Shown here: positions 1 to 64,000 of the stretch, one piece after another | How the letters are laid out: each line of letters begins with the position of its first letter | How positions within the stretch are numbered: position 1 is the first letter of the stretch | Virus record (IMG/VR): IMGVR_UViG_3300046093_000295 | Strand: one strand, 5' to 3' | DNA: 64,000 nt | Source: a virus | Position numbers and translations under genes: made by a program | Notes under the pieces: generated by a model | Databases searched by the model: none | What the model was told of the DNA's origin: nothing | Seen by the model: the letters and a program-made list of their open reading frames with translations, nothing else

Positions 1-2
1 AG

Positions 3-218
3 CGCCTCGAAATAGAACTTCAGGAGATCAAAGCGCGCAATCTTGACAGCCTGGTCAAAACGCTAATGTATGTTATTGATTACTTTAAATCTAATGGGGT
101 AGTGTATGGAGTTGGCCGGGGATCTTCATGCGCTTCCCTAATAATGTTCTTAATTGGCGTTCACTGTATTGACCCAGTGAAATACGACATCTCGCATCTT
201 GAGTTTTTTCACGATTAA
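3..218 (+). CDS. dnaE: 3' end of DNA polymerase III alpha (DnaE)-like N-terminal fragment (partial, runs off window start)
   Basis: Manual translation RLEIELQEIK...YGVGRGSSCASLIMFLIGVHCIDPVKYDISHLEFFHD* matches the DnaE GxGRGS...IDP..Y.L.FERF segment; TAA at 216-218. Confidence 0.8.
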   Translation, partial: RLEIELQEIKARNLDSLVKTLMYVIDYFKSNGVVYGVGRGSSCASLIMFLIGVHCIDPVKYDISHLEFFHD

Positions 219-224
219 ATTAGT

Positions 225-232
225 GATAAATA
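225..232 (+). promoter_or_regulatory. T4-like late promoter motif (GATAAATA)
   Basis: NATAAATA recurs upstream of genes or tRNAs at 225, 16161, 17342, 26667, 28516, 32565; resembles T4 TATAAATA. Confidence 0.5.
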
Positions 233-260
233 GATCTTTATACCTTAGGAGGAAATTAAA

Positions 261-479
261 ATGTCATCAAAAACACGAAGCGCACGAGGCACAATGGTGG
301 ACTTTGATATGCTTGCAATTAAACAGCAGCTCATGTCGACACCAACGCCTGTTAGCGTAAACGATCGTCGGAAATTCATCGATGAAAAAGACGGGGCCAA
401 ATCAAAAACTACTGTGCTTCCAGCAGCACTATCTATGGCTTCAGAATCAGCTAAAACATCAGCTAAAGCAAAAAAATGA
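261..479 (+). CDS. hypothetical protein
   Basis: ORF with AGGAGG RBS. Confidence 0.7.
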   Translation: MSSKTRSARGTMVDFDMLAIKQQLMSTPTPVSVNDRRKFIDEKDGAKSKTTVLPAALSMASESAKTSAKAKK

Positions 480-799
480 CTTCAAAACTTAAACCTCTAG
501 GACGCTCCTTTCTATTCTCTTTTGTAAATGAGACTGTAGGTGGACGGTTTATTGAGAAAAATCGTAGTACAATCATTCTAACCAATCAAGATGTTTCGCA
601 ACAAGGCAATTCTGCCCGATGGGGGAAAGTAATCGCTGTAGGAGATAAAGTGGAAGATTTCTCCGAAGGCGATCTGGTCCTCATTGAATCCCTACAGTGG
701 ACAGTGGAACATAAATTTGAAGATAAAGGTTATTGGAAATCTGATGATTCAAAAGTTATTGCAATCGGTTTAGATGAGTCAGTAACATACGCTTTTTAA
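476..799 (+). CDS. GroES-like co-chaperonin
   Basis: LKPLG...GKVIAVG..V..F.EGD.V pattern of Cpn10 family. Confidence 0.75.
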   Translation: MTSKLKPLGRSFLFSFVNETVGGRFIEKNRSTIILTNQDVSQQGNSARWGKVIAVGDKVEDFSEGDLVLIESLQWTVEHKFEDKGYWKSDDSKVIAIGLDESVTYAF

Positions 800-824
800 A
801 CGATGATAGAAAGAGGGTGCGCCG

Positions 825-1931
825 ATGCTGTTTATTGCATTTGTAATGTTGTCTGCATTTTTACTTGAGGGGTTAGGAACTTGGATTAGCGTACTCGGCC
901 TTAGCGCACTCTTTGCCGGAAGCCCGATTGTAATTGCGATGGCAGTTTCTCTGGATATTGCCAAAGTCGCTAGTGTAACGTTCTTGTACAAAAACTGGAA
1001 AGAAATCAGTTTGAAAATGAAGTTTTACATGTCATTTGCTACATTGGTCCTGATGATCATTACTTCGGCTGGAGTTTTTGGATTCCTCTCTGGGGAATTC
1101 CAAAAAGCTATCTCTGGAAACAACCAGCAAACGGTCCTAATTGATGCCCTAACCGAGGAGAAGGATCGCCTACAGAAACGCAAAGAGGAAATCGATGCGC
1201 AAATTGCGAATCTTCCTGCAAATTCTGTGACGAGCAGAGTCCGCCTAACCAACCAATTTAAGGTTGAATCTACTTCTATCAATAAGCGCTTGGTAGCCAT
1301 AGATAAAGAGCTGCCAGAACTCAAGGTAAATGCGATCAGTCAAAACACAAAAATTGGCCCAATCATGTATGTCGCTAGCGTATTTAATACTACGCCAGAA
1401 CAAGCAGTAAAATGGGTCATTCTGTTCATCATTTTCGTGTTTGACCCGTTAGCAGTTGCTCTACTTGTGGCTGGAAACTTTCTTATTGCTCGTAGGAAGA
1501 GTGAACTTGAACCTGCTGTCCAGGAACTTCCTGTTTTCCAAGCCCCTGTTAAACCACCAGTTAAAAAAGTCGAGCCAACAATTGTGCCATGGAAGTACAA
1601 TATAAAAGTTGAACCACAAGTTGAAAAGGAGCCTGTTGAAGAACCTCAAAAACCGTCTGTAGTTCCGCCTGCAGAAAATGAACCTGCTGAAGCTAAGACC
1701 GAACAACCTGAAATAATTACTATGCGCTCACTAAAATCGCAAGTTTTTAAATCATCGTTGGACGATGCCGATCAAGCTGCTGGACAAATCGTTTACCCAG
1801 ATGCACCGATTCCCCGGCAACAGGTATTGCCTTTTAAGACCTCCATGGAAGAAATCAATGTCAGTAATGCTGATATAGAGTTTACTAATGACACTTATTC
1901 AACAGTTGCAAAAGTTTACCGACGAGAATAA
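825..1931 (+). CDS. membrane protein with coiled coil and Pro/Glu-rich tail
   Basis: Three N-terminal hydrophobic helices, coiled coil, a further TM helix, low-complexity C-terminus. Confidence 0.7.
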   Translation: MLFIAFVMLSAFLLEGLGTWISVLGLSALFAGSPIVIAMAVSLDIAKVASVTFLYKNWKEISLKMKFYMSFATLVLMIITSAGVFGFLSGEFQKAISGNNQQTVLIDALTEEKDRLQKRKEEIDAQIANLPANSVTSRVRLTNQFKVESTSINKRLVAIDKELPELKVNAISQNTKIGPIMYVASVFNTTPEQAVKWVILFIIFVFDPLAVALLVAGNFLIARRKSELEPAVQELPVFQAPVKPPVKKVEPTIVPWKYNIKVEPQVEKEPVEEPQKPSVVPPAENEPAEAKTEQPEIITMRSLKSQVFKSSLDDADQAAGQIVYPDAPIPRQQVLPFKTSMEEINVSNADIEFTNDTYSTVAKVYRRE

Positions 1932-1963
1932 TTTTTAAATTACTTTTAGAGCAAACATATTTT

Positions 1964-2875
1964 ATGAAAACTTCTATTTGGGTAGAACGCTACCGTCCAA
2001 AGTCTATTAAAGACGTCATTTTTCAAGATGAACGCCAGCGCGAAAAGTTTAAAAGCTTTATTGCTGCAGGAGATATTCCTCACTTGTTTTTAAGCGGAGT
2101 CCAAGGAACCGGAAAAACTTCTACGTCCCTGTCCCTTATCAAAGACCTGAACGTTGCTTCATCAGATGTTTTAAAAATTAACTGTTCTGATGAAAAGATT
2201 GAAGCGCTTCGCAATCGAGTTACTTCGTTTGCAATGTCGATGCCTCTTGGTGATTTTAAAGTTGTACGTCTTGAAGAGGTTGATTACCTTTCACTTGAAT
2301 CAATGGCATTGCTCCGCGCATTGATTGAAGAGACTTCTAGAACATGTCGGTATATTGCAACATGCAATTATGCGAATAGAGTTATTCCGGCCCTGAAATC
2401 GCGATTCCAAGAATTTTATTTTAAGGCCCCAGACAAAGAAAAGGTTGCGGTTCATGTTGCTGAAATTCTTGAAAAAGAACAGGTAGAGTATGATGCGGAA
2501 ACATTACTAACTTATGTAGATGTTGGTTACCCAGATATTCGCAAGATCATCCAGTTGCTACAGGGCAATGTTCAGAACGGAAAGCTTCTCAACCCGCAGC
2601 AAATGTCTTCGGACTCTGCAGATTGGAAGTTTGGGCTGCTGGATGCAATTTCCGCGGGGGATTTTAAACGAGCCCGTAAACTTGTCTGCGAATCAGCAAC
2701 ACGTGAAGAGCACGAAGATGTTTATACGTTCCTGTATACGAATATCGAGCGAATGAAAATTTCTGATAAGGAAGCGGCAATTGTTACTATTGCCGAATAT
2801 TTGAAATCGCACGCATTGGTTTCAGACACTGAAATAAATTTGGCAGCATGCTTCATTTCTTTGGGGAAACTATGA
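1964..2875 (+). CDS. sliding clamp loader ATPase subunit (RFC small/gp44-like)
   Basis: WVERYRP, Walker A GVQGTGKT, SRF sensor motif. Confidence 0.92.
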   Translation: MKTSIWVERYRPKSIKDVIFQDERQREKFKSFIAAGDIPHLFLSGVQGTGKTSTSLSLIKDLNVASSDVLKINCSDEKIEALRNRVTSFAMSMPLGDFKVVRLEEVDYLSLESMALLRALIEETSRTCRYIATCNYANRVIPALKSRFQEFYFKAPDKEKVAVHVAEILEKEQVEYDAETLLTYVDVGYPDIRKIIQLLQGNVQNGKLLNPQQMSSDSADWKFGLLDAISAGDFKRARKLVCESATREEHEDVYTFLYTNIERMKISDKEAAIVTIAEYLKSHALVSDTEINLAACFISLGKL

Positions 2876-3114
2876 TTCTGGGGATTTTCATTTGCGATTC
2901 AACGAAGCGGGACGAAGTTTTTACGGATATAGATGCATTTACATGTGAATGGACTATGCGAGCTGCCAGAAATGAGTGTGAATGGGTATGCGCAAGTTGC
3001 AGTGTCACTTTCCCTGATGGGATGCCAGACAAATGCGAATGGGATCAACAGCGGTGCACTGACATAATTACTGACAACAAAAAGCAAGCATATGAAGAGA
3101 AAGGTTTAAAATGA
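2872..3114 (+). CDS. hypothetical protein
   Basis: ORF overlapping upstream stop; start reassigned to ATG 2872. Confidence 0.55.
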   Translation: MILGIFICDSTKRDEVFTDIDAFTCEWTMRAARNECEWVCASCSVTFPDGMPDKCEWDQQRCTDIITDNKKQAYEEKGLK

Positions 3115-3446
3115 CCCCAGAAGAACGTCGAGCTATTATTAATGCGAATCAACCCACAGTCAGCCTCGCGCATAGCGCGCAAACTTATTTTAATTGGGAG
3201 TGGACAGGTTGCGGATTTGGTCAACTAGAAGTTTTTCTGTCAAAAGACGGAACCCTTGTTGTTGAGAATGAATGCATGGGCCGTGATAGAGTTCGCAAGA
3301 TTTTGCATGCTTGGGCTGATTACATTGCGGACCGTGCCATGCTGAGCGACAACCCTGAAGATACTCCACCTATCGATATCGAGGCAGAGCGAGAAGCTCT
3401 TCGTTTCGCTGAAGAAGAATATATGAAAAAACATGGCCGCCTATAA
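3111..3446 (+). CDS. hypothetical protein
   Basis: ORF in operon-like tiling. Confidence 0.65.
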   Translation: MTPEERRAIINANQPTVSLAHSAQTYFNWEWTGCGFGQLEVFLSKDGTLVVENECMGRDRVRKILHAWADYIADRAMLSDNPEDTPPIDIEAEREALRFAEEEYMKKHGRL

Positions 3447-3894
3447 ACTTGACATTTTTGGGCTGTTGTCCAACATTGACAGCCCCCGAAGCGGAGACAT
3501 TTACAGCAAACTGACTGAAGACGAACGAAAAGGTTTTGCCCCTTTAGTCGTCATGCGTTGGATGACGGGAACTTCAGATGAGCGGCAGATTATGATGCTT
3601 AATGAATTTGTTAATCCGAGCGTTTTCACTTTAAGTGATCACCCGCATCTTCTTATGCAATTGTTGCAAGTTGCATCTTCTAAGAAGCCCAAGCGATATG
3701 CTTGGCTAGGCGTAAAGTCTAACAAAAAATCTGTCGAGTGCGTAGAAGTTATTAAACAGTATTTTGGTATCTCTGAACGGGAAGCTAAAACTTACTCTCT
3801 TCCGCCTCAAGAAGAAATCTTGCAAATGGCAGAAGAACTTGGCTGGGACAAAGATCGAATTGCAAAGCTCAAAAAGGAATTCAAAAGTGAGTGA
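3433..3894 (+). CDS. putative clamp loader small subunit (gp62-like)
   Basis: F.P.VVMRWM...NEFVN and IKQYFGISEREAK pattern; near the gp44-like gene. Confidence 0.6.
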   Translation: MAAYKLDIFGLLSNIDSPRSGDIYSKLTEDERKGFAPLVVMRWMTGTSDERQIMMLNEFVNPSVFTLSDHPHLLMQLLQVASSKKPKRYAWLGVKSNKKSVECVEVIKQYFGISEREAKTYSLPPQEEILQMAEELGWDKDRIAKLKKEFKSE

Positions 3895-4222
3895 ATATAC
3901 TCCTGATGGCTGGGTTGTAGTAGAGATCAAAGATGCTAATAAAACAGTGTTTAGGATCTTAGCATCCTGGTATGGGGGTTTTGCGGGCGTAGATTCGTGG
4001 AAACTTGGTTCTTCTATTGAGCATGTTGTTAAGCATGAAGATTTTTTCGAATTCAAAAATTCAAGTGGTAGCACTTATTTCTGCCAAAACGCTTCACATA
4101 GGATGACTATGTTAGCACGTTCAATTTATAATACGCTTTGTGCTGATGCTGCAAAATTTAATGGCAGCATTCGTATTTTGGAAATTAGTGAAATTGAAAC
4201 ATTGAATGGCAAACTTCGCTAA
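3887..4222 (+). CDS. hypothetical protein
   Basis: GTG start overlapping the previous stop (MSEYTPDGWVVV). Confidence 0.65.
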   Translation: MSEYTPDGWVVVEIKDANKTVFRILASWYGGFAGVDSWKLGSSIEHVVKHEDFFEFKNSSGSTYFCQNASHRMTMLARSIYNTLCADAAKFNGSIRILEISEIETLNGKLR

Positions 4223-4322
4223 AAATCACCTGCCATATTGCAAAACCTGCACGCAAACAGCCTTCGCAAATGTCTGCGTTTAGTTGGCCTGGAGATTAGG
4301 GCAAAAACAAATAAGGAATAGC

Positions 4323-4925
4323 ATGCCAATACGATTTTCTAGATATGGTTTACGGGTTTCAAATCGCAAAAAGCGTAAAGCGACGTACATATTTGCGAAG
4401 CGGCTAATGGTTCGATATCCAGAATGTGCCTATAATGGAGATTTTTATTGCGATCGGTTTTACGATCCCGGGCATAACTGGCAATTGGTAGACTTTCATT
4501 TTTTCCATTCCCAAAAGAAGCTATATTTTGCTGTAGCCATGTCTACGGTGAATTATGAAGCCTACGCCCTGATTGAAGACAAAGCAATTGAGCTTGCAGA
4601 CTTCCCAAGTTTCATTAAAGACAAAAAAGATGGTACAATTATGGCAGTACTGCCATTTAATGAAGCTTACAGAGAGGCCAGAAAACGAAAGAAGAAAATA
4701 CAAGCCGAACTTTCAGCTCTGCCAGTAAAAGTGCAGCCAAAAATTGTTGTCAAAGACTATGGTTTGCCCGTAGTTGGTCTCCATGTAACTGTAAATACGC
4801 CACATATAGATGAACATGTCATTAGAAATTTTATCAGATTCTTCCGTGGATTCGGAGAACCTACTAAACCGGGATGGAAATGGAAAGGTGAAACAGTCAC
4901 AGCAAAACCCACCAAGGGTCCCTAA
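4323..4925 (+). CDS. hypothetical protein
   Basis: ORF; ATG 4323 with AAGGA RBS. Confidence 0.6.
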   Translation: MPIRFSRYGLRVSNRKKRKATYIFAKRLMVRYPECAYNGDFYCDRFYDPGHNWQLVDFHFFHSQKKLYFAVAMSTVNYEAYALIEDKAIELADFPSFIKDKKDGTIMAVLPFNEAYREARKRKKKIQAELSALPVKVQPKIVVKDYGLPVVGLHVTVNTPHIDEHVIRNFIRFFRGFGEPTKPGWKWKGETVTAKPTKGP

Positions 4926-5667
4926 AATTCTTAATGCTGAAGAGATTGCAGCACGTAGGATTCCTTTAGAAGATGCGGAAATAAATTTGGGCAAAATTGG
5001 CAACTGGTATTGTCACTATTGCACAAAAAGGTTTGCCACTGAAACTACCTTCATGAAGCATTTTTGCGAACCGCGTAGACGTGCTCAAGAGTTGCTAAGT
5101 CCTGTTGGACAAACTGCTTATGGGTTCTATCGTGAATGGATGCGGCAGAAGAAATTTAGTCAGCCTTCTTCTGCCGCATTCTTGGAGTCCAAATATTACC
5201 GCGCATTCATTAATTTCTCTGAACTTGTAGTAAAAGCAAATATTTCCAACCCGAACAAATTTATTTCGTTGATGGTCGAAGGCAATATTTTGCCAATTCT
5301 TTGGTGCCGCGATTCTGCTTATGCACTGTACTTAGATTGGTCAGACAAAATTTCAGATCCGCTAGATCAAGTTCAAGATTCGATTTCTTATTTGATTGAT
5401 ACTGCAGGTAAGGAGAAGGTTGATTTACGAGAGATTTTTACCCATCTCGGGCCGAATACCGTTTTGTCTTTAATTAGACAACGTAGGTTGACTCCTTGGT
5501 TGCTATTCTGTTCTACAAGCTTTGGTGCTTTTTTAAAGACTCTGGACATGTCACAGCTTAAAGCTTTCAATCAGGTAGTAAATTCTGCTTATTGGGCAGA
5601 ACGTTTTAAAACTGAGAAAGCAGCCATTGACAATATTAAGCATATTGCAAAAGAGATGGGGCTCTAA
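4810..5667 (+). CDS. C2H2 zinc-finger-containing protein (start uncertain)
   Basis: YCHYCTKRFATETTFMKHFC; abuts the mini-DnaE gene. Confidence 0.65.
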   Translation: MNMSLEILSDSSVDSENLLNRDGNGKVKQSQQNPPRVPKILNAEEIAARRIPLEDAEINLGKIGNWYCHYCTKRFATETTFMKHFCEPRRRAQELLSPVGQTAYGFYREWMRQKKFSQPSSAAFLESKYYRAFINFSELVVKANISNPNKFISLMVEGNILPILWCRDSAYALYLDWSDKISDPLDQVQDSISYLIDTAGKEKVDLREIFTHLGPNTVLSLIRQRRLTPWLLFCSTSFGAFLKTLDMSQLKAFNQVVNSAYWAERFKTEKAAIDNIKHIAKEMGL

Positions 5668-6236
5668 TGGATGTCGATATTGATATAGTAAACACGTTTA
5701 ACCCAAGTAAGGCTTTCGGATGGACTAAAGCAAGCATGGTTAAGAATGGGAAACTCGGTCCACATCCTTGTGGAGTATACCCCCAACCTGTTCCGGTTGA
5801 TCATCTCACGAAGCTCTGTGCTATTCCATATGAAGAAGCCGAACAGGTCGGTTTTATGAAAATCGACTTTTTACATCTTAATGTATACTCGCATTTCAAA
5901 TCGCGACAGGAAATCGAGGAGCTCTTATGCCTTGAACCGGATTGGTCAATTCTTTTAGACCCTGAACATCAGCCCAAATTGTTTCAATTAGCAAATCATT
6001 CATCTGTACTAGATGCTATAAAGCCCAAAAGTATTGTACAATTAGCAGACGTTTTAGCGCTTATTAGACCAGGAAAAAAGAAACTGTTAACGCTCTATCA
6101 AGCACATCCTATAGCAACAAGAACACTGTTGTATGCCAAAGATGAAAACGGTTATACTTTTAAAAAGGCCCACAGTATTGCATACGCTCACGTTATCGTC
6201 CTTCAACTATTTTTAATTCAAGCCGGAGTTTTATGA
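5667..6236 (+). CDS. dnaE: miniature DNA polymerase III alpha (DnaE)-like catalytic fragment
   Basis: DVDID (PDxDxD), HPCGV (HAAGV), KIDFLHL (KFDFLGL), LALIRPG (ALYRPG), GYTFKKAHSIAYA (GYGFNKSHxxAYA). Confidence 0.85.
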   Translation: MDVDIDIVNTFNPSKAFGWTKASMVKNGKLGPHPCGVYPQPVPVDHLTKLCAIPYEEAEQVGFMKIDFLHLNVYSHFKSRQEIEELLCLEPDWSILLDPEHQPKLFQLANHSSVLDAIKPKSIVQLADVLALIRPGKKKLLTLYQAHPIATRTLLYAKDENGYTFKKAHSIAYAHVIVLQLFLIQAGVL

Positions 6237-6526
6237 AACAACTTTCCCAAAAAACCATCGATCTGCTAGACATTCTTCAAGAAGAGTGTGCTGAAGTAAT
6301 TCAAGCTATCTCGAAAATTAAGCGATTCGGGGTTGACAGCTATCACCCAGAAGATCCGTTTCGAACATCCAATATTCAACACCTAGTCATAGAACTTGGT
6401 GATGTGGTTGGCATGACTGACATGATTATGAACACTGAGCTATCACAGATGAATTTGAACTGGGATACTATTACCGAAGCTGCAAATAGCAAAAAGGCAA
6501 AAATTAAGAAGTTCATGCGAGACTGA
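6233..6526 (+). CDS. MazG-like nucleotide pyrophosphohydrolase
   Basis: LQEECAEVIQA...ELGDV motif. Confidence 0.75.
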   Translation: MKQLSQKTIDLLDILQEECAEVIQAISKIKRFGVDSYHPEDPFRTSNIQHLVIELGDVVGMTDMIMNTELSQMNLNWDTITEAANSKKAKIKKFMRD

Positions 6527-6558
6527 AGGGCGTAATTTTTTTAGTCGAAGGAATTAAA

Positions 6559-7665
6559 ATGGATGTTTATAAAGTCGGAGGCGCCGTTCGCGATCAACTC
6601 ATGGGGCGCGAGCCGAAGGATGTTGATTGGGTCGTAGTCGGGTCTTCGACTGAAGAAATGATTCGACTCGGCTTTAAGCAAGTTGGGGCATCATTTCCAG
6701 TGTTCCTCCATCCCGAAACAGGGGATGAATGGGCTTTGGCTAGAACTGAGCAAAAGGCTGGTGTTGGTCATACAGGATTTTCTGTAGAGACTGAAAACGT
6801 CACAATCGAATCAGACCTTAAGCGTCGGGATTTTACAACCAACTCGATAGCTTTCAACCCCGTAAACGGGGAATACATTGATCCATATGGCGGCGTGAAA
6901 GACATCAAAGCAAAAATTCTTCGCCATACATCTTTAGCATTTTCTGAAGATCCTTTGCGCGTTGTTCGACTTGCTAGATTTTATGCTCGCTATTCTGAAT
7001 TTTCTGTTGCTGATGAAACCATGGAATTGTCAAAGCAGATTGTTAAATCTGGTGAAATGGATACCATTTCAAAAGAGCGATTTGTAAAAGAGTTTGAGAA
7101 AGTCATCCTTGACGATGGTTCAGACTTTGGCCGATTCGTTGATCTTCTTTACAAACTTGGCGTATTTCAGAACGTGCGTTTTTTCAAAGATGTTTTTGGG
7201 GATATAAGTAGTTCACATCTTCTTGAAATGAAAAAACATTTTGAAGCTGCACGTAAGTGTAACTTGGAAACGAGTGAGATTTTAGTTGCGACTTTTTCTT
7301 CAGTTATGGCGCCAAATGCAGCAAAGGTTTTTGGAAATGATGTTAACGGTGCTTTAAATGCTTTGCAAATTTTTACTTCTGCTGACTATTCAGCAGAAGG
7401 TGTTGTTTATGCTCTAGTAAAGACTCGTTCTACGAATGCTATTAGCACGCACGCAAACTGTGCCCTAAATGTTTTGGCGGCACTTTGGCCGATACAACAA
7501 AATAACTTGCTTTTTTCAGCACATGATTGGAGAAAATTCGCTTCAATCACGTCAAATCTTGATATAATCAACCTCGTAGCAAATTTTGCTGGTAAAGAAC
7601 TTGGACGCCAAATTAGTTTGGCAATGATTACTGCCATTCGACAGGAGATGAATAATGAAAGCTGA
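6559..7665 (+). CDS. cca: tRNA nucleotidyltransferase (CCA-adding enzyme)
   Basis: VGGAVRD..D.D, DL.RRDFT.N, F.EDPLRV.R.ARF. Confidence 0.92.
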   Translation: MDVYKVGGAVRDQLMGREPKDVDWVVVGSSTEEMIRLGFKQVGASFPVFLHPETGDEWALARTEQKAGVGHTGFSVETENVTIESDLKRRDFTTNSIAFNPVNGEYIDPYGGVKDIKAKILRHTSLAFSEDPLRVVRLARFYARYSEFSVADETMELSKQIVKSGEMDTISKERFVKEFEKVILDDGSDFGRFVDLLYKLGVFQNVRFFKDVFGDISSSHLLEMKKHFEAARKCNLETSEILVATFSSVMAPNAAKVFGNDVNGALNALQIFTSADYSAEGVVYALVKTRSTNAISTHANCALNVLAALWPIQQNNLLFSAHDWRKFASITSNLDIINLVANFAGKELGRQISLAMITAIRQEMNNES

Positions 7666-8680
7666 AAAAGAAACGACACTGTTTACGGTACCTAGTGGCT
7701 CTCGTCTTTATGGAACTTTCGGACCAGAATCTGACTATGACTATAAGGCCGTAGTTCTTCCAAAGCTTGATGATCTGCTGCTTAATAAGAAGGTAACTAA
7801 TCGCAAGGAAAAGCCCGAAGGGCGTTCACAGAGCGATAAAGTGCAGGCTGGGGAATCAGAAACCGAATACTTGCCGCTTCAGGTATTTTTTGATGATTTC
7901 TTTAACGGGCAAACTTACGCATTGGAAGTTGCATTTGCCGTTCTTAATGGCGAATCAGAACGTGTTAAGCCTTCAGAAGTTCAAATGATGAGGGAGATGG
8001 TTGATCATTATATGACCAATTCTGTGAAGAAGATGGTCGGTTATGCTATCTCGCAGTCGAAAGCTTACGGCCTTAAAAATGATCGATACACTTCATTGAA
8101 GAAGGTTGTCGATACGATCAAAGATTACTTTGGTTCAGAGACTGAAGTAATGCGTAAAGCCCGGCTTGATTCTCCTGAGTCCTCTGAGCTGATTGACAAA
8201 ATCCTCAAGTTTCCAAACGTCACACGTATAGAAATTCTCAATGCTAAAGGAGGAATTGAAACCGCTCCTGGCATTCAAGTTATTTCTCCAAAGTTTTTGA
8301 TGTCTAATACTTGGTGGCAAGTTTACAGTTCACTGTTGAATACGCTAGATTCATACGGGGAACGCGTTAAAAGCTTTGAGGGCCAGCATGCAGATTGGAA
8401 AGCGTTGAGCCATGCAATTCGCATTGTTGAACAGATTGTTGAGATTTCAAGAACCGGAGCGCTAATATTCCCACGACCTAATTCTGATTATCTGCGCTCT
8501 GTAAAAGAGGGAAAAGAAACAATTGAAGGGGCTTTGGCCTATCTTGATGCCCGTTTCGAAGAAGTAGATGAAGCTGTTGCTAAATCAGTTTTGAAGGAAA
8601 AGACTCAAGAATTGACTGACCAATTTAATATGTTTAAGTTGTCACACCTAAAGCGTCTTTACAATCTCACCGCTTTTTAA
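7655..8680 (+). CDS. Pol-beta superfamily nucleotidyltransferase
   Basis: SGSRLYG...SDYDY motif; WKALSHAIR. Confidence 0.75.
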   Translation: MKAEKETTLFTVPSGSRLYGTFGPESDYDYKAVVLPKLDDLLLNKKVTNRKEKPEGRSQSDKVQAGESETEYLPLQVFFDDFFNGQTYALEVAFAVLNGESERVKPSEVQMMREMVDHYMTNSVKKMVGYAISQSKAYGLKNDRYTSLKKVVDTIKDYFGSETEVMRKARLDSPESSELIDKILKFPNVTRIEILNAKGGIETAPGIQVISPKFLMSNTWWQVYSSLLNTLDSYGERVKSFEGQHADWKALSHAIRIVEQIVEISRTGALIFPRPNSDYLRSVKEGKETIEGALAYLDARFEEVDEAVAKSVLKEKTQELTDQFNMFKLSHLKRLYNLTAF

Positions 8681-9083
8681 GTCGAACTGGCGTTCCTTCG
8701 ACTACAGGAATTGCTTTTCTTCGTTTTATTTTCGATTCCGTATTAGCATGATTAAAAGTAGTGCCAATTATACGTGAAACATAGTTAGCATCAAAGGTCT
8801 TATAGATTGGCGAAAGCACGTCTGTAAGGCCTTTTGCTGCGAGCTCTACAGATAGCGGGTGATCATCAGAGGCTCCATAAAACCAAAGATTTGCTACGCT
8901 TAGAAATTGTTGAATTGGTATATTTTCAGCTTCGGCATAATCTAGCACGTATGCCGTAATTTCATCAGATGAAATCCTATCAATAACGCAGAGATAATGT
9001 TCCCTTTTATATTCCAAGAGGGACACGTAAGATGCTTCCCCCGTATCTTCAACGCACAAGGTCGGTGCTTGATTTTTAGCCAT
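8667..9083 (-). CDS. hypothetical protein
   Basis: Minus-strand ORF with AAGGA RBS filling the gap between + genes. Confidence 0.7.
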   Translation of the reverse strand: MAKNQAPTLCVEDTGEASYVSLLEYKREHYLCVIDRISSDEITAYVLDYAEAENIPIQQFLSVANLWFYGASDDHPLSVELAAKGLTDVLSPIYKTFDANYVSRIIGTTFNHANTESKIKRRKAIPVVEGTPVRLKKR

Positions 9084-9181
9084 AAATTCCTTTTATTTTT
9101 GCAAAATATTATTTATGTCTTCTTTCAAAGCGTTTATTTTTGCGGTATAATCGATTATGCAACCAAAAATAAGGAATTAAA

Positions 9182-10501
9182 ATGAGTAATTTTATAGAAG
9201 TTATTAAAGCGTGTGAAACTGCTTCTGGTTCAGGAACCAAAAAAGTGATTAAGGAAGCACTCGAAAAAGCTGACGAAATTGCAAAACAATTGATTTGTGC
9301 AGCTTTGGATCCCTATCAGGTATTCGGCGTTAAGAAGTTTGAGATGCCTTCAATTGCACAAGATGTCAAGATGTCTGATGTAAATTATTCAGACTTTTTT
9401 GAAGTGCTTAATAAGCTTGCAACGCGTCAAATTACTGGAGATGCGGCTCGAGCAGCAGTCACGCAATCTATTTCAAAATTTCCCGAACATGCGCAAGAAT
9501 ATATTGCGCGAATTTTTGACAAGGATTTGAAAGCAGGATTTTCTGCAGATACCGCTAATTCTGCATGGAAGCAGGAAATTATTCCAGTATTCGAAATTAT
9601 GCTTGCAGACAAGTGTGATAGCCCAGAAGAGTTCCTTGAGAAGGTAACGTACCCCGCCCATGGAGATTGGAAAATGGACGGTAACAGGTCCATCGCATTT
9701 GTTCGCCTCAATCAGCCTGTAGAATACCGTGCTCGTAGCGGAAAAATTTCTGAACACCTTGAAGGCATCTTTGATGAAGACATGAAGAAGATGCGTGATA
9801 ATGTCGGTTATGACTTTGTCCTTGACGGCGAAGCATTTGCTTCAGACTTCACTGAAACCATGAATTCCAAAAAAGCAGGTAATGATGTTGCAAAAGGCAA
9901 TTTGCGATTCCATGCTTTTTTCTTGATGCCTTTGAATGATTGGCTGGCCCAATCTACAAAGATTACCATGCGTCAAAATCGAATAGCTCTTTCAAAAATT
10001 ATTGACGAAGCAGGTTGCAAAAAGATTCTTATCACCAATGGGCGGGAAGTCAAAAGTTATGCAGATATGGTCGCGTACTGCAACGAAGTCATTGATGTTC
10101 ATGGTCAAGAGGGTTTAATCCTAAAGAACTGGGATGCTGTTTATCAGTGGGACCGATCTATGGATTGGTGCAAAATTAAGCGCTTTTATGATGTTGACGC
10201 GCGTATCGTTGCTTGGTATCAAGGCAAGCCTAAGTCGCGTCTCCAGGGCACTTGTGGTGGCATCACAGTCGAAGGTCGAGACGAGCATGGTCGTGAATTC
10301 CGCTGTAATGTCGGATCAGGTTTCAGCGATGAAGTTCGCGCTGATATCGCTGAGAATTTCGATTCAAAATATAAGCATCAAACTGCGGTGATTACCTATC
10401 AAGAAATGTCTAAGGCGAAAGACGCAAAGTTTTTCTCTCTGCGATTCCCAGTGTATAATCATGTTCGTGATGATAAATTTGTTGAACCAATTGGAGAATA
10501 A
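9182..10501 (+). CDS. ATP-dependent DNA ligase
   Basis: KMDG adenylation motif, LDGE, EGLILK, VGSGF, LRFP. Confidence 0.93.
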   Translation: MSNFIEVIKACETASGSGTKKVIKEALEKADEIAKQLICAALDPYQVFGVKKFEMPSIAQDVKMSDVNYSDFFEVLNKLATRQITGDAARAAVTQSISKFPEHAQEYIARIFDKDLKAGFSADTANSAWKQEIIPVFEIMLADKCDSPEEFLEKVTYPAHGDWKMDGNRSIAFVRLNQPVEYRARSGKISEHLEGIFDEDMKKMRDNVGYDFVLDGEAFASDFTETMNSKKAGNDVAKGNLRFHAFFLMPLNDWLAQSTKITMRQNRIALSKIIDEAGCKKILITNGREVKSYADMVAYCNEVIDVHGQEGLILKNWDAVYQWDRSMDWCKIKRFYDVDARIVAWYQGKPKSRLQGTCGGITVEGRDEHGREFRCNVGSGFSDEVRADIAENFDSKYKHQTAVITYQEMSKAKDAKFFSLRFPVYNHVRDDKFVEPIGE

Positions 10502-10502
10502 A

Positions 10503-10685
10503 ATGACAGATGAAATGGCTTTTACACTTTCTACAGTCTTTGGTATTTTTACTGCTGGATGGTGGGCAATGCAAATTGCAGAATATGATCCCGAAGTAAA
10601 GCCTGAATATCTTGCACAAATTGGCGTAGCCTGGCTAGTTGGTTTTGCAGTTGCACTTTCAGCAATGAAGATTGTTGCGTCATGA
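10503..10685 (+). CDS. small membrane protein
   Basis: Two hydrophobic segments; GGAG RBS. Confidence 0.55.
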   Translation: MTDEMAFTLSTVFGIFTAGWWAMQIAEYDPEVKPEYLAQIGVAWLVGFAVALSAMKIVAS

Positions 10686-10891
10686 CCCAAGAAACTTATC
10701 TCTTTGCCCAGGATACAATGACGCATCCGCAAATGCTTAAGACGCTAAAACGTCTTAAGCGCCATTCAAAGCTCGGCTTCTTTGTTGATGCCGAGCAAGT
10801 TGGAAACGGTGTAATGTGGCATGTAAAATTATTTGGGCCTAAAATCTATTGGAAACGAAAAATTACATGGGAAGCTCATAATGCAAAGTAG
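10682..10891 (+). CDS. hypothetical protein
   Basis: ORF with ATGA overlap. Confidence 0.55.
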   Translation: MTQETYLFAQDTMTHPQMLKTLKRLKRHSKLGFFVDAEQVGNGVMWHVKLFGPKIYWKRKITWEAHNAK

Positions 10892-11093
10892 GCGTGGATC
10901 AATTGTTGAGACATTAACCAATGTCATTGTCGGGCTAGTAGTTTCATTCATTGCGAATTTGGTTATTTTCCCATTACTGGGATGGGAAATTTCTACAAGC
11001 CAAAACATTCTGCTGGTTATTTTTTACACTGTAGTTTCAATAATCCGTTCTTATGCGTTGCGAAGAATTTTTAATAGGTATAAAACGCTATGA
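10881..11093 (+). CDS. small membrane protein
   Basis: Two TM helices; start reassigned to 10881. Confidence 0.65.
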   Translation: MQSRRGSIVETLTNVIVGLVVSFIANLVIFPLLGWEISTSQNILLVIFYTVVSIIRSYALRRIFNRYKTL

Positions 11094-11893
11094 CTTTATT
11101 GATTCGCGAACTAAGTGATATTCACCTAGAGTTCATTAAAGATCCTGAAGAGATTCGACGCGAGGCTGCAAGGATAATTCCTGCGCTTCCTACAGATCAT
11201 GAAACGGTCCTTATTATTGCTGGTGATATTGGGACGGCTAGACGTGCAAACTTATTGGCCGGATTTGTAGATAGCCTTTGTTCACGTTTTAAACATGTCA
11301 TTTATGTCTTGGGAAATCACGAACATTATGGCTTTGACATTTCGTTAACAGAAGGCATTTTAAAACTTAATTTGCCAAACAGCAATTTGACCATTGCAGG
11401 AAACACAGTAAAAACTGTGGTCATTGACGAAGTAACTTTTCATGCTGCCACTATGTGGACCGACTACAAAAAGTCCCCAGAAGAAATGAAGTCCGCAGCG
11501 GCTTTTCAGATGAATGATCATGCTTATATTTTTGATGGAAGTGGAGCTTTTACTCCGGACACAGCACAAAAAATGCACGCAAGTTGTAAGCGAAAATTGT
11601 CAACATTAATGAAGGGCAAAGACAATTCAAAGACCGTAATTGTCACTCATCACCTACCTACCTACAAAGCAGTCCATGCAAAATATGGTGATAGTCCATT
11701 AAATGGGGCATTCGCAAGCGACTTAGATGCTTTCATTTTAAAGCATCAGCCAGCTTATTGGTTTTTCGGTCATACACATGATGCTTATAATGGGACAATA
11801 GGGCGCACTCAACTAGTGTGTAACCCTGTCGGGTACCCTAATGAAAAATTTAAAAATAACGGCTTCCATCCATCAAACGTTTTCACAATTTAA
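11090..11893 (+). CDS. calcineurin-like metallophosphoesterase
   Basis: SDIH, GD, GNHE, THH, GHTH motifs. Confidence 0.9.
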   Translation: MTLLIRELSDIHLEFIKDPEEIRREAARIIPALPTDHETVLIIAGDIGTARRANLLAGFVDSLCSRFKHVIYVLGNHEHYGFDISLTEGILKLNLPNSNLTIAGNTVKTVVIDEVTFHAATMWTDYKKSPEEMKSAAAFQMNDHAYIFDGSGAFTPDTAQKMHASCKRKLSTLMKGKDNSKTVIVTHHLPTYKAVHAKYGDSPLNGAFASDLDAFILKHQPAYWFFGHTHDAYNGTIGRTQLVCNPVGYPNEKFKNNGFHPSNVFTI

Positions 11894-11906
11894 AAAGAGG
11901 AATAAG

Positions 11907-12158
11907 ATGCAAAATTTGTCCAATGTTACGCTTTACGTTGTTCGTACCTCAGCAGGTCGTTACTTTTCAGGGTATAATAAGACTGCATTCGCTGCTGAGT
12001 TTGTTGATGAACCTTTAAGTGCGAAGAAGTTTACAAATAAGCATGACATTAAGTTGCGACCTGATGAAATGCTTGTTGAAATTTCAGTGGACCTAATGAA
12101 ATGCCCAGAAGTTTCAATTTCTTCACCATTTCGACCTCAGCGAAAAATTAAACCCTGA
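11907..12158 (+). CDS. hypothetical protein
   Basis: ATG 11907 with GAGG RBS. Confidence 0.6.
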   Translation: MQNLSNVTLYVVRTSAGRYFSGYNKTAFAAEFVDEPLSAKKFTNKHDIKLRPDEMLVEISVDLMKCPEVSISSPFRPQRKIKP

Positions 12159-12175
12159 ACATTTAGGACCCAACG

Positions 12176-13333
12176 ATGTTTAACTTGACGATGATTTGGT
12201 TTATGCTAATTCCGCTGGCTTTGGCCGGTGGTTCTGCAATTTACTTTAAAAACCACGGATGGAAATATAGCGCAATTTCAGCATTGTCAATTCTAGTGAT
12301 TGGGTCTCTTATTACTATTGCTTCGTTTCTTATTTCATCTGGTGTCCAAACCAGTGATACTGAAATTTGGAATGGCAAAGTCCTTAATAAAGAACGCGTT
12401 CACGGTTCTTATCAGCGACCATATTCGTGTAATTGCCGACAGGTTTGTAGTGGGTCCGGGCAAAATCGTTCTTGTTCTGAGGCCTGTGACACCTGTTACG
12501 AGGATCGCTATACTGTAACTTGGAACTGTGACACCACAGTCGGCGACTATAAAATTGCAAAAGAGGATTGGGGCAATCGGCGTGTATACAATCTCCCAGA
12601 CCCAAAACGCTGGCTGGAAATTGAACCGGGACAACCAGTCGCAAAAGCGATGTCGTACACAAACTATGTTCAGGCTGTTCCTCAGACATTGTTTGCTCCC
12701 TCTCCTGCATCACTTACGGAAAAGTTTAAGGACTTGATTCCTACTTATCCAGATTCCACGTTTGATTTTTACAAAATTAATCGGTTTTTGACTCCAGGTG
12801 TTTCTGTTCCTGATGCAAGCAAGTGGAATGAAGACATCAGCGAAATGCTTAAAGACCGTGGCCCGTCAAAGCAAGTTAATGCGGTCGTTGTTGCTGTGAA
12901 GTCTAATGACCCAAATTATGAATACACGCTGCGCACAGCTTGGGACAATGCAAATAAAAATGATGTCGTTGTTGTCATGGGAACGTCAGAATGGCCAAAA
13001 ATTGATTGGGTAAGAATTATCACTTGGTCGAAAAGCGAGATCTTTAAAGTTGAATTGCGTGATACGATACAATCCCTAAATGTTGCGGATCGCGAAAAGG
13101 TTATTCCTGCGATCGCTTCGCAAATAGATAAAAACTTTGTTCGTCGTTCTATGAAGGAGTTCAAGTATTTAGAAAATGAAATTGATCCACCTTCTTGGGT
13201 GTTAATGGCGTTGGTCGTGTTACAATTGATGTCTGCTGGGTTGGTTATGTTCTTCGTGAATAGCGAAATTCGCAGTAGTTATGGCTACCGCAGCCGAGTT
13301 AGCAAATTTAGTATTTTTCGAACTCTTTGGTAA
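12176..13333 (+). CDS. membrane-anchored protein with Cys-rich loop
   Basis: TM helices at both ends; CNCRQVC...CDTC motif. Confidence 0.7.
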   Translation: MFNLTMIWFMLIPLALAGGSAIYFKNHGWKYSAISALSILVIGSLITIASFLISSGVQTSDTEIWNGKVLNKERVHGSYQRPYSCNCRQVCSGSGQNRSCSEACDTCYEDRYTVTWNCDTTVGDYKIAKEDWGNRRVYNLPDPKRWLEIEPGQPVAKAMSYTNYVQAVPQTLFAPSPASLTEKFKDLIPTYPDSTFDFYKINRFLTPGVSVPDASKWNEDISEMLKDRGPSKQVNAVVVAVKSNDPNYEYTLRTAWDNANKNDVVVVMGTSEWPKIDWVRIITWSKSEIFKVELRDTIQSLNVADREKVIPAIASQIDKNFVRRSMKEFKYLENEIDPPSWVLMALVVLQLMSAGLVMFFVNSEIRSSYGYRSRVSKFSIFRTLW

Positions 13334-13358
13334 ATGTTGACTTTTAAAGGAAAATGAA

Positions 13359-13928
13359 ATGAAAAAGCAAATTGGTGGAATGATTATTGTGCTGCTGGCT
13401 GTTTTAGTGTTTTTGGGAGGCCTAGCAGGCATTGCATTCGGCAGCTATGTTAGTGCAAACAACCACGGGGTAACGATTGAAGCCCAACTCAAAGCAAAGC
13501 GTGATGATAACCGAAACGTACTTGCTCAATATGGCCAAAAGATTGCCGAGATGGTTCAAGTTCCGGAGATGATGAAGAATGATTTGAAAGAAGTTGTTAC
13601 CGCTGCGATTGAAGGTCGCTATGGTGAAGGCGGTTCCAAAGCAACCATGCAGTGGATCCAAGAACAAAATCCGCAACTTGATAGCAAAGTTTATTTGCGG
13701 ATTCAACAGTCGATTGAAGCTGGTCGTGATGAATTTAAGAATAGCCAAACTGCGATGCTCGACATCAAGCGAAGTTATGAAACTTCCCTTGGGTATTTCT
13801 GGACAGGCACATGGTTGCGAATTGCTGGATTTCCCAAATTGAATCTGGATGAGTATAAGATTGTTTCAACCGCGCGAGCAGATAATGCGTTTGAAACAGG
13901 AAAAGAAGAGCCGATGAAACTTCGGTAA
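13359..13928 (+). CDS. LemA-like membrane-anchored coiled-coil protein
   Basis: N-terminal TM helix then helical bundle. Confidence 0.55.
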   Translation: MKKQIGGMIIVLLAVLVFLGGLAGIAFGSYVSANNHGVTIEAQLKAKRDDNRNVLAQYGQKIAEMVQVPEMMKNDLKEVVTAAIEGRYGEGGSKATMQWIQEQNPQLDSKVYLRIQQSIEAGRDEFKNSQTAMLDIKRSYETSLGYFWTGTWLRIAGFPKLNLDEYKIVSTARADNAFETGKEEPMKLR

Positions 13929-13974
13929 CTGGCTGCAAATAAGTTTACAACAATTTAATTAAAGTTTATAATGC

Positions 13975-14008
13975 AGTAACGGTATTTTCTGTTACTGCAT
14001 TTTTCTTA
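13975..14008 (+). terminator. intrinsic terminator
   Basis: GCAGTAAC...GTTACTGC stem followed by T-run. Confidence 0.6.
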
Positions 14009-14018
14009 GGGGACAAAA

Positions 14019-14210
14019 TTGATTTCATCAAATTTCACAATTAGCGGGAAAATTCCTTCTTTAGAAGAAGTAAAAATTATCTCTATCGCACTTGCAATAG
14101 ATGTTTGGAAAGCTGAATTAGCTTATGCACCAGATACAGGTTCATCTGTTAGGGATGCTCAGATTTCTGCTCTTGCGGCTAAATTTGAAAAACATATTTT
14201 AGGCGCATAA
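14019..14210 (+). CDS. hypothetical protein
   Basis: Short ORF between terminators. Confidence 0.45.
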   Translation: MISSNFTISGKIPSLEEVKIISIALAIDVWKAELAYAPDTGSSVRDAQISALAAKFEKHILGA

Positions 14211-14280
14211 TTCAAAAGCTCACTTTTAAGTGAGCTTTTATGACTTCCACAATAGGACAAATAGAAACCTAAGGAAATAA

Positions 14281-15024
14281 ATGACAAAGCAGTTTTTAAT
14301 GTTTACTCCAACAAATGATGCGCCGAAAGAAATGGCAATGACCAGGACTTTACAGGCAAAACAGTGGGCCAATTTACGTAATGCTCTTATCTCTGTTGGG
14401 GTAGATGTTATTGTGCCAAGTGTTCCTGTGCAGTCTTCTATTTGCGCTGATGCGGGAATCATTATCGGCGACACTTTTATTTCCAGTTCTGAATGCAACT
14501 TTTTAGAATGGGCAGAACCAAAATTTCGTTCGTTTGCAATTATTGGGAAAGAACACGCAGCCTTCTCTGGAAGAGACGTCATTATCGACGGGGATAATTT
14601 ATTCTTGGGATTTGGATACGAGACTTTGCTAGATGGCAAGTTTGCGTTGGATAAAATTTTAGAATCGACTGATTTATTAGTTCGCCCTCTTGAACTTGCA
14701 GATCCGGTGTTCTCAACGCTAGATACATGTTTATGCATACTTTCTGATGGTCACGCTCTTTATTTTCCTGCGGCATTTTCGAACCATTCGAAATATGTGC
14801 TTGAACAAATGTTCGATGATAAATTGATAGCTATTTCACGTGAAGATGCTCTAGGCTTAGTCTGCAATTCTATCTGTGTCGGCCAAAGTATTATAGGTTC
14901 TAAATTTTCTAAAGCGTTGTCAAGAAAGCTCAAAGAACTAGGGTATAATATCCTTACGCTTGATGTATCTGAATTTTTAAAATTTGGTGCATCATGTAAG
15001 GCATTAACTATTAGTTTGGATTAA
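14281..15024 (+). CDS. amidinotransferase/DDAH-fold protein with atypical active site
   Basis: F.GRD, xLDTC, A.GL.CN, D.SEFLK.G pattern of the pentein fold. Confidence 0.7.
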   Translation: MTKQFLMFTPTNDAPKEMAMTRTLQAKQWANLRNALISVGVDVIVPSVPVQSSICADAGIIIGDTFISSSECNFLEWAEPKFRSFAIIGKEHAAFSGRDVIIDGDNLFLGFGYETLLDGKFALDKILESTDLLVRPLELADPVFSTLDTCLCILSDGHALYFPAAFSNHSKYVLEQMFDDKLIAISREDALGLVCNSICVGQSIIGSKFSKALSRKLKELGYNILTLDVSEFLKFGASCKALTISLD

Positions 15025-15027
15025 AAG

Positions 15028-15747
15028 ATGAACATTCAAGACACCCCAGAATTTCATATTTCAACAGGCGAAATGCGAATGAAGGCTTCAAGCACTCGTG
15101 AGCTGTTTAATTACCCTATACAAAATGCGGTAAAAATGGGCCTGAAAATCTCAGACCAAACCGTTATGGTCAAGTGCAATGATGGTATCGAACATGAAGT
15201 TCCAGTGGTTGCCAGTTTAAATACAGTCGCGATTGGCAATCTAAAACGGGTGTCGATTGAGAAAGATAATAAGAAGGTTCTTGGTTATATGCTAAAGGGT
15301 TCCAGCCCTAAAGTGAAGTCAGCGATTTATTTTGCTGTTTCAGATTTTGACAATAGCGATGGCCTGAAGCGACTTAACAAAACGATTCTAGATATGCATT
15401 TGGAATACAAAAGTGGCATTGTTAAACAGATTCAAGAAGAATTGCGTTCGAATATGCCAGAAATTGCTAAGGACGCAATGGACCAACTTCCAAAGATTAT
15501 CAAAAATGCGGCTGATAAAAACCAAGCAGCGTTTGATTGGTTTAAAGATAATGGTTTTATTATGCTGGGGGTTACAGTTCAAAGTTTTACGCCATTTGTG
15601 AAACATTCGCTTGAAACTGGTTACGTAGTTTCTTCTTTTACTACATCGGCAGTAGACGATAAGTGGGGCCATACAAAAGGCGTCAGTGTTGAAATAGACT
15701 TTAGCACGAAGAAAATTAGCACTTCAATTTGGTCATCAGACGATTAA
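15028..15747 (+). CDS. hypothetical protein
   Basis: Long ORF. Confidence 0.7.
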   Translation: MNIQDTPEFHISTGEMRMKASSTRELFNYPIQNAVKMGLKISDQTVMVKCNDGIEHEVPVVASLNTVAIGNLKRVSIEKDNKKVLGYMLKGSSPKVKSAIYFAVSDFDNSDGLKRLNKTILDMHLEYKSGIVKQIQEELRSNMPEIAKDAMDQLPKIIKNAADKNQAAFDWFKDNGFIMLGVTVQSFTPFVKHSLETGYVVSSFTTSAVDDKWGHTKGVSVEIDFSTKKISTSIWSSDD

Positions 15748-15764
15748 AAATTTACTGAGAAATT

Positions 15765-16100
15765 ATGCGAACAGAAATAAAGATTGGCGGCATTCCGTAT
15801 AAGATTAAAACCGTTAAAGGCGAACTAGATGTTTGCCATGATGGCAGCGGTCAAAAATTGTGGGGACAGATAAGTTATTTGCAGCACTCGATTAGGGTTT
15901 TGAAGACTAGCCCCGAGCGCGAATTACGTCTAGTGCTTCATGAAGTTTTACATGGTATTATCAACGAGTACAATATTCGCGAGCTAATGAATGATGAAGG
16001 CGAGCATAAGGAATCCCCTATAGATCAACTTGCACTTGGGATTGCTGAAGTTCTTGAAAGCATTGGAATAAACGATTTGAAGCCAAAAAAGATTAGTTAA
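15765..16100 (+). CDS. HExxH-motif protein (possible metallopeptidase)
   Basis: LHEVLHG. Confidence 0.6.
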   Translation: MRTEIKIGGIPYKIKTVKGELDVCHDGSGQKLWGQISYLQHSIRVLKTSPERELRLVLHEVLHGIINEYNIRELMNDEGEHKESPIDQLALGIAEVLESIGINDLKPKKIS

Positions 16101-16120
16101 GCACATAAACCTAATAAGAA

Positions 16121-16147
16121 CGAAAGCGGACAAATGTCCGCTTTTTT
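16121..16147 (+). terminator. intrinsic terminator
   Basis: AAGCGGACA-AA-TGTCCGCTT followed by T-run. Confidence 0.65.
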
Positions 16148-16206
16148 GTTTTGTGCACTCGATAAATACCAAATGGAATTTAAAAAGTTCTTCACACTAA
16201 TAGTAA

Positions 16207-16491
16207 GTGTGTACGTTAAACAGTGAAGGATCAATCTTGCCCAACTACTCAGAACTTGAACTCAACTTATTGTTCATCTTTTATTGCCACTCAGATCAAT
16301 TTGGTAAAGTTGACACATTACTCGTTCGCGACTTCGTTCGAACAAATCTTGGGCTCATTCTGCCACATCGACAAATTTTTATTAATCAGACTCATATAGA
16401 CGCTCTTGTTGCAGCAAAGTTTGTTCCCGATGTTAAGTCAATTTTTAAAAAGGCTCTACAGACAAAACGTGTTCGCCGCCCAAAACAATAA
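16207..16491 (+). CDS. hypothetical protein (start uncertain)
   Basis: ORF downstream of GATAAATA at 16161. Confidence 0.45.
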   Translation: MCTLNSEGSILPNYSELELNLLFIFYCHSDQFGKVDTLLVRDFVRTNLGLILPHRQIFINQTHIDALVAAKFVPDVKSIFKKALQTKRVRRPKQ

Positions 16492-16571
16492 GTTTACATC
16501 TTCAGATAAACATGGTATAATAACATTGACTTGCTCAAGTCTTATTTTTAACCTTTTGGAGATCATAGTTT

Positions 16572-16877
16572 ATGTCTAATGTAGTTACTTTGAAGTTGGT
16601 GTCTGGTGAAGAAGTTGTTGCTACGCTTGTTTCTAAAATTTCTGCAACTCTTGACAGTAATGTTGCTGCGTATCGGGTTAGTAAACCACAAACATTACAA
16701 TTTCGCCCATTTGGAAATTCGGGGCAAATGGGGTTGGCATTTATGCCTTGGACGCTTTCAAACCCAACTTTGCGTGAAGTAGATATTCCAGCAACATTTG
16801 TCATGTGTGTTGTGGATACTGACGCTGAAGTCACTCGCCAGTATCTTGAACAAACTACCGGTATTGCGCTAGCATAA
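16572..16877 (+). CDS. Sm-like fold phage protein
   Basis: TLKLVSGEEVVA N-terminus typical of T4-like Sm-fold proteins; sigma70-type promoter upstream. Confidence 0.55.
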   Translation: MSNVVTLKLVSGEEVVATLVSKISATLDSNVAAYRVSKPQTLQFRPFGNSGQMGLAFMPWTLSNPTLREVDIPATFVMCVVDTDAEVTRQYLEQTTGIALA

Positions 16878-16892
16878 TTTTAGGGTTGACAG

Positions 16893-17312
16893 ATGCGAAA
16901 AGAAACGTGCTATGAAGTTTATGCTTGGTCATCTTTGCCAAGGCGCGAATACATTGAGCCACTTAAGCTTAGTACGTTTCTATCGCATTTAGTGGAAATG
17001 AGTTCAGAAGATCCTGAAATAACTTTTAGGGTCCTAAAAGACGAACACCGTCTTTGCGGAGGAGTTCCATTGTATTCATTCAGCACGGCAAATGTCGTCT
17101 CAATAGACCATATGCTTAACGTGCATGATTTTGTTTTCCGTGCAATAAATACTGCATTCCGGCACCTCAAAGTGCAATTCGAATTTCGACAGTTGAGTGA
17201 TCCTAGAGCACTTAAAACCGCTTTAAGAAGCAGACTAACTGGGGAAATTTCCGAGTCAAATGATGTAATTTGCATCTCTGGTGAATTCGAAAATTTATTT
17301 GAAGAATTATAA
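16893..17312 (+). CDS. hypothetical protein
   Basis: ORF. Confidence 0.6.
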   Translation: MRKETCYEVYAWSSLPRREYIEPLKLSTFLSHLVEMSSEDPEITFRVLKDEHRLCGGVPLYSFSTANVVSIDHMLNVHDFVFRAINTAFRHLKVQFEFRQLSDPRALKTALRSRLTGEISESNDVICISGEFENLFEEL

Positions 17313-17436
17313 AATTATTGAAGAGCATTTGCTGTGGGCACTATAAATAGATATTCACTGCATACGAAATTTTGCGTAATGCGCATTACGTTAAAACTTA
17401 GTTCGAAGGATTTTAAATTCTATGACTAAAGTTTTT

Positions 17437-17511
17437 GTCCCTATAGATTACTGGTTAGATCGATAGCCTTTCACGCTGCAGGACCTGGTTCGATTCCAGG
17501 TAGGGACGCCA
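17437..17511 (+). tRNA. tRNA-Glu(TTC)
   Basis: GTCCCTA/TAGGGAC acceptor, CTTTCAC loop, TTCGATT T-loop, encoded CCA. Confidence 0.85.
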
Positions 17512-17524
17512 ATTTTAAATTTGT

Positions 17525-17602
17525 TGCGGATTAGAGAAGCATGGTTATCTCACTTGGCTCATAATCAAGAGGTCGCTGGTTCGAATCCAGCATCCGCAAC
17601 CA
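17525..17602 (+). tRNA. tRNA-Met(CAT)
   Basis: TGCGGAT/ATCCGCA acceptor, CTCATAA loop, encoded CCA. Confidence 0.88.
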
Positions 17603-17610
17603 AAATTTAT

Positions 17611-17686
17611 TCTCTAGTAGCTCAGTCGGTAGAGCGCTTGACTGTTAATCAAGTTGTCCGTGGTTCGATCCCACGCTAGGGAGCCA
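17611..17686 (+). tRNA. tRNA-Asn(GTT)
   Basis: TCTCTAG/CTAGGGA acceptor, CTGTTAA loop, encoded CCA. Confidence 0.92.
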
Positions 17687-17692
17687 GTTATT

Positions 17693-17770
17693 GCTGCTTT
17701 GGCTCAGTTAGAAGAGTACGTGCCGTGTAAGCAATAGGTGCCGCCTGTTCGAGTCAGATAAGCGGCACCA
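17693..17770 (+). tRNA. degenerate tRNA-Thr(TGT)-like
   Basis: GCTGCTT/AAGCGGC acceptor and CCA intact, but G33, weak anticodon and T stems, no D-loop GG. Confidence 0.5.
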
Positions 17771-17777
17771 AAAAAAT

Positions 17778-17851
17778 GGATTTTTGCACGAGTGGTTAAG
17801 TTGGTTAAGGGAGCAGTTTGCTAAACTGTCGTTGGGAAACCGACGCACTGG
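17778..17851 (+). pseudogene. truncated tRNA-Ser(GCT)
   Basis: GCAGT-TTGCTAA-ACTGT arm and long variable arm present; T-loop and 3' acceptor absent. Confidence 0.65.
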
Positions 17852-17883
17852 CAGTTAAATCAAGACCTAAAATAAAAATTGAC

Positions 17884-18291
17884 ATGAAAACCCAAGAACT
17901 TTTTGAGGGCCCATATCATATGGACCAAGATGCGAGGCCCATTATCAAGATGGACAATTATCCATCTCTTGAAAATTTGCGTCGTATGAATGATTTTTTG
18001 GGAACCCTTGAAAAAGGTGGAACTGAATACCATTTTTGGCTAAATAAGGGTAAATTTTATGCCGAAGTTACTACTTCAGGCGTAGACGATATTGGCCAAC
18101 CTCGTCAATTAACTATAACTAAAGTGCGTTTTAATAACCGTTCAAACCTTCCAGTAGAAAATGAGCTGCAAGTTGAATCTGTTTATACTCACGCAAAGTT
18201 TCAAACCCAGGGATTAGCAATGGCGCTTTACGTAGTTTTGGCGCGATACGGATTTACTATTGTTTCAGATTTTACCCAATATTATATTTAA
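17884..18291 (+). pseudogene. GNAT-like paralogue, 5' part, interrupted by IS607
   Basis: Aligns with 23587-24192 up to TIVSDFTQ; remainder resumes at ~20177. Confidence 0.8.
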
Positions 18292-18347
18292 ATCTCAATT
18301 CCTATAAATAAAAGTATAAATATAATATATCTTATATAGGAAATCAA

Positions 18348-18944
18348 ATGATTAAACTTAAAAAATTTGCTGCAGATCTTGGTGTAACCAGGATGACGCT
18401 GTGGAATTGGAAGAAGGCTGGAAAAATACAATTTCATAAAATTGGTTCAATGAATTATGTTGATATTGAAACTTACAACAAATTCCTTGGTATAAAGGCC
18501 AAGGAAGAAGAACGCGTAGTGATTTATTGTCGTGTTTCTTCGACTGCAAATAAATCTAATCTTGAGACTCAATCCGAAAGGTTGATTTCATATTGTAACG
18601 CTAGAGGTTACAAAGTTGCTAAAGTCGTTACAGAATTTGGATCTGGACTAAATGATAAGAGGCCAAAACTGGAAAAGCTTCTTAAGGAACAGGATTTTAC
18701 TAAATTAGTAGTTGAACATAAGGATCGGCTGACTAGATTCGGTTTCAATTATATTGAACAGCTATTAAATTCTAATGGCATTGAAATCGATGTAGTGAAT
18801 AATGTAGAGTCAGATAAAGAAGACATTGTTCAGGATTTTGTGTCCGTCATTACATCTTTTTGCGCAAGAATTTATGGACAGCGCCGCAGCAAACGGAATA
18901 CGGAAAAATTGGTTCAAGAATTAGCTAACGATTCAGAAAAATGA
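18348..18944 (+). CDS. tnpA: IS607 serine recombinase/transposase
   Basis: N-terminal HTH, IYCRVSS catalytic motif, GSGLN.KR, VEHKDRLTRFGF. Confidence 0.95.
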   Translation: MIKLKKFAADLGVTRMTLWNWKKAGKIQFHKIGSMNYVDIETYNKFLGIKAKEEERVVIYCRVSSTANKSNLETQSERLISYCNARGYKVAKVVTEFGSGLNDKRPKLEKLLKEQDFTKLVVEHKDRLTRFGFNYIEQLLNSNGIEIDVVNNVESDKEDIVQDFVSVITSFCARIYGQRRSKRNTEKLVQELANDSEK

Positions 18945-20176
18945 CAAATACAGTTCTTAAGGCTTTTAAGTACCGAATATATCCTAATAATAAGCAAGAG
19001 AAATTTCTTCTCCAAAATTTTGGATGTGTTCGCTTCATTTGGAATCAGTTAGTTGCCAATTTTAATTCTTTTTCAAAAGAAGGCCCAAACCGACCAATGA
19101 ATGAGAAGATTTTGAAAGATGATGAGAACTTTCCATGGCTTAAAGATGCTATTAGTTATGCCTTGCAGCAAAAACGAATCGATTTTGATGAAACCAAAAA
19201 GCAATTTTTCTCTAAAAACCGTAAAGCTAAACTGGGAAGACCAAAATTTAAAAAGCGGGGTGGCAATGAATCATTTAGGATTCCTGCGGCTTCAATGCAT
19301 TTAGAAAAATTTGAACAAATTAAAGCAGGTTTTATTAAATTTCCAAAAATGTCTCCAGTAAAAGTAATCATAGATAGACCTTTTACTGGTAAACCAAAAT
19401 CTGTCACAATTTCTAAAAATCCAAGTGGGCAATATTTTGTTTCAATTTTAGTTGAAGAAGAAATAGAATTGAAACAAAATACTGGTCGCTCAATCGGTAT
19501 TGATCTCGGATTGAAAAACTTGCTCATCTTAAGTGATGGTACGCAAATTTCCAATCCAAGATGGTTCAGAGAAAACCAATCTAAACTAAAACGGTCACAG
19601 CAGCATTTAAGCAGAAAAACAAAGGGTTCTAAAAGGTACAATAAACAGAAAATCAAAGTTGCGAAAATCCATAGGGATATTGTAAATCAGCGCAAGTTCA
19701 TTTACCATAACCTGTCGAGTTGGTTAATAGAAAATTACGATGTTATTTGTACTGAAACTCTAAAAGTTAAAAACATGGTTAAGAATCATAGTTTGGCAAA
19801 ATCCATACTTGATGCAAGTTGGTCCACTTTTATTTCAATGCTGGAATACAAAAGTAGGTGGTATGGCCGCACATTTCATAAGATAGATACTTGGTTCCCA
19901 TCGAGTAAGACGTGTTCTTGCTGCGGCCATAAAATGGAAACGATGGATTTATCCATAAGAGAATGGACATGCCCAATATGCGGCTCAAGCCATGATCGCG
20001 ACTTAAATGCGGCTATCAATATTTTAAATGAAGGTGTAAAGGACCTTTATGACATGACCTCGGCTGAATTAACCGAGTACAGACGTGGAGGGGCAGTAAG
20101 ACCTAAGGAAGTTCTTCCAAAGGCAGCTTCTGTGAAGCGTTTAGTGAGTTTTATAGATTTTTATAGAACCGCGTAA
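18941..20176 (+). CDS. tnpB: TnpB RNA-guided endonuclease
   Basis: KYRIYP HTH, RuvC GIDLG / E / DRD.NAA all intact, CxxC...CxxC zinc ribbon. Confidence 0.95.
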   Translation: MTNTVLKAFKYRIYPNNKQEKFLLQNFGCVRFIWNQLVANFNSFSKEGPNRPMNEKILKDDENFPWLKDAISYALQQKRIDFDETKKQFFSKNRKAKLGRPKFKKRGGNESFRIPAASMHLEKFEQIKAGFIKFPKMSPVKVIIDRPFTGKPKSVTISKNPSGQYFVSILVEEEIELKQNTGRSIGIDLGLKNLLILSDGTQISNPRWFRENQSKLKRSQQHLSRKTKGSKRYNKQKIKVAKIHRDIVNQRKFIYHNLSSWLIENYDVICTETLKVKNMVKNHSLAKSILDASWSTFISMLEYKSRWYGRTFHKIDTWFPSSKTCSCCGHKMETMDLSIREWTCPICGSSHDRDLNAAINILNEGVKDLYDMTSAELTEYRRGGAVRPKEVLPKAASVKRLVSFIDFYRTA

Positions 20177-20270
20177 TTATAATGCTGAAAATCTCGATGA
20201 TGACCAAATTTGGAAAGATATTTCCCAGCACAATGAAGCGACAACGTTATTAGTGCTTACATCAAAATAG
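20177..20270 (+). pseudogene. 3' remnant of the IS607-disrupted GNAT-like gene
   Basis: YNAENLDDDQIWKDISQHNEATTLLVLTSK* matches paralogue end YNGENIDEFFIWNNSEHKKEPTSLLVLTSQ*. Confidence 0.8.
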
Positions 20271-20480
20271 TTCAATTTTTAAAGGTTTGAAATGCAAAAA
20301 ATTCAAGTGAGTCAAAAAGCGGAAATTACGTAACGGAAAAATAACTACCATAGATTGCGCAGAGACCGTTGAATAAGCTTGGCAACTTACTGGGCTGATA
20401 CGGTTTGGCAAGCTTGTTCCGTATTTTAGTCTGGTCGGATTGAATGTCGGTGAATTTATCCCATTTTAAAATTTCTAATT

Positions 20481-21032
20481 ATGAAATTATCTGAGATTGC
20501 ACGAGTTGTAAGTCAACCTAATTTGGGATTTGACTTAAACAAAATTACTAATTTTAAAATCGTGTGCCTCGACTATCTCCAAGATTATACAATTGAACTT
20601 GGATCATCTGGGGATATTAAAGTTTTCATCGTGAAAAAGGATGATAGCATAATTGCAGCGCTACTTTTAACAACAATAGATGATTTAAACCTGCCTTCAA
20701 ACAAGTCAGTACTAATGGTCAAGCGCTCATGGTGTTCCCCAAACTATAGGAGGAGAGGAATTATAGTAAACCTATATCGGTTTATATACAACACTCTAAA
20801 CTTCGCCTTGATTTCAGACGTTGAACAGTCGAGAGAAACAATCGGGCTATGGGACAAATTGCGCGATCAGTGGCCTGTAAAAATGATTGATTTAAAAACG
20901 CATGAAATAACTGACATTGTTCCAGTTGAGCTTTACAATAATTATGAGAAAGCTTTAATTGTTGAAAGTCAGTCAATTTGTAAAAAGATTAACGGTCTTC
21001 ATGATTATGTCTTTGCGTTGCATGAAGATTAA
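20481..21032 (+). CDS. GNAT-like paralogue with MKLSE leader
   Basis: PNYRRRG motif A-like segment; SD.EQ...LW.KL family motif. Confidence 0.65.
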   Translation: MKLSEIARVVSQPNLGFDLNKITNFKIVCLDYLQDYTIELGSSGDIKVFIVKKDDSIIAALLLTTIDDLNLPSNKSVLMVKRSWCSPNYRRRGIIVNLYRFIYNTLNFALISDVEQSRETIGLWDKLRDQWPVKMIDLKTHEITDIVPVELYNNYEKALIVESQSICKKINGLHDYVFALHED

Positions 21033-21050
21033 GCAGCTTTGGGAGTAGAG

Positions 21051-21614
21051 ATGAAAATTGCTATTATAGGAACTGCTGGAAGGGATAAATTGATTCCGAT
21101 GTCTAAAGAATTATGGCGCTGGATGATTCGGGATGTTTCTTCAGATGTTCGTGAAGATGATACGGTGATTTCTGGTGGAGCTGCATGGGCAGATCATTTA
21201 GCTGTCGAATTGTTTTTGACAGGAAAATGTAAGGATATAATTTTACATTTACCTGCACCTTTCTGTCTTCAGACAAAACGTTTTAGCGATGCAGCTTACA
21301 ATAAGACCTCTAGGGCATGCAATTTTTACCATGAAAAGTTCAGCCAAATAATAGGGTATGATTCGCTCCGACAAATAGCAGAAGTCATAGATTCAAAACA
21401 GTTCGTTACATACGAGCCAAAATCTAACGGTTATTCCGGAATGTTTGGAAGAAATGATAAAGTTGCAGCAGGATGTGATTTTATGCTTGCGTATACCTTT
21501 GGCAGAGGGGACATCCCAAAAGACGGTGGAACCAAATACACGTGGGATAAATGTAAAGTTAGAAAGCAACATATCGCGCTGCCTATGATTAATTCAATTG
21601 AAAATCTACTTTGA
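21051..21614 (+). CDS. SLOG-superfamily (DprA/YspA-like) protein
   Basis: IAIIGTAGR, ISGGAAWAD, RN..VA, GGT motifs. Confidence 0.65.
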   Translation: MKIAIIGTAGRDKLIPMSKELWRWMIRDVSSDVREDDTVISGGAAWADHLAVELFLTGKCKDIILHLPAPFCLQTKRFSDAAYNKTSRACNFYHEKFSQIIGYDSLRQIAEVIDSKQFVTYEPKSNGYSGMFGRNDKVAAGCDFMLAYTFGRGDIPKDGGTKYTWDKCKVRKQHIALPMINSIENLL

Positions 21615-22077
21615 TGAATTTGCTTGAAATTCTAAACACTAAACCAATAGTCAAATGGGAAAATGTTGGGCATAGGCACATCGGGGAATTTATCATTGAT
21701 GGCAAACTTTGTCATGTACAAATTGATGAATACGATGTAGAATCAAAACATCTTATAGATTTTGGGTTTGCTGTAAATGGCACCAATAAGGCTACAGGTG
21801 GAGAAATTCCTGCTGCCAAACTAATTGGGGCAGTGTTAAATGCTGCTGTCCCAAAACTTCAGGAACTAGGGCCGGATTTCATTTTAATCGCCGTTGATAA
21901 AACTTCGGGATTAGTTGAAAGTCGAAAAAATTATACGATGCGCTTTACAAGTGGGTGAATAGAAACGTAAATTTTGCATTTGCTTCCCCGGAATGGATAG
22001 AAAATTCAAAAGCTTTTTACAAGATTCTTGGCAGAAAAACTCCTTCTGAAGAAGAAATCGAACTGTTTATTCTTTAG
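21611..22077 (+). pseudogene. frameshifted gene, paralogue of 23069-23590
   Basis: -1 shift in the A6 run at 21925-21930 restores LYDALYKW, matching the paralogue's KLYEMLAR, and extends to TAG 22075-22077. Confidence 0.6.
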
Positions 22078-22140
22078 TAAAACAAAAATAAATTTGTAAA
22101 GATAGAAAAGTATGGTATAATTGGAGAATGCAAAAAGTGT

Positions 22141-22254
22141 GGGCCGTTAGCTCAGTTGGTTAGAGCAGAGGACTCAGGCATTCTGTTGGATAATAACAAA
22201 AGAAGCCGAAGAATAATCCTTTGGTCGTTGGTTCGAGTCCAACACGGCCTACCA
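22141..22254 (+). tRNA. tRNA-Ile2/Met(CAT) with 37-nt insertion in the anticodon
   Basis: Canonical acceptor, D and T arms and CCA; loop CTCA[22177-22213]TAA. Confidence 0.8.
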
Positions 22255-22362
22255 TTTATGTTTTGGAAATTTGTATATGATTAGAAAGACCTCTTTGTCC
22301 GGCCATAACTCAGATGGATAGAGTAATTTTGAGTATTTAACCTTTTACCTGATTGTACTTTG

Positions 22363-22439
22363 CTCGCCAGTACCGGAGCGCTCTTCTAAAGCGTAGTACC
22401 GTAACGGAGTCAATGGTGGTTCGAATCCACTCTGGCGAG
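22363..22439 (+). tRNA. D-armless tRNA-Arg(TCT)-like domain nested in the intron region
   Basis: TCGCCAG/CTGGCGA acceptor within a 16-bp stem, GCGCT-CTTCTAA-AGCGT arm, GGTGG-TTCGAAT-CCACT T arm, only TACCGGA where the D arm should be. Confidence 0.6.
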
Positions 22440-22532
22440 CAAAGTACATTTTAATTTATTATTCTAGATAGAATAATTTGAGTTACAATAATTCTACGAC
22501 AATGAATAAGAAGCAAATATGTTAAACAGTTC

Positions 22533-22760
22533 TAATGGGGCACATAAATAGGGATGTTTATTGTGAATGTAGTCAAATTCGGCGAACGCTGCATAAATAC
22601 ATTTAATCCAGAGGACAGTATTTTTATGCCAACGCCGAGCGAAGCCTTGAAAAAGGAACGTGTAGAGACTTGACGGCTACCATCTAGAACAGATGAAGAC
22701 AAAGCTCAGACCACGCGCGGGAAGATAAAAATTCTCAGTAGCGAAAGCTATAGTGGTAAG
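22533..22760 (+). ncRNA. group I intron catalytic core (IC3-like)
   Basis: P2, P3 GTAGTC/GGCTAC, P4 TTCGGCG/CGCCGAG, P5, P6 CG/CG plus CCTT/AAGG, P7 GAGACTT, P8 CATCT/AGATG, P9 TAGC-GAAA-GCTA, P9.0 ACCAC/GTGGT, putative terminal G22760. Confidence 0.88.
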
Positions 22761-22817
22761 CTAAGCAATAAGTCGCTGGTTCGAATCCAGCTGGCCGGAC
22801 AAAGGGGTTTTAAAATT

Positions 22818-22901
22818 GGATGTCTATACCACTAAGGAGGTGGCCGGAATTGAACACTCCGCGTTTTTATAACATGCCAGGTTCGATACCTGGGGCATCC
22901 A
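22818..22901 (+). tRNA. atypical class II tRNA-like element (9-nt anticodon loop; identity unclear)
   Basis: GGATGTC/GGCATCC acceptor, CCAC/GTGG D stem, CGGA-ATTGAACAC-TCCG, CCAGG-TTCGATA-CCTGG. Confidence 0.5.
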
Positions 22902-22915
22902 ATCAAAGTATTTTT

Positions 22916-23005
22916 GGAGTGTAGGGTCTATGGCAGACACACGGTCTTGAAAACCGTCCCACCGTTGATGAAACGGTGATAGTTCGATTCTATTATGCTC
23001 CTCCA
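22916..23005 (+). tRNA. tRNA-Ser(TGA)
   Basis: GGAGTGT/ATGCTCC acceptor, ACGGT-CTTGAAA-ACCGT, long variable arm, CCA. Confidence 0.8.
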
Positions 23006-23068
23006 AAACCGTTTAAAAACTCCCTGGGATTTGTGCCCAGGGAGTTTTTAAATTTGGAGAAAGCAATT

Positions 23069-23590
23069 ATGGATAGTTTTCTTTACGAAATTTTTGATAC
23101 TAAACTTGACCTAGTTTGGCAAAAACATGGGGATTATGAATTAACAGCATTCATTTGGGACGAACAGCAATTTATAATACAGATTGGCCCAGCAGTTACA
23201 GTCGAAAATGCTTTTGAAGTATGTTTCTTTAGAAACGAAGATAGCAACCAAGCATTTTTAAAACCCGCTAAATCTTCTGATGTTGTACCGTCAACTGTCT
23301 ATGGGGTGGTTCTAAATGCTTTAGCTGATAAGATTAGTGACGTTCCATTTTATTTTTCGGCCGAATACTTTCATAGCCAAAATAATAAACAGTTCCAGCA
23401 AACTGTAAAACTTTACGAAATGCTTGCACGAAGAATTGCAAGACAGAAAAATGGATATTTTTACCAACGAAGAAATCGGCCAAATGAATTCTTAGTAAGC
23501 TTAAAACAAATTAATAATGCCGAATGGATTGACCCTAGAAGAGCGTCCCTAACAGAATTCTTAAAAACTGGCCCATTTGTAAAGTTATGA
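23069..23590 (+). CDS. hypothetical protein, paralogue of 21611 gene
   Basis: Start moved to ATG 23069 (GGAG RBS; the upstream part of the ORF overlaps tRNA-Ser). Confidence 0.7.
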   Translation: MDSFLYEIFDTKLDLVWQKHGDYELTAFIWDEQQFIIQIGPAVTVENAFEVCFFRNEDSNQAFLKPAKSSDVVPSTVYGVVLNALADKISDVPFYFSAEYFHSQNNKQFQQTVKLYEMLARRIARQKNGYFYQRRNRPNEFLVSLKQINNAEWIDPRRASLTEFLKTGPFVKL

Positions 23591-24192
23591 AATTATCAAC
23601 GTTGTTTGAAATGCCTTATCAACTTGGACAGTTTCAACCGCCATCTATCAGCAACATTGCTACACCTTCAGATGCGGGTTTGGAACGAGAAAATCATTTT
23701 CTTGGGGAACTTGAACAGGGTGAAGATCGATTTAGATTTTGGCTTTCTAATGACAAAGGTGGTGCTACGGTCACCATCAAGTCTAAAGGTGCAGAAAGGA
23801 ATGAAATAGTTCTATCTGTGCGCTTTGATAATAGAGCGGGGGTGCCAGTAGATAATGAATTACAAGTTCATACAGTGTACAATCAACCGAAGTTTAGAAA
23901 CAGAAACCTTGCAATGGCAATGTATGTTCTTCTTGCTAGATACGGTTTTACAATTGTCCCTGATTTTGAACAGTTTGATGGCGGCAAAGCTCTCTGGAAA
24001 AAGATGGCAACAGAAAGCCTAATTAGGAAATTTGTAATCAGAATTTGGAGCGATGCTCTTGAAGATTGGTTAAGGGATGAAACAGGCGAAATAATAATTT
24101 ACAACGGCGAAAACATTGACGAGTTTTTCATTTGGAACAACTCAGAACATAAAAAAGAACCGACATCTTTACTAGTTCTTACTTCACAATGA
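23587..24192 (+). CDS. GNAT-like paralogue with MKLSTLFE leader
   Basis: KFRNRNLAMAMY...DFEQFDGGKALWKKM. Confidence 0.7.
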   Translation: MKLSTLFEMPYQLGQFQPPSISNIATPSDAGLERENHFLGELEQGEDRFRFWLSNDKGGATVTIKSKGAERNEIVLSVRFDNRAGVPVDNELQVHTVYNQPKFRNRNLAMAMYVLLARYGFTIVPDFEQFDGGKALWKKMATESLIRKFVIRIWSDALEDWLRDETGEIIIYNGENIDEFFIWNNSEHKKEPTSLLVLTSQ

Positions 24193-24282
24193 TTGTCGCA
24201 ATGATTGAACGTTTTAAGCTACTTGGGGTTCTAAATAAGAAATTTTACAGACTGTTAGCTCAATTGGGAGAGCGGTTGCTTT
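24108..24282 (+). repeat. direct duplication copy 1 (gene 3' end plus tRNA 5' half); copy 2 at 25122-25281
   Basis: Near-identical sequence read by eye, with small indels. Confidence 0.9.
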
Positions 24283-24345
24283 AGGATCAGGTAGTTGGTA
24301 GTTGGTAGTTGGTAGTTGGTAGTTGGTAGTGGGTTCAACACCTGC
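24248..24345 (+). pseudogene. pseudo-tRNA with heptamer expansion
   Basis: 5' half of the 25248 tRNA, then (GGTAGTT)n, then a T-arm-like hairpin; no matching 3' acceptor. Confidence 0.65.
24290..24330 (+). repeat. tandem repeat (GGTAGTT) x ~6
   Basis: Five exact units plus GGTAGT. Confidence 0.95.
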
Positions 24346-24437
24346 AAAACCCGCCTCAGTAATCAAAGAACTTGCCTTAGCTCTTGAGTTGTTTTCCATG
24401 CAGAATCAAGTAAATACGGTGATCTATAGGGGAATTT

Positions 24438-25052
24438 ATGCTGCTCAAAGAAATTTTAAATGCTACGTCCGCAGAACACGTCAATATTGGCGGTGTTAGT
24501 TTCAAATTGACAAAAGAAATGCAAATTGGCAAATACTTGAACAACAAGTATGAAATGAAAGATGGAGAAATTGAAGATTTGTATGATGAATTTGAACTAA
24601 CCCATCCATTATGCTATTGGGCATCAGAATTTATGTCAAATATGGTGGGTTCAAGAAAAATCTATGACAAATATTTTAAAGATTTGTCCACAAAATTGAA
24701 ATCGGAAACGCTTTTTCGCGGAATGGTTTTTAGTAATCGATCTCCAATTATAAAGCAGCTAGAACAAACTAAGCAAATCAATATTCCGTTTAAGGGATAT
24801 GAATCTTGGTCGCTTTCAAAACAGGTTGCTGAATTATATGCAACGAAAGATGAAGATTTAAAAAATTGGACCGGAATTGTGCTTTTTATTCCAACCCAAC
24901 GTGCAGAAGTACTGTTTGACATCTCAGAAATAGGCGACGGATTGGGAGAAGTAATTGTTAAAAATAGAAGTTTAATAGATTTTGAAATTGGGCATGTTGA
25001 CATCATTGACGAGCAATATAAGCAAAAAATAATTTATCTTAACCCAAAGTGA
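24438..25052 (+). CDS. ADP-ribosyltransferase-like protein with MLLKEIL leader
   Basis: LFRG...SWS...GEVIV R-S-E-like motifs. Confidence 0.55.
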   Translation: MLLKEILNATSAEHVNIGGVSFKLTKEMQIGKYLNNKYEMKDGEIEDLYDEFELTHPLCYWASEFMSNMVGSRKIYDKYFKDLSTKLKSETLFRGMVFSNRSPIIKQLEQTKQINIPFKGYESWSLSKQVAELYATKDEDLKNWTGIVLFIPTQRAEVLFDISEIGDGLGEVIVKNRSLIDFEIGHVDIIDEQYKQKIIYLNPK

Positions 25053-25065
25053 ATTACCGCCAGTA

Positions 25066-25203
25066 GCAAAATATCAACATTTCTGAGATGTGCCTTATAA
25101 GTTGGGGGAACTTGAACACGACGAAAACATTGACGAGTTTTTCAAGAACAACTCAGAACGTAAAAAAGAACCGACATCTTTACTAGTTCTTACATCGCAA
25201 TGA
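25066..25203 (+). pseudogene. collapsed relic copy of gene 23587-24192
   Basis: Patches matching its start, the GGGAACTTGAACA segment and its 3' end. Confidence 0.6.
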
Positions 25204-25247
25204 TTGAATGTTTTAAGCTACTTGGGGTTCTAAATAAGAAATTTTAC

Positions 25248-25323
25248 GGACCGTTAGCTCAATTGGGAGAGCGGTTGCTTTGCTAAAGCATACAGGTTGC
25301 TGGTTCGATCCCGGCACGGTCCA
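25248..25323 (+). tRNA. tRNA-Ala(TGC)-derived tRNA with expanded anticodon loop (can register as GCT)
   Basis: GGACCGT/ACGGTCC acceptor with A3-U70; loop TTTGCTAAA; short variable loop; no encoded CCA. Confidence 0.65.
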
Positions 25324-25338
25324 CATTATAAGAAAATT

Positions 25339-25632
25339 ATGCAACAAATTCTGTTTATTGGCGGACCAGCAAATGGTAAAACAATATGGGCTGAATTTCA
25401 GTCATCATTTCGCTGGTCCGAGGTTAATCATCAAAAGAACTTGGTAGGACCAGGATCTGCAGGCAATACAGAAGAAATTGTTACGTACGATTACGAAATT
25501 AATAAATTTGTATTTGAAGGACATGTCTATGCAGTAGGTCATTTTATTTCAGAAAAAGCGGACAATTATAGAGTAGGAAACATGATTTTGGACTCAAAAT
25601 TGCAACCAATGTCGTGCGTTGTTTATCATTAA
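25339..25632 (+). CDS. hypothetical protein
   Basis: LFIGGPANG N-terminus; start reassigned downstream of the tRNA. Confidence 0.6.
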   Translation: MQQILFIGGPANGKTIWAEFQSSFRWSEVNHQKNLVGPGSAGNTEEIVTYDYEINKFVFEGHVYAVGHFISEKADNYRVGNMILDSKLQPMSCVVYH

Positions 25633-25649
25633 AATTTTTAAGGAATAAT

Positions 25650-25874
25650 ATGTATTTTGAAATTTCAAAACCCAAAACCGCAAATGAATTTCTAAACCGC
25701 CTCAATGATGGCGAAAAGATTCAAATTCGTATGGCATCTCGAGATCGCCTCGAGCACATGCGTGTTAATGACTTTGCATCTGACGGCCCGATGCCAGAAG
25801 AAGTCTTATATGCTGCGCAGCAGACATTGCTGAACCGGTTTAAAGTTGACTCAGCTCGACCTGGTGGTTTCTGA
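25650..25874 (+). CDS. hypothetical protein
   Basis: ATG with AAGGA RBS. Confidence 0.55.
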   Translation: MYFEISKPKTANEFLNRLNDGEKIQIRMASRDRLEHMRVNDFASDGPMPEEVLYAAQQTLLNRFKVDSARPGGF

Positions 25875-25876
25875 CA

Positions 25877-26500
25877 ATGCTCCTATTTGAGCTGCTTGGA
25901 ATCCAAGAAAGCCCAATGAGGATTCCATCTTTAGTAATCCCCAAATTGGAAAATTACAAAGAAAATAAAAAGCTATTTAAAACCTTAGCACAGAGAACTG
26001 ATAAACAGTTTATTAGCCATTTTAATAACGTAGAGCTTTGGAAGATTTGTAAAGGTAGGGAAACAGAAATTTTTGGCGTAATTCCTAGCGAATCTTATGT
26101 GGGATATTACGTACGGTGGGAATTACAAGAAAGTCATTTTGCTGACACCAATTGGTGTACCCAGGTACTAGTGTGGGCGGGGGTTAGTCCACAAACTAAA
26201 GGGTTGCCAGACAAAATCTTTTTTGAGTACATAATTCCGGAAACTGGAACTGTTGTCTCAGATGGAGAGCAAACTGTAAGAGGTGAACATTTCTGGCAGC
26301 GAATGATTGCTACTGCATTTTCTACTGGCAACTATAAAGTCTATCTAATAGATTTTAACAGGAAGAAGACTAAGAGAATTTCGACTTATGAAGATTATCG
26401 ATTATTATATGAATCAGAACATTCTCCATGGGGAAATAAACGTGGGTTCCATGAGGGGTTACGAATAGCTATTTCAGATTATGACTTTTGCCAAGAATAA
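25877..26500 (+). CDS. divergent GNAT-like paralogue with MLLFELL leader
   Basis: VSDGEQT..GEHFWQRM family motif. Confidence 0.65.
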   Translation: MLLFELLGIQESPMRIPSLVIPKLENYKENKKLFKTLAQRTDKQFISHFNNVELWKICKGRETEIFGVIPSESYVGYYVRWELQESHFADTNWCTQVLVWAGVSPQTKGLPDKIFFEYIIPETGTVVSDGEQTVRGEHFWQRMIATAFSTGNYKVYLIDFNRKKTKRISTYEDYRLLYESEHSPWGNKRGFHEGLRIAISDYDFCQE

Positions 26501-26698
26501 ATTGATGCTAGTTACGCGTTAAATGCTTTTGTTGCCAGCTCTGAACATCTGCTAAAGGGGTCTCATTTGAGACCCTTTTTATTTGCGCCCCCAAAATTGT
26601 AAACGTGTTCTCAATGCTTAAAGAACAACTTTCGTTTAAGCTATCATTGTCGTTTGTCTCAAACATTATAAATAACCTTTTTAGCCATAAGGATCCCA

Positions 26699-27228
26699 AT
26701 GAAACTTCTTAAGACACTTCACGAAATTGTAATCCATGCCAAATTCGGTAAGGATAGAGAAAAGACAAATTTGACAAACAACTTGCCGACAAAATTGCGG
26801 ATAACTCAGGAGCAACTCTAGTAAAACCTGATGATGAACGGCTTAAGAACGCTCAAAAGATTACCATGATGCAAGCTTTTGGTTCAAAAGAAATGAACAT
26901 TTTAAATGATGCAGGAATTAAGCTTTCTGAAAAGCCGTATTGGGAAGATTTTGAAGAAGGCGGGCACTATGAAGACCGTAACATCCATGACATTAAACTA
27001 AAGAAAATTGAAAGAGAGCTTGGTTACAAATTGCCGGTATTAACGGGCAAAGAGGTTTTTGGAGTTGATCAAAAACCAAAAGGCGCTTTAGCTTCTGTTA
27101 AGGGCGGGGATACTTCAAAATTCCCAAACATGTTCATTATCGAGTTTGACGACGGAACACGTTATCTAGTTGACAGCACCCAAGCGAACACATATATTCG
27201 GATGTGGCAGAAAATTGTGACTGCTTAA
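26699..27228 (+). pseudogene. frameshifted gene with MKLLKTLHE leader
   Basis: TATAAATA and AAGGA RBS precede ATG 26699; a -1 shift near 26760 joins it to the 26866-27228 frame. Confidence 0.55.
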
Positions 27229-27282
27229 AGCTTTCTGCTCCAATTGTGTTATAATGAATTTTATTTCACATTTGGAGATTTT

Positions 27283-27690
27283 ATGACTCTTATTCAGAAA
27301 GTTCGAGAACAACAAGTTGCTGCCCGTGTTGCCCGTATTCAGAGTGCTTCAGTACTTACTACCCTACTGGGTGAAGCACAGATGGTTGGCAAGAATAACG
27401 GCAACCGCGAACCAACCGACGAAGAAGTCGTTGCCGTTGTTCAGAAGTTTCTAAAAAACATTGACGAAACTCTTCGCGTTGCATCTGATATTCAAGTTCG
27501 AGAAACGCTTCAGCGGGAAGCAGCGGTACTAAAAGCATTCTTGCCACGCCAAATGGACAAGAATGAATTGACAGAACTTGCAAAAACATGTGCCACAATG
27601 CCAGCGTTTATGCAGTTGTTGAAGAAAGAGCATGCTGGCCAATATGATGGCAAAACTGCATCCGAAATCGCACGAAGCATTTTCAAATGA
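27283..27690 (+). CDS. GatB/YqeY domain protein
   Basis: TTLLGEA..VGK...TDEEV..V..K..K..E...E..VL..FLP.Q. Confidence 0.85.
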   Translation: MTLIQKVREQQVAARVARIQSASVLTTLLGEAQMVGKNNGNREPTDEEVVAVVQKFLKNIDETLRVASDIQVRETLQREAAVLKAFLPRQMDKNELTELAKTCATMPAFMQLLKKEHAGQYDGKTASEIARSIFK

Positions 27691-27731
27691 TTAAGAAGGC
27701 TGTAAAAGACTTTACAGCCCTCACCGCATAA

Positions 27732-28370
27732 ATGGAATTAAGCCAAATAAAAAAGATTTTATCCGAAATGCCGTTCCAACATCATGGTACTATGAAAAGG
27801 GAGTTTGTTGGAAGTTTTATCTCAACAAACTCCCTATCTCGCAATTACATTCCTTTGGGAATAATCGAAGCAGATGATAAGTCTGTGGAGCTGCATTTGC
27901 TCAATGATGATCGAGCCCATGTCATTGGAACAGTTCCAGTAGTAAAACCTGATGGTGAGGAATCAAACAGTAATATTTTCACGCTTAATTTTAAAGACGA
28001 ATTAACTATTAGTAAAATACCAATAGGCTTAGACGCTTCCAAAATTATTCAAGTGAATAGTGTTTCTGTGCGCCCCAGATATGAAGGTTATGGCATTGCG
28101 TCATTTGCTTATTCTCGATTGGCTGAAATGGGGTTCATAATTCTTTCAGATTGCAGTCAATTTACAGATGGCCGAAAATTGTGGGAAAAGATGGCGAAAA
28201 AGGCGCATTTAAATTCTTACAAAATCTTTGTACTTGATGATGAATTTGGTCTTGTAGAAAAAGATGGAGAGCCCGTTTCGTATGACGGCACAAACATTAA
28301 TGCCGATGCAATTTGGTCAAGTGATGAAAATTATTCAAAATACCATACCTTATTAGTCATGAAAACATGA
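27732..28370 (+). CDS. GNAT-like paralogue
   Basis: PRYEGYGIAS motif A; LSDCSQF.DGRKLWEKM. Confidence 0.7.
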   Translation: MELSQIKKILSEMPFQHHGTMKREFVGSFISTNSLSRNYIPLGIIEADDKSVELHLLNDDRAHVIGTVPVVKPDGEESNSNIFTLNFKDELTISKIPIGLDASKIIQVNSVSVRPRYEGYGIASFAYSRLAEMGFIILSDCSQFTDGRKLWEKMAKKAHLNSYKIFVLDDEFGLVEKDGEPVSYDGTNINADAIWSSDENYSKYHTLLVMKT

Positions 28371-28572
28371 AAATGCCATAAAAGATTTTTGTCCATATGG
28401 ATTTCTCCCCAATTTTTATCCTGTTGCAGTTCAAATAAATGGGCTGCTATTATTCGTAGGAACTAAATAATTTAGTGGACCGAAGAATTAAAAAGATGTT
28501 TTGCCTCCATCGGCCCATAAATACCCTTAAACATTACTCCTATTTTATAGGATTATCAACTTAGGGGAATTT

Positions 28573-29691
28573 ATGGGCCGTTTTATTGACTTCTTGAAAG
28601 AGTCTGCAATTAAAGATCGAATGAATGATGCGAATAAAATTCGTGATCCTATTGAACGAGCCATTGCAAAATACGTGTTAGATCCCTTTCATGCGCATGA
28701 AGTTGCCGAAGTTATTCATGATGCTATAGAACGATATGGTAATGATGAACCAATGACAATCTATAGAGGCTTGAATTTTTCAAGTAAAGAAGAATATGAT
28801 TCCTTTATGCGACAAGTTGACAGCGGAAAAATAAAATTCGAATCAATTTCATCTTGGTCGCCATCAAGAAAGCAAGCTTTGGTCTTCGCAAAAACTAAAC
28901 CGTCTTATATGGAATTCATGTCTGCTAGCATGTGGTCGAACATCTCTAATCAGTCGAAAGCAAAAGAACGAATTACAGGCTACCGTGGGGTTGTGCTCAA
29001 AACGGAAATTCCAGCGGGCAAAGGGCTTGATATTCGAAAGACGGGGTTCGGCGTAGAATCTGAAGTTATTCTCCCTGCTGGGGCTTATAATGTTGAAATT
29101 GAAGAGTTAAAAACATTTAAAGATACTATCGCAGACGATGACGTTAATTCTATAGTGTCGAGAATGCAAAAGAAAGACTACGATAGCGATACTGACATGC
29201 AAAAGATGTTAGAATACATCATGCATCACCATCCGGAAGAATTCAATGACGAATCAAAAGGCAAAATTTTTAAACTGCTTGCTATAGGAACGTTTAAGTA
29301 TGAAGTTAGAAGTTACGGACAAGACGATTGGTTTAGAAAGTTTCCGACCATTGATATTTACATGTCAAAATTCGATGCGCTGCAGAATTTATCCAAGTTC
29401 TTTTTGAAAACAGATTATGAAACCGTGCTTCGAAAAAGCAAACCTGTGTTCTTACAGATGCTTAAAGACATTGAAGCAGCTTGGAAGCCCGGAACAGTAT
29501 TTGAATGGAATCACGGGGAACCCGGAACCATTGCTGAAATGCTTGGCTGTCGTCCGCAGTACATCTCAATGTTGCAGCGAACTGTCGGGGCAGATTATAA
29601 AAACACTACTACACGAGAACACAATCGTAAAGTTACTGACCTAGATGCTGAGGCAAAAAGGGTTGTTGCTTTGCTTAAATCGATGAAATAA
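28573..29691 (+). CDS. ADP-ribosyltransferase-like protein (Alt/VIP2-like motifs)
   Basis: TIYRG, ISSWS, ESEVILP; late-promoter motif at 28516. Confidence 0.7.
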   Translation: MGRFIDFLKESAIKDRMNDANKIRDPIERAIAKYVLDPFHAHEVAEVIHDAIERYGNDEPMTIYRGLNFSSKEEYDSFMRQVDSGKIKFESISSWSPSRKQALVFAKTKPSYMEFMSASMWSNISNQSKAKERITGYRGVVLKTEIPAGKGLDIRKTGFGVESEVILPAGAYNVEIEELKTFKDTIADDDVNSIVSRMQKKDYDSDTDMQKMLEYIMHHHPEEFNDESKGKIFKLLAIGTFKYEVRSYGQDDWFRKFPTIDIYMSKFDALQNLSKFFLKTDYETVLRKSKPVFLQMLKDIEAAWKPGTVFEWNHGEPGTIAEMLGCRPQYISMLQRTVGADYKNTTTREHNRKVTDLDAEAKRVVALLKSMK

Positions 29692-29697
29692 ATCAAA

Positions 29698-30576
29698 ATG
29701 CGCAAAATTAAAAATCTTCCTGCAAACGTGCAGGGTAGAGACTTCGTCTGCGGTGATATCCATGGTTCTTATAGCTGTGTAAACGCATTTATGAATGGCG
29801 TTAATTTTGACAAAGCGGTTGATCGGCTAATCTCAGTTGGCGACTTGATAGACCGTGGACCAGAAAATGAAAAGTGTTTATCCCTTCTAAATGAGCCTTG
29901 GTTCCATAGTGTCAAAGGTAACCATGAAGAACTAATGGAAGGCTATTTCTCTAATGAAATACCGGGAATATTTTTCTGGCAGAGGAACGGCGGGTCATGG
30001 GGAGTTGAATATAAGGGCGGCATAGACGAAGTTTCCGATTCAATTGGGCGCATTGTCTATGAAAAAATCATGAACCTTCCGAATATTATTACCGTCGAAC
30101 TACCAAATGGTGGACGTTATCATGTGATCCATGCAGAGTTATATAGCAGTGAAAAAATAACTGACGCAGATTTAAGTGACCCAGAAATATTCAAAGCTGT
30201 TTCTGAATATGAAACAGATGATGGCCGCTGCATTTCTTGGGGCAGATTCATGTTTCAACGCATGTATAAGAAGACACTAGATGATGCCGAAATTAAAAAA
30301 ATCCGACAATGGTCTGAACTAGAGAGGCCACATAAACATTTTGGTCAAGAACTAAGCATGATTTATTCAGGACACACGATAATTAAACGCCCAATACAGT
30401 TTTATTGTCAAACAAATCTTGATACAATGGCATACGGCAGCTATGATATGGATGCCGAAGGTTGGGAAGGACTAACCGTTGCTGAACCAATATCAAACCG
30501 TTTTTGGTTCGCAAATGATAAAGTTTTTAAAGAAACAACTCCAGTAATTTTTAAGAAGGAAGAAAATGTCACGTAA
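29698..30576 (+). CDS. Ser/Thr protein phosphatase-family metallophosphoesterase
   Basis: GDIHG, GDLIDRG, GNHE, HAE, GHT. Confidence 0.9.
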   Translation: MRKIKNLPANVQGRDFVCGDIHGSYSCVNAFMNGVNFDKAVDRLISVGDLIDRGPENEKCLSLLNEPWFHSVKGNHEELMEGYFSNEIPGIFFWQRNGGSWGVEYKGGIDEVSDSIGRIVYEKIMNLPNIITVELPNGGRYHVIHAELYSSEKITDADLSDPEIFKAVSEYETDDGRCISWGRFMFQRMYKKTLDDAEIKKIRQWSELERPHKHFGQELSMIYSGHTIIKRPIQFYCQTNLDTMAYGSYDMDAEGWEGLTVAEPISNRFWFANDKVFKETTPVIFKKEENVT

Positions 30577-30754
30577 TAACAAAAACGCAAAACGTAAAGC
30601 CCAAGCTAAAGTAATCACTGCCATGCATCAGCGTGGTGAAAAGGGCGCAGCTAAAACTACGCCACTGCACACAAAGGTTAATGCCTGGTGGCAAAAGTTT
30701 CGCACCTACGGCGACTTTGCGAAGGGCTCTAAGGGGTCAAAATCTGATGCTTAA
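30566..30754 (+). CDS. small basic hypothetical protein
   Basis: ORF with AAGGA RBS. Confidence 0.6.
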   Translation: MSRNNKNAKRKAQAKVITAMHQRGEKGAAKTTPLHTKVNAWWQKFRTYGDFAKGSKGSKSDA

Positions 30755-30935
30755 CGCAATTGCGCTTGCCGTACTAGGCGGCTTGCTAGTTATTACTGGC
30801 GCTCTTGCAGCGTCAGTTGGCGTTGCAACCATTGTATTTTTACTATGCACTATTTTGGCTTCTATAGTAGTGATTTCTTTGGCATCTGTAATCCCTGCAG
30901 CTTTGTTGCTAACATTTTTTCGATTGCTTGAGTAA
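30747..30935 (+). CDS. small membrane protein
   Basis: Entirely hydrophobic; start reassigned. Confidence 0.6.
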   Translation: MLNAIALAVLGGLLVITGALAASVGVATIVFLLCTILASIVVISLASVIPAALLLTFFRLLE

Positions 30936-30937
30936 TC

Positions 30938-31183
30938 ATGTCAAAAATTGTTAGAGTCGGAGATACAGATTCTGCTAATCAGGTTGCAGTAACTGGTTCT
31001 CCAAATGTTTTTGCAAATGGAAAACCTATTGTGCGAGTCGGTGATAAAGATAACAAGAATCATTCGAAGGTTGCTGGTTCACCAAATGTTTTTGCAAATG
31101 GGAAGCCTGTTGTACGTGTCGGTGATAAAGATAGTAAGAATCATTCTGCTGCAACAGGTTCACCAAATGTGTCCGTTAATTAA
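30938..31183 (+). CDS. PAAR-repeat protein (gp5.4-like spike tip)
   Basis: Three IVRVGD repeats with GSPNVFANG. Confidence 0.85.
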   Translation: MSKIVRVGDTDSANQVAVTGSPNVFANGKPIVRVGDKDNKNHSKVAGSPNVFANGKPVVRVGDKDSKNHSAATGSPNVSVN

Positions 31184-31185
31184 AA

Positions 31186-31794
31186 ATGAAAATCAATAAT
31201 CACTTGCGGTTGCTAGTTACCGAATTAGACAACAATGATAAGCCAGAAATCTTAGCTCATTTGCTTCGCCTGTCACCAAATGATAGGTACCTCAGGTTTT
31301 TTGCCGCACTTGGTGATTTCGCCCTGAATAAGTATGTAAATGAAACGGTTGATCTTGATGCATCTAAAGCATATGGTATTTTTGATGAAGATCGAAAAAC
31401 TTTAATAGCCTTTGCTCATGTTGCTGGTATAGAGCAAGGTGGTTCTGGGCTAAGTGCGGAACTAGGTATTTCAGTAGACTCATCATTTAGGGGTTTCGGT
31501 CTGGCACGTAGGCTCATGGACAGAACTTTAGTCTTTTGCAAGTCGCATGATATAGGGATGCTTTATATGTCATGCTTGCGGGAAAATAAAGCAATGCAAC
31601 ATCTTGCAAAAACGAGTGGGTTGCAGGTGATTATTGATCATGGCGATGCAATTGCAAAATTGCAGCTTGCAGAATGGCCGCTTGATAAAGCCGCATGTAT
31701 TTCCCATGATTTAGCATATCAACAAATCGCGATTGTGGATAAATGTTATCGCAGAAATACGGAATTAGTAAACGCCCTTTTAAAAGGATTGTAA
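31186..31794 (+). CDS. GNAT family acetyltransferase
   Basis: AELGISV...FRGFGLARRLM...N.AM..LA. Confidence 0.88.
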   Translation: MKINNHLRLLVTELDNNDKPEILAHLLRLSPNDRYLRFFAALGDFALNKYVNETVDLDASKAYGIFDEDRKTLIAFAHVAGIEQGGSGLSAELGISVDSSFRGFGLARRLMDRTLVFCKSHDIGMLYMSCLRENKAMQHLAKTSGLQVIIDHGDAIAKLQLAEWPLDKAACISHDLAYQQIAIVDKCYRRNTELVNALLKGL

Positions 31795-31800
31795 TAAAAA

Positions 31801-32124
31801 GTGATAAATTTAAGCGAAACTCCTGAGGAGATTAATACTTTAGCATTCGGCCAGTCGGCACTTGTCAATGGAATTGAGATGATTTTGGTTGGAGCGGAAA
31901 ATGGGTTAACTTCGCTGATCACGAAGGATTCTAGGCATCAGCTATTTTCTCAACTTGTTCAAGGGCATATTGTCGTAAATGATGGGGAATTAGTAATCTA
32001 CAAAAACTTTGTAAAGCATTTAAGGTATAATGATGACATGGACGAGCACAGCCCCGGTAGATCGCTAATGACTAGGTCCCAGCTGTGTGAACTTTTGAAA
32101 TCTGCAACTTTTAGAATTGGATAG
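31801..32124 (+). CDS. hypothetical protein
   Basis: ORF. Confidence 0.5.
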   Translation: MINLSETPEEINTLAFGQSALVNGIEMILVGAENGLTSLITKDSRHQLFSQLVQGHIVVNDGELVIYKNFVKHLRYNDDMDEHSPGRSLMTRSQLCELLKSATFRIG

Positions 32125-32242
32125 TAATGTTTGTTCCTTTATTTTATAGTTTATTAATTTTCCTTCGTATTTTACAAATTGAGATTCCAAAGCCTGAATA
32201 AATTTTTGGAATCGGCTAAAGTTTTTAATTTAAGGGTAAAAG

Positions 32243-32527
32243 ATGAAAGTTTTTGAAATTTTGCGACCTGAGATTACCAGCGCCCCGAAGAGCCAAATTG
32301 TAGAGCGAATGAAAGGGTTTAATTGGAAGTTTGAATTCTCTGATGAGGTTTGGAAAATTAAAGAAAATCTTCGAGAAATGGAAGTTATAGAGAATTTAGT
32401 CTATCAGCATTGGAAGAAGAATCCTGATGAGGCTGTTGAAATGTGGTGGGAGTATGGGGAGAAATCTTCATTTGACAAGTCTGTAACCCCTTCCTTTATT
32501 TTCAGGCTAAAGGCACAAGAAGCATAA
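32243..32527 (+). CDS. hypothetical protein with MKVFEIL leader
   Basis: ORF. Confidence 0.6.
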   Translation: MKVFEILRPEITSAPKSQIVERMKGFNWKFEFSDEVWKIKENLREMEVIENLVYQHWKKNPDEAVEMWWEYGEKSSFDKSVTPSFIFRLKAQEA

Positions 32528-32602
32528 ATTCGATTTAGAAATGGAGCCCTGCTAGTTGATGTTACATAAATAAGCGTAACATCAACTAGCAGGGCTTTTT
32601 CT

Positions 32603-33604
32603 ATGGATAAATCACTTTTAACATCTATCAATTATCTATCTGAAGCGGGGGTTATGGATGCCATTAAGCGTGGGTGGAATGCATTTAAAACCGTAAAGCC
32701 TGATGAGCAACCTGAACAAAAACCTGACGAAGAACCAGAGCGAATAAAACCTGAAGATGATGACGATGAAAATGCCCTTGTCACAATTGGTTCAGAGCTC
32801 TTAGGAATTGACAGGAGCGAAGTTCGCGTTGTACTTTACCTAGAGCACTTAGAACTCAAAAATTATTACCTTGTAAAAGGCGGTGGTGGGAAATTAGTTG
32901 ACGCGTTAGATGATGCAGAAGTAGAAGCAATTAAAAAAGGCGGGACTACTAAACTGCTAAAGTTGGCGTTCCTCGGTAATTCTTTCACCTATAGTAAAAT
33001 GATGAACGCTCCTGCAGGAATGGATAGGGCAGTTATTATTAATGCTCCTAAGGCGCTTGTTGATTCCCTCTTTCAAGCTGATACTGAAGCTGCACGCCCG
33101 CTTTTGAAAAAGTTGTTCAGTCATAAACTCTATGTAATGACACTGAATCTTAAAAAAGCAAAACACCCAGAAGTTATTACTGCCATGTCTGCTAAAACTT
33201 CCGCCTCTGAGCGAGCAGAACATTTCAACCCGCACATATTGGAAAACTACCCAAATTACGCACGCTATATGACAGCGATCAGAGAGTATGCGAGGTCGCA
33301 AAAAGCTGCTTCGCCTGAAGCACAGGATGAAGAACGCATTTCTAAATTAGAACGCAAAGCAGATTTAGCAGCTCGAGAAAATTCTGCAAAGGCAACTATG
33401 CAGGGTTCAGTGAATAACACTCAGTATGTCATGGATGTCCTTTTTGGGGCACTAAGTGCTGAGAAGGCAGCAACTTCTCTACTCGGTGCGGTTGCATCTA
33501 AGCGCATGTCAAGAATAGAACTTGAACGAATTTTGCGGGTAATGTCAACAGATTCCCCTTTATTCAAGGCGAAAGAGGTCTTAGACGCAATTCAAAAGAA
33601 TTAA
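32603..33604 (+). CDS. hypothetical protein, putative late/virion protein
   Basis: CATAAATA at 32565; LSE motif near N-terminus. Confidence 0.65.
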   Translation: MDKSLLTSINYLSEAGVMDAIKRGWNAFKTVKPDEQPEQKPDEEPERIKPEDDDDENALVTIGSELLGIDRSEVRVVLYLEHLELKNYYLVKGGGGKLVDALDDAEVEAIKKGGTTKLLKLAFLGNSFTYSKMMNAPAGMDRAVIINAPKALVDSLFQADTEAARPLLKKLFSHKLYVMTLNLKKAKHPEVITAMSAKTSASERAEHFNPHILENYPNYARYMTAIREYARSQKAASPEAQDEERISKLERKADLAARENSAKATMQGSVNNTQYVMDVLFGALSAEKAATSLLGAVASKRMSRIELERILRVMSTDSPLFKAKEVLDAIQKN

Positions 33605-33622
33605 CAAAGCATTGTTCTTATA

Positions 33623-33655
33623 GTCGTGTAAACACGTTTGTTTACACGACTTTTT
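33623..33655 (+). terminator. intrinsic terminator
   Basis: GTCGTGTAAAC...GTTTACACGAC followed by T-run. Confidence 0.7.
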
Positions 33656-33712
33656 CATTTGGCACGCAAAACCATAGTATAATAAACTTCTCAACACTTA
33701 AGGAGCTTTATT

Positions 33713-33883
33713 ATGAACATTCGCAATGAACTCAAGCAAATTCGCAACGAATTTGAATCAATGACGACTGAACAGTTGGCAGGGTGTTATTTTGAAAATC
33801 AACGGTATGATGTTGAGCAGCCTCCTCGTGAAGAAATGATTGATGCGCTGATGGCCATTGAAGAAGCTTGTGCCTTTTCGTAA
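33713..33883 (+). CDS. small hypothetical protein (56 aa, not in ORF track)
   Basis: TATAAT promoter and AAGGAG RBS. Confidence 0.6.
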   Translation: MNIRNELKQIRNEFESMTTEQLAGCYFENQRYDVEQPPREEMIDALMAIEEACAFS

Positions 33884-33892
33884 AGGATAATT

Positions 33893-34531
33893 ATGAAAGT
33901 CAAAATTGGTCCGTTCCTGAATTATTGGGGCCCATACCAAATCGCTGAAGCTTTGTTCTTCTGGGTAAAGAAGTATGACAGCGAGTATGAAATTACTGAC
34001 GGTTACCGAAAGGTGGAAGCCTTTGGTGACTGGCTGGCAAAGGATCGACACGGTGGGGACTCAAAATTTGCTAAGCTGTGCGAATATGTTCACTCGAAAC
34101 GTAGCCGTTCAGTAAAAATCAGAATTGATTCTTATGACACATGGAATGCGGACGATACTTTAAGCCTAATCATTCTCCCGCTGCTAAAGCAATTAAAGCA
34201 CCAAAAGCAGGGCGCACCGTTCACTGATGATTGTGATGTTCCGATTTGGCTTCATTCAACATTGAAACCTGCGGAAAGGCCAAACGATATTGATGGCAAT
34301 CATCATGAACGCTGGGACTGGATTTTAGACGAAATGATTTGGGCGTTCGAGCAGAAATGTGATCCGAATTCAGATTCAAAGTTCTTTACCCATCATGATC
34401 GGAAGGATGATTCTATAGCTGCAAGAATTTCGTCAATTGAAATCGACCGCGTCGGCCTGATGAAACACGAGAAACGAGTAGAAAACGGTGAACGGCTTTT
34501 CGGCAAATATTTTAGCAACCTCTGGAGCTAA
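33893..34531 (+). CDS. conserved phage hypothetical protein
   Basis: DTW..D.TL..II.P.L...RW.WILDEMIWAF pattern. Confidence 0.7.
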   Translation: MKVKIGPFLNYWGPYQIAEALFFWVKKYDSEYEITDGYRKVEAFGDWLAKDRHGGDSKFAKLCEYVHSKRSRSVKIRIDSYDTWNADDTLSLIILPLLKQLKHQKQGAPFTDDCDVPIWLHSTLKPAERPNDIDGNHHERWDWILDEMIWAFEQKCDPNSDSKFFTHHDRKDDSIAARISSIEIDRVGLMKHEKRVENGERLFGKYFSNLWS

Positions 34532-34570
34532 AATAGAGTATAATTTGCTACGATGTTTTAAGGAGCTAAG

Positions 34571-34924
34571 ATGAAAATTGTGGATGAATTCGTTTGTGGG
34601 GATCGTGTAAGTTTTACCGACTCTGGCTGGGAAGCAGAACCTGTTTATGGGACTGTAATCCAAAGTGGGTGGGGAGTATTTGCTGGAAAAACTATGTCTG
34701 AAATAGAAGTTTCTTGGGACACAGGCGACTGTAAACGATCAGTTATTACTCTACCCGATGCACGAGTTCAGAAGCTGAACCATGCTGCTAAACGCGAAGT
34801 TCGTGTGGTTTTGCACACATCCAACGGGGATGTAGTTACCGCTTTCCCTAGAACTCTTTTAAAAGCTGCCGAACAGCTCATTATTTCTTATCTGGTAGAT
34901 GGGAAGAAATTTAGCGTTGAGTGA
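34571..34924 (+). CDS. hypothetical protein
   Basis: Promoter and AAGGAG RBS. Confidence 0.65.
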   Translation: MKIVDEFVCGDRVSFTDSGWEAEPVYGTVIQSGWGVFAGKTMSEIEVSWDTGDCKRSVITLPDARVQKLNHAAKREVRVVLHTSNGDVVTAFPRTLLKAAEQLIISYLVDGKKFSVE

Positions 34925-34930
34925 TTCAAC

Positions 34931-35731
34931 ATGACGCCTAAACCAGAACGTAAATTTTTAGTTATTGGGTCTGTCGCCTTATCGCACTGGGTCGATTTAA
35001 ATCGACCGCCTGGTGATATTGACATCATGTCCCAAAATCTGCCCTTTCAGCCTTCTCCCTGTCCATCCAAACTTCTCTTGGAAAACACGTGGTTCGGTTC
35101 AGCGTCTGAATACATGCTAGAAAATAACAAGCATGATGTCTTTTTAGATCTTAACTTTTTGTTCACGCTTAAAGTTTCTCATGCTGCTTGGGATATCAAG
35201 TGGGAAAAGACTATGTTTCATATCCATTTGATGAAAGTCGCCGGAGCAGAAATTGATCATGCTTTACTGAAGATGTTGAGAACGCATTGGGAAAAAGTGC
35301 ATTCTAAAAAGCGGATCAAGATGGATAAAATGAATGATGAATTTTTTGTGGATGCAGTTAACCGAAAAATTGATCATGACAAGCTCCACGAAATGGTTGC
35401 CCACCCGAACAGACCTGCAAATGAACTAATGAGGGAAAATCTGAATTCTCCGCTCTTTAGTTCAAAATTATGGAATGATTCTGCACCAGAGAATAAAATG
35501 CGTTGCGCAGTTGAAGAAACTGCTGTTATTGCGTTTGAGCGATATTTTGATTTTGGCATTTGCCGAAAGTCTCACCTTCTACAAGCTGTTTCTAAGGCTT
35601 TTAAGAATTTGGTTACCACTATGACTTACGGCGACTTTAATGTCTTTTTGATTTTAAATGCACAGAGAATCAAGCGAGAGGCTTCTGAGCTAGTGGAAGC
35701 AAAAATAGATGTTGTCAAAATAGTTGGGTAA
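34931..35731 (+). CDS. putative nucleotidyltransferase-fold protein
   Basis: IGSVAL...GDIDI motif. Confidence 0.55.
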   Translation: MTPKPERKFLVIGSVALSHWVDLNRPPGDIDIMSQNLPFQPSPCPSKLLLENTWFGSASEYMLENNKHDVFLDLNFLFTLKVSHAAWDIKWEKTMFHIHLMKVAGAEIDHALLKMLRTHWEKVHSKKRIKMDKMNDEFFVDAVNRKIDHDKLHEMVAHPNRPANELMRENLNSPLFSSKLWNDSAPENKMRCAVEETAVIAFERYFDFGICRKSHLLQAVSKAFKNLVTTMTYGDFNVFLILNAQRIKREASELVEAKIDVVKIVG

Positions 35732-35780
35732 AATCCAGAATTTGTTGTATAATTAATTTTTAAACTTTAAGAGGTAATTT

Positions 35781-37793
35781 ATGAACTTTGTAAACTTTCG
35801 GGCTGCAGTTGCTAAAACATTCAAAGACATGACTGCTGATGGAGCAGTACTGTTTCAAGCAAATATTGACAAAACCAAAATTTGGGAAGTATATCTTTCG
35901 TCCTTCCCAGAAGGTTCGAACCCAGTTTACAAAGTTAAAACAGAGCACGACTGTAATTGCTGTAAAGCAGTTATTCGCCAAGTAGGAGGTGCTGTTGCCA
36001 TTAAAGACGGTAAAGTGTATACAATTTGGGATGCGCTCATCAAAGGCGAACCAGAATATCAACAAGTTTCAAATGCTCTTGCAGCTTACGTACGGTCATG
36101 TGATATTTCTGGCGTGTTTTTGACCGCAGAACCAAAATTTGGCATTGAACGCAATTTTGAAAAGGCGGGTGGCAATGAAGTTATCCCCCACGATCACTTT
36201 TACTTGACAATTCCACGAAGCCTGCAGGCTTCGGAAAAGAATATTGGTCCTAAAAAGAGTGAATTTGAATCTACTCGTCATGTATTTCATCGTGGTTTGA
36301 CAGAGCTTACAGTCGATTCCTTGGAAACCGTATTGGAGCTGATTGCTCAGAATACGCTATATCGTGGAGCTGAACAGAAGTTTGCAGTGTCTTCCTTCCT
36401 AACGTTGAAACAAGCTTTTGATAAAGCCGAAAATAAAGAATTGTTTTCATGGGAAAAATCTGCTACCACCAATGCCGCAGTCGCCCGAATTAACAACAGC
36501 GCAATTGGAACCCTGCTGAATAACCTAAGCAAAGGCATGGATCTCGAGACTGCTGTTAAAGCATTTGAAACTGTGGTAGCACCGCACAATTACAAGCGGC
36601 CAACCGCTTTGGTAACTGAAAAAATGATTAATCAGGCCAAAGAAAAGGTTCAAGAACTTGGGCTAATGAGTGCTTTTAGTCGTCGGTTTGCTTCCCTGTC
36701 TGATGTGTCCATTAATGATGTGCTGTTCGCAGATCGCTCTATTAAAGCTGATTTGTCTGGTAGTGTGTTTGCAGACTTGTCAGCAACGGCTTCTTCGGCT
36801 CCTAAAAAGCTGGACAAATTACAAGACGTACCTATCGAAAAGTTTATTGCCGAGTACCTGCCAACAGCAACTTCTATTGAGTTGCTGCTAGATAATAAGC
36901 ACGCCAATCAAATGGTTAGCTTGGTGACAGCGGACGATGCAACTGCAGAGCGAATTTTCAAATGGGACAACAACTTTAGCTGGTCTTATCGCGGCGAAAC
37001 TGCTGATGCCATCAAGGAACGTGTGAAAGCCGCAGGAGGCAACGTAGATGCAGACGTTTGCTGCCGTTTGGCTTGGTCTAATTATGATGATTTGGATTTG
37101 CATTTGATCTGCCCATGTGGTAATGAAATTTCATTCCGCACTCGTACCGCCCGTTCGGGCGGTAAACTAGACATCGACATGAATGCTGCATTCGGAACTA
37201 CGCGTCAACCAGTTGAAAATATTTTCTTCTCAAACGCCAAGACTATGAAGGCCGGAAAATATCGTCTGTACGTAAATCAGTGGTCGCGCCGAGAGGAAAC
37301 CAATAAAGGATTTACCGTTCAGATTCAGATTCTGGGGACAATTCACTCTTTTGAATTTCAAGATAATGGTCGAAGCGGAATCAATACCGAAGTTGCGATC
37401 CTGACTTCTGACGGTAAAGGCAATATTGATATTGAGGGGTCAAAAGGTGTTGCAAAGAAACAAACTGTTTGGGGCATCTCAACGAATGAATTTGTGAAGG
37501 TTCACGCAATGATGTTGTCACCGAATTATTGGCAGCAACAGGTCGGTAATAAACATTACTTCTTTATGCTTGAGGGCTGCGAGAATGACGAAACCTCGCG
37601 AGGCTTTTATAATGAATTCTTGCGCAGCGATTTGGATGCACACCGCAAAGTATTTGAACTTTTGGCAAGTAAGAATAAGCCAAGCTTCACGAAGGATCAA
37701 TTGAGCGGAGTTGGATTCTCCAGTACAGTTGAAAATAAGGTAGTATGCCGGGTAACTGGTAAAACTGCACGCGTTATTAACATCGTTTTTTAA
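35781..37793 (+). CDS. large conserved phage hypothetical protein (670 aa)
   Basis: HDCNCC motif; C-terminal DLDLH..CP...LDIDMN beta-sandwich-like segment. Confidence 0.75.
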   Translation: MNFVNFRAAVAKTFKDMTADGAVLFQANIDKTKIWEVYLSSFPEGSNPVYKVKTEHDCNCCKAVIRQVGGAVAIKDGKVYTIWDALIKGEPEYQQVSNALAAYVRSCDISGVFLTAEPKFGIERNFEKAGGNEVIPHDHFYLTIPRSLQASEKNIGPKKSEFESTRHVFHRGLTELTVDSLETVLELIAQNTLYRGAEQKFAVSSFLTLKQAFDKAENKELFSWEKSATTNAAVARINNSAIGTLLNNLSKGMDLETAVKAFETVVAPHNYKRPTALVTEKMINQAKEKVQELGLMSAFSRRFASLSDVSINDVLFADRSIKADLSGSVFADLSATASSAPKKLDKLQDVPIEKFIAEYLPTATSIELLLDNKHANQMVSLVTADDATAERIFKWDNNFSWSYRGETADAIKERVKAAGGNVDADVCCRLAWSNYDDLDLHLICPCGNEISFRTRTARSGGKLDIDMNAAFGTTRQPVENIFFSNAKTMKAGKYRLYVNQWSRREETNKGFTVQIQILGTIHSFEFQDNGRSGINTEVAILTSDGKGNIDIEGSKGVAKKQTVWGISTNEFVKVHAMMLSPNYWQQQVGNKHYFFMLEGCENDETSRGFYNEFLRSDLDAHRKVFELLASKNKPSFTKDQLSGVGFSSTVENKVVCRVTGKTARVINIVF

Positions 37794-37809
37794 TTTTAAA
37801 GGAAAAGTC

Positions 37810-38193
37810 ATGAACATTTTTGAACAAGCAACTCGCCAAGGTTTCCGTTTTTCGTCGAAAATAGGTCTTATCACTACCGAAGATCTGTGGGCACTTCCGC
37901 TGACTTCTAGCACAGGCGTTTCTCTAGATGGGGTTGCTCGCCAACTTCACAAGGAAATCCAAGCTAGCAGCGTACCCTCTTTTGTTGAAGTCAAAACCGA
38001 AAGCAACAGTCTTCTAGAAGCTCAAATCGAAGTTGTTAAGCACATCATTGCGGTTAAGCTCGAAGAAAAGAATATTCGGGATGCAGCACGTGAAACTGCT
38101 GCTAAGAAACAGCGCATCATGGAATTGATCCAGAATAAAAAGGATGCTGCACTGGCAGATATGAGCATCGAGGAACTGGAAAAAATGCTGTAA
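37810..38193 (+). CDS. coiled-coil hypothetical protein
   Basis: ORF with AAGGA RBS. Confidence 0.7.
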   Translation: MNIFEQATRQGFRFSSKIGLITTEDLWALPLTSSTGVSLDGVARQLHKEIQASSVPSFVEVKTESNSLLEAQIEVVKHIIAVKLEEKNIRDAARETAAKKQRIMELIQNKKDAALADMSIEELEKML

Positions 38194-38440
38194 TTCTTTA
38201 AAGCATTAGGAAATCCCTGAATTTGTAGTACAATACATTTCAGGGGATTTTTACATGTGTCACTCGACAATTATGTTGATGGCGTTGTTCGCTGGGTTGC
38301 CTTATCAGCAATTTGCAATTTCACGCCTTTACATGACGTAATTGGGGCATTGGATCGAACAATAGGCCAATAGGCCAATAGGATGCCTTTTTGCCCGGAT
38401 CTACGGGTTGATAAATCAATTTTGAACTGTGAGGAATTTT

Positions 38441-39061
38441 ATGTTTGATCAAATTTTTACTGCTTTTTTGAACGTAAGCGGGCTTGAATGGTCTGCAATT
38501 TTTGCAACTGTTCTCTGCGTATTTTTAGCCGGTCGTAACAGTGTCCATTCTTGGTGGATTGGGATTATCGGCACGATATTGTATGCTATGCTGTTTTATC
38601 AGTTCAACCTCTTTGCAGACGTGTCGTTGCAAATGTTCTTTGTACTAACAGGGTTTATTGGTTGGTACAGCTGGGCCAATCCTGATTGGAAGGTTTCATT
38701 CATTGAACCAAGCGAGAAGATTTCTAAAGCCACGACTAAATCTTCTCTGATCATGTTTATTGGCGCAGTATCTGTTGCGATCTGTTATGGCGTACTTCTA
38801 AAGACATTTACTACGGCTTATGCACCATTTGTTGACAGTTTAGTGTTGACATTTAGCGTTGTTGCACAATTACTCCTAATGCGCCGAAAACTTGAAAACT
38901 GGCCATTCTGGATCCTGGTAAACACTGTTGCAGTTCCCCTTTATTGGAGTCGAGAATTGTATCCTACTGCAATCATGTACACAGCATTTTGGGTTCATGC
39001 TTGGTGGGCATGGCACAAATGGAAAATCATTATTACGGAGCAAAACAATGAACGTGTATAA
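38441..39061 (+). CDS. pnuC: nicotinamide riboside transporter PnuC
   Basis: Multi-TM; DS....SVVAQ.L..RR.LENW.FWI..N. Confidence 0.9.
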   Translation: MFDQIFTAFLNVSGLEWSAIFATVLCVFLAGRNSVHSWWIGIIGTILYAMLFYQFNLFADVSLQMFFVLTGFIGWYSWANPDWKVSFIEPSEKISKATTKSSLIMFIGAVSVAICYGVLLKTFTTAYAPFVDSLVLTFSVVAQLLLMRRKLENWPFWILVNTVAVPLYWSRELYPTAIMYTAFWVHAWWAWHKWKIIITEQNNERV

Positions 39062-39482
39062 TTTATTATCATCACTTAACGGCGATAACCTTCAAGTTGG
39101 GACTTACCCCGCAATTGCATCAGGCAACGAAAGTCGAGTTGTCTATCGGGATAAAACATTCGTATTTAAATTCGAAAATTATGTCAAGGGTTTTAATGTA
39201 CCTGACGCCATTACTGTTGATGGTGATGGTTCGGTTCGTTCAAAAGTCTTGGGAAAGCCAGTTTCGCAAGAAGCTAAAGAGCCTGAAACCGTTGAGACCA
39301 AACTTAACCCGGGTTCGTATTCTGCGCAAGCTTCGGGCCACACGAGCAGGGTCATCCACGCTGGAAAAGCATTTACTTTTAAATTTGAGACTGGGGTAAG
39401 AGGTTTAAATCTAAACGATACAGTGTATGTCAATGATGACGGGTCTGTTAAATCTGAACTCTTGGGCGCAGAAGTAAAATGA
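39048..39482 (+). CDS. hypothetical protein with internal domain duplication
   Basis: Two copies of RV....F.FKFE..V.G.N..D...V..DGSV.S..LG. Confidence 0.7.
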   Translation: MNVYNLLSSLNGDNLQVGTYPAIASGNESRVVYRDKTFVFKFENYVKGFNVPDAITVDGDGSVRSKVLGKPVSQEAKEPETVETKLNPGSYSAQASGHTSRVIHAGKAFTFKFETGVRGLNLNDTVYVNDDGSVKSELLGAEVK

Positions 39483-40006
39483 CAATTGGATTGGTGGTTG
39501 GAAAATTTTGCCCGTTGCACTTTGGCCACGAGCTGCTGATTAACACTGCGCTTGAAAAAGTTGACCAACTGCTAATCATTTCTTACACTTCTAGGGATCT
39601 TGGGTTCTCAGCAAGTGTTAGGAAAAAGATGTTAGCATCTCGGTTTCCAACTGCCACCGTAATTATGCCAACTGAAGGAATACCCGACGACTTTGGGGGA
39701 GAAGATGTTCATAGGGAATTCTGTTTTCAAATAGCAAAGATTGCAAATATGCTTCCTGATATTGTGTTTACATCTGAAGATTATGGCGTTGGATTCGCAG
39801 CATATCTTTCAAAAAGATCGGGCAAGCCAGTCAAGCATTTTGAAGTCGACAAAGCACGAAAAAATGTTCCCATTAGTGCAACTTTGCTAAGAAATGACAG
39901 TACAATACATCATCAGTTCATTCATACAGATGTAAGAAAGATCATGTTGAAAGCAGTCATTGATAAAAATGACGTTCGAATTTGTGAAACGGAAATCAAA
40001 CTATGA
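39479..40006 (+). CDS. nadR: NadR-like NMN adenylyltransferase domain
   Basis: GKFCPLHFGH HxGH motif, FTSEDYG, ISAT..R. Confidence 0.85.
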   Translation: MTIGLVVGKFCPLHFGHELLINTALEKVDQLLIISYTSRDLGFSASVRKKMLASRFPTATVIMPTEGIPDDFGGEDVHREFCFQIAKIANMLPDIVFTSEDYGVGFAAYLSKRSGKPVKHFEVDKARKNVPISATLLRNDSTIHHQFIHTDVRKIMLKAVIDKNDVRICETEIKL

Positions 40007-40521
40007 CTTTAAAAATCGCTCTTATTGGTGGAGAGTCTTCTGGGAAGACAACTCTTGCAAATGCGCTTTCACAGTCTTTGGAAATCCCCGTTGTTCAAGA
40101 ATATGGACGCATTCTTGGCCAGTTTATTGGGAACATTTATAACAAAGACGATATGCGTCATATTTGTTCTGTGCAATGTCGCATGGAGGATAAAGCGGTT
40201 CTTCATGCTAAAGAGAATAGTATTGATTTTGTGGTTTGTGATACTACTCCGTTAGTAACGATGTTTTATTCTAACGTATGGTACAATTATGTTGATATGT
40301 CAATTACTGAACAAGCTGAAAATCGGAACTATGATTTTGTGTTTTTATGCAAGCGGGATTTTCCATTTGTGAATGACGGCACTAGGGGTCCTGAAGAGTT
40401 TAGCTTGCTGCAAGAAAAATTTTACGAAGATTACTTAGAGGCGCACAAAATACCGTATAATGTTTTGACTGGACCCGTTCGATCTAGGGTTGAACAAGTC
40501 GCGAAAGTTTTAGGAATTTGA
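40003..40521 (+). CDS. nadR: NadR-like ribosylnicotinamide kinase domain
   Basis: GGESSGKTT P-loop, EYGR, CDT, F..DGTR. Confidence 0.87.
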   Translation: MTLKIALIGGESSGKTTLANALSQSLEIPVVQEYGRILGQFIGNIYNKDDMRHICSVQCRMEDKAVLHAKENSIDFVVCDTTPLVTMFYSNVWYNYVDMSITEQAENRNYDFVFLCKRDFPFVNDGTRGPEEFSLLQEKFYEDYLEAHKIPYNVLTGPVRSRVEQVAKVLGI

Positions 40522-40596
40522 AATTGGGAAATTTACTTTCAGAGCAGCTTTAATCAAAATTGAATAATAGTGCATACATTATAATCGTTTTAAACT

Positions 40597-41013
40597 ATGA
40601 AACATCAAACTATGAAACACAGAAATTGCGAATACATTTTGGCCTTTGCTTTAGGTAAAGGAGTTCAGTACAGAATGTCATCAGGAGAATGGGCTGACAT
40701 TCTGTCTCTCCGTGATTTGGACTATCGCTCCGAATACCGATTGAAACCAAAGACACAAATTATCAATGGGATTGAGGTTCCTGGTCCGATGACCGTGTGG
40801 CCTAAACGTGGCGCATCTTGTTTTTATCCGGATATTACCGTCGAAACATTTTATGGTTGGTTTGATTGGCAGGACCATGAATACTCAAGTCATGAATACT
40901 CAAGGCGGCTTTTTGATCGTGGGTTGATTTTTGACAACAAGGAAGACGCCATCACGGTTGCAAAAGCCATGCTTGGCATTTTGAATACTGTTGATGATCC
41001 CGAGTCTGATTAA
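40597..41013 (+). CDS. hypothetical protein
   Basis: ORF. Confidence 0.65.
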   Translation: MKHQTMKHRNCEYILAFALGKGVQYRMSSGEWADILSLRDLDYRSEYRLKPKTQIINGIEVPGPMTVWPKRGASCFYPDITVETFYGWFDWQDHEYSSHEYSRRLFDRGLIFDNKEDAITVAKAMLGILNTVDDPESD

Positions 41014-41027
41014 AACTGGGAACTTAT

Positions 41028-41405
41028 ATGATTTCAATGGATAAGAAATACAAAACCGCATACGGTGAACCTGTTCGCATTTTGTGCGTTGATGGTCCTG
41101 ATACAAACTTTCCAGTTATCGGAATTAACGTATATGGGATTTACACTTGGGATATTCATGGAGTATCACGATACGAAAACTCAAATCTTGAACTCATAGA
41201 AGTGTCTGAATGGGATGACTTCAAAATTGATGACAAAGTAATCGTTTCTATGAATAACGAAAATTGCCATAAACGGTATTTTGCAGGTGTATCCCTTACT
41301 GGACACCCTATGACTTTTGCAGAAGGTACTACTTCTTGGACTTCAAAATCCGCCCCAGTCATTTGGAATTTATGCCGTAAACCGACTGAAGAAGAATTGA
41401 AATGA
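41028..41405 (+). CDS. hypothetical protein
   Basis: ORF. Confidence 0.65.
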   Translation: MISMDKKYKTAYGEPVRILCVDGPDTNFPVIGINVYGIYTWDIHGVSRYENSNLELIEVSEWDDFKIDDKVIVSMNNENCHKRYFAGVSLTGHPMTFAEGTTSWTSKSAPVIWNLCRKPTEEELK

Positions 41406-41770
41406 AATTCAAAACTGTCAATATGATCGAGGACTCCGAATGGGATGCTATGGTAGTTGCCGAATATGGTAAGCCATATTCATTCCAGCAGCAAGCCGGG
41501 TGTAAAGATCGAGGAGTATATGAATTTAGTATTCCTTTGATTTGTGAGTCTTGGGATTACACAAATATTTCAATCCCAGAAACTACTTCCACTGATAAAA
41601 TGGGAGTTTCATTTCGTGCTTGGTTGGATCGCGATCCTGTCAATATGAGCTACAACAATGAACTTTGGTGGCATAGAAACTTCTATCCTGACGTCACAAC
41701 GATCATTGAAGATCTTGCTGCCAAAGGTAAACTTGCTCCTGGAAATTACTTAATTAATATTGATTGGTGA
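41402..41770 (+). CDS. hypothetical protein
   Basis: ORF with ATGA overlap. Confidence 0.65.
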   Translation: MKFKTVNMIEDSEWDAMVVAEYGKPYSFQQQAGCKDRGVYEFSIPLICESWDYTNISIPETTSTDKMGVSFRAWLDRDPVNMSYNNELWWHRNFYPDVTTIIEDLAAKGKLAPGNYLINIDW

Positions 41771-42009
41771 ACATGAAAGTCTTCGCTGCATTGTACTCAG
41801 ATGGGCCAGGATCTGTCGCCGGCATACTGTCCTTGCACTTTAGTAAAGAGTGTGCAATAATGGCTGTTCTTTCACACAAGGAAACCCTCAAGCAGGAATT
41901 CCTCCGTCTTAAAGAAGAATACCCAGATATCTGGGATGATGAGTGGAGCGAAGAATGTGGTTCGGGCTTTGATTTCTGGACGATCGAAGAAATTGAAGTT
42001 CAGCCATGA
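41764..42009 (+). CDS. hypothetical protein
   Basis: ORF. Confidence 0.55.
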   Translation: MVNMKVFAALYSDGPGSVAGILSLHFSKECAIMAVLSHKETLKQEFLRLKEEYPDIWDDEWSEECGSGFDFWTIEEIEVQP

Positions 42010-42194
42010 CTTTTCAGTTTGCAAGCTGCAAATGTTCTGAGCCTGCCGTAAAACAGACATGCAATTCTTGCTGGGTGGAATCACGAGTTCGGGGTCTGGC
42101 TAACCCGGCCCTGCAAACTTCTTTGCAGAATCAAAATGTAGGATTCTTTCCGAAAGATTTGAAATCCGCAACTGCGATTTGGCGAAATCTGTAG
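42006..42194 (+). CDS. small Cys-containing hypothetical protein
   Basis: ORF with ATGA overlap. Confidence 0.4.
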   Translation: MTFQFASCKCSEPAVKQTCNSCWVESRVRGLANPALQTSLQNQNVGFFPKDLKSATAIWRNL

Positions 42195-42206
42195 TACAAT
42201 TCGCTT

Positions 42207-42710
42207 ATGAACTTCACAAAAACCTCAATCGATTTCCTAGATTCTCCTGAACGCTTTACCACCGTAGGGGATTTTGTAAACCGTCTCATCCCGATGAGCC
42301 AACTTGATTCTGAAACTGAAAATGAAATTCGCGCAGAAGTCCTTGAGCTCGGATTTTCTCTCCTACCACAACAGTCTCGCAATTTTGATTCGGCCATTCC
42401 TGGCGGTTTCTTTGAGATACAGTGGCATGACCATTCGGTAAAGGAACATGACGATGATGTTTGCGCCCCATGTTTGTTCTGTGTGATCCCGTTTAAAACT
42501 GGTGCCGTTTCAAAAAGCATTTATAGTTCCGCAGGGGAACTTACTTACTTTGATAGTTCGGGTAAGAAGAAAACACAAGAGCTACATGTTGGGGAACCAC
42601 TCATCTTTAACCCAAGAAAACCACACAGCTTAAATTACTACGGGGTCGAAGTGAAGCTAATTATCTTTTCTGTCGTGAAAAACAAAGTTCACGCTGAAAG
42701 AAGTATTTGA
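42207..42710 (+). CDS. possible 2OG-Fe(II)/cupin-fold protein
   Basis: IQWHDH ... LIFNPRKPHS double-stranded beta-helix-like motifs. Confidence 0.4.
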   Translation: MNFTKTSIDFLDSPERFTTVGDFVNRLIPMSQLDSETENEIRAEVLELGFSLLPQQSRNFDSAIPGGFFEIQWHDHSVKEHDDDVCAPCLFCVIPFKTGAVSKSIYSSAGELTYFDSSGKKKTQELHVGEPLIFNPRKPHSLNYYGVEVKLIIFSVVKNKVHAERSI

Positions 42711-42799
42711 TGTACAATAGCTGAGCGTCTATTTCCGGTAAACCTTAAAAGGTTTAAACGCAAGCGCAAACAGTTAAAACCGATTTGGAGAATTAAATT

Positions 42800-43231
42800 A
42801 TGGGAATGTATACCGGTTTTCGTGCTGATGTGGTGATCAAACCAGAATATCGCGACATGATTTGCTCAATCATGGGGGAGGGTAATTATTCATGGAAACA
42901 TTTTATTGGGAAATTCCCTTTCCTGGAAAAGTTCGCTATGAAAAATCGTGCCAATTTTATTCCATTCGGGGCATTGTGCTATATGCCCGACGAATGGGAA
43001 ACCAATGAGCGGTTTGTGCGACACTTTGATGCAACAACCGGTCGATGGACGTTTGCGTGCTCTCTGAAGAATTACGAATCTGAAATTTATTTGTTTTGCA
43101 CGTCTGTGCTTTCTGAGATTGCAGAATCCGGCAACTTTGAAATTCTATATGAGGAGTGGGAACAGGCTGAGTCCTATCGCATCGAAGATTTCGAGCAATA
43201 TAGATCACAATTTGAACAGCAACAAGACTGA
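42800..43231 (+). CDS. hypothetical protein
   Basis: MGMYT N-terminus, GGAG RBS. Confidence 0.7.
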   Translation: MGMYTGFRADVVIKPEYRDMICSIMGEGNYSWKHFIGKFPFLEKFAMKNRANFIPFGALCYMPDEWETNERFVRHFDATTGRWTFACSLKNYESEIYLFCTSVLSEIAESGNFEILYEEWEQAESYRIEDFEQYRSQFEQQQD

Positions 43232-43311
43232 AACAAAATGAATTCAAAAGATAAAAAGCATGATACTTTCCTTGGAAGCAAGGAAGAGCGATTTTCGTTC
43301 TTCTCGAAACA

Positions 43312-43617
43312 ATGTCAATAAAGCACGAAATAACCGCCATCATTTATGATAAACGCGGAAGGGTCCTTTCAGTCGGTAAGAATTCTTATATTAAAACGCA
43401 TACTATCCAAGCAAGGCACGCAAATGCTGTAGGCTTGCCTCATAAAAAGTTTTTGCATGCTGAAATTGATGCCATTATTAAATGCCGCGCAATTGATAAA
43501 GCCCATAAAATTTTCATTAGTCGACCTACAAAAACCGGTTATGGTTTAGCTAAACCCTGTCCTATATGTGAACGAGCCATTAAAATGGCTGGAATAGAAA
43601 TAATCGAGCATACATGA
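43312..43617 (+). CDS. zinc-dependent deaminase-fold protein
   Basis: LHAEIDAI and KPCPIC motifs. Confidence 0.8.
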   Translation: MSIKHEITAIIYDKRGRVLSVGKNSYIKTHTIQARHANAVGLPHKKFLHAEIDAIIKCRAIDKAHKIFISRPTKTGYGLAKPCPICERAIKMAGIEIIEHT

Positions 43618-43886
43618 TGACGTTTCAGCAACTCTATACAAAAATTGCTATTGAAAAGTTTTATCTACGGCCCAATTACCCTAGAATGGATAATTGGGCC
43701 GTAGATCTTTATGAAACCCCATCAGGATTTATTGCTGGAATGTCTGACGGCGGTTATTGCCGATGGGTCGGGTTCAAACATGGGGACAAAATAAAATGGA
43801 AGGTTTCTGACAATTATCCCAATCCATTAGAATTCATTGGGATTACTGAAGAAGAATTTCAAAATTTGCCATTTCCAGGGAACTAA
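43614..43886 (+). CDS. hypothetical protein
   Basis: ORF. Confidence 0.55.
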   Translation: MMTFQQLYTKIAIEKFYLRPNYPRMDNWAVDLYETPSGFIAGMSDGGYCRWVGFKHGDKIKWKVSDNYPNPLEFIGITEEEFQNLPFPGN

Positions 43887-43892
43887 CCCCTT

Positions 43893-44258
43893 ATGCAAAA
43901 CTTTAAACTGTTTGTTGGGGAAACTTCACCCGACCAGATGCAACTGGATGAAATGACTTCGGTATCTACTCGATTCTCGGGTTTAGGTCATTTCATTTGG
44001 GTTTATCCCAGGGGTGGAGCCAAGCATGGACCTAGAATCAAAGTTTCGAATACCTCAGGAAAATTTGATGCTGTCGACAACTTCAGTGTTTCCATTTCGC
44101 TTGAACCAGAAATTCGAGCGGGAATTTGTAAATTAGAACTAGATGATTTAGATTCGGTCAAGGACTGGATTCGGATTAATTATGATCATCTACAGAACGT
44201 CTGGAATTCCGATACGATGGATTCTGGGGATCATCTTGCTGGAATTCAAAAAATTTAA
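43893..44258 (+). CDS. hypothetical protein (KHGPRIKV motif)
   Basis: ORF; leader MQNFKLFVGE. Confidence 0.6.
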   Translation: MQNFKLFVGETSPDQMQLDEMTSVSTRFSGLGHFIWVYPRGGAKHGPRIKVSNTSGKFDAVDNFSVSISLEPEIRAGICKLELDDLDSVKDWIRINYDHLQNVWNSDTMDSGDHLAGIQKI

Positions 44259-44310
44259 AGATTTTGGAAATGCCCCAAAATATGCGAGGTTCTACTGTAT
44301 AATTGCATCT

Positions 44311-44790
44311 ATGCAAAACATCATCACATCCCTCGAATCCTTCTTTGCTTCATCTGATAAAGCTGAAGCTGATCGCAACGTAATTTGGGCAAAAGAACGC
44401 ATCACTGCTATTAAAGAATTTAAAAATTCTGAAGAAGCCAAAGAACTTTTGAAGAAGGGCGCATTTGGCGGCTTTTACCCAGCATTGTTTGCTGTTGCTG
44501 GCGGAAAAACTTGGTACAACGTTTTCGACGGCCGTTCGTTTGCGGTAATCGAAGAATTTGTTCGCAAGAATTCTGCTGCTAAAGCTGATAAGCGAAATGT
44601 GATGATTGCAAAGAAACTTCTAAAAGCTGGCATCCAAGCAGTGGAATCTGCTGAAGTTCGGTACAGTCACGATGGTTTTACAGGAACCTTTAAGGTCAAT
44701 GATCGTTGGGTTACCATTCAAGTTATCTTGGCAGGCGGGTACAACATTCAGTGCTTGCACAATCGAGTGCTCGTGAACATTTCTAAATAA
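44311..44790 (+). CDS. hypothetical protein
   Basis: Start reassigned downstream of TATAAT. Confidence 0.7.
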   Translation: MQNIITSLESFFASSDKAEADRNVIWAKERITAIKEFKNSEEAKELLKKGAFGGFYPALFAVAGGKTWYNVFDGRSFAVIEEFVRKNSAAKADKRNVMIAKKLLKAGIQAVESAEVRYSHDGFTGTFKVNDRWVTIQVILAGGYNIQCLHNRVLVNISK

Positions 44791-44804
44791 TTTGATAGGG
44801 CAAT

Positions 44805-45170
44805 ATGGCTAAACTTGGTATCCTGATTCTTGCTGCTAAAGCCGTTGGCATCCCCCATGTTGATTACGCTGGTTCAGGCTATGACGGTGAAGTCGGACTG
44901 GAGATGATCGACTCCATTGGTTTTGGGGCTGGAATGTGGGATCCGTTGACTGACTCTGATGATGCGTTTCAACTTGCCGCTGACCTCCAAATTTCCGTCC
45001 GTCATTTTCCGGCATGCGTCGAAGTCGAATACCCAAAGATTGGGCTGCCGGTAGAATTGATTGGCGCCCCACCATTATTCGGTGATGTCTCTTCGGGACA
45101 GTCGAGGGCGAGCGTGGCTCGCATGTTGATAGTGCAAGCAGCAGCAAATCTGGGCAAGTACAAGGGGTAA
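44805..45170 (+). CDS. hypothetical protein (NPL.DD.DA..LA family; paralogues at 55464 and 59138)
   Basis: WDPLTDSDDAFQLAADL...ARMLIVQAAA. Confidence 0.65.
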   Translation: MAKLGILILAAKAVGIPHVDYAGSGYDGEVGLEMIDSIGFGAGMWDPLTDSDDAFQLAADLQISVRHFPACVEVEYPKIGLPVELIGAPPLFGDVSSGQSRASVARMLIVQAAANLGKYKG

Positions 45171-45240
45171 ATTTTCTGATGACTGCGGGGTTGCTATCAA
45201 CAAACACAAATGTTCTTATCTTGACTAGGGAAACAAACAA

Positions 45241-45495
45241 ATGAGCGGCGGACACTTTAACTATGACCAGTATCACATCCGGAATGTCATTGATGCGTTG
45301 GAATCTCACTTGAACGGAACGGAACCGTTCTATACCGAATATAGCCAAGAAACCCTGGATGAGTTCAAGAAGGGGTTGGTTGCTTTGAAGAAGGCCTATG
45401 TCTATGTTCATCGGATTGACTATCTGCTAAGCGCAGATGATGGTGAATCGACGTTCCATGAACGTCTGAAGGAAGAGCTTGATGCTATTAGGTGA
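45241..45495 (+). CDS. hypothetical protein
   Basis: MSGGHFNY N-terminus. Confidence 0.7.
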   Translation: MSGGHFNYDQYHIRNVIDALESHLNGTEPFYTEYSQETLDEFKKGLVALKKAYVYVHRIDYLLSADDGESTFHERLKEELDAIR

Positions 45496-45525
45496 TTCTT
45501 GAGGTAATCGAACAATTTCTCACCG

Positions 45526-45595
45526 CTTCGGTTCTTGAAATCGAAGTTCAGTCACGTCTGGCATACACTAATAACAAGTCTTTACTTTTATTCAA
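45526..45595 (+). repeat. 70-bp direct repeat (stem-loop plus promoter -35); second copy 46942-47011
   Basis: Near-identical copies read by eye. Confidence 0.9.
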
Positions 45596-45643
45596 CGTTG
45601 CGGTATACTTAATTATAAACCGCTGAACTGAAGGAAATATATT
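45581..45643 (+). promoter_or_regulatory. repeated sigma70 promoter+RBS cassette (also at 46997, 47468, 47665, 47820)
   Basis: TTTACT-N17-TATACT followed by CGCTGAAC..AGGAAA leader in four copies; the 46997 copy is TGTACT-N17-TATAAT without that leader. Confidence 0.85.
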
Positions 45644-45865
45644 ATGGCGATGATGGTGACCCCTCTGATCAAAACGATCAACACCTATTCAATGAACTTC
45701 TCAGAGAAATCTCAACCTGAGCAGAATCATCTTGTCTGGACTATTCTCTTTTCCTTCCCTAGATCCGACGTTTATGACTTTATCAATGATCATAAAGATG
45801 GCTGGTTAGGCGACGCAGGTCTTCTCGCCCGTAAACTTTCATTGGATATTCAGAGTCAGGTATGA
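45644..45865 (+). CDS. hypothetical protein; paralogue of the C-terminus of 63237-63593
   Basis: VWTILFSF.RSDV..FIN..KDGW.GDAGLLARKLSL.IQSQ shared. Confidence 0.7.
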   Translation: MAMMVTPLIKTINTYSMNFSEKSQPEQNHLVWTILFSFPRSDVYDFINDHKDGWLGDAGLLARKLSLDIQSQV

Positions 45866-45931
45866 TGTAAATGATGAAGTTCAAAGAACTTAAACACTTT
45901 ATAATTTTCTTTTAAGACCACGGACTCCGGC

Positions 45932-46939
45932 ATGACTTACGACAAAAAATGTCAGTATATTAAAGAATTGGTTCTGTTTACGTGCAATAATTCCAAGCCG
46001 TATACCCAGAAAATGCTTTCCAAAGCAACTAACATTCCTTTGGATTTTGTTAGCTCTTGGCTCAATGTCCTTCCAAGTCTTCCTGTTAAAATAATTCGTT
46101 CGCCTTCTGGTCGTTTCATTCGGGCAAAAGTTGATAAGTTCTCAACTTCTATTTTCTATTCTGATGGATATTGCATCATTCATAGGGGCGTTTTGGTCCA
46201 CGGTGATATTTCCCGCTCACGCAAGTATCTTGGAAGTGATGGTCGGTTTCGAGATGCTCGCGAAAAACTGCCAGATTTGGCTCGGAAAGAAGGGTTGATT
46301 TTCGTATCCCACGATTTTACTCCTATGCAATGGGTAGAGATTTCTTTAAAAGCCATGGGCCAAATTATCGAAGATCAAGATTTGCTAATGGCTGCAACTC
46401 CAGAGGAATCTCTGGCTTTGTATCCACTTGTGCTAAAGCAGTATGAAATATTGGAAAAGCGTAAGATTGAACTAGAGGAACAGATCGAAGCCGAGCACTT
46501 AAAAAATACAAATGCAAAAGCATGGTTTGACGCAGAAACCCAAAAAGCAAAACGGGGCGAACGTGTCCGCTCAGTCATGCATTATGATCGCACTAAAATT
46601 GTCGGGTATGTGGGAGGAATGCGCCATACTTATAAGGACTCCGAATGGAATGGTGGCAACACGATAACTGAATATTCTGATCGTGAACCGCAATATGAGA
46701 CGTTTTACACAGATGAACCAGATTACCCAAAAGAACCGATTTATTTTAATGATGCACAGTATTCAAACCCTTCTATAATTGCCGACATACATCGACAGAT
46801 GTCGGAATTGTTGGCGTTTCCGATAAAGTATGAGAAGCTACTGTCTGATCAACAGGATAAAATCAAAAAGCTTAAAGAGCTTGAGGCACAAGAGCAAGAA
46901 CTTAAAGATCGCATTGCGCGGCTTCGCTCTTCAATTTGA
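45932..46939 (+). CDS. hypothetical protein
   Basis: 335-aa ORF inside the repeat-bounded unit. Confidence 0.7.
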   Translation: MTYDKKCQYIKELVLFTCNNSKPYTQKMLSKATNIPLDFVSSWLNVLPSLPVKIIRSPSGRFIRAKVDKFSTSIFYSDGYCIIHRGVLVHGDISRSRKYLGSDGRFRDAREKLPDLARKEGLIFVSHDFTPMQWVEISLKAMGQIIEDQDLLMAATPEESLALYPLVLKQYEILEKRKIELEEQIEAEHLKNTNAKAWFDAETQKAKRGERVRSVMHYDRTKIVGYVGGMRHTYKDSEWNGGNTITEYSDREPQYETFYTDEPDYPKEPIYFNDAQYSNPSIIADIHRQMSELLAFPIKYEKLLSDQQDKIKKLKELEAQEQELKDRIARLRSSI

Positions 46940-47084
46940 CACTTCGGTTCTTGAAATCGAAGTTCAGTCACGTCTGTCATAGACAAATAACAAGTCTGTA
47001 CTTTTATTCAAGTGTAGGGTATAATTGAGATTTGGAACGGGGAAGTTTTAATTCTCTGAATTTTAACGGTACTGGAAATACATT

Positions 47085-47465
47085 ATGAAAAAGTTCACCC
47101 AGAAAGAGTTTGATGCCCTGCCTATGGGCATCAGCGGTTGGCGTCAGTGCCCCACTGGAGATTATTCCGAGGTGCGCAACTTCGGCGACGAATGCGACTT
47201 CGGAAGCCACTCTACTTTCGGAAGCCACTCTACTTTCGGAAGCCACTCTACTTTCGGAAGCCACTCTACTTTCGGCAACTTCTGTACCTTCGATAGCAAT
47301 TGCATCTTCGGCAAACACTGCACCTTCGGAAGTAATTGCATCTTCAGCAGCCACTGCGAGTTCGGCAACTACTGCAGCTTCGATAGCTACTGCAACTTTG
47401 GCAACTACTGTACCTTCGGCAGCGAATGTGAGTTCATCAAAAATTGCAGCTTCGGTAAAGTTTGA
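47085..47465 (+). CDS. hexapeptide (FGxxCx) repeat protein, predicted beta-helix
   Basis: About 15 FGxxC/S repeats. Confidence 0.75.
   Translation: MKKFTQKEFDALPMGISGWRQCPTGDYSEVRNFGDECDFGSHSTFGSHSTFGSHSTFGSHSTFGNFCTFDSNCIFGKHCTFGSNCIFSSHCEFGNYCSFDSYCNFGNYCTFGSECEFIKNCSFGKV
47199..47270 (+). repeat. tandem repeat TTCGGAAGCCACTCTACT x4
   Basis: Four exact in-frame 18-nt copies. Confidence 0.95.
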
Positions 47466-47530
47466 TCTTTACTTTTATTCAACGTTGCGGTATACTTAAT
47501 ATAATGAAACGCTGAACTGAAGGAAACAAA

Positions 47531-47641
47531 ATGAAATTCGTAGTTTACCGAAATTTCCAGTCTTACGATGACACCTTCTGGGATAACGAAGAAAGCGGTT
47601 CGCCATTTCGTGACGTGTTCTACTCAGTAGGGGAAGAATGA
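47531..47641 (+). CDS. 36-aa peptide behind its own promoter cassette
   Basis: Promoter and RBS cassette directly upstream. Confidence 0.5.
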   Translation: MKFVVYRNFQSYDDTFWDNEESGSPFRDVFYSVGEE

Positions 47642-47727
47642 ATGTCAGTAAAGACGTGCCGGTCTTTACTTTTATTCAACTCCGCGGTATACTTAATTTA
47701 TAAAACGCTGAACCAAGGAAATATATT

Positions 47728-47799
47728 ATGATTGCTGATACCTGTCGTCTGTTGTTTGCCATCTTGATCATAGTTGTCATTGTGGATTTGTTCATTTGA
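47728..47799 (+). CDS. 23-aa hydrophobic peptide behind its own promoter cassette
   Basis: MIADTCRLLFAILIIVVIVDLFI. Confidence 0.5.
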   Translation: MIADTCRLLFAILIIVVIVDLFI

Positions 47800-47881
47800 A
47801 ATCGTAAACTTCGGTACCGTTTACTTTTATTCAACTCCGCGGTATGCTTAATTATAAAACGCTGAACCAAGGAAATATATC

Positions 47882-48193
47882 ATGACACACAAAAAGGCAC
47901 TCTGCGTAGCCTTCCCTGACATTGACTTCCAGCGACATATCGAAAACGCATTTTCGACCCTGGTCAAGGATGAAGATTTTCTGAATGCAGAAACCGATAA
48001 TCAGAAGGAAGCCATCGTTATTTTGTCTGCTGCTTTTGCCAAGGCTTCATCTTGGCTTCGGTGGTCGGGATCAGACGCTGATCATGCGGATTACCTCCGT
48101 CAGTACATGTATGTCGGCGATAAGCCACATATTCTTGAATGGGACGTTCAGTTCTGCTACGATCCATTCGCTAAAGAAGTTTACTCATACTAA
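47882..48193 (+). CDS. hypothetical protein
   Basis: Cassette promoter and RBS upstream. Confidence 0.7.
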   Translation: MTHKKALCVAFPDIDFQRHIENAFSTLVKDEDFLNAETDNQKEAIVILSAAFAKASSWLRWSGSDADHADYLRQYMYVGDKPHILEWDVQFCYDPFAKEVYSY

Positions 48194-48214
48194 GCAAAAC
48201 TAGGGAACTAAATC

Positions 48215-48589
48215 ATGAAAACCGTTAAAGTTTCAGAAGCGAGTGGGACCGTTCTGGACTGGCTGGTAGCGAAGTGTGAAGAGCACCCGTCCCGGTGCCC
48301 TTGGATGCTTGAGCAAGAAGGCTTTATAGAGTGGCAAGCCTACGAGCATGCTTGGGGCAACCCTCTGCCAAGCTACTCAACCGACTGGGCAAGAGGTGGG
48401 CAAATTATTGAACGAGAGCGGTTAAACCTGCGTGCATCCGGTGCGGGTAACTGGGTCTCAATGACTCACGACGTACAGCACCCAGCCCGCATTGTTCAGT
48501 ACGGAGAAACCCCTCTCCTTGCAGCCCTCCGCTGCTACGTAGTAAGCAAACTTGGCGAAAAAGTAAAAGTTCCAGATGAATTAATTTAA
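48215..48589 (+). CDS. DUF2591/NinX-like phage protein
   Basis: G..LDWLVAKC, YSTDW..GG.IIERE, G.TPL.AA.R..V.S.LG. Confidence 0.7.
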   Translation: MKTVKVSEASGTVLDWLVAKCEEHPSRCPWMLEQEGFIEWQAYEHAWGNPLPSYSTDWARGGQIIERERLNLRASGAGNWVSMTHDVQHPARIVQYGETPLLAALRCYVVSKLGEKVKVPDELI

Positions 48590-48626
48590 CTGACATCAAG
48601 AAAAATGACTAAAACAGGAAGCTAAG

Positions 48627-49280
48627 ATGCTAAAAGCAATTATTTCGATATTCTTCGGGCTTATCTATTCCCAGGCTCAAGCATCATGCCCCGACCTATA
48701 TCCAAATGGTACCCCAGTTACTGTCCCATCAGCGACAGAACTATGCAATCTGTTCTATGTGGTCCTGTATGATCAAAAGAACAACCATCCGATCCTTAGT
48801 TCTGAAAAACTGAAGAGCAATGTTGCTGTTGGGTCTACGGTTCGCAGCGGAAATTTTCGAGTTGATCGTAGGTTATTGGTCAATCATTCACCGTCAATGT
48901 ATATCAACAGCGGATTTGATCGAGGCCATTTAGCTGCTGCTGATAATGCGTCAAATCCGCAGGAGGCGCTTGAAACCTACTGGATGAGCAACGTAACTCC
49001 TCAAAATCCAAAGCTGAACAGGGGCGCATGGAAGGCATTGGAAACTCGTATACGAACCCGCTGGCAGAAGTCTGGTGCTGACCTATGGATCGTCACTATC
49101 CCCGTTTACGGGGCTTTCCCGTTGTTTCTAGCAAGTAAAATTCCGATTCCTTCAGGATACTGGAAAGTGGTCATCGACGAGAAAACAACTACTTTTTACT
49201 ATGCCGATAATTCTGAGACTGCTTCGATTGAGAACGTTCGATATTTTGACTGGGTTTCTTATGTGAATAGGACAAATTAG
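48627..49280 (+). CDS. DNA/RNA non-specific endonuclease (NucA/EndoG family) with signal peptide
   Basis: DRGH, N.TPQ...LN...W..LE, IP..YWKV; N-terminal hydrophobic stretch ending AQA. Confidence 0.88.
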   Translation: MLKAIISIFFGLIYSQAQASCPDLYPNGTPVTVPSATELCNLFYVVLYDQKNNHPILSSEKLKSNVAVGSTVRSGNFRVDRRLLVNHSPSMYINSGFDRGHLAAADNASNPQEALETYWMSNVTPQNPKLNRGAWKALETRIRTRWQKSGADLWIVTIPVYGAFPLFLASKIPIPSGYWKVVIDEKTTTFYYADNSETASIENVRYFDWVSYVNRTN

Positions 49281-49289
49281 TTGATTTTT

Positions 49290-49325
49290 GCGGTATAATT
49301 TTACCATCAACTCAAGGAATCTAAA
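49290..49325 (+). promoter_or_regulatory. second promoter+RBS cassette family (also ~50117, 51060, 51490, 53411)
   Basis: G(C/T)G(G/A)TATAAT..CCATCAA..AAGGA repeated; 49290 and 50117 nearly identical. Confidence 0.7.
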
Positions 49326-50108
49326 ATGACCACTCTGCTCGCAGTTAAAGAATTTCTGGAAAATGTTCAAGCAACGGACCCAAATTTTGAATTCGTAAAT
49401 GCATTCAACAATCCACATTCGTGGCGAGGCGAATATAGCGAGATTGCATTTCAATCAGCTTACCTCTTGACTTCCGCTGACATGCTGGAATGCGTTGACA
49501 GAGCCATCACAGAAAAATTTTATGGGTGGAAAGGTGGCGAGTATAACTACTGCTTGGATAAACATTGCCACATCGAAGCTGGTGGACCCGGTTGCTATAC
49601 GGAAACAGCACTAAGAGATTTCGCCGAACGGCTTGAAGCAATGAAGGAAGAATGGGCCGAATACATTGCTTCCGGAGTTGTTGTGACCGAAGACGCACCA
49701 AAGAAACCTAAAAAGCGTAAAACCAAGGCAGAAAAGCAAGCAGAAATTGAGCAGTTTCGGAAAGAGGAAAAGGAAAAGCAGCTTGCTGAGTTTAAGGCAA
49801 ATTATCAAACAAAGCTGCTTCAACTTTTGGCAAAATATACAAGTCTTACTTGGGTTGTAAAATCAAATGGGAAATCATTTGATCTTCTTTGCGGCAATTC
49901 TGATATTCTTATTGATTTTCCGATTATCTTGCCTGATGAGTTGACTGTTCGGGAAGCTGAGAAAATTCTCGAAAGTATGGATGATTTGGATTACGAATGC
50001 AATCGAGAGTTGGCGAGAGTTGAAGAAGAGCGTCAGCGAGCTGAAAAGAAATTAGTTGCGCTGAACAAATTGTCCAAAGAAGAGAGAGAAATTCTCGGCT
50101 TGATGTAG
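49326..50108 (+). CDS. hypothetical protein
   Basis: PHSWRGEY motif; promoter cassette upstream. Confidence 0.7.
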   Translation: MTTLLAVKEFLENVQATDPNFEFVNAFNNPHSWRGEYSEIAFQSAYLLTSADMLECVDRAITEKFYGWKGGEYNYCLDKHCHIEAGGPGCYTETALRDFAERLEAMKEEWAEYIASGVVVTEDAPKKPKKRKTKAEKQAEIEQFRKEEKEKQLAEFKANYQTKLLQLLAKYTSLTWVVKSNGKSFDLLCGNSDILIDFPIILPDELTVREAEKILESMDDLDYECNRELARVEEERQRAEKKLVALNKLSKEEREILGLM

Positions 50109-50151
50109 ACTTTTGTGCGGTATAATTCGCCATCAACTCAAGGAATCTAAA

Positions 50152-50502
50152 ATGACTATCCAACAAAAAGTAGAAGACTTTCTAAAAACAAATAAAACCA
50201 CTTTGAATAAATTCTTCCATGGTTATCCTGATGGCGACATCAATGCCATTCTGATGCTCAAATCCGGCTTAGAGCAAAAGATCGTCGATTTTTGTGGCGG
50301 CGAAGACCAAGGTACAGAATTCTGGAGCGTATACAAGTTCACTGATAGTGAAACTGATGAGTCATGCTTTGTGAAATTTGATGGAGTATACTACTCATAC
50401 GACGGCGCAACTTTTGAACGCTGGTACTTTGTTGAAGCTCGCGAAGTAGTAGTCACCCAATACCATGAGGATTTTCGGAATAGTCCTCAGAAAACCGCAT
50501 AA
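50152..50502 (+). CDS. hypothetical protein
   Basis: Start reassigned by RBS. Confidence 0.7.
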   Translation: MTIQQKVEDFLKTNKTTLNKFFHGYPDGDINAILMLKSGLEQKIVDFCGGEDQGTEFWSVYKFTDSETDESCFVKFDGVYYSYDGATFERWYFVEAREVVVTQYHEDFRNSPQKTA

Positions 50503-50505
50503 ATC

Positions 50506-51042
50506 ATGAAAATTAAACTTAATCCAAAATCTGTTGCATTTGAAACGCTGAAGGGTAAGTCTTTCAGCTCAGTCATGAGTGACCATTACACCATAACCTT
50601 CATCTGTGATGATGGTACAAAATTCAAACTAGACCATGTTCAGGATTGCTGCGAGGAAGTTTACATCGAATCCATTGTCGGCGATCTTGAAGACTTAGTA
50701 GGTTCAGAAATTCTCTTCGCAGAAGAAAGCATCAACGATACCGAAACTGATGATGGGGATCAGCGATGGACTTTCTACAAACTCGCAACGGTTAAGGGTT
50801 GGGTCGATATTCGATTCTATGGTTCCAGCAACGGATACTATTCGGTGGCTGTCTCTCTGAGGGTCGAAAAGATAGTCGATACTGACGATTTCGTTATAAT
50901 TGATGAGAGAGAAACTCGTTGGCTCGCAGGAAATTCCGATGGTGATGATCTTTGGATTGACAAGAACGGTCACGCCACATCCAACGGCGGATCGCTGAGC
51001 GTGATTGATGGGAAAGTTATTTTCCGTGCACCACCAAATTGA
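50506..51042 (+). CDS. hypothetical protein
   Basis: H.QDCCE.V...G.SNGYYS conserved phage pattern. Confidence 0.7.
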   Translation: MKIKLNPKSVAFETLKGKSFSSVMSDHYTITFICDDGTKFKLDHVQDCCEEVYIESIVGDLEDLVGSEILFAEESINDTETDDGDQRWTFYKLATVKGWVDIRFYGSSNGYYSVAVSLRVEKIVDTDDFVIIDERETRWLAGNSDGDDLWIDKNGHATSNGGSLSVIDGKVIFRAPPN

Positions 51043-51092
51043 CTTTAGTTGAGTTTTCGTGATACAAAAGACCCCATCAAACAAAGGACATT

Positions 51093-51446
51093 ATGGCAAC
51101 GATCACAATTCCAGCAGCCAAAGTCATCGAAGCTGCCAACACATCTATTCAGAATTTACGGGATGACATTGATCGTCTTGAGGCAGAGAAAGAGGAAGAA
51201 ATCTCAGGTATCCTTGCTCGCAACAAAGTCTTTTGTCGGACCAAAACATTCCCTTGGATTGGAAGAAGAGCGGCAAAGAAGAACGAAATTGATTGGGAGC
51301 GGCGGCTTGGTTGCTCCTACGTAAACTTCTATATTAGGACCAAAGGGGAACGACTACTGGCGGTAAAGAAACTACTTCTCGTTGCTCAGCATGGCGATCC
51401 AGTGACTCTCAATGAAAATGATGTTTCTATTTTGTTTCGGGATTGA
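51093..51446 (+). CDS. hypothetical protein
   Basis: AAGGA RBS. Confidence 0.65.
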   Translation: MATITIPAAKVIEAANTSIQNLRDDIDRLEAEKEEEISGILARNKVFCRTKTFPWIGRRAAKKNEIDWERRLGCSYVNFYIRTKGERLLAVKKLLLVAQHGDPVTLNENDVSILFRD

Positions 51447-51524
51447 CCGTAAAGGTGATGAACAAATGTTCTCCATATTGATTTTCTGTGATATAATTAT
51501 CACCATCAAAACAAAGGATACACA

Positions 51525-51983
51525 ATGAAACTCTTCCCTAATGGACAACTTGTCAAGATCGTAAACACTTCAGCTAGTTTGGACGGTACATTATGTGTCG
51601 TGGTTGGCATTTCGCTTCCAGACTGGAAATACCCCGTATACTTCATCAAGAAACAGAATGGTGAACCATGGCTCAATGGATACTCGGTAATGGAACTTAC
51701 GGCGGCTTGTCTGACCGACGACGGTAAAATCTTTGAGACGCAAGCTGAATGTGAGAAATATGAAACCAAGACTGACTCTTCCGATGAATGGATTCTCAAT
51801 ACTCAAACATTGCCTCTGGCCCCATCTACATTGAGCGAAGAAGATATAATCGAAGTCGTGCTGTCTAATGGGCATATTCACAAAGCCCAATCGCTGGCGT
51901 GGGATGCCTCTTGGAACGTCAATGACTCATATCGACACATTGTAAAATATCGCAAAGTCACTAACTGCCAATCAAAGGATTGA
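51525..51983 (+). CDS. hypothetical protein
   Basis: Cassette promoter upstream. Confidence 0.65.
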   Translation: MKLFPNGQLVKIVNTSASLDGTLCVVVGISLPDWKYPVYFIKKQNGEPWLNGYSVMELTAACLTDDGKIFETQAECEKYETKTDSSDEWILNTQTLPLAPSTLSEEDIIEVVLSNGHIHKAQSLAWDASWNVNDSYRHIVKYRKVTNCQSKD

Positions 51984-51993
51984 AAATGATCAC
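51935..51993 (+). repeat. 59-bp direct repeat; second copy 52347-52405
   Basis: Three mismatches by eye; includes RBS and start codon. Confidence 0.85.
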
Positions 51994-52330
51994 AGCAAAA
52001 GAAGCCCGTGAGATGGTTGAGCAAAGTGATGCCACCGTTAAAAAACGATTGGAATGTGTTGACAAATTGGTTAGATCAGAGGCCACTTTGGGTAAGCGTG
52101 AAGTATTGTTAAATCACTATCTCTACCTCTCAGACTGGGTGAAGGTTGATAAGAGACCATACCGCGACCCTGAATTTACTCCTGTACAACGATTGCTCAA
52201 GGTTGAACTTGAGAAGTTGGGATTCACTGTGGATATTCACGGATACCCGATCACTATCGGCGGTGGGCTTGGTAGCGTGGACGACAAGCCCTGTGAAGGA
52301 ACTGGCTATGCTATCAGAGTGAGGTGGTAA
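51986..52330 (+). CDS. hypothetical protein
   Basis: ORF bracketed by the 59-bp repeats. Confidence 0.65.
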   Translation: MITAKEAREMVEQSDATVKKRLECVDKLVRSEATLGKREVLLNHYLYLSDWVKVDKRPYRDPEFTPVQRLLKVELEKLGFTVDIHGYPITIGGGLGSVDDKPCEGTGYAIRVRW

Positions 52331-52397
52331 TATGAACGAACGAATTACACATTGTCAAATATCGCAAAGTCACTAACTGCCAATTATAGGATTGAAA

Positions 52398-52619
52398 ATG
52401 ATCACTATCAAAATGACCAACAAGTTTCTGAAGCTTAACGGTCGGAAACGTAAGAAGAAACTCAATCTGATGCTGCGATCCCTTTTAATGGGAGCAATTA
52501 CTCATGCGGGTATGGACTGTGGTCCGATCTCTCGGGATACCAAGCGACATTTTGTTCCATTTGCAAAAGCAGAAATCCACGGTAAGAATGTGAATCTTAC
52601 CTTCTTTGATGAAGAGTGA
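52398..52619 (+). CDS. hypothetical protein
   Basis: ORF. Confidence 0.55.
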   Translation: MITIKMTNKFLKLNGRKRKKKLNLMLRSLLMGAITHAGMDCGPISRDTKRHFVPFAKAEIHGKNVNLTFFDEE

Positions 52620-52625
52620 CATAGT

Positions 52626-52874
52626 ATGAACAAGAAAATTAAAGAAATTACCAAACGGGCTGGGTTTTACGAGCCCATGGGCTTGCCGAGCAATTGGGAT
52701 GAGGGCGACTACATCGCCAGTCCAAAGGACATCGGAAGGTTCGGAGAACTGCTGCTCAATGAAGTTCTTGCTATTATTGATGAAGTTGGGTATAAAGCAT
52801 CAAATAACATTTCTGCTGATGATACAGAACTGTTCAAGACTATGTTGAAACGACATTTTGGAATCGAAGAATGA
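52626..52874 (+). CDS. hypothetical protein
   Basis: ORF. Confidence 0.6.
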   Translation: MNKKIKEITKRAGFYEPMGLPSNWDEGDYIASPKDIGRFGELLLNEVLAIIDEVGYKASNNISADDTELFKTMLKRHFGIEE

Positions 52875-53143
52875 CATACGGACCAAGTATTCAAGGCAGA
52901 GCCAGCATCTGCACTTGGGATTTGCAATTCAGGTTCTACGACAAAAACCAATGCACCAAATTCATGGCGGCATTTATGGAACTTGAAGTATCCGGTGCTG
53001 ACAACATCAAGTATGAGGTAATTGCTGGTGACAGCTTTAAGCTCGATGAACACTGGATAACAATAGAAAGTGGAGTTTGGGCAAATAACCTGACAACTAT
53101 CGCCAAGCTGCTGGAAGATGTTGATTACAAAGAGACACCGTGA
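52871..53143 (+). CDS. hypothetical protein
   Basis: ORF. Confidence 0.6.
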   Translation: MTYGPSIQGRASICTWDLQFRFYDKNQCTKFMAAFMELEVSGADNIKYEVIAGDSFKLDEHWITIESGVWANNLTTIAKLLEDVDYKETP

Positions 53144-53355
53144 TGAACGAGCGAATTAGAGAGATCGCAAGAGAAGCAGGCATCAAAATGGCTCACGATG
53201 ATACGCTTGCACTGGGGTATCTGGACACAGCGCATAAAAAGTTCGCTGAGTTGATTGTTAAAGAATGTTTTGCTGCGGCTATGATAGAAGCCAAGGGGCA
53301 CATGAATCCAATTGATTTGATGAACCGTATGAAAGAACGTGTTGGTATCAACTAA
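53140..53355 (+). CDS. hypothetical protein
   Basis: MNERI.E.A...KFAELIVKEC pattern; related to 52626. Confidence 0.65.
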   Translation: MMNERIREIAREAGIKMAHDDTLALGYLDTAHKKFAELIVKECFAAAMIEAKGHMNPIDLMNRMKERVGIN

Positions 53356-53447
53356 GATCTTTTAGTGAGAATGCAATTTTTACCTTCTATGATGAAGAGT
53401 GTTGAATTTAGTGGTATAATTTGACCATCAACAAAAGGATATTCATC

Positions 53448-53711
53448 ATGAACGGTAAAATCAAATTTCACAAAGCAACTGGACCAGCTTTCGCTCAAGG
53501 CGAAGTTTGGGTTAGTGCATCGGGAGTCAAAGTTGAAATTGTTTCGGTTCGGAAGTATATTGGCGCAACTACTGACCACTCTTCGGACTATTCGGTGACC
53601 TACAAAACCGATCCAAATAACAAGCCAGATCTGACTGGTAAAACAGATGGTTGGAACTTCCAATTGCGCTACACCCACCAGGCCGATGTTGGTCTGAAAG
53701 GTAAGAAATGA
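53448..53711 (+). CDS. hypothetical protein
   Basis: Cassette promoter and RBS. Confidence 0.65.
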   Translation: MNGKIKFHKATGPAFAQGEVWVSASGVKVEIVSVRKYIGATTDHSSDYSVTYKTDPNNKPDLTGKTDGWNFQLRYTHQADVGLKGKK

Positions 53712-53908
53712 CTTACTATTGCCCCAATTGCGAATCTACTTGGCTTCTGGTCAGTGAACATACTTTGTTTGAAATTAACACCGGAGAATTCTATTGTCAT
53801 TCAGTCAAGATGCATGACAATGTTGCTCATGTCAAATGCCAATCTTGCAATTGGACCGGTAAGCGCCAAGATCTTTTGAAATCTTTAGAAGGAAGCGAAT
53901 CGAAATGA
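53708..53908 (+). CDS. small zinc-ribbon protein
   Basis: CPNC...CQSC. Confidence 0.55.
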   Translation: MTYYCPNCESTWLLVSEHTLFEINTGEFYCHSVKMHDNVAHVKCQSCNWTGKRQDLLKSLEGSESK

Positions 53909-54327
53909 CATCCCTAGTTGAAAAACTTCAGATTAGTTCTCTAATTCTCAAAAATACAATTCAGAAAATGAATCAGGAGGAAACTTCTGAATTATTGCTT
54001 TCTGCTGCTGATCATATCATGGACCTGGAGAATGAAGTTGCAAGACTTCAATCCATCATTGATGGAATTTGGCCTGGAACTCCTGAAGCTGATTTAAACG
54101 AACTTTGTGAGCATGTAACCAAAACCGCACCTGAAGGTTATATTAGCGAAGGAGAATTTGATCTTCTTTTCTCAAGGCTTGATGATCGAATTCTGTTTAG
54201 TCAACTGGCAAAACGAATGCGAAACGTGACCATGCATGGTGGCAAATCATATTCGGTTTGTGACATCGAAGATCTTAGGGCCGTTCTTGAACAGCATCTA
54301 TACGAGAAACTGACAGGAAAAGAGTAA
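53905..54327 (+). CDS. hypothetical protein
   Basis: ORF. Confidence 0.6.
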   Translation: MTSLVEKLQISSLILKNTIQKMNQEETSELLLSAADHIMDLENEVARLQSIIDGIWPGTPEADLNELCEHVTKTAPEGYISEGEFDLLFSRLDDRILFSQLAKRMRNVTMHGGKSYSVCDIEDLRAVLEQHLYEKLTGKE

Positions 54328-54355
54328 ATCACTAAAATCGTGGTATACTAAGTAC

Positions 54356-54590
54356 CGGTAACATGTCCCGCCATGCTTGACTTTGCAAATCCCTAGTAAA
54401 GACAGCACACTTCGGCGCTATGGCTGGCTATGTCCGCCATAGGTAAAATGTATCCATGGGTAGCGACATGGAGCACGGACTTCTAGCTTGAGGATCGTCT
54501 TCCGAGAGTAAACATCAAAGACAGTATGGTTCTGACTTTAGGGAGTCGGAGTCATATTCAAGAGCATTCAGGTGTTTTTGAATATGATTC
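54356..54590 (+). ncRNA. candidate structured non-coding RNA
   Basis: TGGTATACT -10 upstream, several hairpins, 15-bp terminal stem, no long ORF. Confidence 0.35.
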
Positions 54591-54614
54591 ATGTTTTGAT
54601 TTAAGGTTTACAAA

Positions 54615-55169
54615 ATGAATAAAATTGATGAATTAATGAATATTGCAGATCAATGGAAGAATGAAACAGAAGGTACGCATAATCGTGCCCGCCTACAAGC
54701 TGAAATTGAAATTTTGCTGATGCACAGTAGAAAATTGCAAGGGGCTCTGGCCGCCATTAAGCACAATGGTTTAACTCTGGTTAAAACTGAAAGCTCATAT
54801 GTTCTACTAAATCTTGGCGAAATTTTTGCCAACCAGACAATACTTCCTAAAAATGGCGAACTTAAAGATGTTCATCTAACTCAAGTAACAGATGAGCTTC
54901 AGCAGATTATTGCGCAAAGTTACCAAGTTATAGCAGTTCTTGCAAATGACTGTGGCAGATTCGACACGCCTTCTGTGAGTAAAGCACTTGACAATACCAG
55001 CCAAATGAAATTAATCCATCGTGATGTGCTACCTTTCCCAAGTAGTTCAGAACTATGCATGTGTAAGCAACGACTGCTTAGTGATTGCCCTGGCGAGTGG
55101 GAACCAGGTTGTGACTTAGGAAATAATGAAAAGCATGCAGTCAAAGGAGAAAACCCTTTTACTAAATAA
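54615..55169 (+). CDS. hypothetical protein
   Basis: ORF. Confidence 0.6.
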   Translation: MNKIDELMNIADQWKNETEGTHNRARLQAEIEILLMHSRKLQGALAAIKHNGLTLVKTESSYVLLNLGEIFANQTILPKNGELKDVHLTQVTDELQQIIAQSYQVIAVLANDCGRFDTPSVSKALDNTSQMKLIHRDVLPFPSSSELCMCKQRLLSDCPGEWEPGCDLGNNEKHAVKGENPFTK

Positions 55170-55265
55170 TTTCTGAGCTAGCGACCGACAGTGTCAACAA
55201 CAGTGTATAATTCTTTTACACGCAGGCAATCTCGCTTAATTCCGAATTAATTAACCCTTCATACA

Positions 55266-55463
55266 ATGAAACTGCACAATATTCAAGAAGTTCTCGAAGA
55301 CTCGGAGTCTTTTATAGGGGGGCTATCACTATTCATTTCAATTTTGATAGTTGTAATTACATTAACGGTTATCCTTTTGATCATTTCTCCGGCGTTTACT
55401 TTTGGCTTGATTGTTTTTGCCGCTGTATGTCGAGTGTTGTTTGCTATTTTTAAGGGGGAATAA
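55266..55463 (+). CDS. small membrane protein
   Basis: Two hydrophobic segments. Confidence 0.55.
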   Translation: MKLHNIQEVLEDSESFIGGLSLFISILIVVITLTVILLIISPAFTFGLIVFAAVCRVLFAIFKGE

Positions 55464-55787
55464 ATGACAGACTATGAATTACTTGAGCTGGCTGCTAAAG
55501 CCGCTGGTTATTGGGAAATTAATGGGTGGTCGGTCGAAACGCATAAAGGTATGCGTTGGGTAAATCAAGATTGTTATTTTGAACGCTACTGGAACCCACT
55601 AACTGATGATGGTGACGCACTGAGGTTGGCTGCAAAGCTGAATATGGAATTAAAGATTTGCAATGGGGTGACTATTGTCGGTGATGGTCATAGTGACCTA
55701 GAGTACACTGAGACAAATCGAATCGAGTACCTAGCGGCTACTCGTCGCGCTATCGTCCGTGCTGCGGCCGAACTCGGGAGAAAGTAA
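55464..55787 (+). CDS. hypothetical protein (WNPLTDDGDALRLA family)
   Basis: Motif shared with 44805 and 59138. Confidence 0.7.
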   Translation: MTDYELLELAAKAAGYWEINGWSVETHKGMRWVNQDCYFERYWNPLTDDGDALRLAAKLNMELKICNGVTIVGDGHSDLEYTETNRIEYLAATRRAIVRAAAELGRK

Positions 55788-55790
55788 ATT

Positions 55791-56282
55791 ATGACACAAA
55801 TTGATGTAATGAAAATGGCGCTAGAAGCGCTAGTGTTAGCTGACCACGACTCTGGAATTTATTCATTTGATATTGAAATCACAGCATTACGTAGCGCTAT
55901 TGACCGAGCCGAGAAACATGAACCTGCATTTTGGCTAAATGAGCACGGCCAACTAAGTGCAACGAGGGGGTATGCAGAGCGTCATTCTCCTGGTCAAAAA
56001 CTAATCCCGCTCTATACTGAACCTCAAACAGAGCTCCCTGGTGTCCAAGAAGGCCAATCGCGGTTGAAAGAGTTGGATTCGATGGTAAAAGAGCACAACT
56101 TGCAAGATGTACGTTGTGAATGTTGCGGCTATATGACGTATCACCGAGAACATATGGGTTGTATTCGCGCAGCACAAAAACCGCTACATTTGACAGATGC
56201 GGAAATTGATCAGATTGCCGAGATAGCAACCCAAGCTGTCAAAATTGGAATGCGTAAACAGCGTTTGGAGCAAAATAAATGA
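55791..56282 (+). CDS. modular hypothetical protein
   Basis: EPAFW...PLYT modules. Confidence 0.6.
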   Translation: MTQIDVMKMALEALVLADHDSGIYSFDIEITALRSAIDRAEKHEPAFWLNEHGQLSATRGYAERHSPGQKLIPLYTEPQTELPGVQEGQSRLKELDSMVKEHNLQDVRCECCGYMTYHREHMGCIRAAQKPLHLTDAEIDQIAEIATQAVKIGMRKQRLEQNK

Positions 56283-56695
56283 CTAAGCAAATTGACGAAT
56301 TAATGGCGCTTGTGAACGATCTCTTATTCGCCCCAAACCATTTACGCAAAAAGAAAAGTCAGGCGTTGCGCACCGCACTTGAGGCTGCGCTGAAGCCGGG
56401 GAATGTAGCCAGTAAAACGAGAAACCCAAAGTACCCTTGGAAGCCTTCACATGGATGGGATAAATGCATGAAGTGCTTTGAAAACTTCAGCATGGAGCCT
56501 TGCAATCATTGCGGTGATGGATACCCAGACCAATACCTAGACGCACTACCAGCACAAACACCACCGCCACAGTTGAGTGATGAGCAAATCAGTGACATTG
56601 CTATCAGTACCCCACCGAATGTTCACGCCTATGGTCGTGCCATCGAAACCGCAGTGCGTAAACAAATGTTTAACAATTTGGGGCAAAATAAATGA
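56279..56695 (+). CDS. modular hypothetical protein
   Basis: Shares C-terminal module with 57691. Confidence 0.6.
   Translation: MTKQIDELMALVNDLLFAPNHLRKKKSQALRTALEAALKPGNVASKTRNPKYPWKPSHGWDKCMKCFENFSMEPCNHCGDGYPDQYLDALPAQTPPPQLSDEQISDIAISTPPNVHAYGRAIETAVRKQMFNNLGQNK
56572..56647 (+). repeat. 76-bp direct repeat; second copy 58113-58188
   Basis: Three synonymous differences. Confidence 0.9.
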
Positions 56696-57246
56696 ATCAA
56701 CGTGAAATCATCGAAATGACGCACAAATCTGATCCGGTGGCATGGATGCATCCTGCAAATGCATCTTGTGTCACAACTGACCCAACTGCATACGCAAGGG
56801 GCATACCTCTTTACACTGCGCAGCCGGAGCAAACATCTGATGCGCTAAAGCCTGTTTACGCATTCCGTCGCAAAGGTCTTGATGACTTCTGCACATGCAA
56901 AGAGAGCAGATACCTTGATTTTCAAGGCATGCCAAACCTGTATGAGGTGGCAATTTTTTATCGTGCTGCACCACCAGCACAAGTTCCTGATGCGATGGTA
57001 AAAAAAGCAATTAAATTGCTTGAACTGTTCAATGACCCAAGCTTGCCTGAGCACAGCGGATGCATGTCAAAAACATCGCCAGCACAAACACCAGAACGGT
57101 TGACTGAGACACAAAACCGCAAAGCCTTTGAGGAGTTCGTAAAATCTGAGATGGGCGACATTGCAGTGATGGATGCCGGCCGATACATCAGCCCGAAGAT
57201 CCAGAACTACTGGCGCGTATGGGAAGCCGCATCGAGTAAACATTAA
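56692..57246 (+). CDS. modular hypothetical protein
   Basis: DPVAW...PLYT, KPV modules. Confidence 0.6.
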   Translation: MNQREIIEMTHKSDPVAWMHPANASCVTTDPTAYARGIPLYTAQPEQTSDALKPVYAFRRKGLDDFCTCKESRYLDFQGMPNLYEVAIFYRAAPPAQVPDAMVKKAIKLLELFNDPSLPEHSGCMSKTSPAQTPERLTETQNRKAFEEFVKSEMGDIAVMDAGRYISPKIQNYWRVWEAASSKH

Positions 57247-57261
57247 ACAGTTTGGAGTAGA

Positions 57262-57540
57262 ATGATGGATGAAAGCACCCAAATAACAGGGGTGGCGGTC
57301 AAGTATGACGGAAAGGTTTGGTCTTTACCAAAGCCAAATCGCCACCACAACGTCATCCGCCATATTGCCACAGAAACAGGGACCGGTATTAATGGTCCTG
57401 ATGTGCAGGGATTTATCACGAACAATGGTGAGTTCCTGAATCGAAAAGCGGCAATGGCGCTTGCTGCAGTAAATGGTCAACTAAACCGTCGTCCCGGTGG
57501 GTATCCAGAACCAGAACTTTATTCGGAGGATTTATGGTAA
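57262..57540 (+). CDS. hypothetical protein
   Basis: RHH...QGF.T..G.FL.R..A...LYSEDLW conserved phage pattern. Confidence 0.7.
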   Translation: MMDESTQITGVAVKYDGKVWSLPKPNRHHNVIRHIATETGTGINGPDVQGFITNNGEFLNRKAAMALAAVNGQLNRRPGGYPEPELYSEDLW

Positions 57541-57690
57541 GCGGGGCGGCCTGAGTGACGCGCTACCAAGCCCTTAAACGCATGGGCTGCGACACGCTCA
57601 CAGCAGCCACCATCGCCGCGATAAATTGGGCGCAAGGCGTACCACAAGGGGTTGTTTATTTTATGCACATGGTCATTGAATACGAGGTGA

Positions 57691-58224
57691 ATGATGAGTG
57701 AATTACGTAAAGCAGCGGAACAGGCGCTAACTGTTCTAGTGGACATTGACCAAGCCGATAACGACAGAGACTTCCTGAGCGATTCTCAATGCTGTAAACT
57801 TGATCAGGCAGTGAAAGACCTTCGCAATGCGCTTCAAAGCATAGCTACGGTGACTTATGACCAACAAGCACTTGAATTGTGCAATGATTGCGGATGGAAA
57901 GCAGTTATTCCTGATGCCGGCTGCTTGAACTGCCAGCGTGAAGCTGCGCTGAAGCCGGTGGAACCATATGGGTGCGTGACGGTAGTGAAACGCCCAGGAT
58001 GTGCAGACCAGCACTGGTTCTATCGCCACCCTGAGTTACCGTATATTGACAATGCCGATGAGTGCCACACCGTCTACGCTGTCCCACCCCCAGCACAAAA
58101 AACGCCGCCATGGTTGAGTGATGAGCAAATTAGTGACATTGCTATCAGCACCCCACCGAATGTTCACGCCTATGGCCGTGCCATCGAAGCTGAAGTTCGC
58201 AGACAGTTAGGAGCGGAGGAATGA
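57691..58224 (+). CDS. modular hypothetical protein
   Basis: CxxC...CxxC plus shared C-terminal module. Confidence 0.6.
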   Translation: MMSELRKAAEQALTVLVDIDQADNDRDFLSDSQCCKLDQAVKDLRNALQSIATVTYDQQALELCNDCGWKAVIPDAGCLNCQREAALKPVEPYGCVTVVKRPGCADQHWFYRHPELPYIDNADECHTVYAVPPPAQKTPPWLSDEQISDIAISTPPNVHAYGRAIEAEVRRQLGAEE

Positions 58225-58409
58225 CCGCAATCGAAACAATTGAATTTGCTTTGAACGAGATCGCATTGCTAAAATGCGATGCCGCATATGTGCAAGATTG
58301 CCACGTTTGCAATTCTGAAGAAGCTTTGAAGTCTGTCCTTGAAAAAATTACAGAAGAAAAAATTTCCGCATATCAGCGTGGCTATTTGGATGGTAAAGAA
58401 AGAAACTAA
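58221..58409 (+). CDS. hypothetical protein
   Basis: ORF. Confidence 0.5.
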   Translation: MTAIETIEFALNEIALLKCDAAYVQDCHVCNSEEALKSVLEKITEEKISAYQRGYLDGKERN

Positions 58410-58949
58410 ATGACTATAAACAAAACTCCAACAACTGTAGAAACTTGGATAGCATCAATCAAAGAGTCTACTGAAAAACTAAACCATTGGCTGACTCGAC
58501 AGTACGTGGGGGAGATGCTTGCGGCATCCCGCATTCGGGAACTGGTTGTTATTTCCCCACAAAAGCAAAAACCAATCTTGCAACGCATTGCTGATGATGA
58601 AGCTAAACATGCTTCATGGGTAAAAGAACTTCTTGTGACTAGAGGAATGCCGATACCAGAAGCAACTTATGAAGGTACTCGCTACTGGGAACCAATTCTG
58701 AAAATTGAAATGACCGCGACTCAGCTAATGGCTGCAGGGGCGCATGCTGAAGAGATGCGACTTCATCGCATTAGGGCACTGGCTGAAGACTCTGGAATTG
58801 ATCAGGACATTCGTGACGTATTTCAGAAAATACTGCCAGATGAAGAGTTTCATGCAAAAGCTTTTGCTGGCATGGCAGGAGCCGAAGCTGTCGCACAAGC
58901 AGAAGGTAATCACCAAGAAGGTCTACTGGCTCTAGGACTAGAACTTTAA
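58410..58949 (+). CDS. ferritin-like di-iron protein
   Basis: E...DEAKH / EE...DEEFH paired ExxH motifs. Confidence 0.75.
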   Translation: MTINKTPTTVETWIASIKESTEKLNHWLTRQYVGEMLAASRIRELVVISPQKQKPILQRIADDEAKHASWVKELLVTRGMPIPEATYEGTRYWEPILKIEMTATQLMAAGAHAEEMRLHRIRALAEDSGIDQDIRDVFQKILPDEEFHAKAFAGMAGAEAVAQAEGNHQEGLLALGLEL

Positions 58950-59137
58950 GTCAGGTACAAAAATGAAAACATTGGTCATATTTGCATTTTCAATTCTGAG
59001 CATATATCTTTTAGGCGCATTTGCTCATGCCGATTTTAACATTTTCAACTGGTATGTTCCTATCCGAATGTTTATTTCGTTTGTTGGATTTATCGCGGTT
59101 TTCGCAGTCGCGGGTGATGCATATAGTCGATAAAATA

Positions 59138-59455
59138 ATGAACGAACAAGGTAAAACAATTCTGCTGACCTTAGCCAAGTCGCTTGGCTACCCTGTGATT
59201 ACCATTCAGCATGGAAAAATTGTATGTTTGAAGGGTGGCAATACATTCCATTGGAACCCATTAACTTGTAATTCAGATGCATTTGAGTTGCAAATTAAAT
59301 TGGGCCTCATCGTAGGCGTACATCAAGGTTATTCCTCATGCTCTGGGTTTTCAGAACTCGGAGATGAACTGCATGAAGATCACGGTAATGATCCCGTTGC
59401 GGCAACCCGAAGGGTCATTGTTCATGCAGCTCTGCTTGCTTCTGATAAGTCATGA
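59138..59455 (+). CDS. hypothetical protein (WNPL family)
   Basis: WNPLTCNSDAFEL...AATRRVIV.AA; start reassigned. Confidence 0.6.
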   Translation: MNEQGKTILLTLAKSLGYPVITIQHGKIVCLKGGNTFHWNPLTCNSDAFELQIKLGLIVGVHQGYSSCSGFSELGDELHEDHGNDPVAATRRVIVHAALLASDKS

Positions 59456-60198
59456 GATTTTCTTGAATAAGTGCCACGATTTCCAATAGCAGACTTGACA
59501 TTCCCGGGATCAAAGACGGTCAAAATGGTGTTTGTTCCAAAATTTACTAAAACCCCGTCATGCTTAGAGGCTCTCTGAAGATTCGCAACAAACGTTTCAG
59601 CATCCCGTTCATCATAGAAATCGTTAAACAGCATAAACATCTGTTGCAATTTTGGGAAGTCCTCATAATTAGAAACTGCATTTGCTAAAACCTTTTCAAG
59701 TCCTTCTCTAGAGACTTCGCCAAAATCATTTAAAACCTCTTTATGCTTATTTGAACCAACAATCAGTTTCTTAATTATTGAGGCAGAAAACGAACTGTCA
59801 TCGCCATACACTATTGGCGACTCCATTTTGATGTAAACTGGTACCACATTTGGAGTTCCCAAATTATTATTTGTTGCATAAGCACTCGCAGCGTTTGGGT
59901 CATTTATGAAATAATGGCCCATTCCATATGCATCTGTTCCTTTGCCAATAAAAGCATTCGAAAAAGCTTGAATTTCCGCTTTTGTTCCGTGGTAAAAGAC
60001 TTCTGGGCGACCATGTTTATCAACAGCCTTGGATTTGCCAAACCATTTGTAAAAGTGTTGTATGCCTTCGTAAGTGTGGTGTATAGGTTTGCCTTGCGAA
60101 TTATTCTCATGCTTAAGAACTCCGTTTACCGTAATTTTTGGAAACTTTGCAGTTTCGTAGGCTTCGCTAAGAGAAAGAAAAATATTTTGCGGTTTCAT
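59422..60198 (-). CDS. ADP-ribosyltransferase-like protein (polyvalent-protein-type)
   Basis: F..WFG.SK.VD..G.P.VFYHGT, G.G.YF, V.PVY, HDG motifs; GTAAATA upstream on the minus strand. Confidence 0.65.
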   Translation of the reverse strand: MKPQNIFLSLSEAYETAKFPKITVNGVLKHENNSQGKPIHHTYEGIQHFYKWFGKSKAVDKHGRPEVFYHGTKAEIQAFSNAFIGKGTDAYGMGHYFINDPNAASAYATNNNLGTPNVVPVYIKMESPIVYGDDSSFSASIIKKLIVGSNKHKEVLNDFGEVSREGLEKVLANAVSNYEDFPKLQQMFMLFNDFYDERDAETFVANLQRASKHDGVLVNFGTNTILTVFDPGNVKSAIGNRGTYSRKSHDLSEASRAA

Positions 60199-60301
60199 GA
60201 AGTTCCCAAAATTGCTGTGGTATAATAACTCGTGTTTAAGTTATTTACCTAAACCATGCGAATAACTTGCCCCTAACCAAACTCATTTAAGAAAGCCACT
60301 C

Positions 60302-60715
60302 ATGAAAAATTCCACAGAAACCGTAACCGTCTTTCGCCATGTCCGTCCCCGTAATGAAGACGGGCAACTTTTTGCAAAAGGCGGATTCGTTCTCGTGTTT
60401 GAACTGAATTTTGGCAAAAACATTCGTATTGCAGTCGCTGCCTGCCGTGATGATGAAAACTTCTGTAAGAGTATCGGTAATAAAACTGCTGCTGAAGCTT
60501 TGGCAACCGGGAAAAGTATTGAAGTAGAATGGAATCTGTATGATCCAGAAGCATCCTTGGTTGAGACTGCCCGGGCAGCCTGTGCCCTTGTATACATTCG
60601 AACGTTTACCGACCAGATTCAAATGCCCAGTATTGCAATTAAAAAGTTCTGCGTGCTAGTATGTTCTGAAGAGATTGAAAGCATGATTTCCTATATCGAA
60701 CATAAGCATGCTTGA
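60302..60715 (+). CDS. hypothetical protein
   Basis: ORF. Confidence 0.65.
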   Translation: MKNSTETVTVFRHVRPRNEDGQLFAKGGFVLVFELNFGKNIRIAVAACRDDENFCKSIGNKTAAEALATGKSIEVEWNLYDPEASLVETARAACALVYIRTFTDQIQMPSIAIKKFCVLVCSEEIESMISYIEHKHA

Positions 60716-60896
60716 ATTACCTGAAACTAAAGAACATCTCACGCATGAATTGATTACCGCTCAAATTAAATTGGGCCATTGCATGGATGTTCTCGAGTTA
60801 ATTGCAACTGATCAGCGAGCTGACGGAACTTGGAATCGAGATCGTAAGGCATGCCAAATTCTGGCAAGAAAAACACTAGACGTCTTAAAGCTTTAA
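60708..60896 (+). CDS. hypothetical protein
   Basis: ORF. Confidence 0.5.
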   Translation: MLELPETKEHLTHELITAQIKLGHCMDVLELIATDQRADGTWNRDRKACQILARKTLDVLKL

Positions 60897-60909
60897 ATTG
60901 GGGCTAGTT

Positions 60910-61419
60910 ATGGATAAGCAAGAAAAATTTGATCGTTATTTTATGGACGTCGCAAAACGCACTGCACTTCTGTCTTATGCCGAAAGGCGTAAGGTAGGTT
61001 CAATTGTGGAAAAAGACGGCAACATTCTTGCTATCGGGTTTAATGGAACCCCGTCTGGAGAGAATAATACCTGCGAAGACAGGGTTTATTATTCCGGTGT
61101 TCCAGTCGATGACCATTGGGGCGGTCAGTATATCCCAGATCCAACGGACTATCCATTTGAGGATGAAAAGGGCAAGTATTATCTAACGACCAAAGATAAT
61201 GTCATTCATGCAGAAGAAAACTGTTTGATGAAAATGGCCCGAAGCAATAGCTCTTGTGTCGGTGCAACAATGTATGTTACAATGTCACCTTGTGTACCAT
61301 GTTCCAGAATGATGTTTTCTGCTGGATTTGTTCGTATTGTTTATGGCGAAGAATACCGAGATCGAAGAGGACTGGATTTTCTTGAGAGACGTGGCGTAAA
61401 ATGCGATTTTCTGGAGTAG
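60910..61419 (+). CDS. dCMP deaminase
   Basis: GFNGTP, HAEEN, SPCVPC. Confidence 0.92.
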   Translation: MDKQEKFDRYFMDVAKRTALLSYAERRKVGSIVEKDGNILAIGFNGTPSGENNTCEDRVYYSGVPVDDHWGGQYIPDPTDYPFEDEKGKYYLTTKDNVIHAEENCLMKMARSNSSCVGATMYVTMSPCVPCSRMMFSAGFVRIVYGEEYRDRRGLDFLERRGVKCDFLE

Positions 61420-61422
61420 AAT

Positions 61423-62148
61423 ATGCAAATGACTGAACAAGAACTGAATATCAAAATCAAAACCATTGCTAAGCATGGTCTTGGTAAGTGGCCCCAGATG
61501 CTAGTTACTGGGAAGAATGTGACTGTGGATCAAGCAAAAGAAATAATCTTTTGTACTGATCCATTTTTTACTGATGCCTACTGTTACTCTGGCGGCAACG
61601 ATAAAAAATTCAATGAAAACTATCGCAAGATCTCTGGTCTCGATACTCTTGTTGTTGACGGCGAACCACACGATGCTGCCGATCCCCAGACGGACTGGGA
61701 CGCAGTAGAGGAACTTCGGAAAATTCTTGGCGTATTCGCTCACGAATACGTTGCGACTGACTGGGGATCGAGCTGCTTCATCTATGGCCCTCATGGTTGG
61801 TGCCATCCCGATGGTAGGATTCATTATGAAGACAACATTGGTAAGTGGCCGTCAATTGAACAGGTCTATGCTGAGTGGTCAGAAGTTGCCAAGAAGTTCC
61901 CGTTTCTTGACTTGACTGTCACTCTGATGAATGATGAGCGACTTGCGCCTGAGCGCCTCGCGGTTATCAATCTTAGGGTTCTTGATGGCGAAGTCAGTCT
62001 CGAAGCGCCTGATGATTCCATGCATACTATTGAGTTTGACGACGATCGCGAATTCGCAGTCAAAGAGACTGGGTTGCCTGAATCATGGTACGTAGAATTC
62101 GCTGCAATTGTGAAAGCCGGGATTGACAAGTGTCGGAAAACAGTGTAA
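61423..62148 (+). CDS. hypothetical protein
   Basis: Long ORF. Confidence 0.7.
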   Translation: MQMTEQELNIKIKTIAKHGLGKWPQMLVTGKNVTVDQAKEIIFCTDPFFTDAYCYSGGNDKKFNENYRKISGLDTLVVDGEPHDAADPQTDWDAVEELRKILGVFAHEYVATDWGSSCFIYGPHGWCHPDGRIHYEDNIGKWPSIEQVYAEWSEVAKKFPFLDLTVTLMNDERLAPERLAVINLRVLDGEVSLEAPDDSMHTIEFDDDREFAVKETGLPESWYVEFAAIVKAGIDKCRKTV

Positions 62149-62176
62149 AATTCAACTTTAAACAAAAACTTATATC

Positions 62177-63232
62177 ATGACAAACCCTATGATTAAATTC
62201 CCAAGCATCGGCCAATTTCGCGATGCTATCAAGCAGATTCAATCTAGCGCCAAGTACCACGGGAAGCCAGTACCGAAACTGAAAATGGTCGGTTTTATCA
62301 AGGCACACGGGTCCAATGGTGGAATTGTCCGCAAAGTCGGCGGAACTGCCGAAGACATTTACTTCCAGTCTCGCGAACGCATTCTGTCGCTGGAATCAGA
62401 TAATGCAGGTTTCTGGTTCTGGGGGAATTCCATTCGTGCTGAACTGAATGACATGTTCAATCGAATCGAAAAGGCATGTCCGGGCAAAACTGGTTATATT
62501 CAAGTATTCGGCGAATGGGCGGGTGGTAGTATCCAATCCGGCGTCGGTTTGACTGGCCTCGACAAATTCTTCATGGTATTCGGTATTCGCGTTTCTGAAG
62601 ATGCTGAGTGCACCGACTGGGAACCAAAAGTAGTCTATGATGAAGTCTTTAAGTTCGAAGTTCATCCTTCTGTCTTTGACAAGTATTTCTTTAAGACATG
62701 GAAAATCGAAATCGACTTTTCCAATCCGGCACTGATGCAAAATGAGTTGGTTCGTATTACTCAAGAAGTTGAAGCTGATTGCCCTGTTGCTCGCTACTTC
62801 AAGCCCGATGCAGAAATTGGTTCCCTTATCGGCGAAGGCGTAGTATGGGTTGTCGAAGAAGGTCAGGACTGTGGCTTTGATGTTTTGTCGGTGATGATGA
62901 AGATAAAGGGAGAAAAACATAGTGTTTCTAAAGTCAAGACTGTTGCTGAAGTAGATGTCGAAAAAGTTAAGAGTATTGCTGACTTCATTGAGTATGCAGC
63001 AACTGAAAATCGACTTGAGCAGATGTTCCAAAAGGCTGTAGAATTGCAACTTGAGATTAGTGCGAAGTCCACTGGTGCATATATCAAGCTTGTGGTAGGT
63101 GATATTTTGAAGGAAGAATTAGATGTGATGGCGGCCTCGCAAATTGAACCCAAGGATATCGGTGGTCCTCTTGCGACAAAGGCGCGAGAGTTCTGGTTTA
63201 AGAAAGTAGAAGAATCTGTCAATCTGGGGTAA
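62177..63232 (+). CDS. RNA ligase (Rnl2-like nucleotidyltransferase)
   Basis: KAHGSN (KxHGxN), FGEW, GEGVVW, KIKGEKH motifs. Confidence 0.8.
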   Translation: MTNPMIKFPSIGQFRDAIKQIQSSAKYHGKPVPKLKMVGFIKAHGSNGGIVRKVGGTAEDIYFQSRERILSLESDNAGFWFWGNSIRAELNDMFNRIEKACPGKTGYIQVFGEWAGGSIQSGVGLTGLDKFFMVFGIRVSEDAECTDWEPKVVYDEVFKFEVHPSVFDKYFFKTWKIEIDFSNPALMQNELVRITQEVEADCPVARYFKPDAEIGSLIGEGVVWVVEEGQDCGFDVLSVMMKIKGEKHSVSKVKTVAEVDVEKVKSIADFIEYAATENRLEQMFQKAVELQLEISAKSTGAYIKLVVGDILKEELDVMAASQIEPKDIGGPLATKAREFWFKKVEESVNLG

Positions 63233-63236
63233 AATC

Positions 63237-63593
63237 ATGATTAAACCTATTGCATGGCGACTTTGGGATGAAGATCCGATAAATGATAAACCTAGATGGG
63301 TTTACTATGACGAAAGTGACTTCAAACCGGGCATTGATCCTACGGATTTTTTTGAGGGATTGAAGCCCCTGTATTTGCTTGATAAAGATTTGGAATCAGC
63401 TATGATCAAGCCGTATTCTCTAAATTTCCCAGAGAAATCCGAACAGGAGCAGATGCGTATTGTCTGGACTATTCTCTTTTCTTTCACCCGATCTGACGTT
63501 GACAATTTCATCAATGAACGTAAAGATGGCTGGAATGGTGACGCAGGTCTTCTTGCCCGCAAACTTTCATTGGCGATTCAGAGCCAGTTGTAA
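63237..63593 (+). CDS. chimeric hypothetical protein
   Basis: PIAW...PLY module fused to the domain encoded alone at 45644. Confidence 0.7.
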   Translation: MIKPIAWRLWDEDPINDKPRWVYYDESDFKPGIDPTDFFEGLKPLYLLDKDLESAMIKPYSLNFPEKSEQEQMRIVWTILFSFTRSDVDNFINERKDGWNGDAGLLARKLSLAIQSQL

Positions 63594-63674
63594 TTTAGAA
63601 TGTTGCTAAAAACAGTTCTAGTAAATTAAGAAGCTCATAATGAGCATGTTTTTTGTAATTTTAAGGAGCAGATC

Positions 63675-64000
63675 ATGAGCAAAGCAGTAAAGATTTTCAA
63701 AGAGTTTGTTGAATCCCAAGAAGACATTAGTATCGACGAGGTTTTTGAGATCTTGGATAATGGAATTACCTTTACGTTTGAACAGAAACTTTCTTTTGGT
63801 TCAAGCGATCAATGCCCAATTCTGATTCGACAGCAAATTACGAGCGGAAATATTCCCCCAAATCTTTCGGCAAATTGCAACGGAAATTATGTCCAATTAT
63901 TGGCCAAAACTTGGGAAGATGCTTCTGATGGAGAAGGCTTTGCATTTACCAGGGGCGATGGCACAAAATATTGGTTCTGCGCAATTGATTGTAAAGGCGG
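63675..64000 (+). CDS. hypothetical protein (partial)
   Basis: AAGGAG RBS; open to window end. Confidence 0.65.
   Translation, partial: MSKAVKIFKEFVESQEDISIDEVFEILDNGITFTFEQKLSFGSSDQCPILIRQQITSGNIPPNLSANCNGNYVQLLAKTWEDASDGEGFAFTRGDGTKYWFCAIDCKG

Follow-up and report, generated by a model that had tools for sequence, protein, structure and literature searches.

A 37-nt hairpin insert inside the anticodon of a phage tRNA-Ile2(CAU) gene: a candidate protein-dependent mini-intron

The 64,000-nt stretch of DNA analysed here (the window), from an uncultured freshwater phage with a genome of at least 126 kb (longest contig 125.8 kb), was found to carry a complete tRNA gene with an encoded CCA end (22141-22254, + strand) that is interrupted in the anticodon loop. 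The 37-nt insert lies within the CAU triplet itself and, by comparison with alleles of the same tRNA that lack it, is a discrete gain. On balance, we lean towards reading the locus as a working tRNA-Ile2(CAU) gene with a functional mini-intron whose removal would depend on proteins. The textbook view is that self-splicing ribozymes alone remove the tRNA introns of bacteria and their viruses, and we know of no demonstration of tRNA splicing catalysed by proteins in a bacterium or phage. The parts of the locus are as follows.

22094..22121, + strand: predicted sigma-70-type promoter with extended -10 (TTGTAA, 16-nt spacer, TG-n-TATAAT), about 19 nt 5' of the tRNA.
22141..22176, + strand: exon 1 by Rfam alignment, tRNA positions 1-35 (acceptor 5' strand, D arm, anticodon stem 5' strand, C32 U33 C34 A35).
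22177..22213, + strand: insert (putative mini-intron), 37 nt, between A35 and U36; the register 22176-22212, between C34 and A35, is equally valid.
22177..22207, + strand: predicted insert hairpin, 10 bp (3+4+3), with bulged A4, a G9-A24 mismatch and an 8-nt loop.
22208..22213, + strand: purine-rich 3' tail of the insert, GAAGAA (AAAGTA in L439, the diverged relative described below).
22214..22254, + strand: exon 2 by Rfam alignment (U36 A37 A38, anticodon stem 3' strand, variable loop, T arm, acceptor 3' strand, A73, CCA).

A preliminary description of this DNA had taken the locus for a canonical 77-nt tRNA with CCA apart from the insert, and both the sequence and the Rfam tRNA model bear this out. 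RF00005 matches 22141-22251 over model positions 1-71 with 57.6 bits (E 1e-10), against a gathering threshold of 29 bits for the tRNA class, and the alignment contains a single local insertion, of 40 nt, within the anticodon loop. The acceptor stem is GGGCCGT/ACGGCCT (G1-U72 to U7-A66) and the D arm is standard; the anticodon stem is GAGGA/TCCTT, the variable loop TGGTC and the T arm GTTGG-TTCGAGT-CCAAC, and A73 is encoded together with the CCA end. The anticodon-stem strands are separated by 44 nt, as opposed to the normal 7. With default settings ARAGORN made no call for this tRNA, so that default tRNA finding misses the gene, while with the -i option it reported a 114-nt gene with a 37-nt intron and the label Leu(CAG). 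The label arises because the intron is forced toward the canonical site, and this mislabelling as tRNA-Leu(CAG) is ruled out by the class I tRNA body and by the CAU of the empty alleles. In a consensus scan the promoter had 10 of 12 matches plus the TG; its block, TGGTATAAT, is kept in L439 and in the insert-free relatives L434 and L435, while the bases around it have diverged.

The limits of the insert were set by four alleles with an empty site, L229, L434, L435 and L437. An interrupted allele of the same tRNA is present in L439, which comes from a different JGI sample. L229 was obtained with a T-arm plus acceptor pattern on IMG/VR, which found 13 phage tRNAs. It is identical to the window at all 77 exon positions (36 + 41 nt) and at four further bases on the 3' side, and its loop reads CTCATAA; the insert is therefore exactly 37 nt long, and its two registers are indistinguishable because of a repeated A. 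The phage carrying L229 (66 kb, 95% complete) is otherwise unrelated: its flanks share nothing with the window, and neither a 670-aa window protein nor the window's RNA ligase has a match in it. Syntenic relatives were reached through homologues (78-80% identical) of a 185-aa protein encoded downstream of the tRNA array, and L434, L435 and L437 have the same tRNA at the same position without the insert, their T arm differing from that of the window by one compensatory pair and A57. Exon 1 is identical at 36 of 36 positions in L439, L229, L434 and L435, and exon 2 at 41 of 41 in L439 and L229. These empty alleles agree with the first proposal that the segment 22177-22213 splits CA from T, with 22176-22212 as the equally valid reading. 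An alternative register, 22175-22211, had also been offered on the grounds that it yields AAU and follows group I rules; it matches no intron-less allele.

The insert is not an assembly artefact, a point that the preliminary description had marked for checking. It is unchanged in four independent JGI assemblies, one of which differs near the tRNA by a 47-nt deletion (22052-22098) and eight substitutions, and 22 DNA runs contain at least half of the words of the locus. A search for inserts in related phage tRNAs had likewise been proposed, and L439 provides one, identical at 31 of 37 positions. No third insert-bearing lineage was found among the relatives: one contig begins just 3' of the expected tRNA site, three others are without the tRNA, and relatives collected through an upstream 191-aa protein are without tRNA context. 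The IMG/VR searches gave neither another interrupted allele of the tRNA-Ile2(CAU) gene nor this phage itself, and INPHARED no relative of the 22141-22254 locus; among cultured phages, 1013 records have uninterrupted homologues of this tRNA.

Once the insert is removed, the loop is CTCATAA, of 7 nt and with a CAU anticodon, as in the empty alleles L229, L434, L435 and L437. The gene had at first been labelled tRNA-Ile2/Met(CAU), and its similarity to E. coli tRNA-Ile and to betaproteobacterial tRNAs supports the Ile2(CAU) type. For each tRNA half the best E. coli matches are annotated as tRNA-Ile and have the CAU loop, and in 7 of 401 genomes of the order around a 'Betaproteobacteria bacterium' MAG a chromosomal tRNA is 76/77 identical to the insert-less form, A57 being the sole difference; an unpublished genome (G297) was given no weight in these statements. 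The tRNA carries C4-G69, C5-G68 and G27-U43, which we take to be TilS determinants, and the body of the window's other CAU tRNA (17525) is different. Judged by this similarity, the gene appears to be a recently captured host-type tRNA-Ile2. This tRNA decodes the rare AUA codon. At about 40% G+C, the phage has 9.7 AUA per 1000 codons, a 14% share of its Ile codons, in keeping with a demand for tRNA-Ile2; host AUA use is probably much lower, to go by the usual composition of such bacteria.

Whether the interrupted gene still has a function was addressed by comparing the window with L439, with the following identities.

Exons: 77/77 identical.
Insert: 31/37 identical (84%).
60 nt upstream: 56% identity.
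45 nt downstream: 62% identity.
Neighbouring gene: 70% nucleotide identity.

The exons thus have 0/77 changes against 6/37 in the insert, so they appear to be under purifying selection while the gene is interrupted. The chance of finding no exon change is 1.5e-6 at the rate of the insert and 2e-10 at that of the neighbouring gene. Such selection would rule out a dead gene, barring a very recent transfer of the cassette with later changes in the insert only; in principle, the exon identity could alternatively stem from recent cassette transfer or from conversion against the host tRNA.

These figures bear directly on the idea that a selfish or accidental insertion of a DNA hairpin, such as a small palindromic element or the filler of a repaired break, inactivated the gene and left a young pseudogene. 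In its favour, the tRNA array also holds clearly decayed tRNA genes, for example a heptamer expansion at 24250-24350; no other copy or homologue of the insert was found in the 64,000-nt window, in IMG/VR (searched with the insert core) or in INPHARED; and no splicing machinery was recognised among the approximately 70 ORFs of the window. Yet a dead gene would be expected to have about 12-19 exon changes in L439, where there are none while flanks and neighbouring gene have diverged by 30-44%, and the fact that decay does occur in the array makes the perfect exons more telling. Moreover, the promoter is conserved, the pairing of the hairpin has been maintained by a compensatory change, and a mobile palindrome should have other copies. 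A pseudogene is therefore rejected as the preferred identity and is considered distinctly improbable. As for the source of the insert, it has no similarity to the IS607/TnpB element at 18348-20176, whose end it might have been, and a templated copy of local sequence was also rejected, there being no match longer than 13 nt in the window.

That the insert folds had been noted from its sequence, and this stood up well, with a 10-bp hairpin predicted. The fold of the whole insert has a calculated energy of -10.2 kcal/mol and a z score of -3.2, and 2 of 200 shuffled sequences were as stable. Six differences separate the insert of L439 from that of the window: G2A, C30T, C3T, T18A, G32A and A36T. 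The first two together turn pair 2-30 from G-C to A-U and are compensatory, C3T turns pair 3-29 from C-G to a U-G wobble, T18A falls in the terminal loop, and G32A and A36T fall in the tail, so that all ten hairpin pairs are retained. The covariation comes from two insert-bearing lineages and one compensatory pair; a shuffle control was weak (66 of 500 reached the same), and in a sliding control 100% of the cells were paired, against 36-51% when the partners were slid. From these two sequences and their one compensatory pair, the hairpin appears to be structurally constrained.

In the predicted fold of the precursor, A34' and G35' of the tail are paired with U33 and C32 of the loop; these two tail bases are the same in L439, while positions 32' and 36' differ. 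The 3' junction would lie in a 5-nt bulge adjoining the anticodon stem, and the 5' junction beyond two Watson-Crick pairs (C32-G and U33-A), at the hairpin's base, where the fold has an irregular 2x2 loop.

With 37 nt and no Rfam ribozyme match, the insert would be unable to self-splice. In Rfam searches at E <=10 it matched no family, the only matches being to the tRNA itself and chance-level ones to miRNA and plastid families. Small self-cleaving ribozymes (hammerhead, twister, HDV-like and others) were rejected for want of a match to their Rfam models, the hammerhead also by the absence of its CUGANGA core. A group I intron, usually of 200 nt or more, was rejected because the insert has 37 nt, no P3-P9 core and no overlap with Intron_gpI at E <=10. 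The only register of the form U...G is 22175-22211, and the anticodon that results is AAU (UAU in L439), where the empty alleles have CAU. The option of a collapsed group I remnant, raised when the insert was first described, consequently falls on three grounds: the junction at 34/35 or 35/36, the wrong anticodon from the U...G register and the missing core.

A related possibility is that group I chemistry still takes out such a collapsed intron, for example in trans through a neighbouring ribozyme, with U33 as the 5' splice site and G 22211 as the terminal base. A group I core does lie 300 nt downstream of the tRNA (22513-22709, 40.8 bits, Rfam), tRNA(CAU) genes with group I introns are present in the same lakes, and U33 and G35' are conserved in L439. 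Against it, the anticodon would become AAU in the window or UAU in L439 instead of CAU, with the wobble base falling on a variable position; the insert has no P3-P9 core, and known tRNA-Ile(CAU) introns are located after U36. In L439, moreover, the tRNA-Arg is intron-less and no ribozyme is nearby. Removal by group I chemistry is accordingly regarded as extremely improbable. The gene does resemble the tRNA-Ile2(CAU) genes that carry group I introns in gene type, in the broad bacterial group, in the anticodon-loop site and in the variable presence of the intron; those introns, however, are ribozymes of about 200 nt that follow U36, have a U-G pair and end in G, whereas this insert has 37 nt, no core and a junction at 34/35 or 35/36.

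The introns that are removed by proteins in archaea and eukaryotes have a bulge-helix-bulge (BHB) motif and are cut by an EndA/Sen endonuclease and sealed by an RtcB or Trl1 ligase (PMC4090602). The insert is like them in being short, structured, non-catalytic and placed in the anticodon arm, with predicted unpaired junctions on opposite strands at the foot of the intron helix. An archaeal type of splicing, with a bulge-helix-bulge or bulge-helix-loop cut by an enzyme of the EndA family and sealed by a ligase, could draw on this similar topology, in which the 3' junction would be in a bulge by the anticodon stem and the 5' junction on the other side of a short helix, at the base of the intron helix. 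The canonical BHB is nevertheless rejected, since the fold has one bulge of 5 nt, a helix of 2 bp and a 2x2 loop where two 3-nt bulges and a 4-bp helix would be expected, the two pairs of the central helix being Watson-Crick. The junction is at 34/35 or 35/36 and not at 37/38, no tRNA_int_endo domain was found in the approximately 70 ORFs, the phage encodes an Rnl-type ligase rather than RtcB, and the hosts are bacterial, in a different domain of life. This route is judged very improbable. Two routes through other ribonucleases were also rejected. For excision of a minihelix by RNase P plus RNase Z, the 5' junction does coincide with the first base of the hairpin, but exon 2 would keep 5 extra nt; for RNase III, the cuts needed would give a 6-nt 3' overhang and not one of 2 nt.

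The reading of the insert as a mini-intron spliced by proteins, one of the options listed in the preliminary description, is preferred because the exons are constrained, the hairpin is kept, self-splicing is excluded and the phage encodes an RNA ligase; the splicing itself we infer from this combination. The window encodes a candidate sealing enzyme, a possible end-healing enzyme and, as tRNA-repair context, two nucleotidyltransferases.

6559-7665, + strand: CCA-adding-type nucleotidyltransferase (Pfam PolyA_pol head, E 3e-20).
7655-8680, + strand: RlaP RNA-repair nucleotidyltransferase (Pfam RlaP, E 5e-7).
29698..30576, + strand: predicted metallophosphoesterase (NinI-like), a possible end-healing enzyme (Pfam Metallophos, E 1e-11; phrog_246, E 8e-43).
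62177..63232, + strand: ATP-dependent RNA ligase, candidate sealing enzyme (motif KAHGSNG; full-length match to phrog_548 'RNA ligase', E 2.3e-60).

The ligase had been named from its sequence in the preliminary description, and PHROGs supports the assignment (phrog_548, E 2e-60) while Pfam does not recognise the protein; in the PDB it has a weak match to T4 Rnl2. Metallophosphoesterases number two in the window, which additionally encodes YqeY, a non-specific nuclease, NAD-salvage genes and an ART-PolyVal protein. Searches with Pfam and PHROG of the approximately 70 window ORFs and of 7 kb further to the right disclosed no EndA-like/tRNA_int_endo or other specific RNA endonuclease, and neither polynucleotide kinase nor RtcB. 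Ligases of the ATP-dependent Rnl type require 3'-OH and 5'-phosphate ends.

A possible course of events is the following. The 114-nt precursor would adopt the cloverleaf, with an anticodon arm lengthened by the hairpin, and one or two protein endonucleases, of the phage or of the host, would cut at both junctions. The halves would be held together by the anticodon stem until the nick in the loop is closed by the phage RNA ligase (62177-63232), preceded, if needed, by end healing by a phage phosphoesterase. Formation of lysidine-34 by the host TilS and charging by IleRS could come only after sealing. The last step has a parallel in phage T4, where breakage of a tRNA anticodon loop by PrrC is countered by Pnkp and Rnl1 (PMC3400036, PMC3014915). 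In both cases a phage ligase would close a broken anticodon loop while the anticodon stem keeps the two halves together; T4, however, mends damage that the host has done to an uninterrupted tRNA, from which nothing is removed, whereas here two programmed cuts would excise 37 nt.

An anti-nuclease decoy had been the third option of the preliminary description. The same conservation could also arise if the 114-nt RNA acts unspliced as a tRNA look-alike. It might then sequester, as decoy or sponge, an anticodon nuclease, TilS or some other defence or host factor that binds tRNA, or it might be a regulator; with a hairpin in place of the anticodon it would be neither cut nor used in decoding. Conservation of the exons demands a function and not splicing as such, the phage is rich in genes of tRNA and NAD conflict (RNA ligase, CCA enzyme, RlaP, ART-PolyVal and NAD salvage), and no splicing enzyme was found among the approximately 70 window ORFs. 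Phage tRNAs are, besides, described as countering tRNA-targeting defence (PMC10264068, PMC11464382). Two observations speak against it. All exon positions are invariant, including C32 U33 C34 A35, U36 A37 A38, the acceptor end and CCA, which is more than a decoy should need and closer to what decoding needs; and relatives keep an intron-less allele at the same locus, which implies that the locus supplies a real tRNA. In addition, we know of no anticodon nuclease specific for tRNA-Ile2. The look-alike is therefore held to be unlikely, and removal of the insert by proteins is retained as the preferred reading.

Contigs from sequencing runs do not decide the matter. One RNA contig reads CTCA followed by TAATCCTTTGGTC, and a skip of 38 nt was also observed; both look spliced, yet neither is diagnostic, since intron-less alleles of identical sequence occur as DNA (L229, and a DNA contig that skips exactly 37 nt). 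Intron-less DNA alleles are present in the same lakes. The run searches yielded Logan contigs only, and the tRNA halves also draw contigs of many other organisms.

The insert does not stand alone among phage tRNA genes. A census of IMG/VR with two narrow patterns (one exact D arm, 50-75 nt and one T arm) gave 66 and at least 119 phage contigs. Most of the matches listed are tRNA genes with inserts of 24-50 nt and intact acceptor stems, amounting to more than 100 interrupted genes; the remainder include tandem-tRNA artefacts and tRNA-Tyr introns of giant viruses. All ten interrupted genes that were examined had full-length Rfam tRNA matches and lay inside tRNA arrays. Several insert families turn up repeatedly, among them one with a hairpin and then ACAGCAA and another present in about 60 contigs; none is like the 37-nt insert. 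In a pattern scan of metagenomes the matches listed were archaeal introns and tandem-tRNA artefacts, with the gene of this phage absent from them, and the 88 matches of a GTDB scan were again archaeal introns and artefacts, with no convincing bacterial case. Many of the archaeal introns detected by these scans are true introns of canonical design in tRNA(CAU) genes.

The closest published case, and the only description found, is that of the 'enigmatic' tRNA introns of Lak megaphages (gut Prevotella phages of about 540 kb), which are present or absent among variants (Devoto et al. 2019, PMC6784885). As in those phages, a short tRNA insert that Rfam leaves unclassified occurs in filled and empty alleles, its boundaries are given by allele alignment, and it is conserved where present, here identical in four assemblies and 84% identical in L439. 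Unlike the Lak case, the phage is from freshwater, has a genome of at least 126 kb and belongs with another host group, and both the sequence and the tRNA are different. One Lak intron is tRNA-shaped, whereas the insert described here, within the anticodon triplet, consists simply of a 31-nt hairpin and a 6-nt tail. What goes beyond the Lak case is the apparent purifying selection on the exons together with one compensatory change.

In its full form, the proposal is that phages may have tRNA splicing catalysed by proteins, in which an endonuclease recognises the hairpin-extended arm and cuts within the anticodon and an Rnl-type ligase reseals it. A tRNA, tRNA-Ile2 for one, could then be made as a masked precursor, hidden from anticodon nucleases, TilS and synthetases until enzymes of the phage release it. 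We put this forward tentatively, as a serious candidate that falls somewhat short of being probable. What the interruption would bring is a matter of speculation: the precursor might be shielded from anticodon nucleases, the supply of the tRNA might be timed, or the gene might be protected from a homing nuclease.

If the insert is spliced, a tRNA-splicing endonuclease of bacteria or phages would be missing from current knowledge, and phage RNA ligases would gain a second role beside repair. The locus makes a good test case, with empty and filled alleles, host-like exons, a 114-nt precursor and a read-out in the decoding of AUA.

The tRNA-Arg region of the window, which follows the interrupted tRNA-Ile2(CAU) gene (22141-22254, plus strand), was found to be a disrupted counterpart (22299-22803) of an intron-bearing tRNA-Arg(UCU) gene that is intact in three relatives of the window phage. 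In these relatives the gene is followed by one encoding a T5orf172/MUG113-domain protein, a possible homing nuclease, and in the diverged relative L439 the tRNA-Arg gene is present without an intron. The tRNA-Arg locus is a hotspot for gain and loss of introns.

Intact tRNA-Arg(UCU) genes with a 212-nt intron in relatives of the window phage
L434, 5617-5903
L435, 2521-2807
L436, 65-351

The segment 22364-22439 is a D-armless tRNA-Arg-like element, free-standing copies of which occur in cultured Pakpunavirus phages with 87-95% identity; in PAK_P2 an HNH endonuclease-like gene lies immediately downstream of the element.

Unannotated D-armless tRNA-Arg-like elements in phage genomes
L239, 44890-44948, Limnohabitans phage DC31
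L240, 89788-89849, Pseudomonas phage PAK_P2

A further segment, 24250-24350, is paralogous to the tRNA at 25248 but has decayed: its acceptor stem is broken, about six tandem copies of GTAGTTG stand in place of the anticodon region, and its Rfam tRNA score is only 16.8 bits.

Upstream of the tRNA-Ile2 gene, one population variant, the independent assembly L010, differs from the window by a 47-nt deletion (22052-22098). Through this deletion a small upstream ORF loses its end and the tRNA promoter loses the first 4 bases of its -35 hexamer, while the extended -10 element is retained. The phage tRNA region also includes an IS607-type pair (18348-20176; serine resolvase and TnpB/OrfB_IS605), which appears to be missing upstream of the 183/187-aa genes in a second independent assembly, L007. 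The RNA ligase gene at 62177-63232 was matched by PHROGs (E 2e-60), with no Pfam model matching at E 0.01 and only a marginal match to T4 Rnl2 in PDB; its product may belong to a ligase family with poor Pfam coverage.

Among the matches listed from the IMG/VR pattern scans, some tRNA genes of large phages carry inserts of a recurring family, about 40-50 nt in length. Each insert is made up of a short hairpin and, 3' of it, a conserved (T)ACAGCAA motif, and is located after the D arm, ahead of the anticodon region. The full-length genes score above Rfam's threshold for tRNA and match none of its other families.

IMG/VR loci with the ACAGCAA-type insert
L251, L252, L258, L267
L271, L277, L290, L301
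L313, L363, L398, L433

The second conserved family (L320, L337, L330 and at least about 55 more IMG/VR contigs, most of those among the matches listed being from sample 3300045988) has an intact acceptor stem and, 3' of the D arm, a sequence starting AGACC-AAAGTCCGTCAC; single-base variants are present between some of its contigs.

In the comparison with 22141-22720 of the window, contigs of other organisms from the same lakes (RNA and DNA; runs X16, X23 and X24) contain a near-identical tRNA(CAU) 5' half fused to a group I core resembling that of the window at 22560-22700. These joins indicate that intron-bearing tRNA-Ile2 genes are common in this lake habitat.

Follow-up and report, generated by a model that had tools for sequence, protein, structure and literature searches.

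A rewired tRNA-Arg(UCU) gene inside an intron-split phage tRNA-Arg(UCU) gene is most likely the scar of an invasion

In a phage sequence from IMG/VR (IMGVR_UViG_3300046093_000295), of which a stretch of 64,000 nt, hereafter the window, was analysed, the two halves of a tRNA-Arg(UCU) gene flank both a group I ribozyme core and a second tRNA gene with the same anticodon. The question that this locus raises is whether it is one coherent nested gene from which both tRNAs mature, as the first-pass annotation had proposed, or the remains of some other event. All features described below lie on the plus strand unless otherwise stated.

The outer tRNA was read from the sequence. Its 5' exon remnant (22299-22328) consists of the acceptor strand (22299-22305), the D arm (22308-22324) with an Arg-type D loop, AGAUGGAUA, A26, and A27-U29. 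Its 3' exon (22761-22799), which aligns base for base with its counterpart in L010, a phage tRNA gene with a related intron, contains C35, U36, A37 and A38, the anticodon-stem 3' strand GCAAU, the variable loop, the T arm (22775-22791) and the acceptor 3' strand, and ends with discriminator A22799; CCA is not encoded. The halves pair as first described, with CCGGCCA (22299-22305) opposite UGGCCGG (22792-22798) and both the D and T arms in place. The acceptor helix does extend to about 20 bp, G-U pairs included, by pairing of a leader strand (22286-22298, including CUUUG) with 22799-22811, in which the trailer strand is CAAAGGGGUUUU (22800-22811). Upstream of the tRNA run (22141-23005), a consensus scan found a promoter-like site at 22094-22121 (TTGTAA, 16 nt, TG-TATAAT; 10/12 matches, extended -10), which is likely where a transcript of the whole locus would start. 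The same layout, identical or with 2-8 substitutions, was found in L017, L022, L025, L032 and record 28 of DNA run X4, and because these five independent assemblies, from different samples, span the locus, the arrangement in the assembly is genuine.

The region adjoining the 3' exon (22536-22760) matched the Rfam group I intron model RF00028 over model positions 1-253 with 40.8 bits (E 1.2e-8), a score below the gathering threshold of 50 bits, as is that of allele L018 (46.3 bits); the phage relatives L009 and L046 exceed this threshold with 67.9 and 59.8 bits. The covariance model thus bears out the group I core claimed between the outer halves, at a score under the curated cut-off. Based on the RF00028 match, RNAalifold and the alignment to L010, the core was placed at 22541-22760, with P2 (22541-22565, GGGA loop), P3 (22569-22574/22675-22680), P4 (22578-22584/22633-22639), P5 (22591-22597/22623-22629), P6 (22645-22648/22653-22656, GAAA loop), P7 (22665-22671/22702-22707, read by hand against L010), P8 (22681-22685/22691-22695) and P9 (22710-22714/22753-22757, with two inner hairpins). 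RNAalifold on five introns recovered P3, P4, P6, P8 and one P9 hairpin, 20 of the 41 pairs having changed on both sides, and compensatory changes relative to L010 were read from the alignment in P2, P3 and P9. L010, the closest relative, is an intact phage tRNA with its intron likewise at 34/35, and by homology with this intron P9 and the terminal G (22760) were assigned; this G precedes CUAAGCAAU, and both it and the 3' exon align with their counterparts in L010. The 34/35 site is also that of tRNA-Leu introns. These data support the assignment of the core to the tRNA anticodon-loop (IC3-like) kind of group I intron.

In group I introns, guanosine is bound in P7 at a G-C pair that comes after a bulged A. 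In the window, the 3' strand of P7 reads AAGCUC, with the variant CU at 22705-22706, and comparison of alleles showed the same strand in L025 and L032 and the canonical AAGUCC in L017, L018, L022, run X4 and L010. Since CU also occurs in L025 and L032, it is a genuine variant. Read in the usual register, the G-C pair that binds guanosine becomes G-U through this swap, with an A-C mismatch next to it, which would be expected to affect catalysis.

The origin of the nested layout is indicated by an insertion-free allele, known from a single contig of low depth (4, with 30 nt on its shorter side) of the freshwater DNA run X4, in which 14 nt stand where the window has the 207 nt of 22329-22535 (joint 22328->22536). 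Run X4 also contains the window form (record 28, exact match). After 22328, the insertion-free allele runs on as GCCUU, completing the anticodon-stem strand AUUGC with CUU ahead of the splice site, and its P1 is formed by GCCUU and the internal guide sequence GGGGC with two U-G pairs. Spliced in silico, it yields a perfect 74-nt cloverleaf with a 5-bp anticodon stem, called as tRNA-Arg(tct) by ARAGORN, in agreement with the proposed intron site between positions 34 and 35. Because this 14-nt allele is a perfect intron-split tRNA, the 207 nt represent an insertion that removed the 5' exon end and the 5' splice site, replacing exon G30-U34, the splice site and 9 nt at the start of the intron; the inner tRNA arrived with it. 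Once AUUGC was revealed, the sequence ATTGT (22352-22356), earlier taken as the anticodon-stem partner, was dropped as a coincidental match, as were the mutually exclusive folds built on it; only AUU (22326-22328) of the true strand is left in the window. With the exon end deleted, the window's guide GGGGC (22537-22541) is occupied by a local hairpin, GUUCU-AAU-GGGGC (22529-22541; from sequence reading and alignment with L010, L046 and L009), in which GUUCU is its partner; weak pairing with the CCUU at 22341-22344 is the alternative. The insertion-free junction was not found in two scans of JGI metagenome contigs, and look-ups via neighbouring proteins returned the window form or a longer form only; the insertion-free allele could belong to a closely related phage and not to the same population.

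The longer form, found in L018, L039 and L040, has 836 extra bases between window positions 22458 and 22483, where the window has a perfect 8-bp palindromic hairpin (22459-22476), and about 1040 nt replace the 14 nt in this allele. Otherwise near-identical genomes are thus polymorphic for presence and absence at one site, with states of 14, 207 and 207+836 nt. On the opposite strand, the extra sequence of L018 and L039 contains an intact 250-aa ORF, and the window has no endonuclease gene. This ORF matched PHROG endonuclease families (E 1.5e-9 and 8e-8) and a homing endonuclease family (E 8e-4), and Pfam NUMOD3 at 18.2 bits (E 2e-3), below the cut-off of 20.4; among solved structures it had no match below E 0.1, and whatever likeness it has to I-Ssp6803I lies in its role. 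The short insert may have arisen from the long one by deletion, or may have preceded it. The guide of L018 is damaged, reading GGAC (22537 deleted, 22540 G>A), and L018 and L022 share A37G (position 22763). Window positions 22276-22448 are invariant among the alleles, the inner tRNA is identical in all alleles compared, and the outer halves with their 20-bp clamp are unchanged throughout. As allele diversity is low overall, any statement on decay rests on a handful of changes. In phages L027-L031, reached via a neighbouring 187-aa protein (43-50% identity), no tRNA or intron was found at the matching place.

The inner RNA had been described as a D-armless tRNA-Arg(UCU). That it is a second tRNA(UCU) gene (22355-22447) stands: it matched RF00005 with 36.8 bits (cut-off 29), with the tRNA body at 22364-22438, discriminator G22439 and anticodon U22385-C22386-U22387, and it is enclosed by a perfect 16-bp helix (22355-22370/22432-22447) that includes a 9-bp acceptor extension. 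It is not simply D-armless: only 7 nt, without a standard D stem-loop, separate the acceptor and anticodon arms, the anticodon arm lies within a covarying 3-bp helix (22374-22376/22399-22401), and this helix is followed by a 13-nt linker (22402-22414) with a D-loop-like GGA. A20 is an Arg identity element in E. coli and would sit in this GGA. The gene belongs to a family of 11 distinct phage sequences, all UCU and all unannotated, which are 75-76 nt long with an anticodon loop that is invariantly CUUCUAA or CUUCUAC. In the family alignment (A2), 99.5% of cells are paired and 16 of the 20 pairs changed on both sides, as high as in none of 500 shuffles; covariation supports four helices, including the acceptor, anticodon and T arms, and the helix around the anticodon arm (alignment positions 11-13/36-38) shows four pair types at one position.

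Stand-alone copies of the family have their own promoter and an encoded CCA, the latter found in most stand-alone relatives and absent from the window copy and L042. In several large sets of phage tRNA genes, a family member is the sole one with UCU, and no canonical tRNA-Arg(UCU) was found in the stretches examined of the large arrays L044, L046 and L003. Among the neighbouring ORFs tested in other phages, five of seven encode endonucleases of the HNH or homing type (E 1e-38 to 6e-6). The family is present in the cultured Pseudomonas phages PAK_P2 and phiPsa397 and their relatives, and in Limnohabitans phage DC31. ARAGORN does not call the inner tRNA, GenBank records leave the family unannotated, and we found no description of a rewired tRNA(UCU) family in the literature searched, although absence there is not proof. 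Tentatively, and with more doubt than confidence, the inner RNA may be regarded as an undescribed structural class of working tRNA, spread by homing endonucleases as a self-complementing cassette, with a rewired core that may escape host nucleases targeting canonical tRNA. Read in this way, the cassette could land in a tRNA-Arg(UCU) gene, with or without an intron, and destroy it, since the replacement comes along.

Taken together, the nested DNA is real, and it is most likely the scar of an invasion rather than a working nested gene. Probably, a mobile cassette overwrote an intron-split tRNA-Arg(UCU) gene and the inner tRNA replaces the one destroyed. The ancestor would have been a phage tRNA-Arg(UCU) in which an IC3-type group I intron without an ORF separated U34 from C35 and was spliced out via a P1 formed by exon end GCCUU and guide GGGGC; this form appears to persist, either within the lake population itself or in a closely related phage. 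A mobile cassette with the rewired tRNA-Arg(UCU), which in one sister allele also carries an endonuclease gene on the opposite strand, would then have entered the exon/intron junction in the P1 region, plausibly by homing, at the cost of outer exon G30-U34 and the 5' splice site. Because these exon bases and the splice site are lost, the outer tRNA cannot be rebuilt by one splicing event; the outer tRNA and the ribozyme would now be relics in which separate alleles gather separate lesions. The working product would be the inner tRNA, presumably transcribed within the tRNA run from the promoter at about 22094-22121, trimmed at its ends by the usual tRNA-trimming enzymes and completed by a CCA-adding enzyme, for which the phage has a gene (6559-7662). 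Once charged, it would assume the decoding of AGA, which accounts for 17% of the Arg codons in the window's long ORFs, from the gene that its arrival destroyed.

A working nested gene, in which P1 would form between CCUU (22341-22344) and GGGG, the intron would be freed together with the inner tRNA, and an 85-nt outer RNA would function despite 11-12 extra bases on the 5' side of its anticodon stem, is unlikely. It draws on the CCUU followed by U that lies 12 nt past the break, on the resulting joined loop CUUCUAA, on the canonical P7 of L017 and L022, and on the conservation of the outer halves and clamp noted above. By direct reading and folding, however, excision of a single group I intron from the window gives no normal-length cloverleaf. 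In the best P1-compatible product, the D arm is misfolded, its 5' strand pairing with a duplicated UUUGAGU instead, and the anticodon stem is absent, with at best 3 bp, a 12-nt bulge and 1 bp in its place. The guanosine-binding pair of P7 is disrupted in the window, and L018 lacks the GGGG guide. The apparent retention in the window of CCUU and UGAUU from the 14-nt allele was rejected, as 32% of shuffled 14-mers align equally well, which is chance level. Given the 14-nt allele, the lack of any window splice that gives a cloverleaf and the disrupted P7, the proposal of one coherent gene with both tRNAs maturing is not supported. In alleles with canonical P7 (L017 and L022), the ribozyme might still cleave and ligate with CCUU (22341-22344) paired to GGGG. 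As a splice test, ARAGORN scoring of all joins (5' ends 22322-22464, 3' starts 22700-22775) was discarded as uninformative because hundreds of implausible joins were accepted. Three freshwater metatranscriptomes contained no contig over 22276-22557 and no splice joint for the locus, their contigs on the ribozyme core being tRNA-Ile introns of other organisms, and wastewater runs labelled 'RNA?' shared only 2-3 matching words.

It is also rather improbable that the inner RNA is a decoy or mimic, such as an anticodon nuclease bait or a processing signal, which would leave the locus without an Arg(UCU) decoder. The non-canonical D arm, the failure of ARAGORN and GenBank to recognize the family, and the long clamp and missing CCA of the window copy speak for such a role; against it stand the invariant anticodon loop, the covarying acceptor, anticodon and T helices, the retention of the GGA where A20 would sit, the CCA encoded in most copies and the position of the family as sole UCU gene in several tRNA sets. 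Protein-mediated excision, in which RNase P and a 3' nuclease would remove the clamped inner tRNA and a phage RNA ligase would join the flanks as a first step to restoring the outer RNA, is very improbable: the 16-bp clamp does bring the flanks together, and the phage encodes an RNA ligase (62177-63229) as well as the CCA-adding enzyme, but removal of either 22364-22439 or the whole clamp restores neither AUUGC-CUU nor P1, the exon bases being absent, and the family to which the inner RNA belongs consists of stand-alone tRNA genes that carry promoters and CCA of their own. That the nested layout is an assembly chimera, absent as a single DNA molecule, is scarcely credible, since, although breaks in the tRNA region (at 22170-22176, 22293 and 22865) affect many contigs of the phage, five independent assemblies span the locus and 21 DNA runs contain most of the stretch.

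With the invasion scar as the preferred reading, the three-allele series would capture, in one lake population, a tRNA/endonuclease cassette overwriting an intron-bearing tRNA gene of the same anticodon, and offer a rare view of turnover in a phage tRNA gene set and of ribozyme decay after the loss of exon context. It also reveals a tRNA of rewired topology that annotation pipelines miss. As the family occurs in the cultured phages PAK_P2, phiPsa397 and DC31, its maturation, charging and any anticodon-nuclease resistance are open to bench testing.

IC3 introns are known from bacterial tRNA anticodon loops, including those of Azoarcus tRNA-Ile(CAU), Agrobacterium tRNA-Arg(CCU) and cyanobacterial and plastid tRNA-Leu(UAA) (PMC3984707; Azoarcus structures, PMC13168695). 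The intron studied here resembles them as a small ORF-less ribozyme with P2-P9 in an anticodon loop, and it shares the P4 strings TCAAATTCGGCGAA and AACGCCGAGC with at least 120 bacterial species, for the most part Burkholderiales and Rhodocyclales, and with the phage tRNA introns L009, L010 and L046. Different from them, its host gene is a phage tRNA-Arg(UCU), and the window form has an altered P7, lacks the 5' splice site and the end of the exon, and has a tRNA gene in the former P1 loop region. According to a 2014 review, the phage group I introns then known were all in protein-coding genes (PMC3984707). Phage tRNA genes, too, can carry group I introns, beyond this picture, and besides the present locus we found them in tRNA-Ile(CAU), tRNA-Asn(GUU) and tRNA(UCA) genes of phages in IMG/VR.

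As cited in the same review, the tRNA-fMet group I intron of Synechocystis PCC 6803 encodes I-Ssp6803I (PMC3984707). That system likewise ties a group I intron in a tRNA anticodon loop to an endonuclease gene, for which presence/absence polymorphism is expected; in the phage locus, the endonuclease ORF is instead on the opposite strand, occurs in a sister allele only and is accompanied by a tRNA gene, and the host intron was broken by the insertion rather than tolerating it. SegB is a free-standing homing endonuclease in the tRNA cluster of T4/T6, where endonuclease genes similarly adjoin phage tRNA genes and carry flanking tRNA DNA by gene conversion (PMC2330249, PMC13096335). Spread of this type would fit the setting of the rewired tRNA(UCU), which has an ORF for an HNH or other endonuclease next to it in five of the seven other phage neighbourhoods tested, as well as in the long allele. 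SegB, however, is a GIY-YIG enzyme that mobilises canonical tRNAs, whereas here one non-canonical tRNA landed inside a tRNA gene of the same anticodon.

A tRNA gene within a group I intron, sometimes adjoining a homing endonuclease ORF, has been found in fungal mitochondria, in the atp6-i1 and cox1 introns of Ophiostoma, which, unlike the phage intron, interrupt protein-coding genes (PMC7902536). We found no report of a tRNA within the intron of a tRNA gene, nor of any such phage case, although absence from the literature searched is not proof. With regard to the inner tRNA, the nearest likeness is to the D-armless tRNA-Ser(AGY) of metazoan mitochondria, which also lacks a standard D stem-loop and reads AGN codons (PMC9427863). 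Unlike tRNA-Ser(AGY), the phage family has normal length and keeps a D-like 3-bp helix over the anticodon arm, followed by the GGA segment. In the phage family, the order of the anticodon arm and the D loop is swapped, and neither is lost.

On reading window positions 22100-23000, we found that the outer tRNA 5' part proposed in the first-pass annotation, with its acceptor strand at 22299-22305 and a D arm with an Arg-type loop at 22308-22324, indeed pairs with a 3' part (22761-22799) that contains GCAAU as the 3' strand of the anticodon stem, plus a T arm and the 3' strand of the acceptor. As had also been described, leader and trailer add further pairs, so that the acceptor helix spans about 20 bp in total. 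Between the two parts, 22513-22709 scores 40.8 bits (E 1.2e-8) with the group I intron model, whose curated cut-off of 50 bits it does not reach, and the second tRNA-like gene claimed to lie inside scores 36.8 bits against the Rfam tRNA model (cut-off 29) and is enclosed by a perfect 16-bp helix (22355-22370 with 22432-22447). ARAGORN called none of the three (outer tRNA, inner tRNA-like RNA, intron) in the window.

An assembly artefact was ruled out, as the nested layout is spanned by assemblies made independently from other samples (L017, L022, L025 and L032) and by a contig of the freshwater DNA run X4, all identical or with 2-8 substitutions. Most of the stretch is present in 21 freshwater DNA runs, and strong PHROG matches identify the window as phage DNA. 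It encodes a tRNA nucleotidyltransferase (CCA-adding enzyme; 6559-7662, phrog_2244, E 2e-90) and an RNA ligase (62177-63229, phrog_548, E 2e-60). An IS607-like pair of a serine resolvase and a TnpB/OrfB transposase occupies 18348-20176 (Pfam families; phrog_506, E 2e-128).

A scan of IMG/VR with both P4 strings returned nine viral contigs. The closest relative of the window intron was found in the 124-kb phage L010, between positions 34 and 35 of an otherwise intact tRNA with anticodon UCA, which reads UGA (L010:1655-1950, minus strand). The tRNA cluster of this phage also contains a match to the c-di-GMP-I-GGC riboswitch model (L010:5949-6028, 62.4 bits, cut-off 59). The window and L010 introns are identical in P4, the P7 5' strand and P8; they share the GGGA loop of P2 with different pairs, two pairs of P3 are flipped, and the P9 domain keeps its shape with different bases. 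RNAalifold analysis of five introns (window, L018, L010, L046 and L009) supported the ribozyme fold: it recovered P3, P4, P6 and P8 together with a P9 hairpin capped by GAAA, with both-sided changes in 20 of 41 pairs. The 3' exons of the window and L010 align base for base, which sets the 3' splice site after G22760, the 3' exon beginning C35-U36-A37-A38. The P4 strings are shared with at least 120 bacterial species, mainly Burkholderiales and Rhodocyclales and including one Limnohabitans genome, a spread consistent with the Azoarcus-like IC3 resemblance noted at first pass. Such introns also occur in phage genes for tRNA-Ile(CAU) (L009, 67.9 bits) and tRNA-Asn(GUU) (L046, 59.8 bits); according to a 2014 review of bacterial group I introns, the phage introns known by then were all in protein-coding genes (PMC3984707). 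The L009 gene (Ile/Met type; L009:444-760, minus strand) has its Azoarcus-type intron after position 36, and its 5' half is repeated directly upstream as a degenerate, incomplete copy.

Beyond the outer D arm, the window continues with A-AUU and then with sequence unable to pair with GCAAU, and no join made by a single excision from the window yields a cloverleaf of normal length. Contigs of four runs, including X4, were compared with the stretch. X4 contains the exact window form (record 28, 22299-22569, depth 11.9) and a second contig in which 22328 is joined to 22536 via only 14 other letters (depth 4, shorter side 30 nt); this insertion-free allele, key to the analysis, is represented by that one low-depth contig only, and no match to its junction was found in scans of JGI metagenome contigs. 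These 14 letters begin with GC-CUU, which makes the anticodon-stem strand a full AUUGC and fills loop positions 32-34. Next come a 9-nt run and then UGGGGC, and the exon end GCCUU forms a P1 helix with GGGGC in which U-G pairs mark the splice site. In silico ligation of the insertion-free 5' exon to 22761-22799 gives a 74-nt RNA that folds into a perfect cloverleaf by minimum free energy and is called tRNA-Arg(tct) by ARAGORN. The insertion-free allele is thus an intact intron-split tRNA-Arg(UCU), the ancestral design, and 22329-22535 in the window is therefore an insertion or replacement, which took out G30-U34 together with the beginning of the intron. All three parts of the nested locus proposed at first pass are confirmed, and its interpretation is supported in part: a working nested design is not borne out, since this insertion removed the exon end. 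We consider it fairly likely that a mobile tRNA cassette overwrote the intron-split tRNA-Arg gene.

The long allele, L018 (L039 is the same record, and L040 is similar), matches the window at 99% identity as far as 22458 and at about 96% from 22483 onward, with 836 extra bases in between, at a site occupied in the window by a palindrome of 8 bp (22459-22476). On the opposite strand, the extra bases contain an intact 250-aa ORF matching Holliday junction resolvase, endonuclease and homing endonuclease families in PHROG (E 1.5e-9, 8e-8 and 8e-4), with a NUMOD3 match of 18.2 bits, under the Pfam cut-off of 20.4, and no match to solved structures. Across 22276-22448, including the whole inner tRNA, no difference was found in any allele compared. 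At 22705-22706, the window, L025 and L032 have CU, giving the P7 3' strand AAGCUC, and L017, L018, L022 and X4 have UC, giving the canonical AAGUCC, as in L010; in the usual P7 register, the swap changes the guanosine-binding G-C pair to G-U, beside an A-C mismatch. L018 has partly lost its guide sequence (GGGGC to GGAC) and has an unpaired change at the base of P5 and a 21-nt insert in P5, and A37 is replaced by G in the outer 3' exon of L018 and L022. Judged from sequence, these allele-specific lesions look like signs of decay of the outer tRNA and ribozyme, a pattern that is only suggestive, because overall allele diversity is low. Elsewhere, the copy number of the 7-nt unit GGTAGTT (24290-24303) varies: relative to the window, one copy is missing from L017 and two from L018. 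In the alleles whose P7 is canonical, cleavage by the ribozyme at CCUU (22341-22344) may still occur; the ligated 85-nt RNA would lack an anticodon stem, and its D arm would be misfolded.

The cassette reading also draws on the relatives of the inner tRNA. By blastn against GenBank phages, its core was found, unannotated, at 87-95% identity in Limnohabitans phage DC31 and ten Pseudomonas phage records (including PAK_P2, JG003, phiPsa397 and five P. putida phages), and IMG/VR pattern scans added 13 contigs. Members elsewhere are stand-alone genes that encode CCA and are preceded by a TTGAC/TATAAT promoter. The copy in contig L042 resembles the window's inner tRNA in lacking CCA and in having an extended acceptor helix, of 15 bp in L042; it stands alone outside any intron (L042:7100-7230, minus strand), and therefore this clamp is not specific to the nested setting. 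Eleven distinct members align readily, all with the loop CUUCUAA or CUUCUAC. Pairs were counted in four helices, namely the acceptor, anticodon and T stems and a helix of 3 bp (alignment columns 11-13 with 36-38): 99.5% of cells are paired, with both-sided changes in 16 of 20 pairs, none of 500 shuffles reached as high, and 37-50% were paired with partners slid. One position of the 3-bp helix has A-U or G-C and the next has four pair types. The inner RNA, termed D-armless at first pass, does lack an ordinary D arm, but this covarying D-like helix closes over the anticodon arm, so that it is not simply D-armless. A 13-nt linker, UAAYGGAGUCAAU, follows the helix, and total length is normal (75-76 nt). 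The linker's GGA resembles G18-G19-A20 of the Arg-type D loop; UGGA also occurs in the outer tRNA D loop and in that of T4 tRNA-Arg.

The inner RNA might be a decoy rather than a decoder. In the long ORFs of the window, 17% of Arg codons are AGA, and no canonical tRNA-Arg(UCU) was found in the window (ARAGORN and Rfam) or in the array stretches of L044, L046 and L003 (18, 11 and 13 canonical tRNAs), all of which contain the rewired family. L044, a phage contig with about 20 tRNAs, also has a tmRNA gene (L044:3936-4294, minus strand; beta_tmRNA 109 bits, permuted tmRNA model 118 bits). Family members are linked to endonucleases: of seven ORFs directly beside them in other phages, five encode endonucleases of the HNH or homing kind (E 1e-26, 1e-38, 4e-8, 2e-35 and 6e-6), and the long allele adds an endonuclease of another type beside the inner tRNA.

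If a cassette did overwrite the gene, the rewired tRNA-Arg(UCU) would travel with free-standing homing endonucleases, by analogy with T4/T6, in which tRNA DNA moves with SegB (PMC2330249, PMC13096335). It would have landed in the P1 region of the tRNA-Arg(UCU) gene that held the intron, at once disrupting that gene and taking over its function, and the window cassette would be a form without an endonuclease gene. A promoter-like site lies at 22094-22121, from which the whole tRNA run may be transcribed; RNase P and a 3' nuclease would release the inner tRNA, a phage or host CCA-adding enzyme would finish it, and the outer halves and ribozyme would be left as decaying passengers. The outer tRNA cannot be rebuilt by protein-mediated excision, since exon bases are absent.

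CAAAG directly follows the discriminator base in three consecutive CCA-less tRNA-like genes: outer Arg (22800-22804), inner Arg (22440-22444) and an odd 86-nt gene at 22817-22902 (22904-22908). The two Arg genes also have CUUUG upstream in the same register, and window tRNAs with encoded CCA lack CAAAG. The pattern may reflect a processing signal common to these genes, or homology on which recombination acts. A tRNA(CAU) gene (22141-22254; Ile2/Met type, 57.6 bits, CCA encoded) carries a 37-nt hairpin-forming insert within its anticodon (22177-22213). Several assemblies break in this gene, at 22170-22176, and a DNA contig in X4 lacks the insert. Insert-free RNA contigs diverge from the window about 26 nt past the joint, so they represent other organisms' RNA, not evidence of splicing.

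Several parts of the locus are of known kinds: the IC3 tRNA intron, the homing cassette and the tRNA gene within a group I intron, the last reported for fungal mitochondria (PMC7902536). No description of the rewired fold of the cargo tRNA was found in the literature searched. Different from the intron-borne tRNAs of fungal mitochondria, the setting here is a phage tRNA, and this setting is new, as are the presence of a tRNA within the former intron of another tRNA that shares its anticodon, the series of three alleles and the rewired fold of the cargo tRNA.

Follow-up and report, generated by a model that had tools for sequence, protein, structure and literature searches.

Group I introns of subgroup IC3 are known from the anticodon loops of tRNA genes, among them those for tRNA-Ile(CAU) in Azoarcus, tRNA-Leu(UAA) in cyanobacteria and plastids, and tRNA-Arg(CCU) in Agrobacterium. 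To our knowledge, the G:C pair in helix P7 and the bulge next to it are essentially universal in group I introns. For the Tetrahymena ribozyme, a switch of this pair from G264:C311 to A:U was reportedly described by Michel and colleagues in 1989. The cryo-EM structures of that ribozyme place the bound guanosine in a four-layer sandwich of base triples: the G is held by the G:C pair under a roof formed by the bulged A, and an adenine of J6/7 is carried by the A:U layer beneath the G:C pair (PMC10020454). Swapping the 264:311 pair destroys the activity of the Tetrahymena ribozyme; it is the sole P7 pair whose identity matters, and the other pairs tolerate change as long as the helix is kept (PMC2860135). 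The single substitution G264A, with the fold kept, nearly abolishes activity (PMC4094466; see also PMC2860135). The classes of intron insertion sites in tRNA anticodon loops have been catalogued by Williams (Williams 2020, bioRxiv 10.1101/2020.01.27.920355).

We analyzed a 64,000-nt stretch of a freshwater phage (IMG/VR record IMGVR_UViG_3300046093_000295), referred to here as the window, in which a group I intron sits in an arginine tRNA gene (Table 1). ARAGORN, run with introns allowed, reports a tRNA-like gene at 22299-22807 in which about 430 nt separate the two halves, and the intron between them is homologous to the IMG/VR introns L072, L084, L182, L087, L046, and L070. The intron's 5' end was placed by homology and is uncertain, and its 3' end is the omega-G at 22760. 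Four of these relatives (L072, L084, L087, and L182) interrupt tRNA-Arg(UCU) genes between U34 and C35, with an exon 1 that ends in CUU and an exon 2 that begins with CUAAG, and they correspond to Arg.3Ug in the nomenclature of Williams 2020. Exon 2 of the window is intact and homologous to theirs, and the insertion site, the CUAAG start of exon 2, and the context of omega-G (GUGGUAAG) are common to the window and the phage Arg(UCU) introns. With IC3 tRNA introns more widely, the window has in common the P3/J3-4/P4 block, the J6/7-P7 5' strand, the J8/7 consensus, the P2-to-P9 architecture, and the GAAA loop in P9b. Sequence comparison indicates that the locus descends from phage tRNA-Arg(UCU) genes split at U34/C35 by an IC3 group I intron, and the predicted core helices P3 to P9, with their P4/P6 and P3/P8 domains and the consensus junctions, place the intron itself in group I, subgroup IC3.

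Table 1. Predicted features of the intron-bearing tRNA-Arg(UCU)-type locus (positions are those of the window)
Feature	Position	Strand	Remarks
Leader strand	22290-22298	+	Adds 9 bp to the outer acceptor helix; partner 22799-22807; read from the sequence
5' exon, outer tRNA-Arg(UCU)-type gene	22299-22329	+	Acceptor strand, D arm, truncated anticodon-stem strand; ARAGORN partner 22761-22800
Group I intron, IC3 type	22330-22760	+	About 431 nt; Arg(UCU) 34/35 site; RF00028 match and homology
D-armless tRNA-Arg(UCU)-like element	22355-22447	+	On a 16-bp stalk; RF00005, 36.8 bits
Internal guide sequence GGGG	22537-22540	+	GGAG in relatives (alignment)
P2	22541-22565	+	8 bp, perfect
P3 5' strand, J3/4, P4, extended P5, P6	22569-22656	+	Pairing perfect (coordinate pair check)
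P7 5' strand GAGACUU	22665-22671	+	G22667, guanosine-binding G; A22666, canonical bulge; A22668, bulge in the shifted register
P3 3' strand (22672-22680), P8 hairpin (22681-22695)	22672-22695	+	Coordinate pair check
P7 3' strand AAGCUC	22702-22707	+	C22705 and U22706 in place of the family's invariant U and C
P9 three-way domain	22710-22760	+	Stem 22710-22714 with 22753-22757, P9a, P9b with GAAA loop; ends AAG, omega-G 22760
3' exon	22761-22807	+	Anticodon-loop remainder CUAA, stem strand, variable loop, T arm, acceptor strand, 9-nt trailer; no encoded CCA

Against this common background, the window differs from its IC3 relatives at several points. Its P7 3' strand has GCUC where theirs have GUCC, with the bulge shifted and the canonical G pocket apparently removed; the 5' exon is 4 nt shorter, the guide is GGGG instead of GGAG, and the P9 linker is GCGC instead of RAAC; and the P1 loop holds about 190 extra nt that include a tRNA-like gene, and the acceptor helix reaches about 20 bp. 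Several phages have multiple IC3 tRNA introns. At L084:12977-13865, two intron-bearing tRNA genes, one for Arg(UCU) and one of the Leu(UAA) type, lie less than 900 nt apart. A full tmRNA gene (RF00023, 156 bits) is located on a phage contig (L071:247-660) directly upstream of an intron-bearing tRNA, with further cases in L073 and L074, and a c-di-GMP-I-GGC riboswitch match (L046:5949-6028; 62.4 bits, above the gathering score) was observed inside a large tRNA array on the 124-kb phage contig L046.

The change in P7 is a replacement of UC by CU at 22705-22706, that is, at the 3'-strand partners of the guanosine-binding G22667 and of A22668 below it. Rereading the sequence confirmed the two strands as the initial annotation had given them, and the 78-sequence alignment (A2) that covers the P7-P8-P7 region bore out its account of the canonical register as a G.U pair with an A/C mismatch. 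In that alignment, the guanosine-binding pair G8:C66 is kept in 77 of the 78 sequences, as is the A9:U65 pair below it, the window having G.U and A/C in their places. As also proposed before, a register shift recovers a helix with the bulged A two positions over; in the shifted register, the upper pairs are G22665:C22707, A22666:U22706, and G22667:C22705, A22668 bulges out, and CUU pairs with AAG, so that six pairs are restored. The lower three pairs of P7 covary in the canonical register (e.g., in L027), and the shifted register fits the sequence of the window alone among the 78.

Nearest-neighbor energies describe the same exchange. The P7 of a normal relative (GAGACUU/AAGUCC) is at −2.5 kcal/mol, and the P7 of the window is at +5.1 kcal/mol in the canonical register and at −2.5 kcal/mol in the shifted one, with the single-step intermediates UU and CC at −2.1 and 0 kcal/mol, respectively. 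As CU is the only one of the 15 alternative dinucleotides at 22705-22706 with which a full-length 6-bp P7 comes back, the change looks compensatory rather than random, and the model predicts the double change to be exactly compensatory for the secondary structure of P7. An alternative P7 3' strand, the sole AAGUC of the locus (22770-22774), was rejected, as it lies in the tRNA variable loop of the 3' exon, is topologically unusable, and represents a match within chance expectation. These five nucleotides complement the lower part of the P7 5' strand exactly, with the G-binding G included, and relatives have GGUC at this place; the resemblance is probably fortuitous.

To place the variant in its family, relatives were gathered by three pattern scans of IMG/VR, which yielded 122 distinct phage IC3 cores with the J6/7-P7 5' motif. 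The canonical P7 3' strand (the complement of the last three bases of the 5' strand, followed by UCC) is present in 117 of these cores, and in 4 more an open reading frame (ORF) of the homing-endonuclease type within P8 puts the P7 3' strand beyond the searched range; the window alone has CUC. The contrast is sharpest with L046, whose P8 and J8/7 are letter-identical to those of the window and whose P7 has the canonical UCC. The initial annotation had proposed a search for the same P7 in homologues, and none turned up among the 117 introns with the strand in range or in two variant-specific scans. The scan of all viral contigs gave no match, and the scan of one genome per prokaryotic species gave a single match (L091), which is not a second true case, since it lies in coding-looking sequence that has no other core motifs and is attributed to chance. 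Motifs of the TAGCTC type 3' of 10 canonical introns were likewise discarded as P7 strands, most of them being tRNA D-arm sequence and two being other chance matches. Our search for a published description or sequence matching the re-registered P7 returned none. The link that had been drawn earlier between uniqueness among homologues and simple decay is only half sustained: the arrangement is unique among the relatives with which it was compared, and these are distant ones.

A variant present in one sequence only might also be an error of assembly or of consensus calling, the true phage having UC at 22705-22706. We hold this to be very improbable. A swap of two adjacent bases is atypical of both short-read and long-read errors, the locus has other private changes of this kind (a gap of 4 nt in the exon, GCGC in the P9 linker, and GGGG in the guide in place of GGAG), and the phage is well sampled, with the exact protein of the neighboring ORF (23069-23587) encoded on 9 contigs. 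The protein collection has near-identical variants of that protein and homologues that are 78 to 80% identical to it; two metagenome scans (one with the single protein and one with a 4-protein alignment), a viral-contig scan, and a tblastn search of GenBank phages found no close relative of the phage. A scan with the 5' half of the neighboring tRNA-Ile2 gene recovered only uninterrupted genes from unrelated phages.

By analogy with known structures, the two substitutions fall in the middle layers of the sandwich that would hold guanosine, both the exogenous G and omega-G. The arrangement expected of a guanosine site, a G:C pair in P7 directly 3' of the bulge with an A:U pair below it, is found in neither the canonical nor the stable register of the window. 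With the register shift, the bulged A crosses from 5' of the G:C pair to 3' of it; the A that normally roofs the pocket would be buried in a Watson-Crick pair, and the bulge would lie on the wrong side of the G:C pair. The canonical guanosine pocket would then be gone, and ordinary two-step self-splicing would be lost with it. Both the Tetrahymena and the Azoarcus structures lead us to infer that G binding and splicing have probably been lost in this intron. The change falls in the same P7 layer as the G264A and 264:311 swap mutations of Tetrahymena; those mutants are laboratory changes of a single pair in the canonical register, whereas the window has a natural double substitution that extends over two layers and re-registers the helix. 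A report of Azoarcus C177U (PMC8890501), considered as a sign of tolerance for G.U, was set aside, as its numbering may be offset from that of the crystal structure.

As G22667 is still paired with a C, some guanosine binding may persist, and the intron might still splice or cleave, either through G22667:C22705 beside the relocated bulge or, in the canonical register, through G.U and a protonated A.C wobble; its affinity or cofactor preference might then have changed. A G:C pair flanked by a bulged A does persist, and P7 tolerates changes at its other pairs as long as the helix is preserved (PMC2860135). Nevertheless, we regard continued activity as unlikely. Compared with the sandwich of the Tetrahymena ribozyme, the bulge is now 3' of the G, the roofing base is paired, and the order of the layers is inverted (PMC10020454); the canonical register is 7.6 kcal/mol worse than the shifted one; the arrangement occurs in no natural homologue among the approximately 120 sampled; and no feature indicates a different cofactor.

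The rest of the ribozyme is intact. The Rfam model RF00028 aligns with the core at 22513-22709 with 40.8 bits (E = 1.3e-8; gathering score, 50). We rejected this subthreshold score as a sign of decay, as intact relatives in IMG/VR score 35 to 88 bits with the same model and low scores are usual in this compact phage family. Helices P2, P3, P4, P5, P6, P8, P9, P9a, and P9b are perfectly paired, with lineage-specific compensatory changes, and J8/7 stands between P8 and the P7 3' strand. In a conservation audit of 89 relatives over four anchored segments, 67 columns were at least 93% conserved, and the window keeps 64 of them; of the three columns at which it deviates, two hold the P7 bases (100% conserved in the relatives), and the third lies in the unreliably aligned P1 area. 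Further, the 531-nt locus folds far better than its shuffled versions (z = −6.75). Judged by conservation and predicted pairing, the ribozyme bears no sign of general decay, and the intact core (64 of 67 columns, all helices, and the z-score), like the compensated P7 change, counts against a loss of self-splicing. The retention of all other catalytic-core invariants, of omega-G, of P9.0/P9, and of the guide sequence also speaks for an intron that is still active.

The 3' splice site conforms to the family as well. The initial annotation had viewed the AAG that follows P9.0, in place of an immediate G, as anomalous, and this view does not hold: where the P9 closing motif was matched, AAG is the commonest ending (34 introns), ahead of ACG (14), AUG (8), and AGG (1), and the nearest tRNA-Arg(UCU) relatives have the identical ending. 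G22760 is followed by CUAAG exactly as in L072, L084, L087, and L182. Within the P9 domain, the linker after the P9 5' strand (22715-22718) is GCGC in the window, where about 75 relatives that share its P9 architecture have RAAC; this second private change lies close to the machinery of the 3' splice site.

A MAFFT alignment with the four intron-bearing tRNA-Arg(UCU) genes reveals a 4-nt gap in the 5' exon of the window (22326-22330), directly before the homologous 5' splice site, so that the last bases of the anticodon-stem strand and some of the anticodon loop are missing. To read exon 1 as bearing a 12-nt insertion or tandem duplication, in place of a 4-nt deletion, would be less parsimonious than the MAFFT alignment. 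The rejoined exons would have intact acceptor, D, and T arms and would lack the full cloverleaf of the relatives, with its 5-bp anticodon stem and CUUCUAA loop; with 4 nt missing at the anticodon stem and loop, the outer gene would therefore give no normal tRNA even if the intron were spliced, which makes selection for splicing hard to see and weighs further against continued activity. The homologous 5' splice site (22329|22330) can form only U.G wobbles with the GGGG guide. Other candidates for the 5' splice site, CCUU with its last base at 22344 and CUU with its last base at 22360, allow a P1 of 3 to 4 bp, and a normal cloverleaf results from none of the candidate sites.

The change of UC to CU in the layers of the sandwich, the swap data from Tetrahymena, and the damaged 5' exon together favor inactivation. 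The initial annotation had offered two outcomes, an inactivated intron or a ribozyme with altered cofactor specificity or function; the first is favored by the same three lines of evidence, and the altered cofactor gains no support. We conclude that the intron is probably incapable of normal self-splicing.

The P1 loop provides a possible reason why the outer tRNA could be dispensed with. The D-armless element nested there matches unannotated elements in Limnohabitans phage DC31 and in PAK_P2-like phages with 87 to 95% identity over 59 to 63 nt, and it recurs in stand-alone form at L082:1497-1575, at L083:~797-875, and in L209 to L212 (Pakpunavirus phages and four IMG/VR contigs). The stand-alone copies end in ACCA (GCCA in PAK_P2), and promoter-like hexamers were recognized by eye upstream of three of the four IMG/VR loci (L209 to L212). 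A scan for D-armless tRNAs returned stand-alone genes only and no second nested copy. The copy in the window is thus the only one that is nested in an intron, and it stands on a 16-bp stalk and has no CCA. The nested tRNA-Arg(UCU) could supply this isoacceptor, and the outer tRNA looks both broken and replaced.

Both Arg elements share further features that go beyond what simple gene death would explain. In the minimum-free-energy fold, a helix of about 20 bp closes the locus, and leader and trailer add 9 bp to each element (22290-22298 with 22799-22807 in the outer and 22355-22363 with 22439-22447 in the nested element), with CUUUG/CAAAG common to both extensions. The acceptor helix is not extended in this way in any of the window's seven other tRNA-like genes that were checked. 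Neither the outer nor the nested element encodes CCA, and the 9-bp extensions and the missing CCA are not explained by the simple death of a gene. The extensions may constitute a special processing signal. PHROG matches assign genes for a CCA-adding enzyme and an RNA ligase to the phage: a tRNA nucleotidyltransferase lies at 6559-7665, a second nucleotidyltransferase at 7655-8680, and the RNA ligase at 62177-63232, and a transposase-family protein (18941-20176) adjoins the first tRNA cluster. A sigma-70-like promoter (22094-22121; TTGTAA, 16 nt, TG, TATAAT) was noted upstream of the tRNA cluster, and a strong terminator hairpin with a U-tract, recognized by eye at about 23015-23049 after tRNA-Ser(UGA) and absent from the list of the terminator scan, was noted at its other end, so that the promoter-like site and the hairpin bracket the cluster.

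These observations raise the question of whether a fold that has been disarmed might have been kept. The locus could then be a composite structured RNA of about 520 nt that serves as a scaffold for processing of the nested tRNA, as a decoy, or in another job that does not involve splicing, and selection would account for the new register of P7, the loss of the 5' splice site, the closing helix of 20 bp, and the tRNA-like domain nested in the locus. The P7 change is compensated and neutral in energy, no further lesion is present in the 64 conserved columns or in any helix, and the private changes are concentrated at the G site and in the P9 linker; the 9-bp extension is specific to the locus, mirrored in the nested element, and missing from the seven other tRNA-like genes; both elements are without CCA in a phage with a CCA-adding enzyme and an RNA ligase; and the fold z-score of −6.75 points in the same direction. 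On the other hand, such a reading rests on a single sequence, and invariants that serve a catalysis no longer needed should drift, yet none has done so, and a very recent change fits the data equally well. We consider this combination of selected features doubtful.

A group I-derived RNA with a different job is the lariat-capping ribozyme GIR1, which, like the window, keeps the group I fold with altered guanosine and splice-site machinery (PMC2219692). GIR1, however, has a distinct, conserved, and rearranged core and demonstrated branching activity, whereas the window differs in only two core bases and still has its tRNA exons attached. We put forward, tentatively, that the re-registered P7 may have been selected, with a pocket rebuilt by moving the bulge across the G:C pair, and that it may be kept, with the fold and the catalytic invariants intact, in a composite RNA together with the tRNA-like gene, either as a decoy or scaffold that does not splice or as a ribozyme that handles the nucleophile differently. 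Retention is supported by the compensatory nature of the change, by a core that is untouched, by private changes that cluster at the guanosine site and P9, and by the special closing helices, and a relic is supported by uniqueness among approximately 120 relatives and by the broken exon.

A natural intron in which the two central layers of the guanosine pocket are swapped and the rest is kept offers a ready-made test of the pocket geometry that catalysis needs. If relatives of this phage prove to have a normal P7, the locus would be an early snapshot of the death of an intron and its tRNA gene after replacement by the nested gene, an ordinary outcome that nevertheless explains the locus. If relatives instead conserve the swap, it would represent a natural group I fold retooled after the loss of ordinary splicing, and the setting would be a phage tRNA array remodeled around anticodons in a genome that encodes a CCA-adding enzyme and an RNA ligase.
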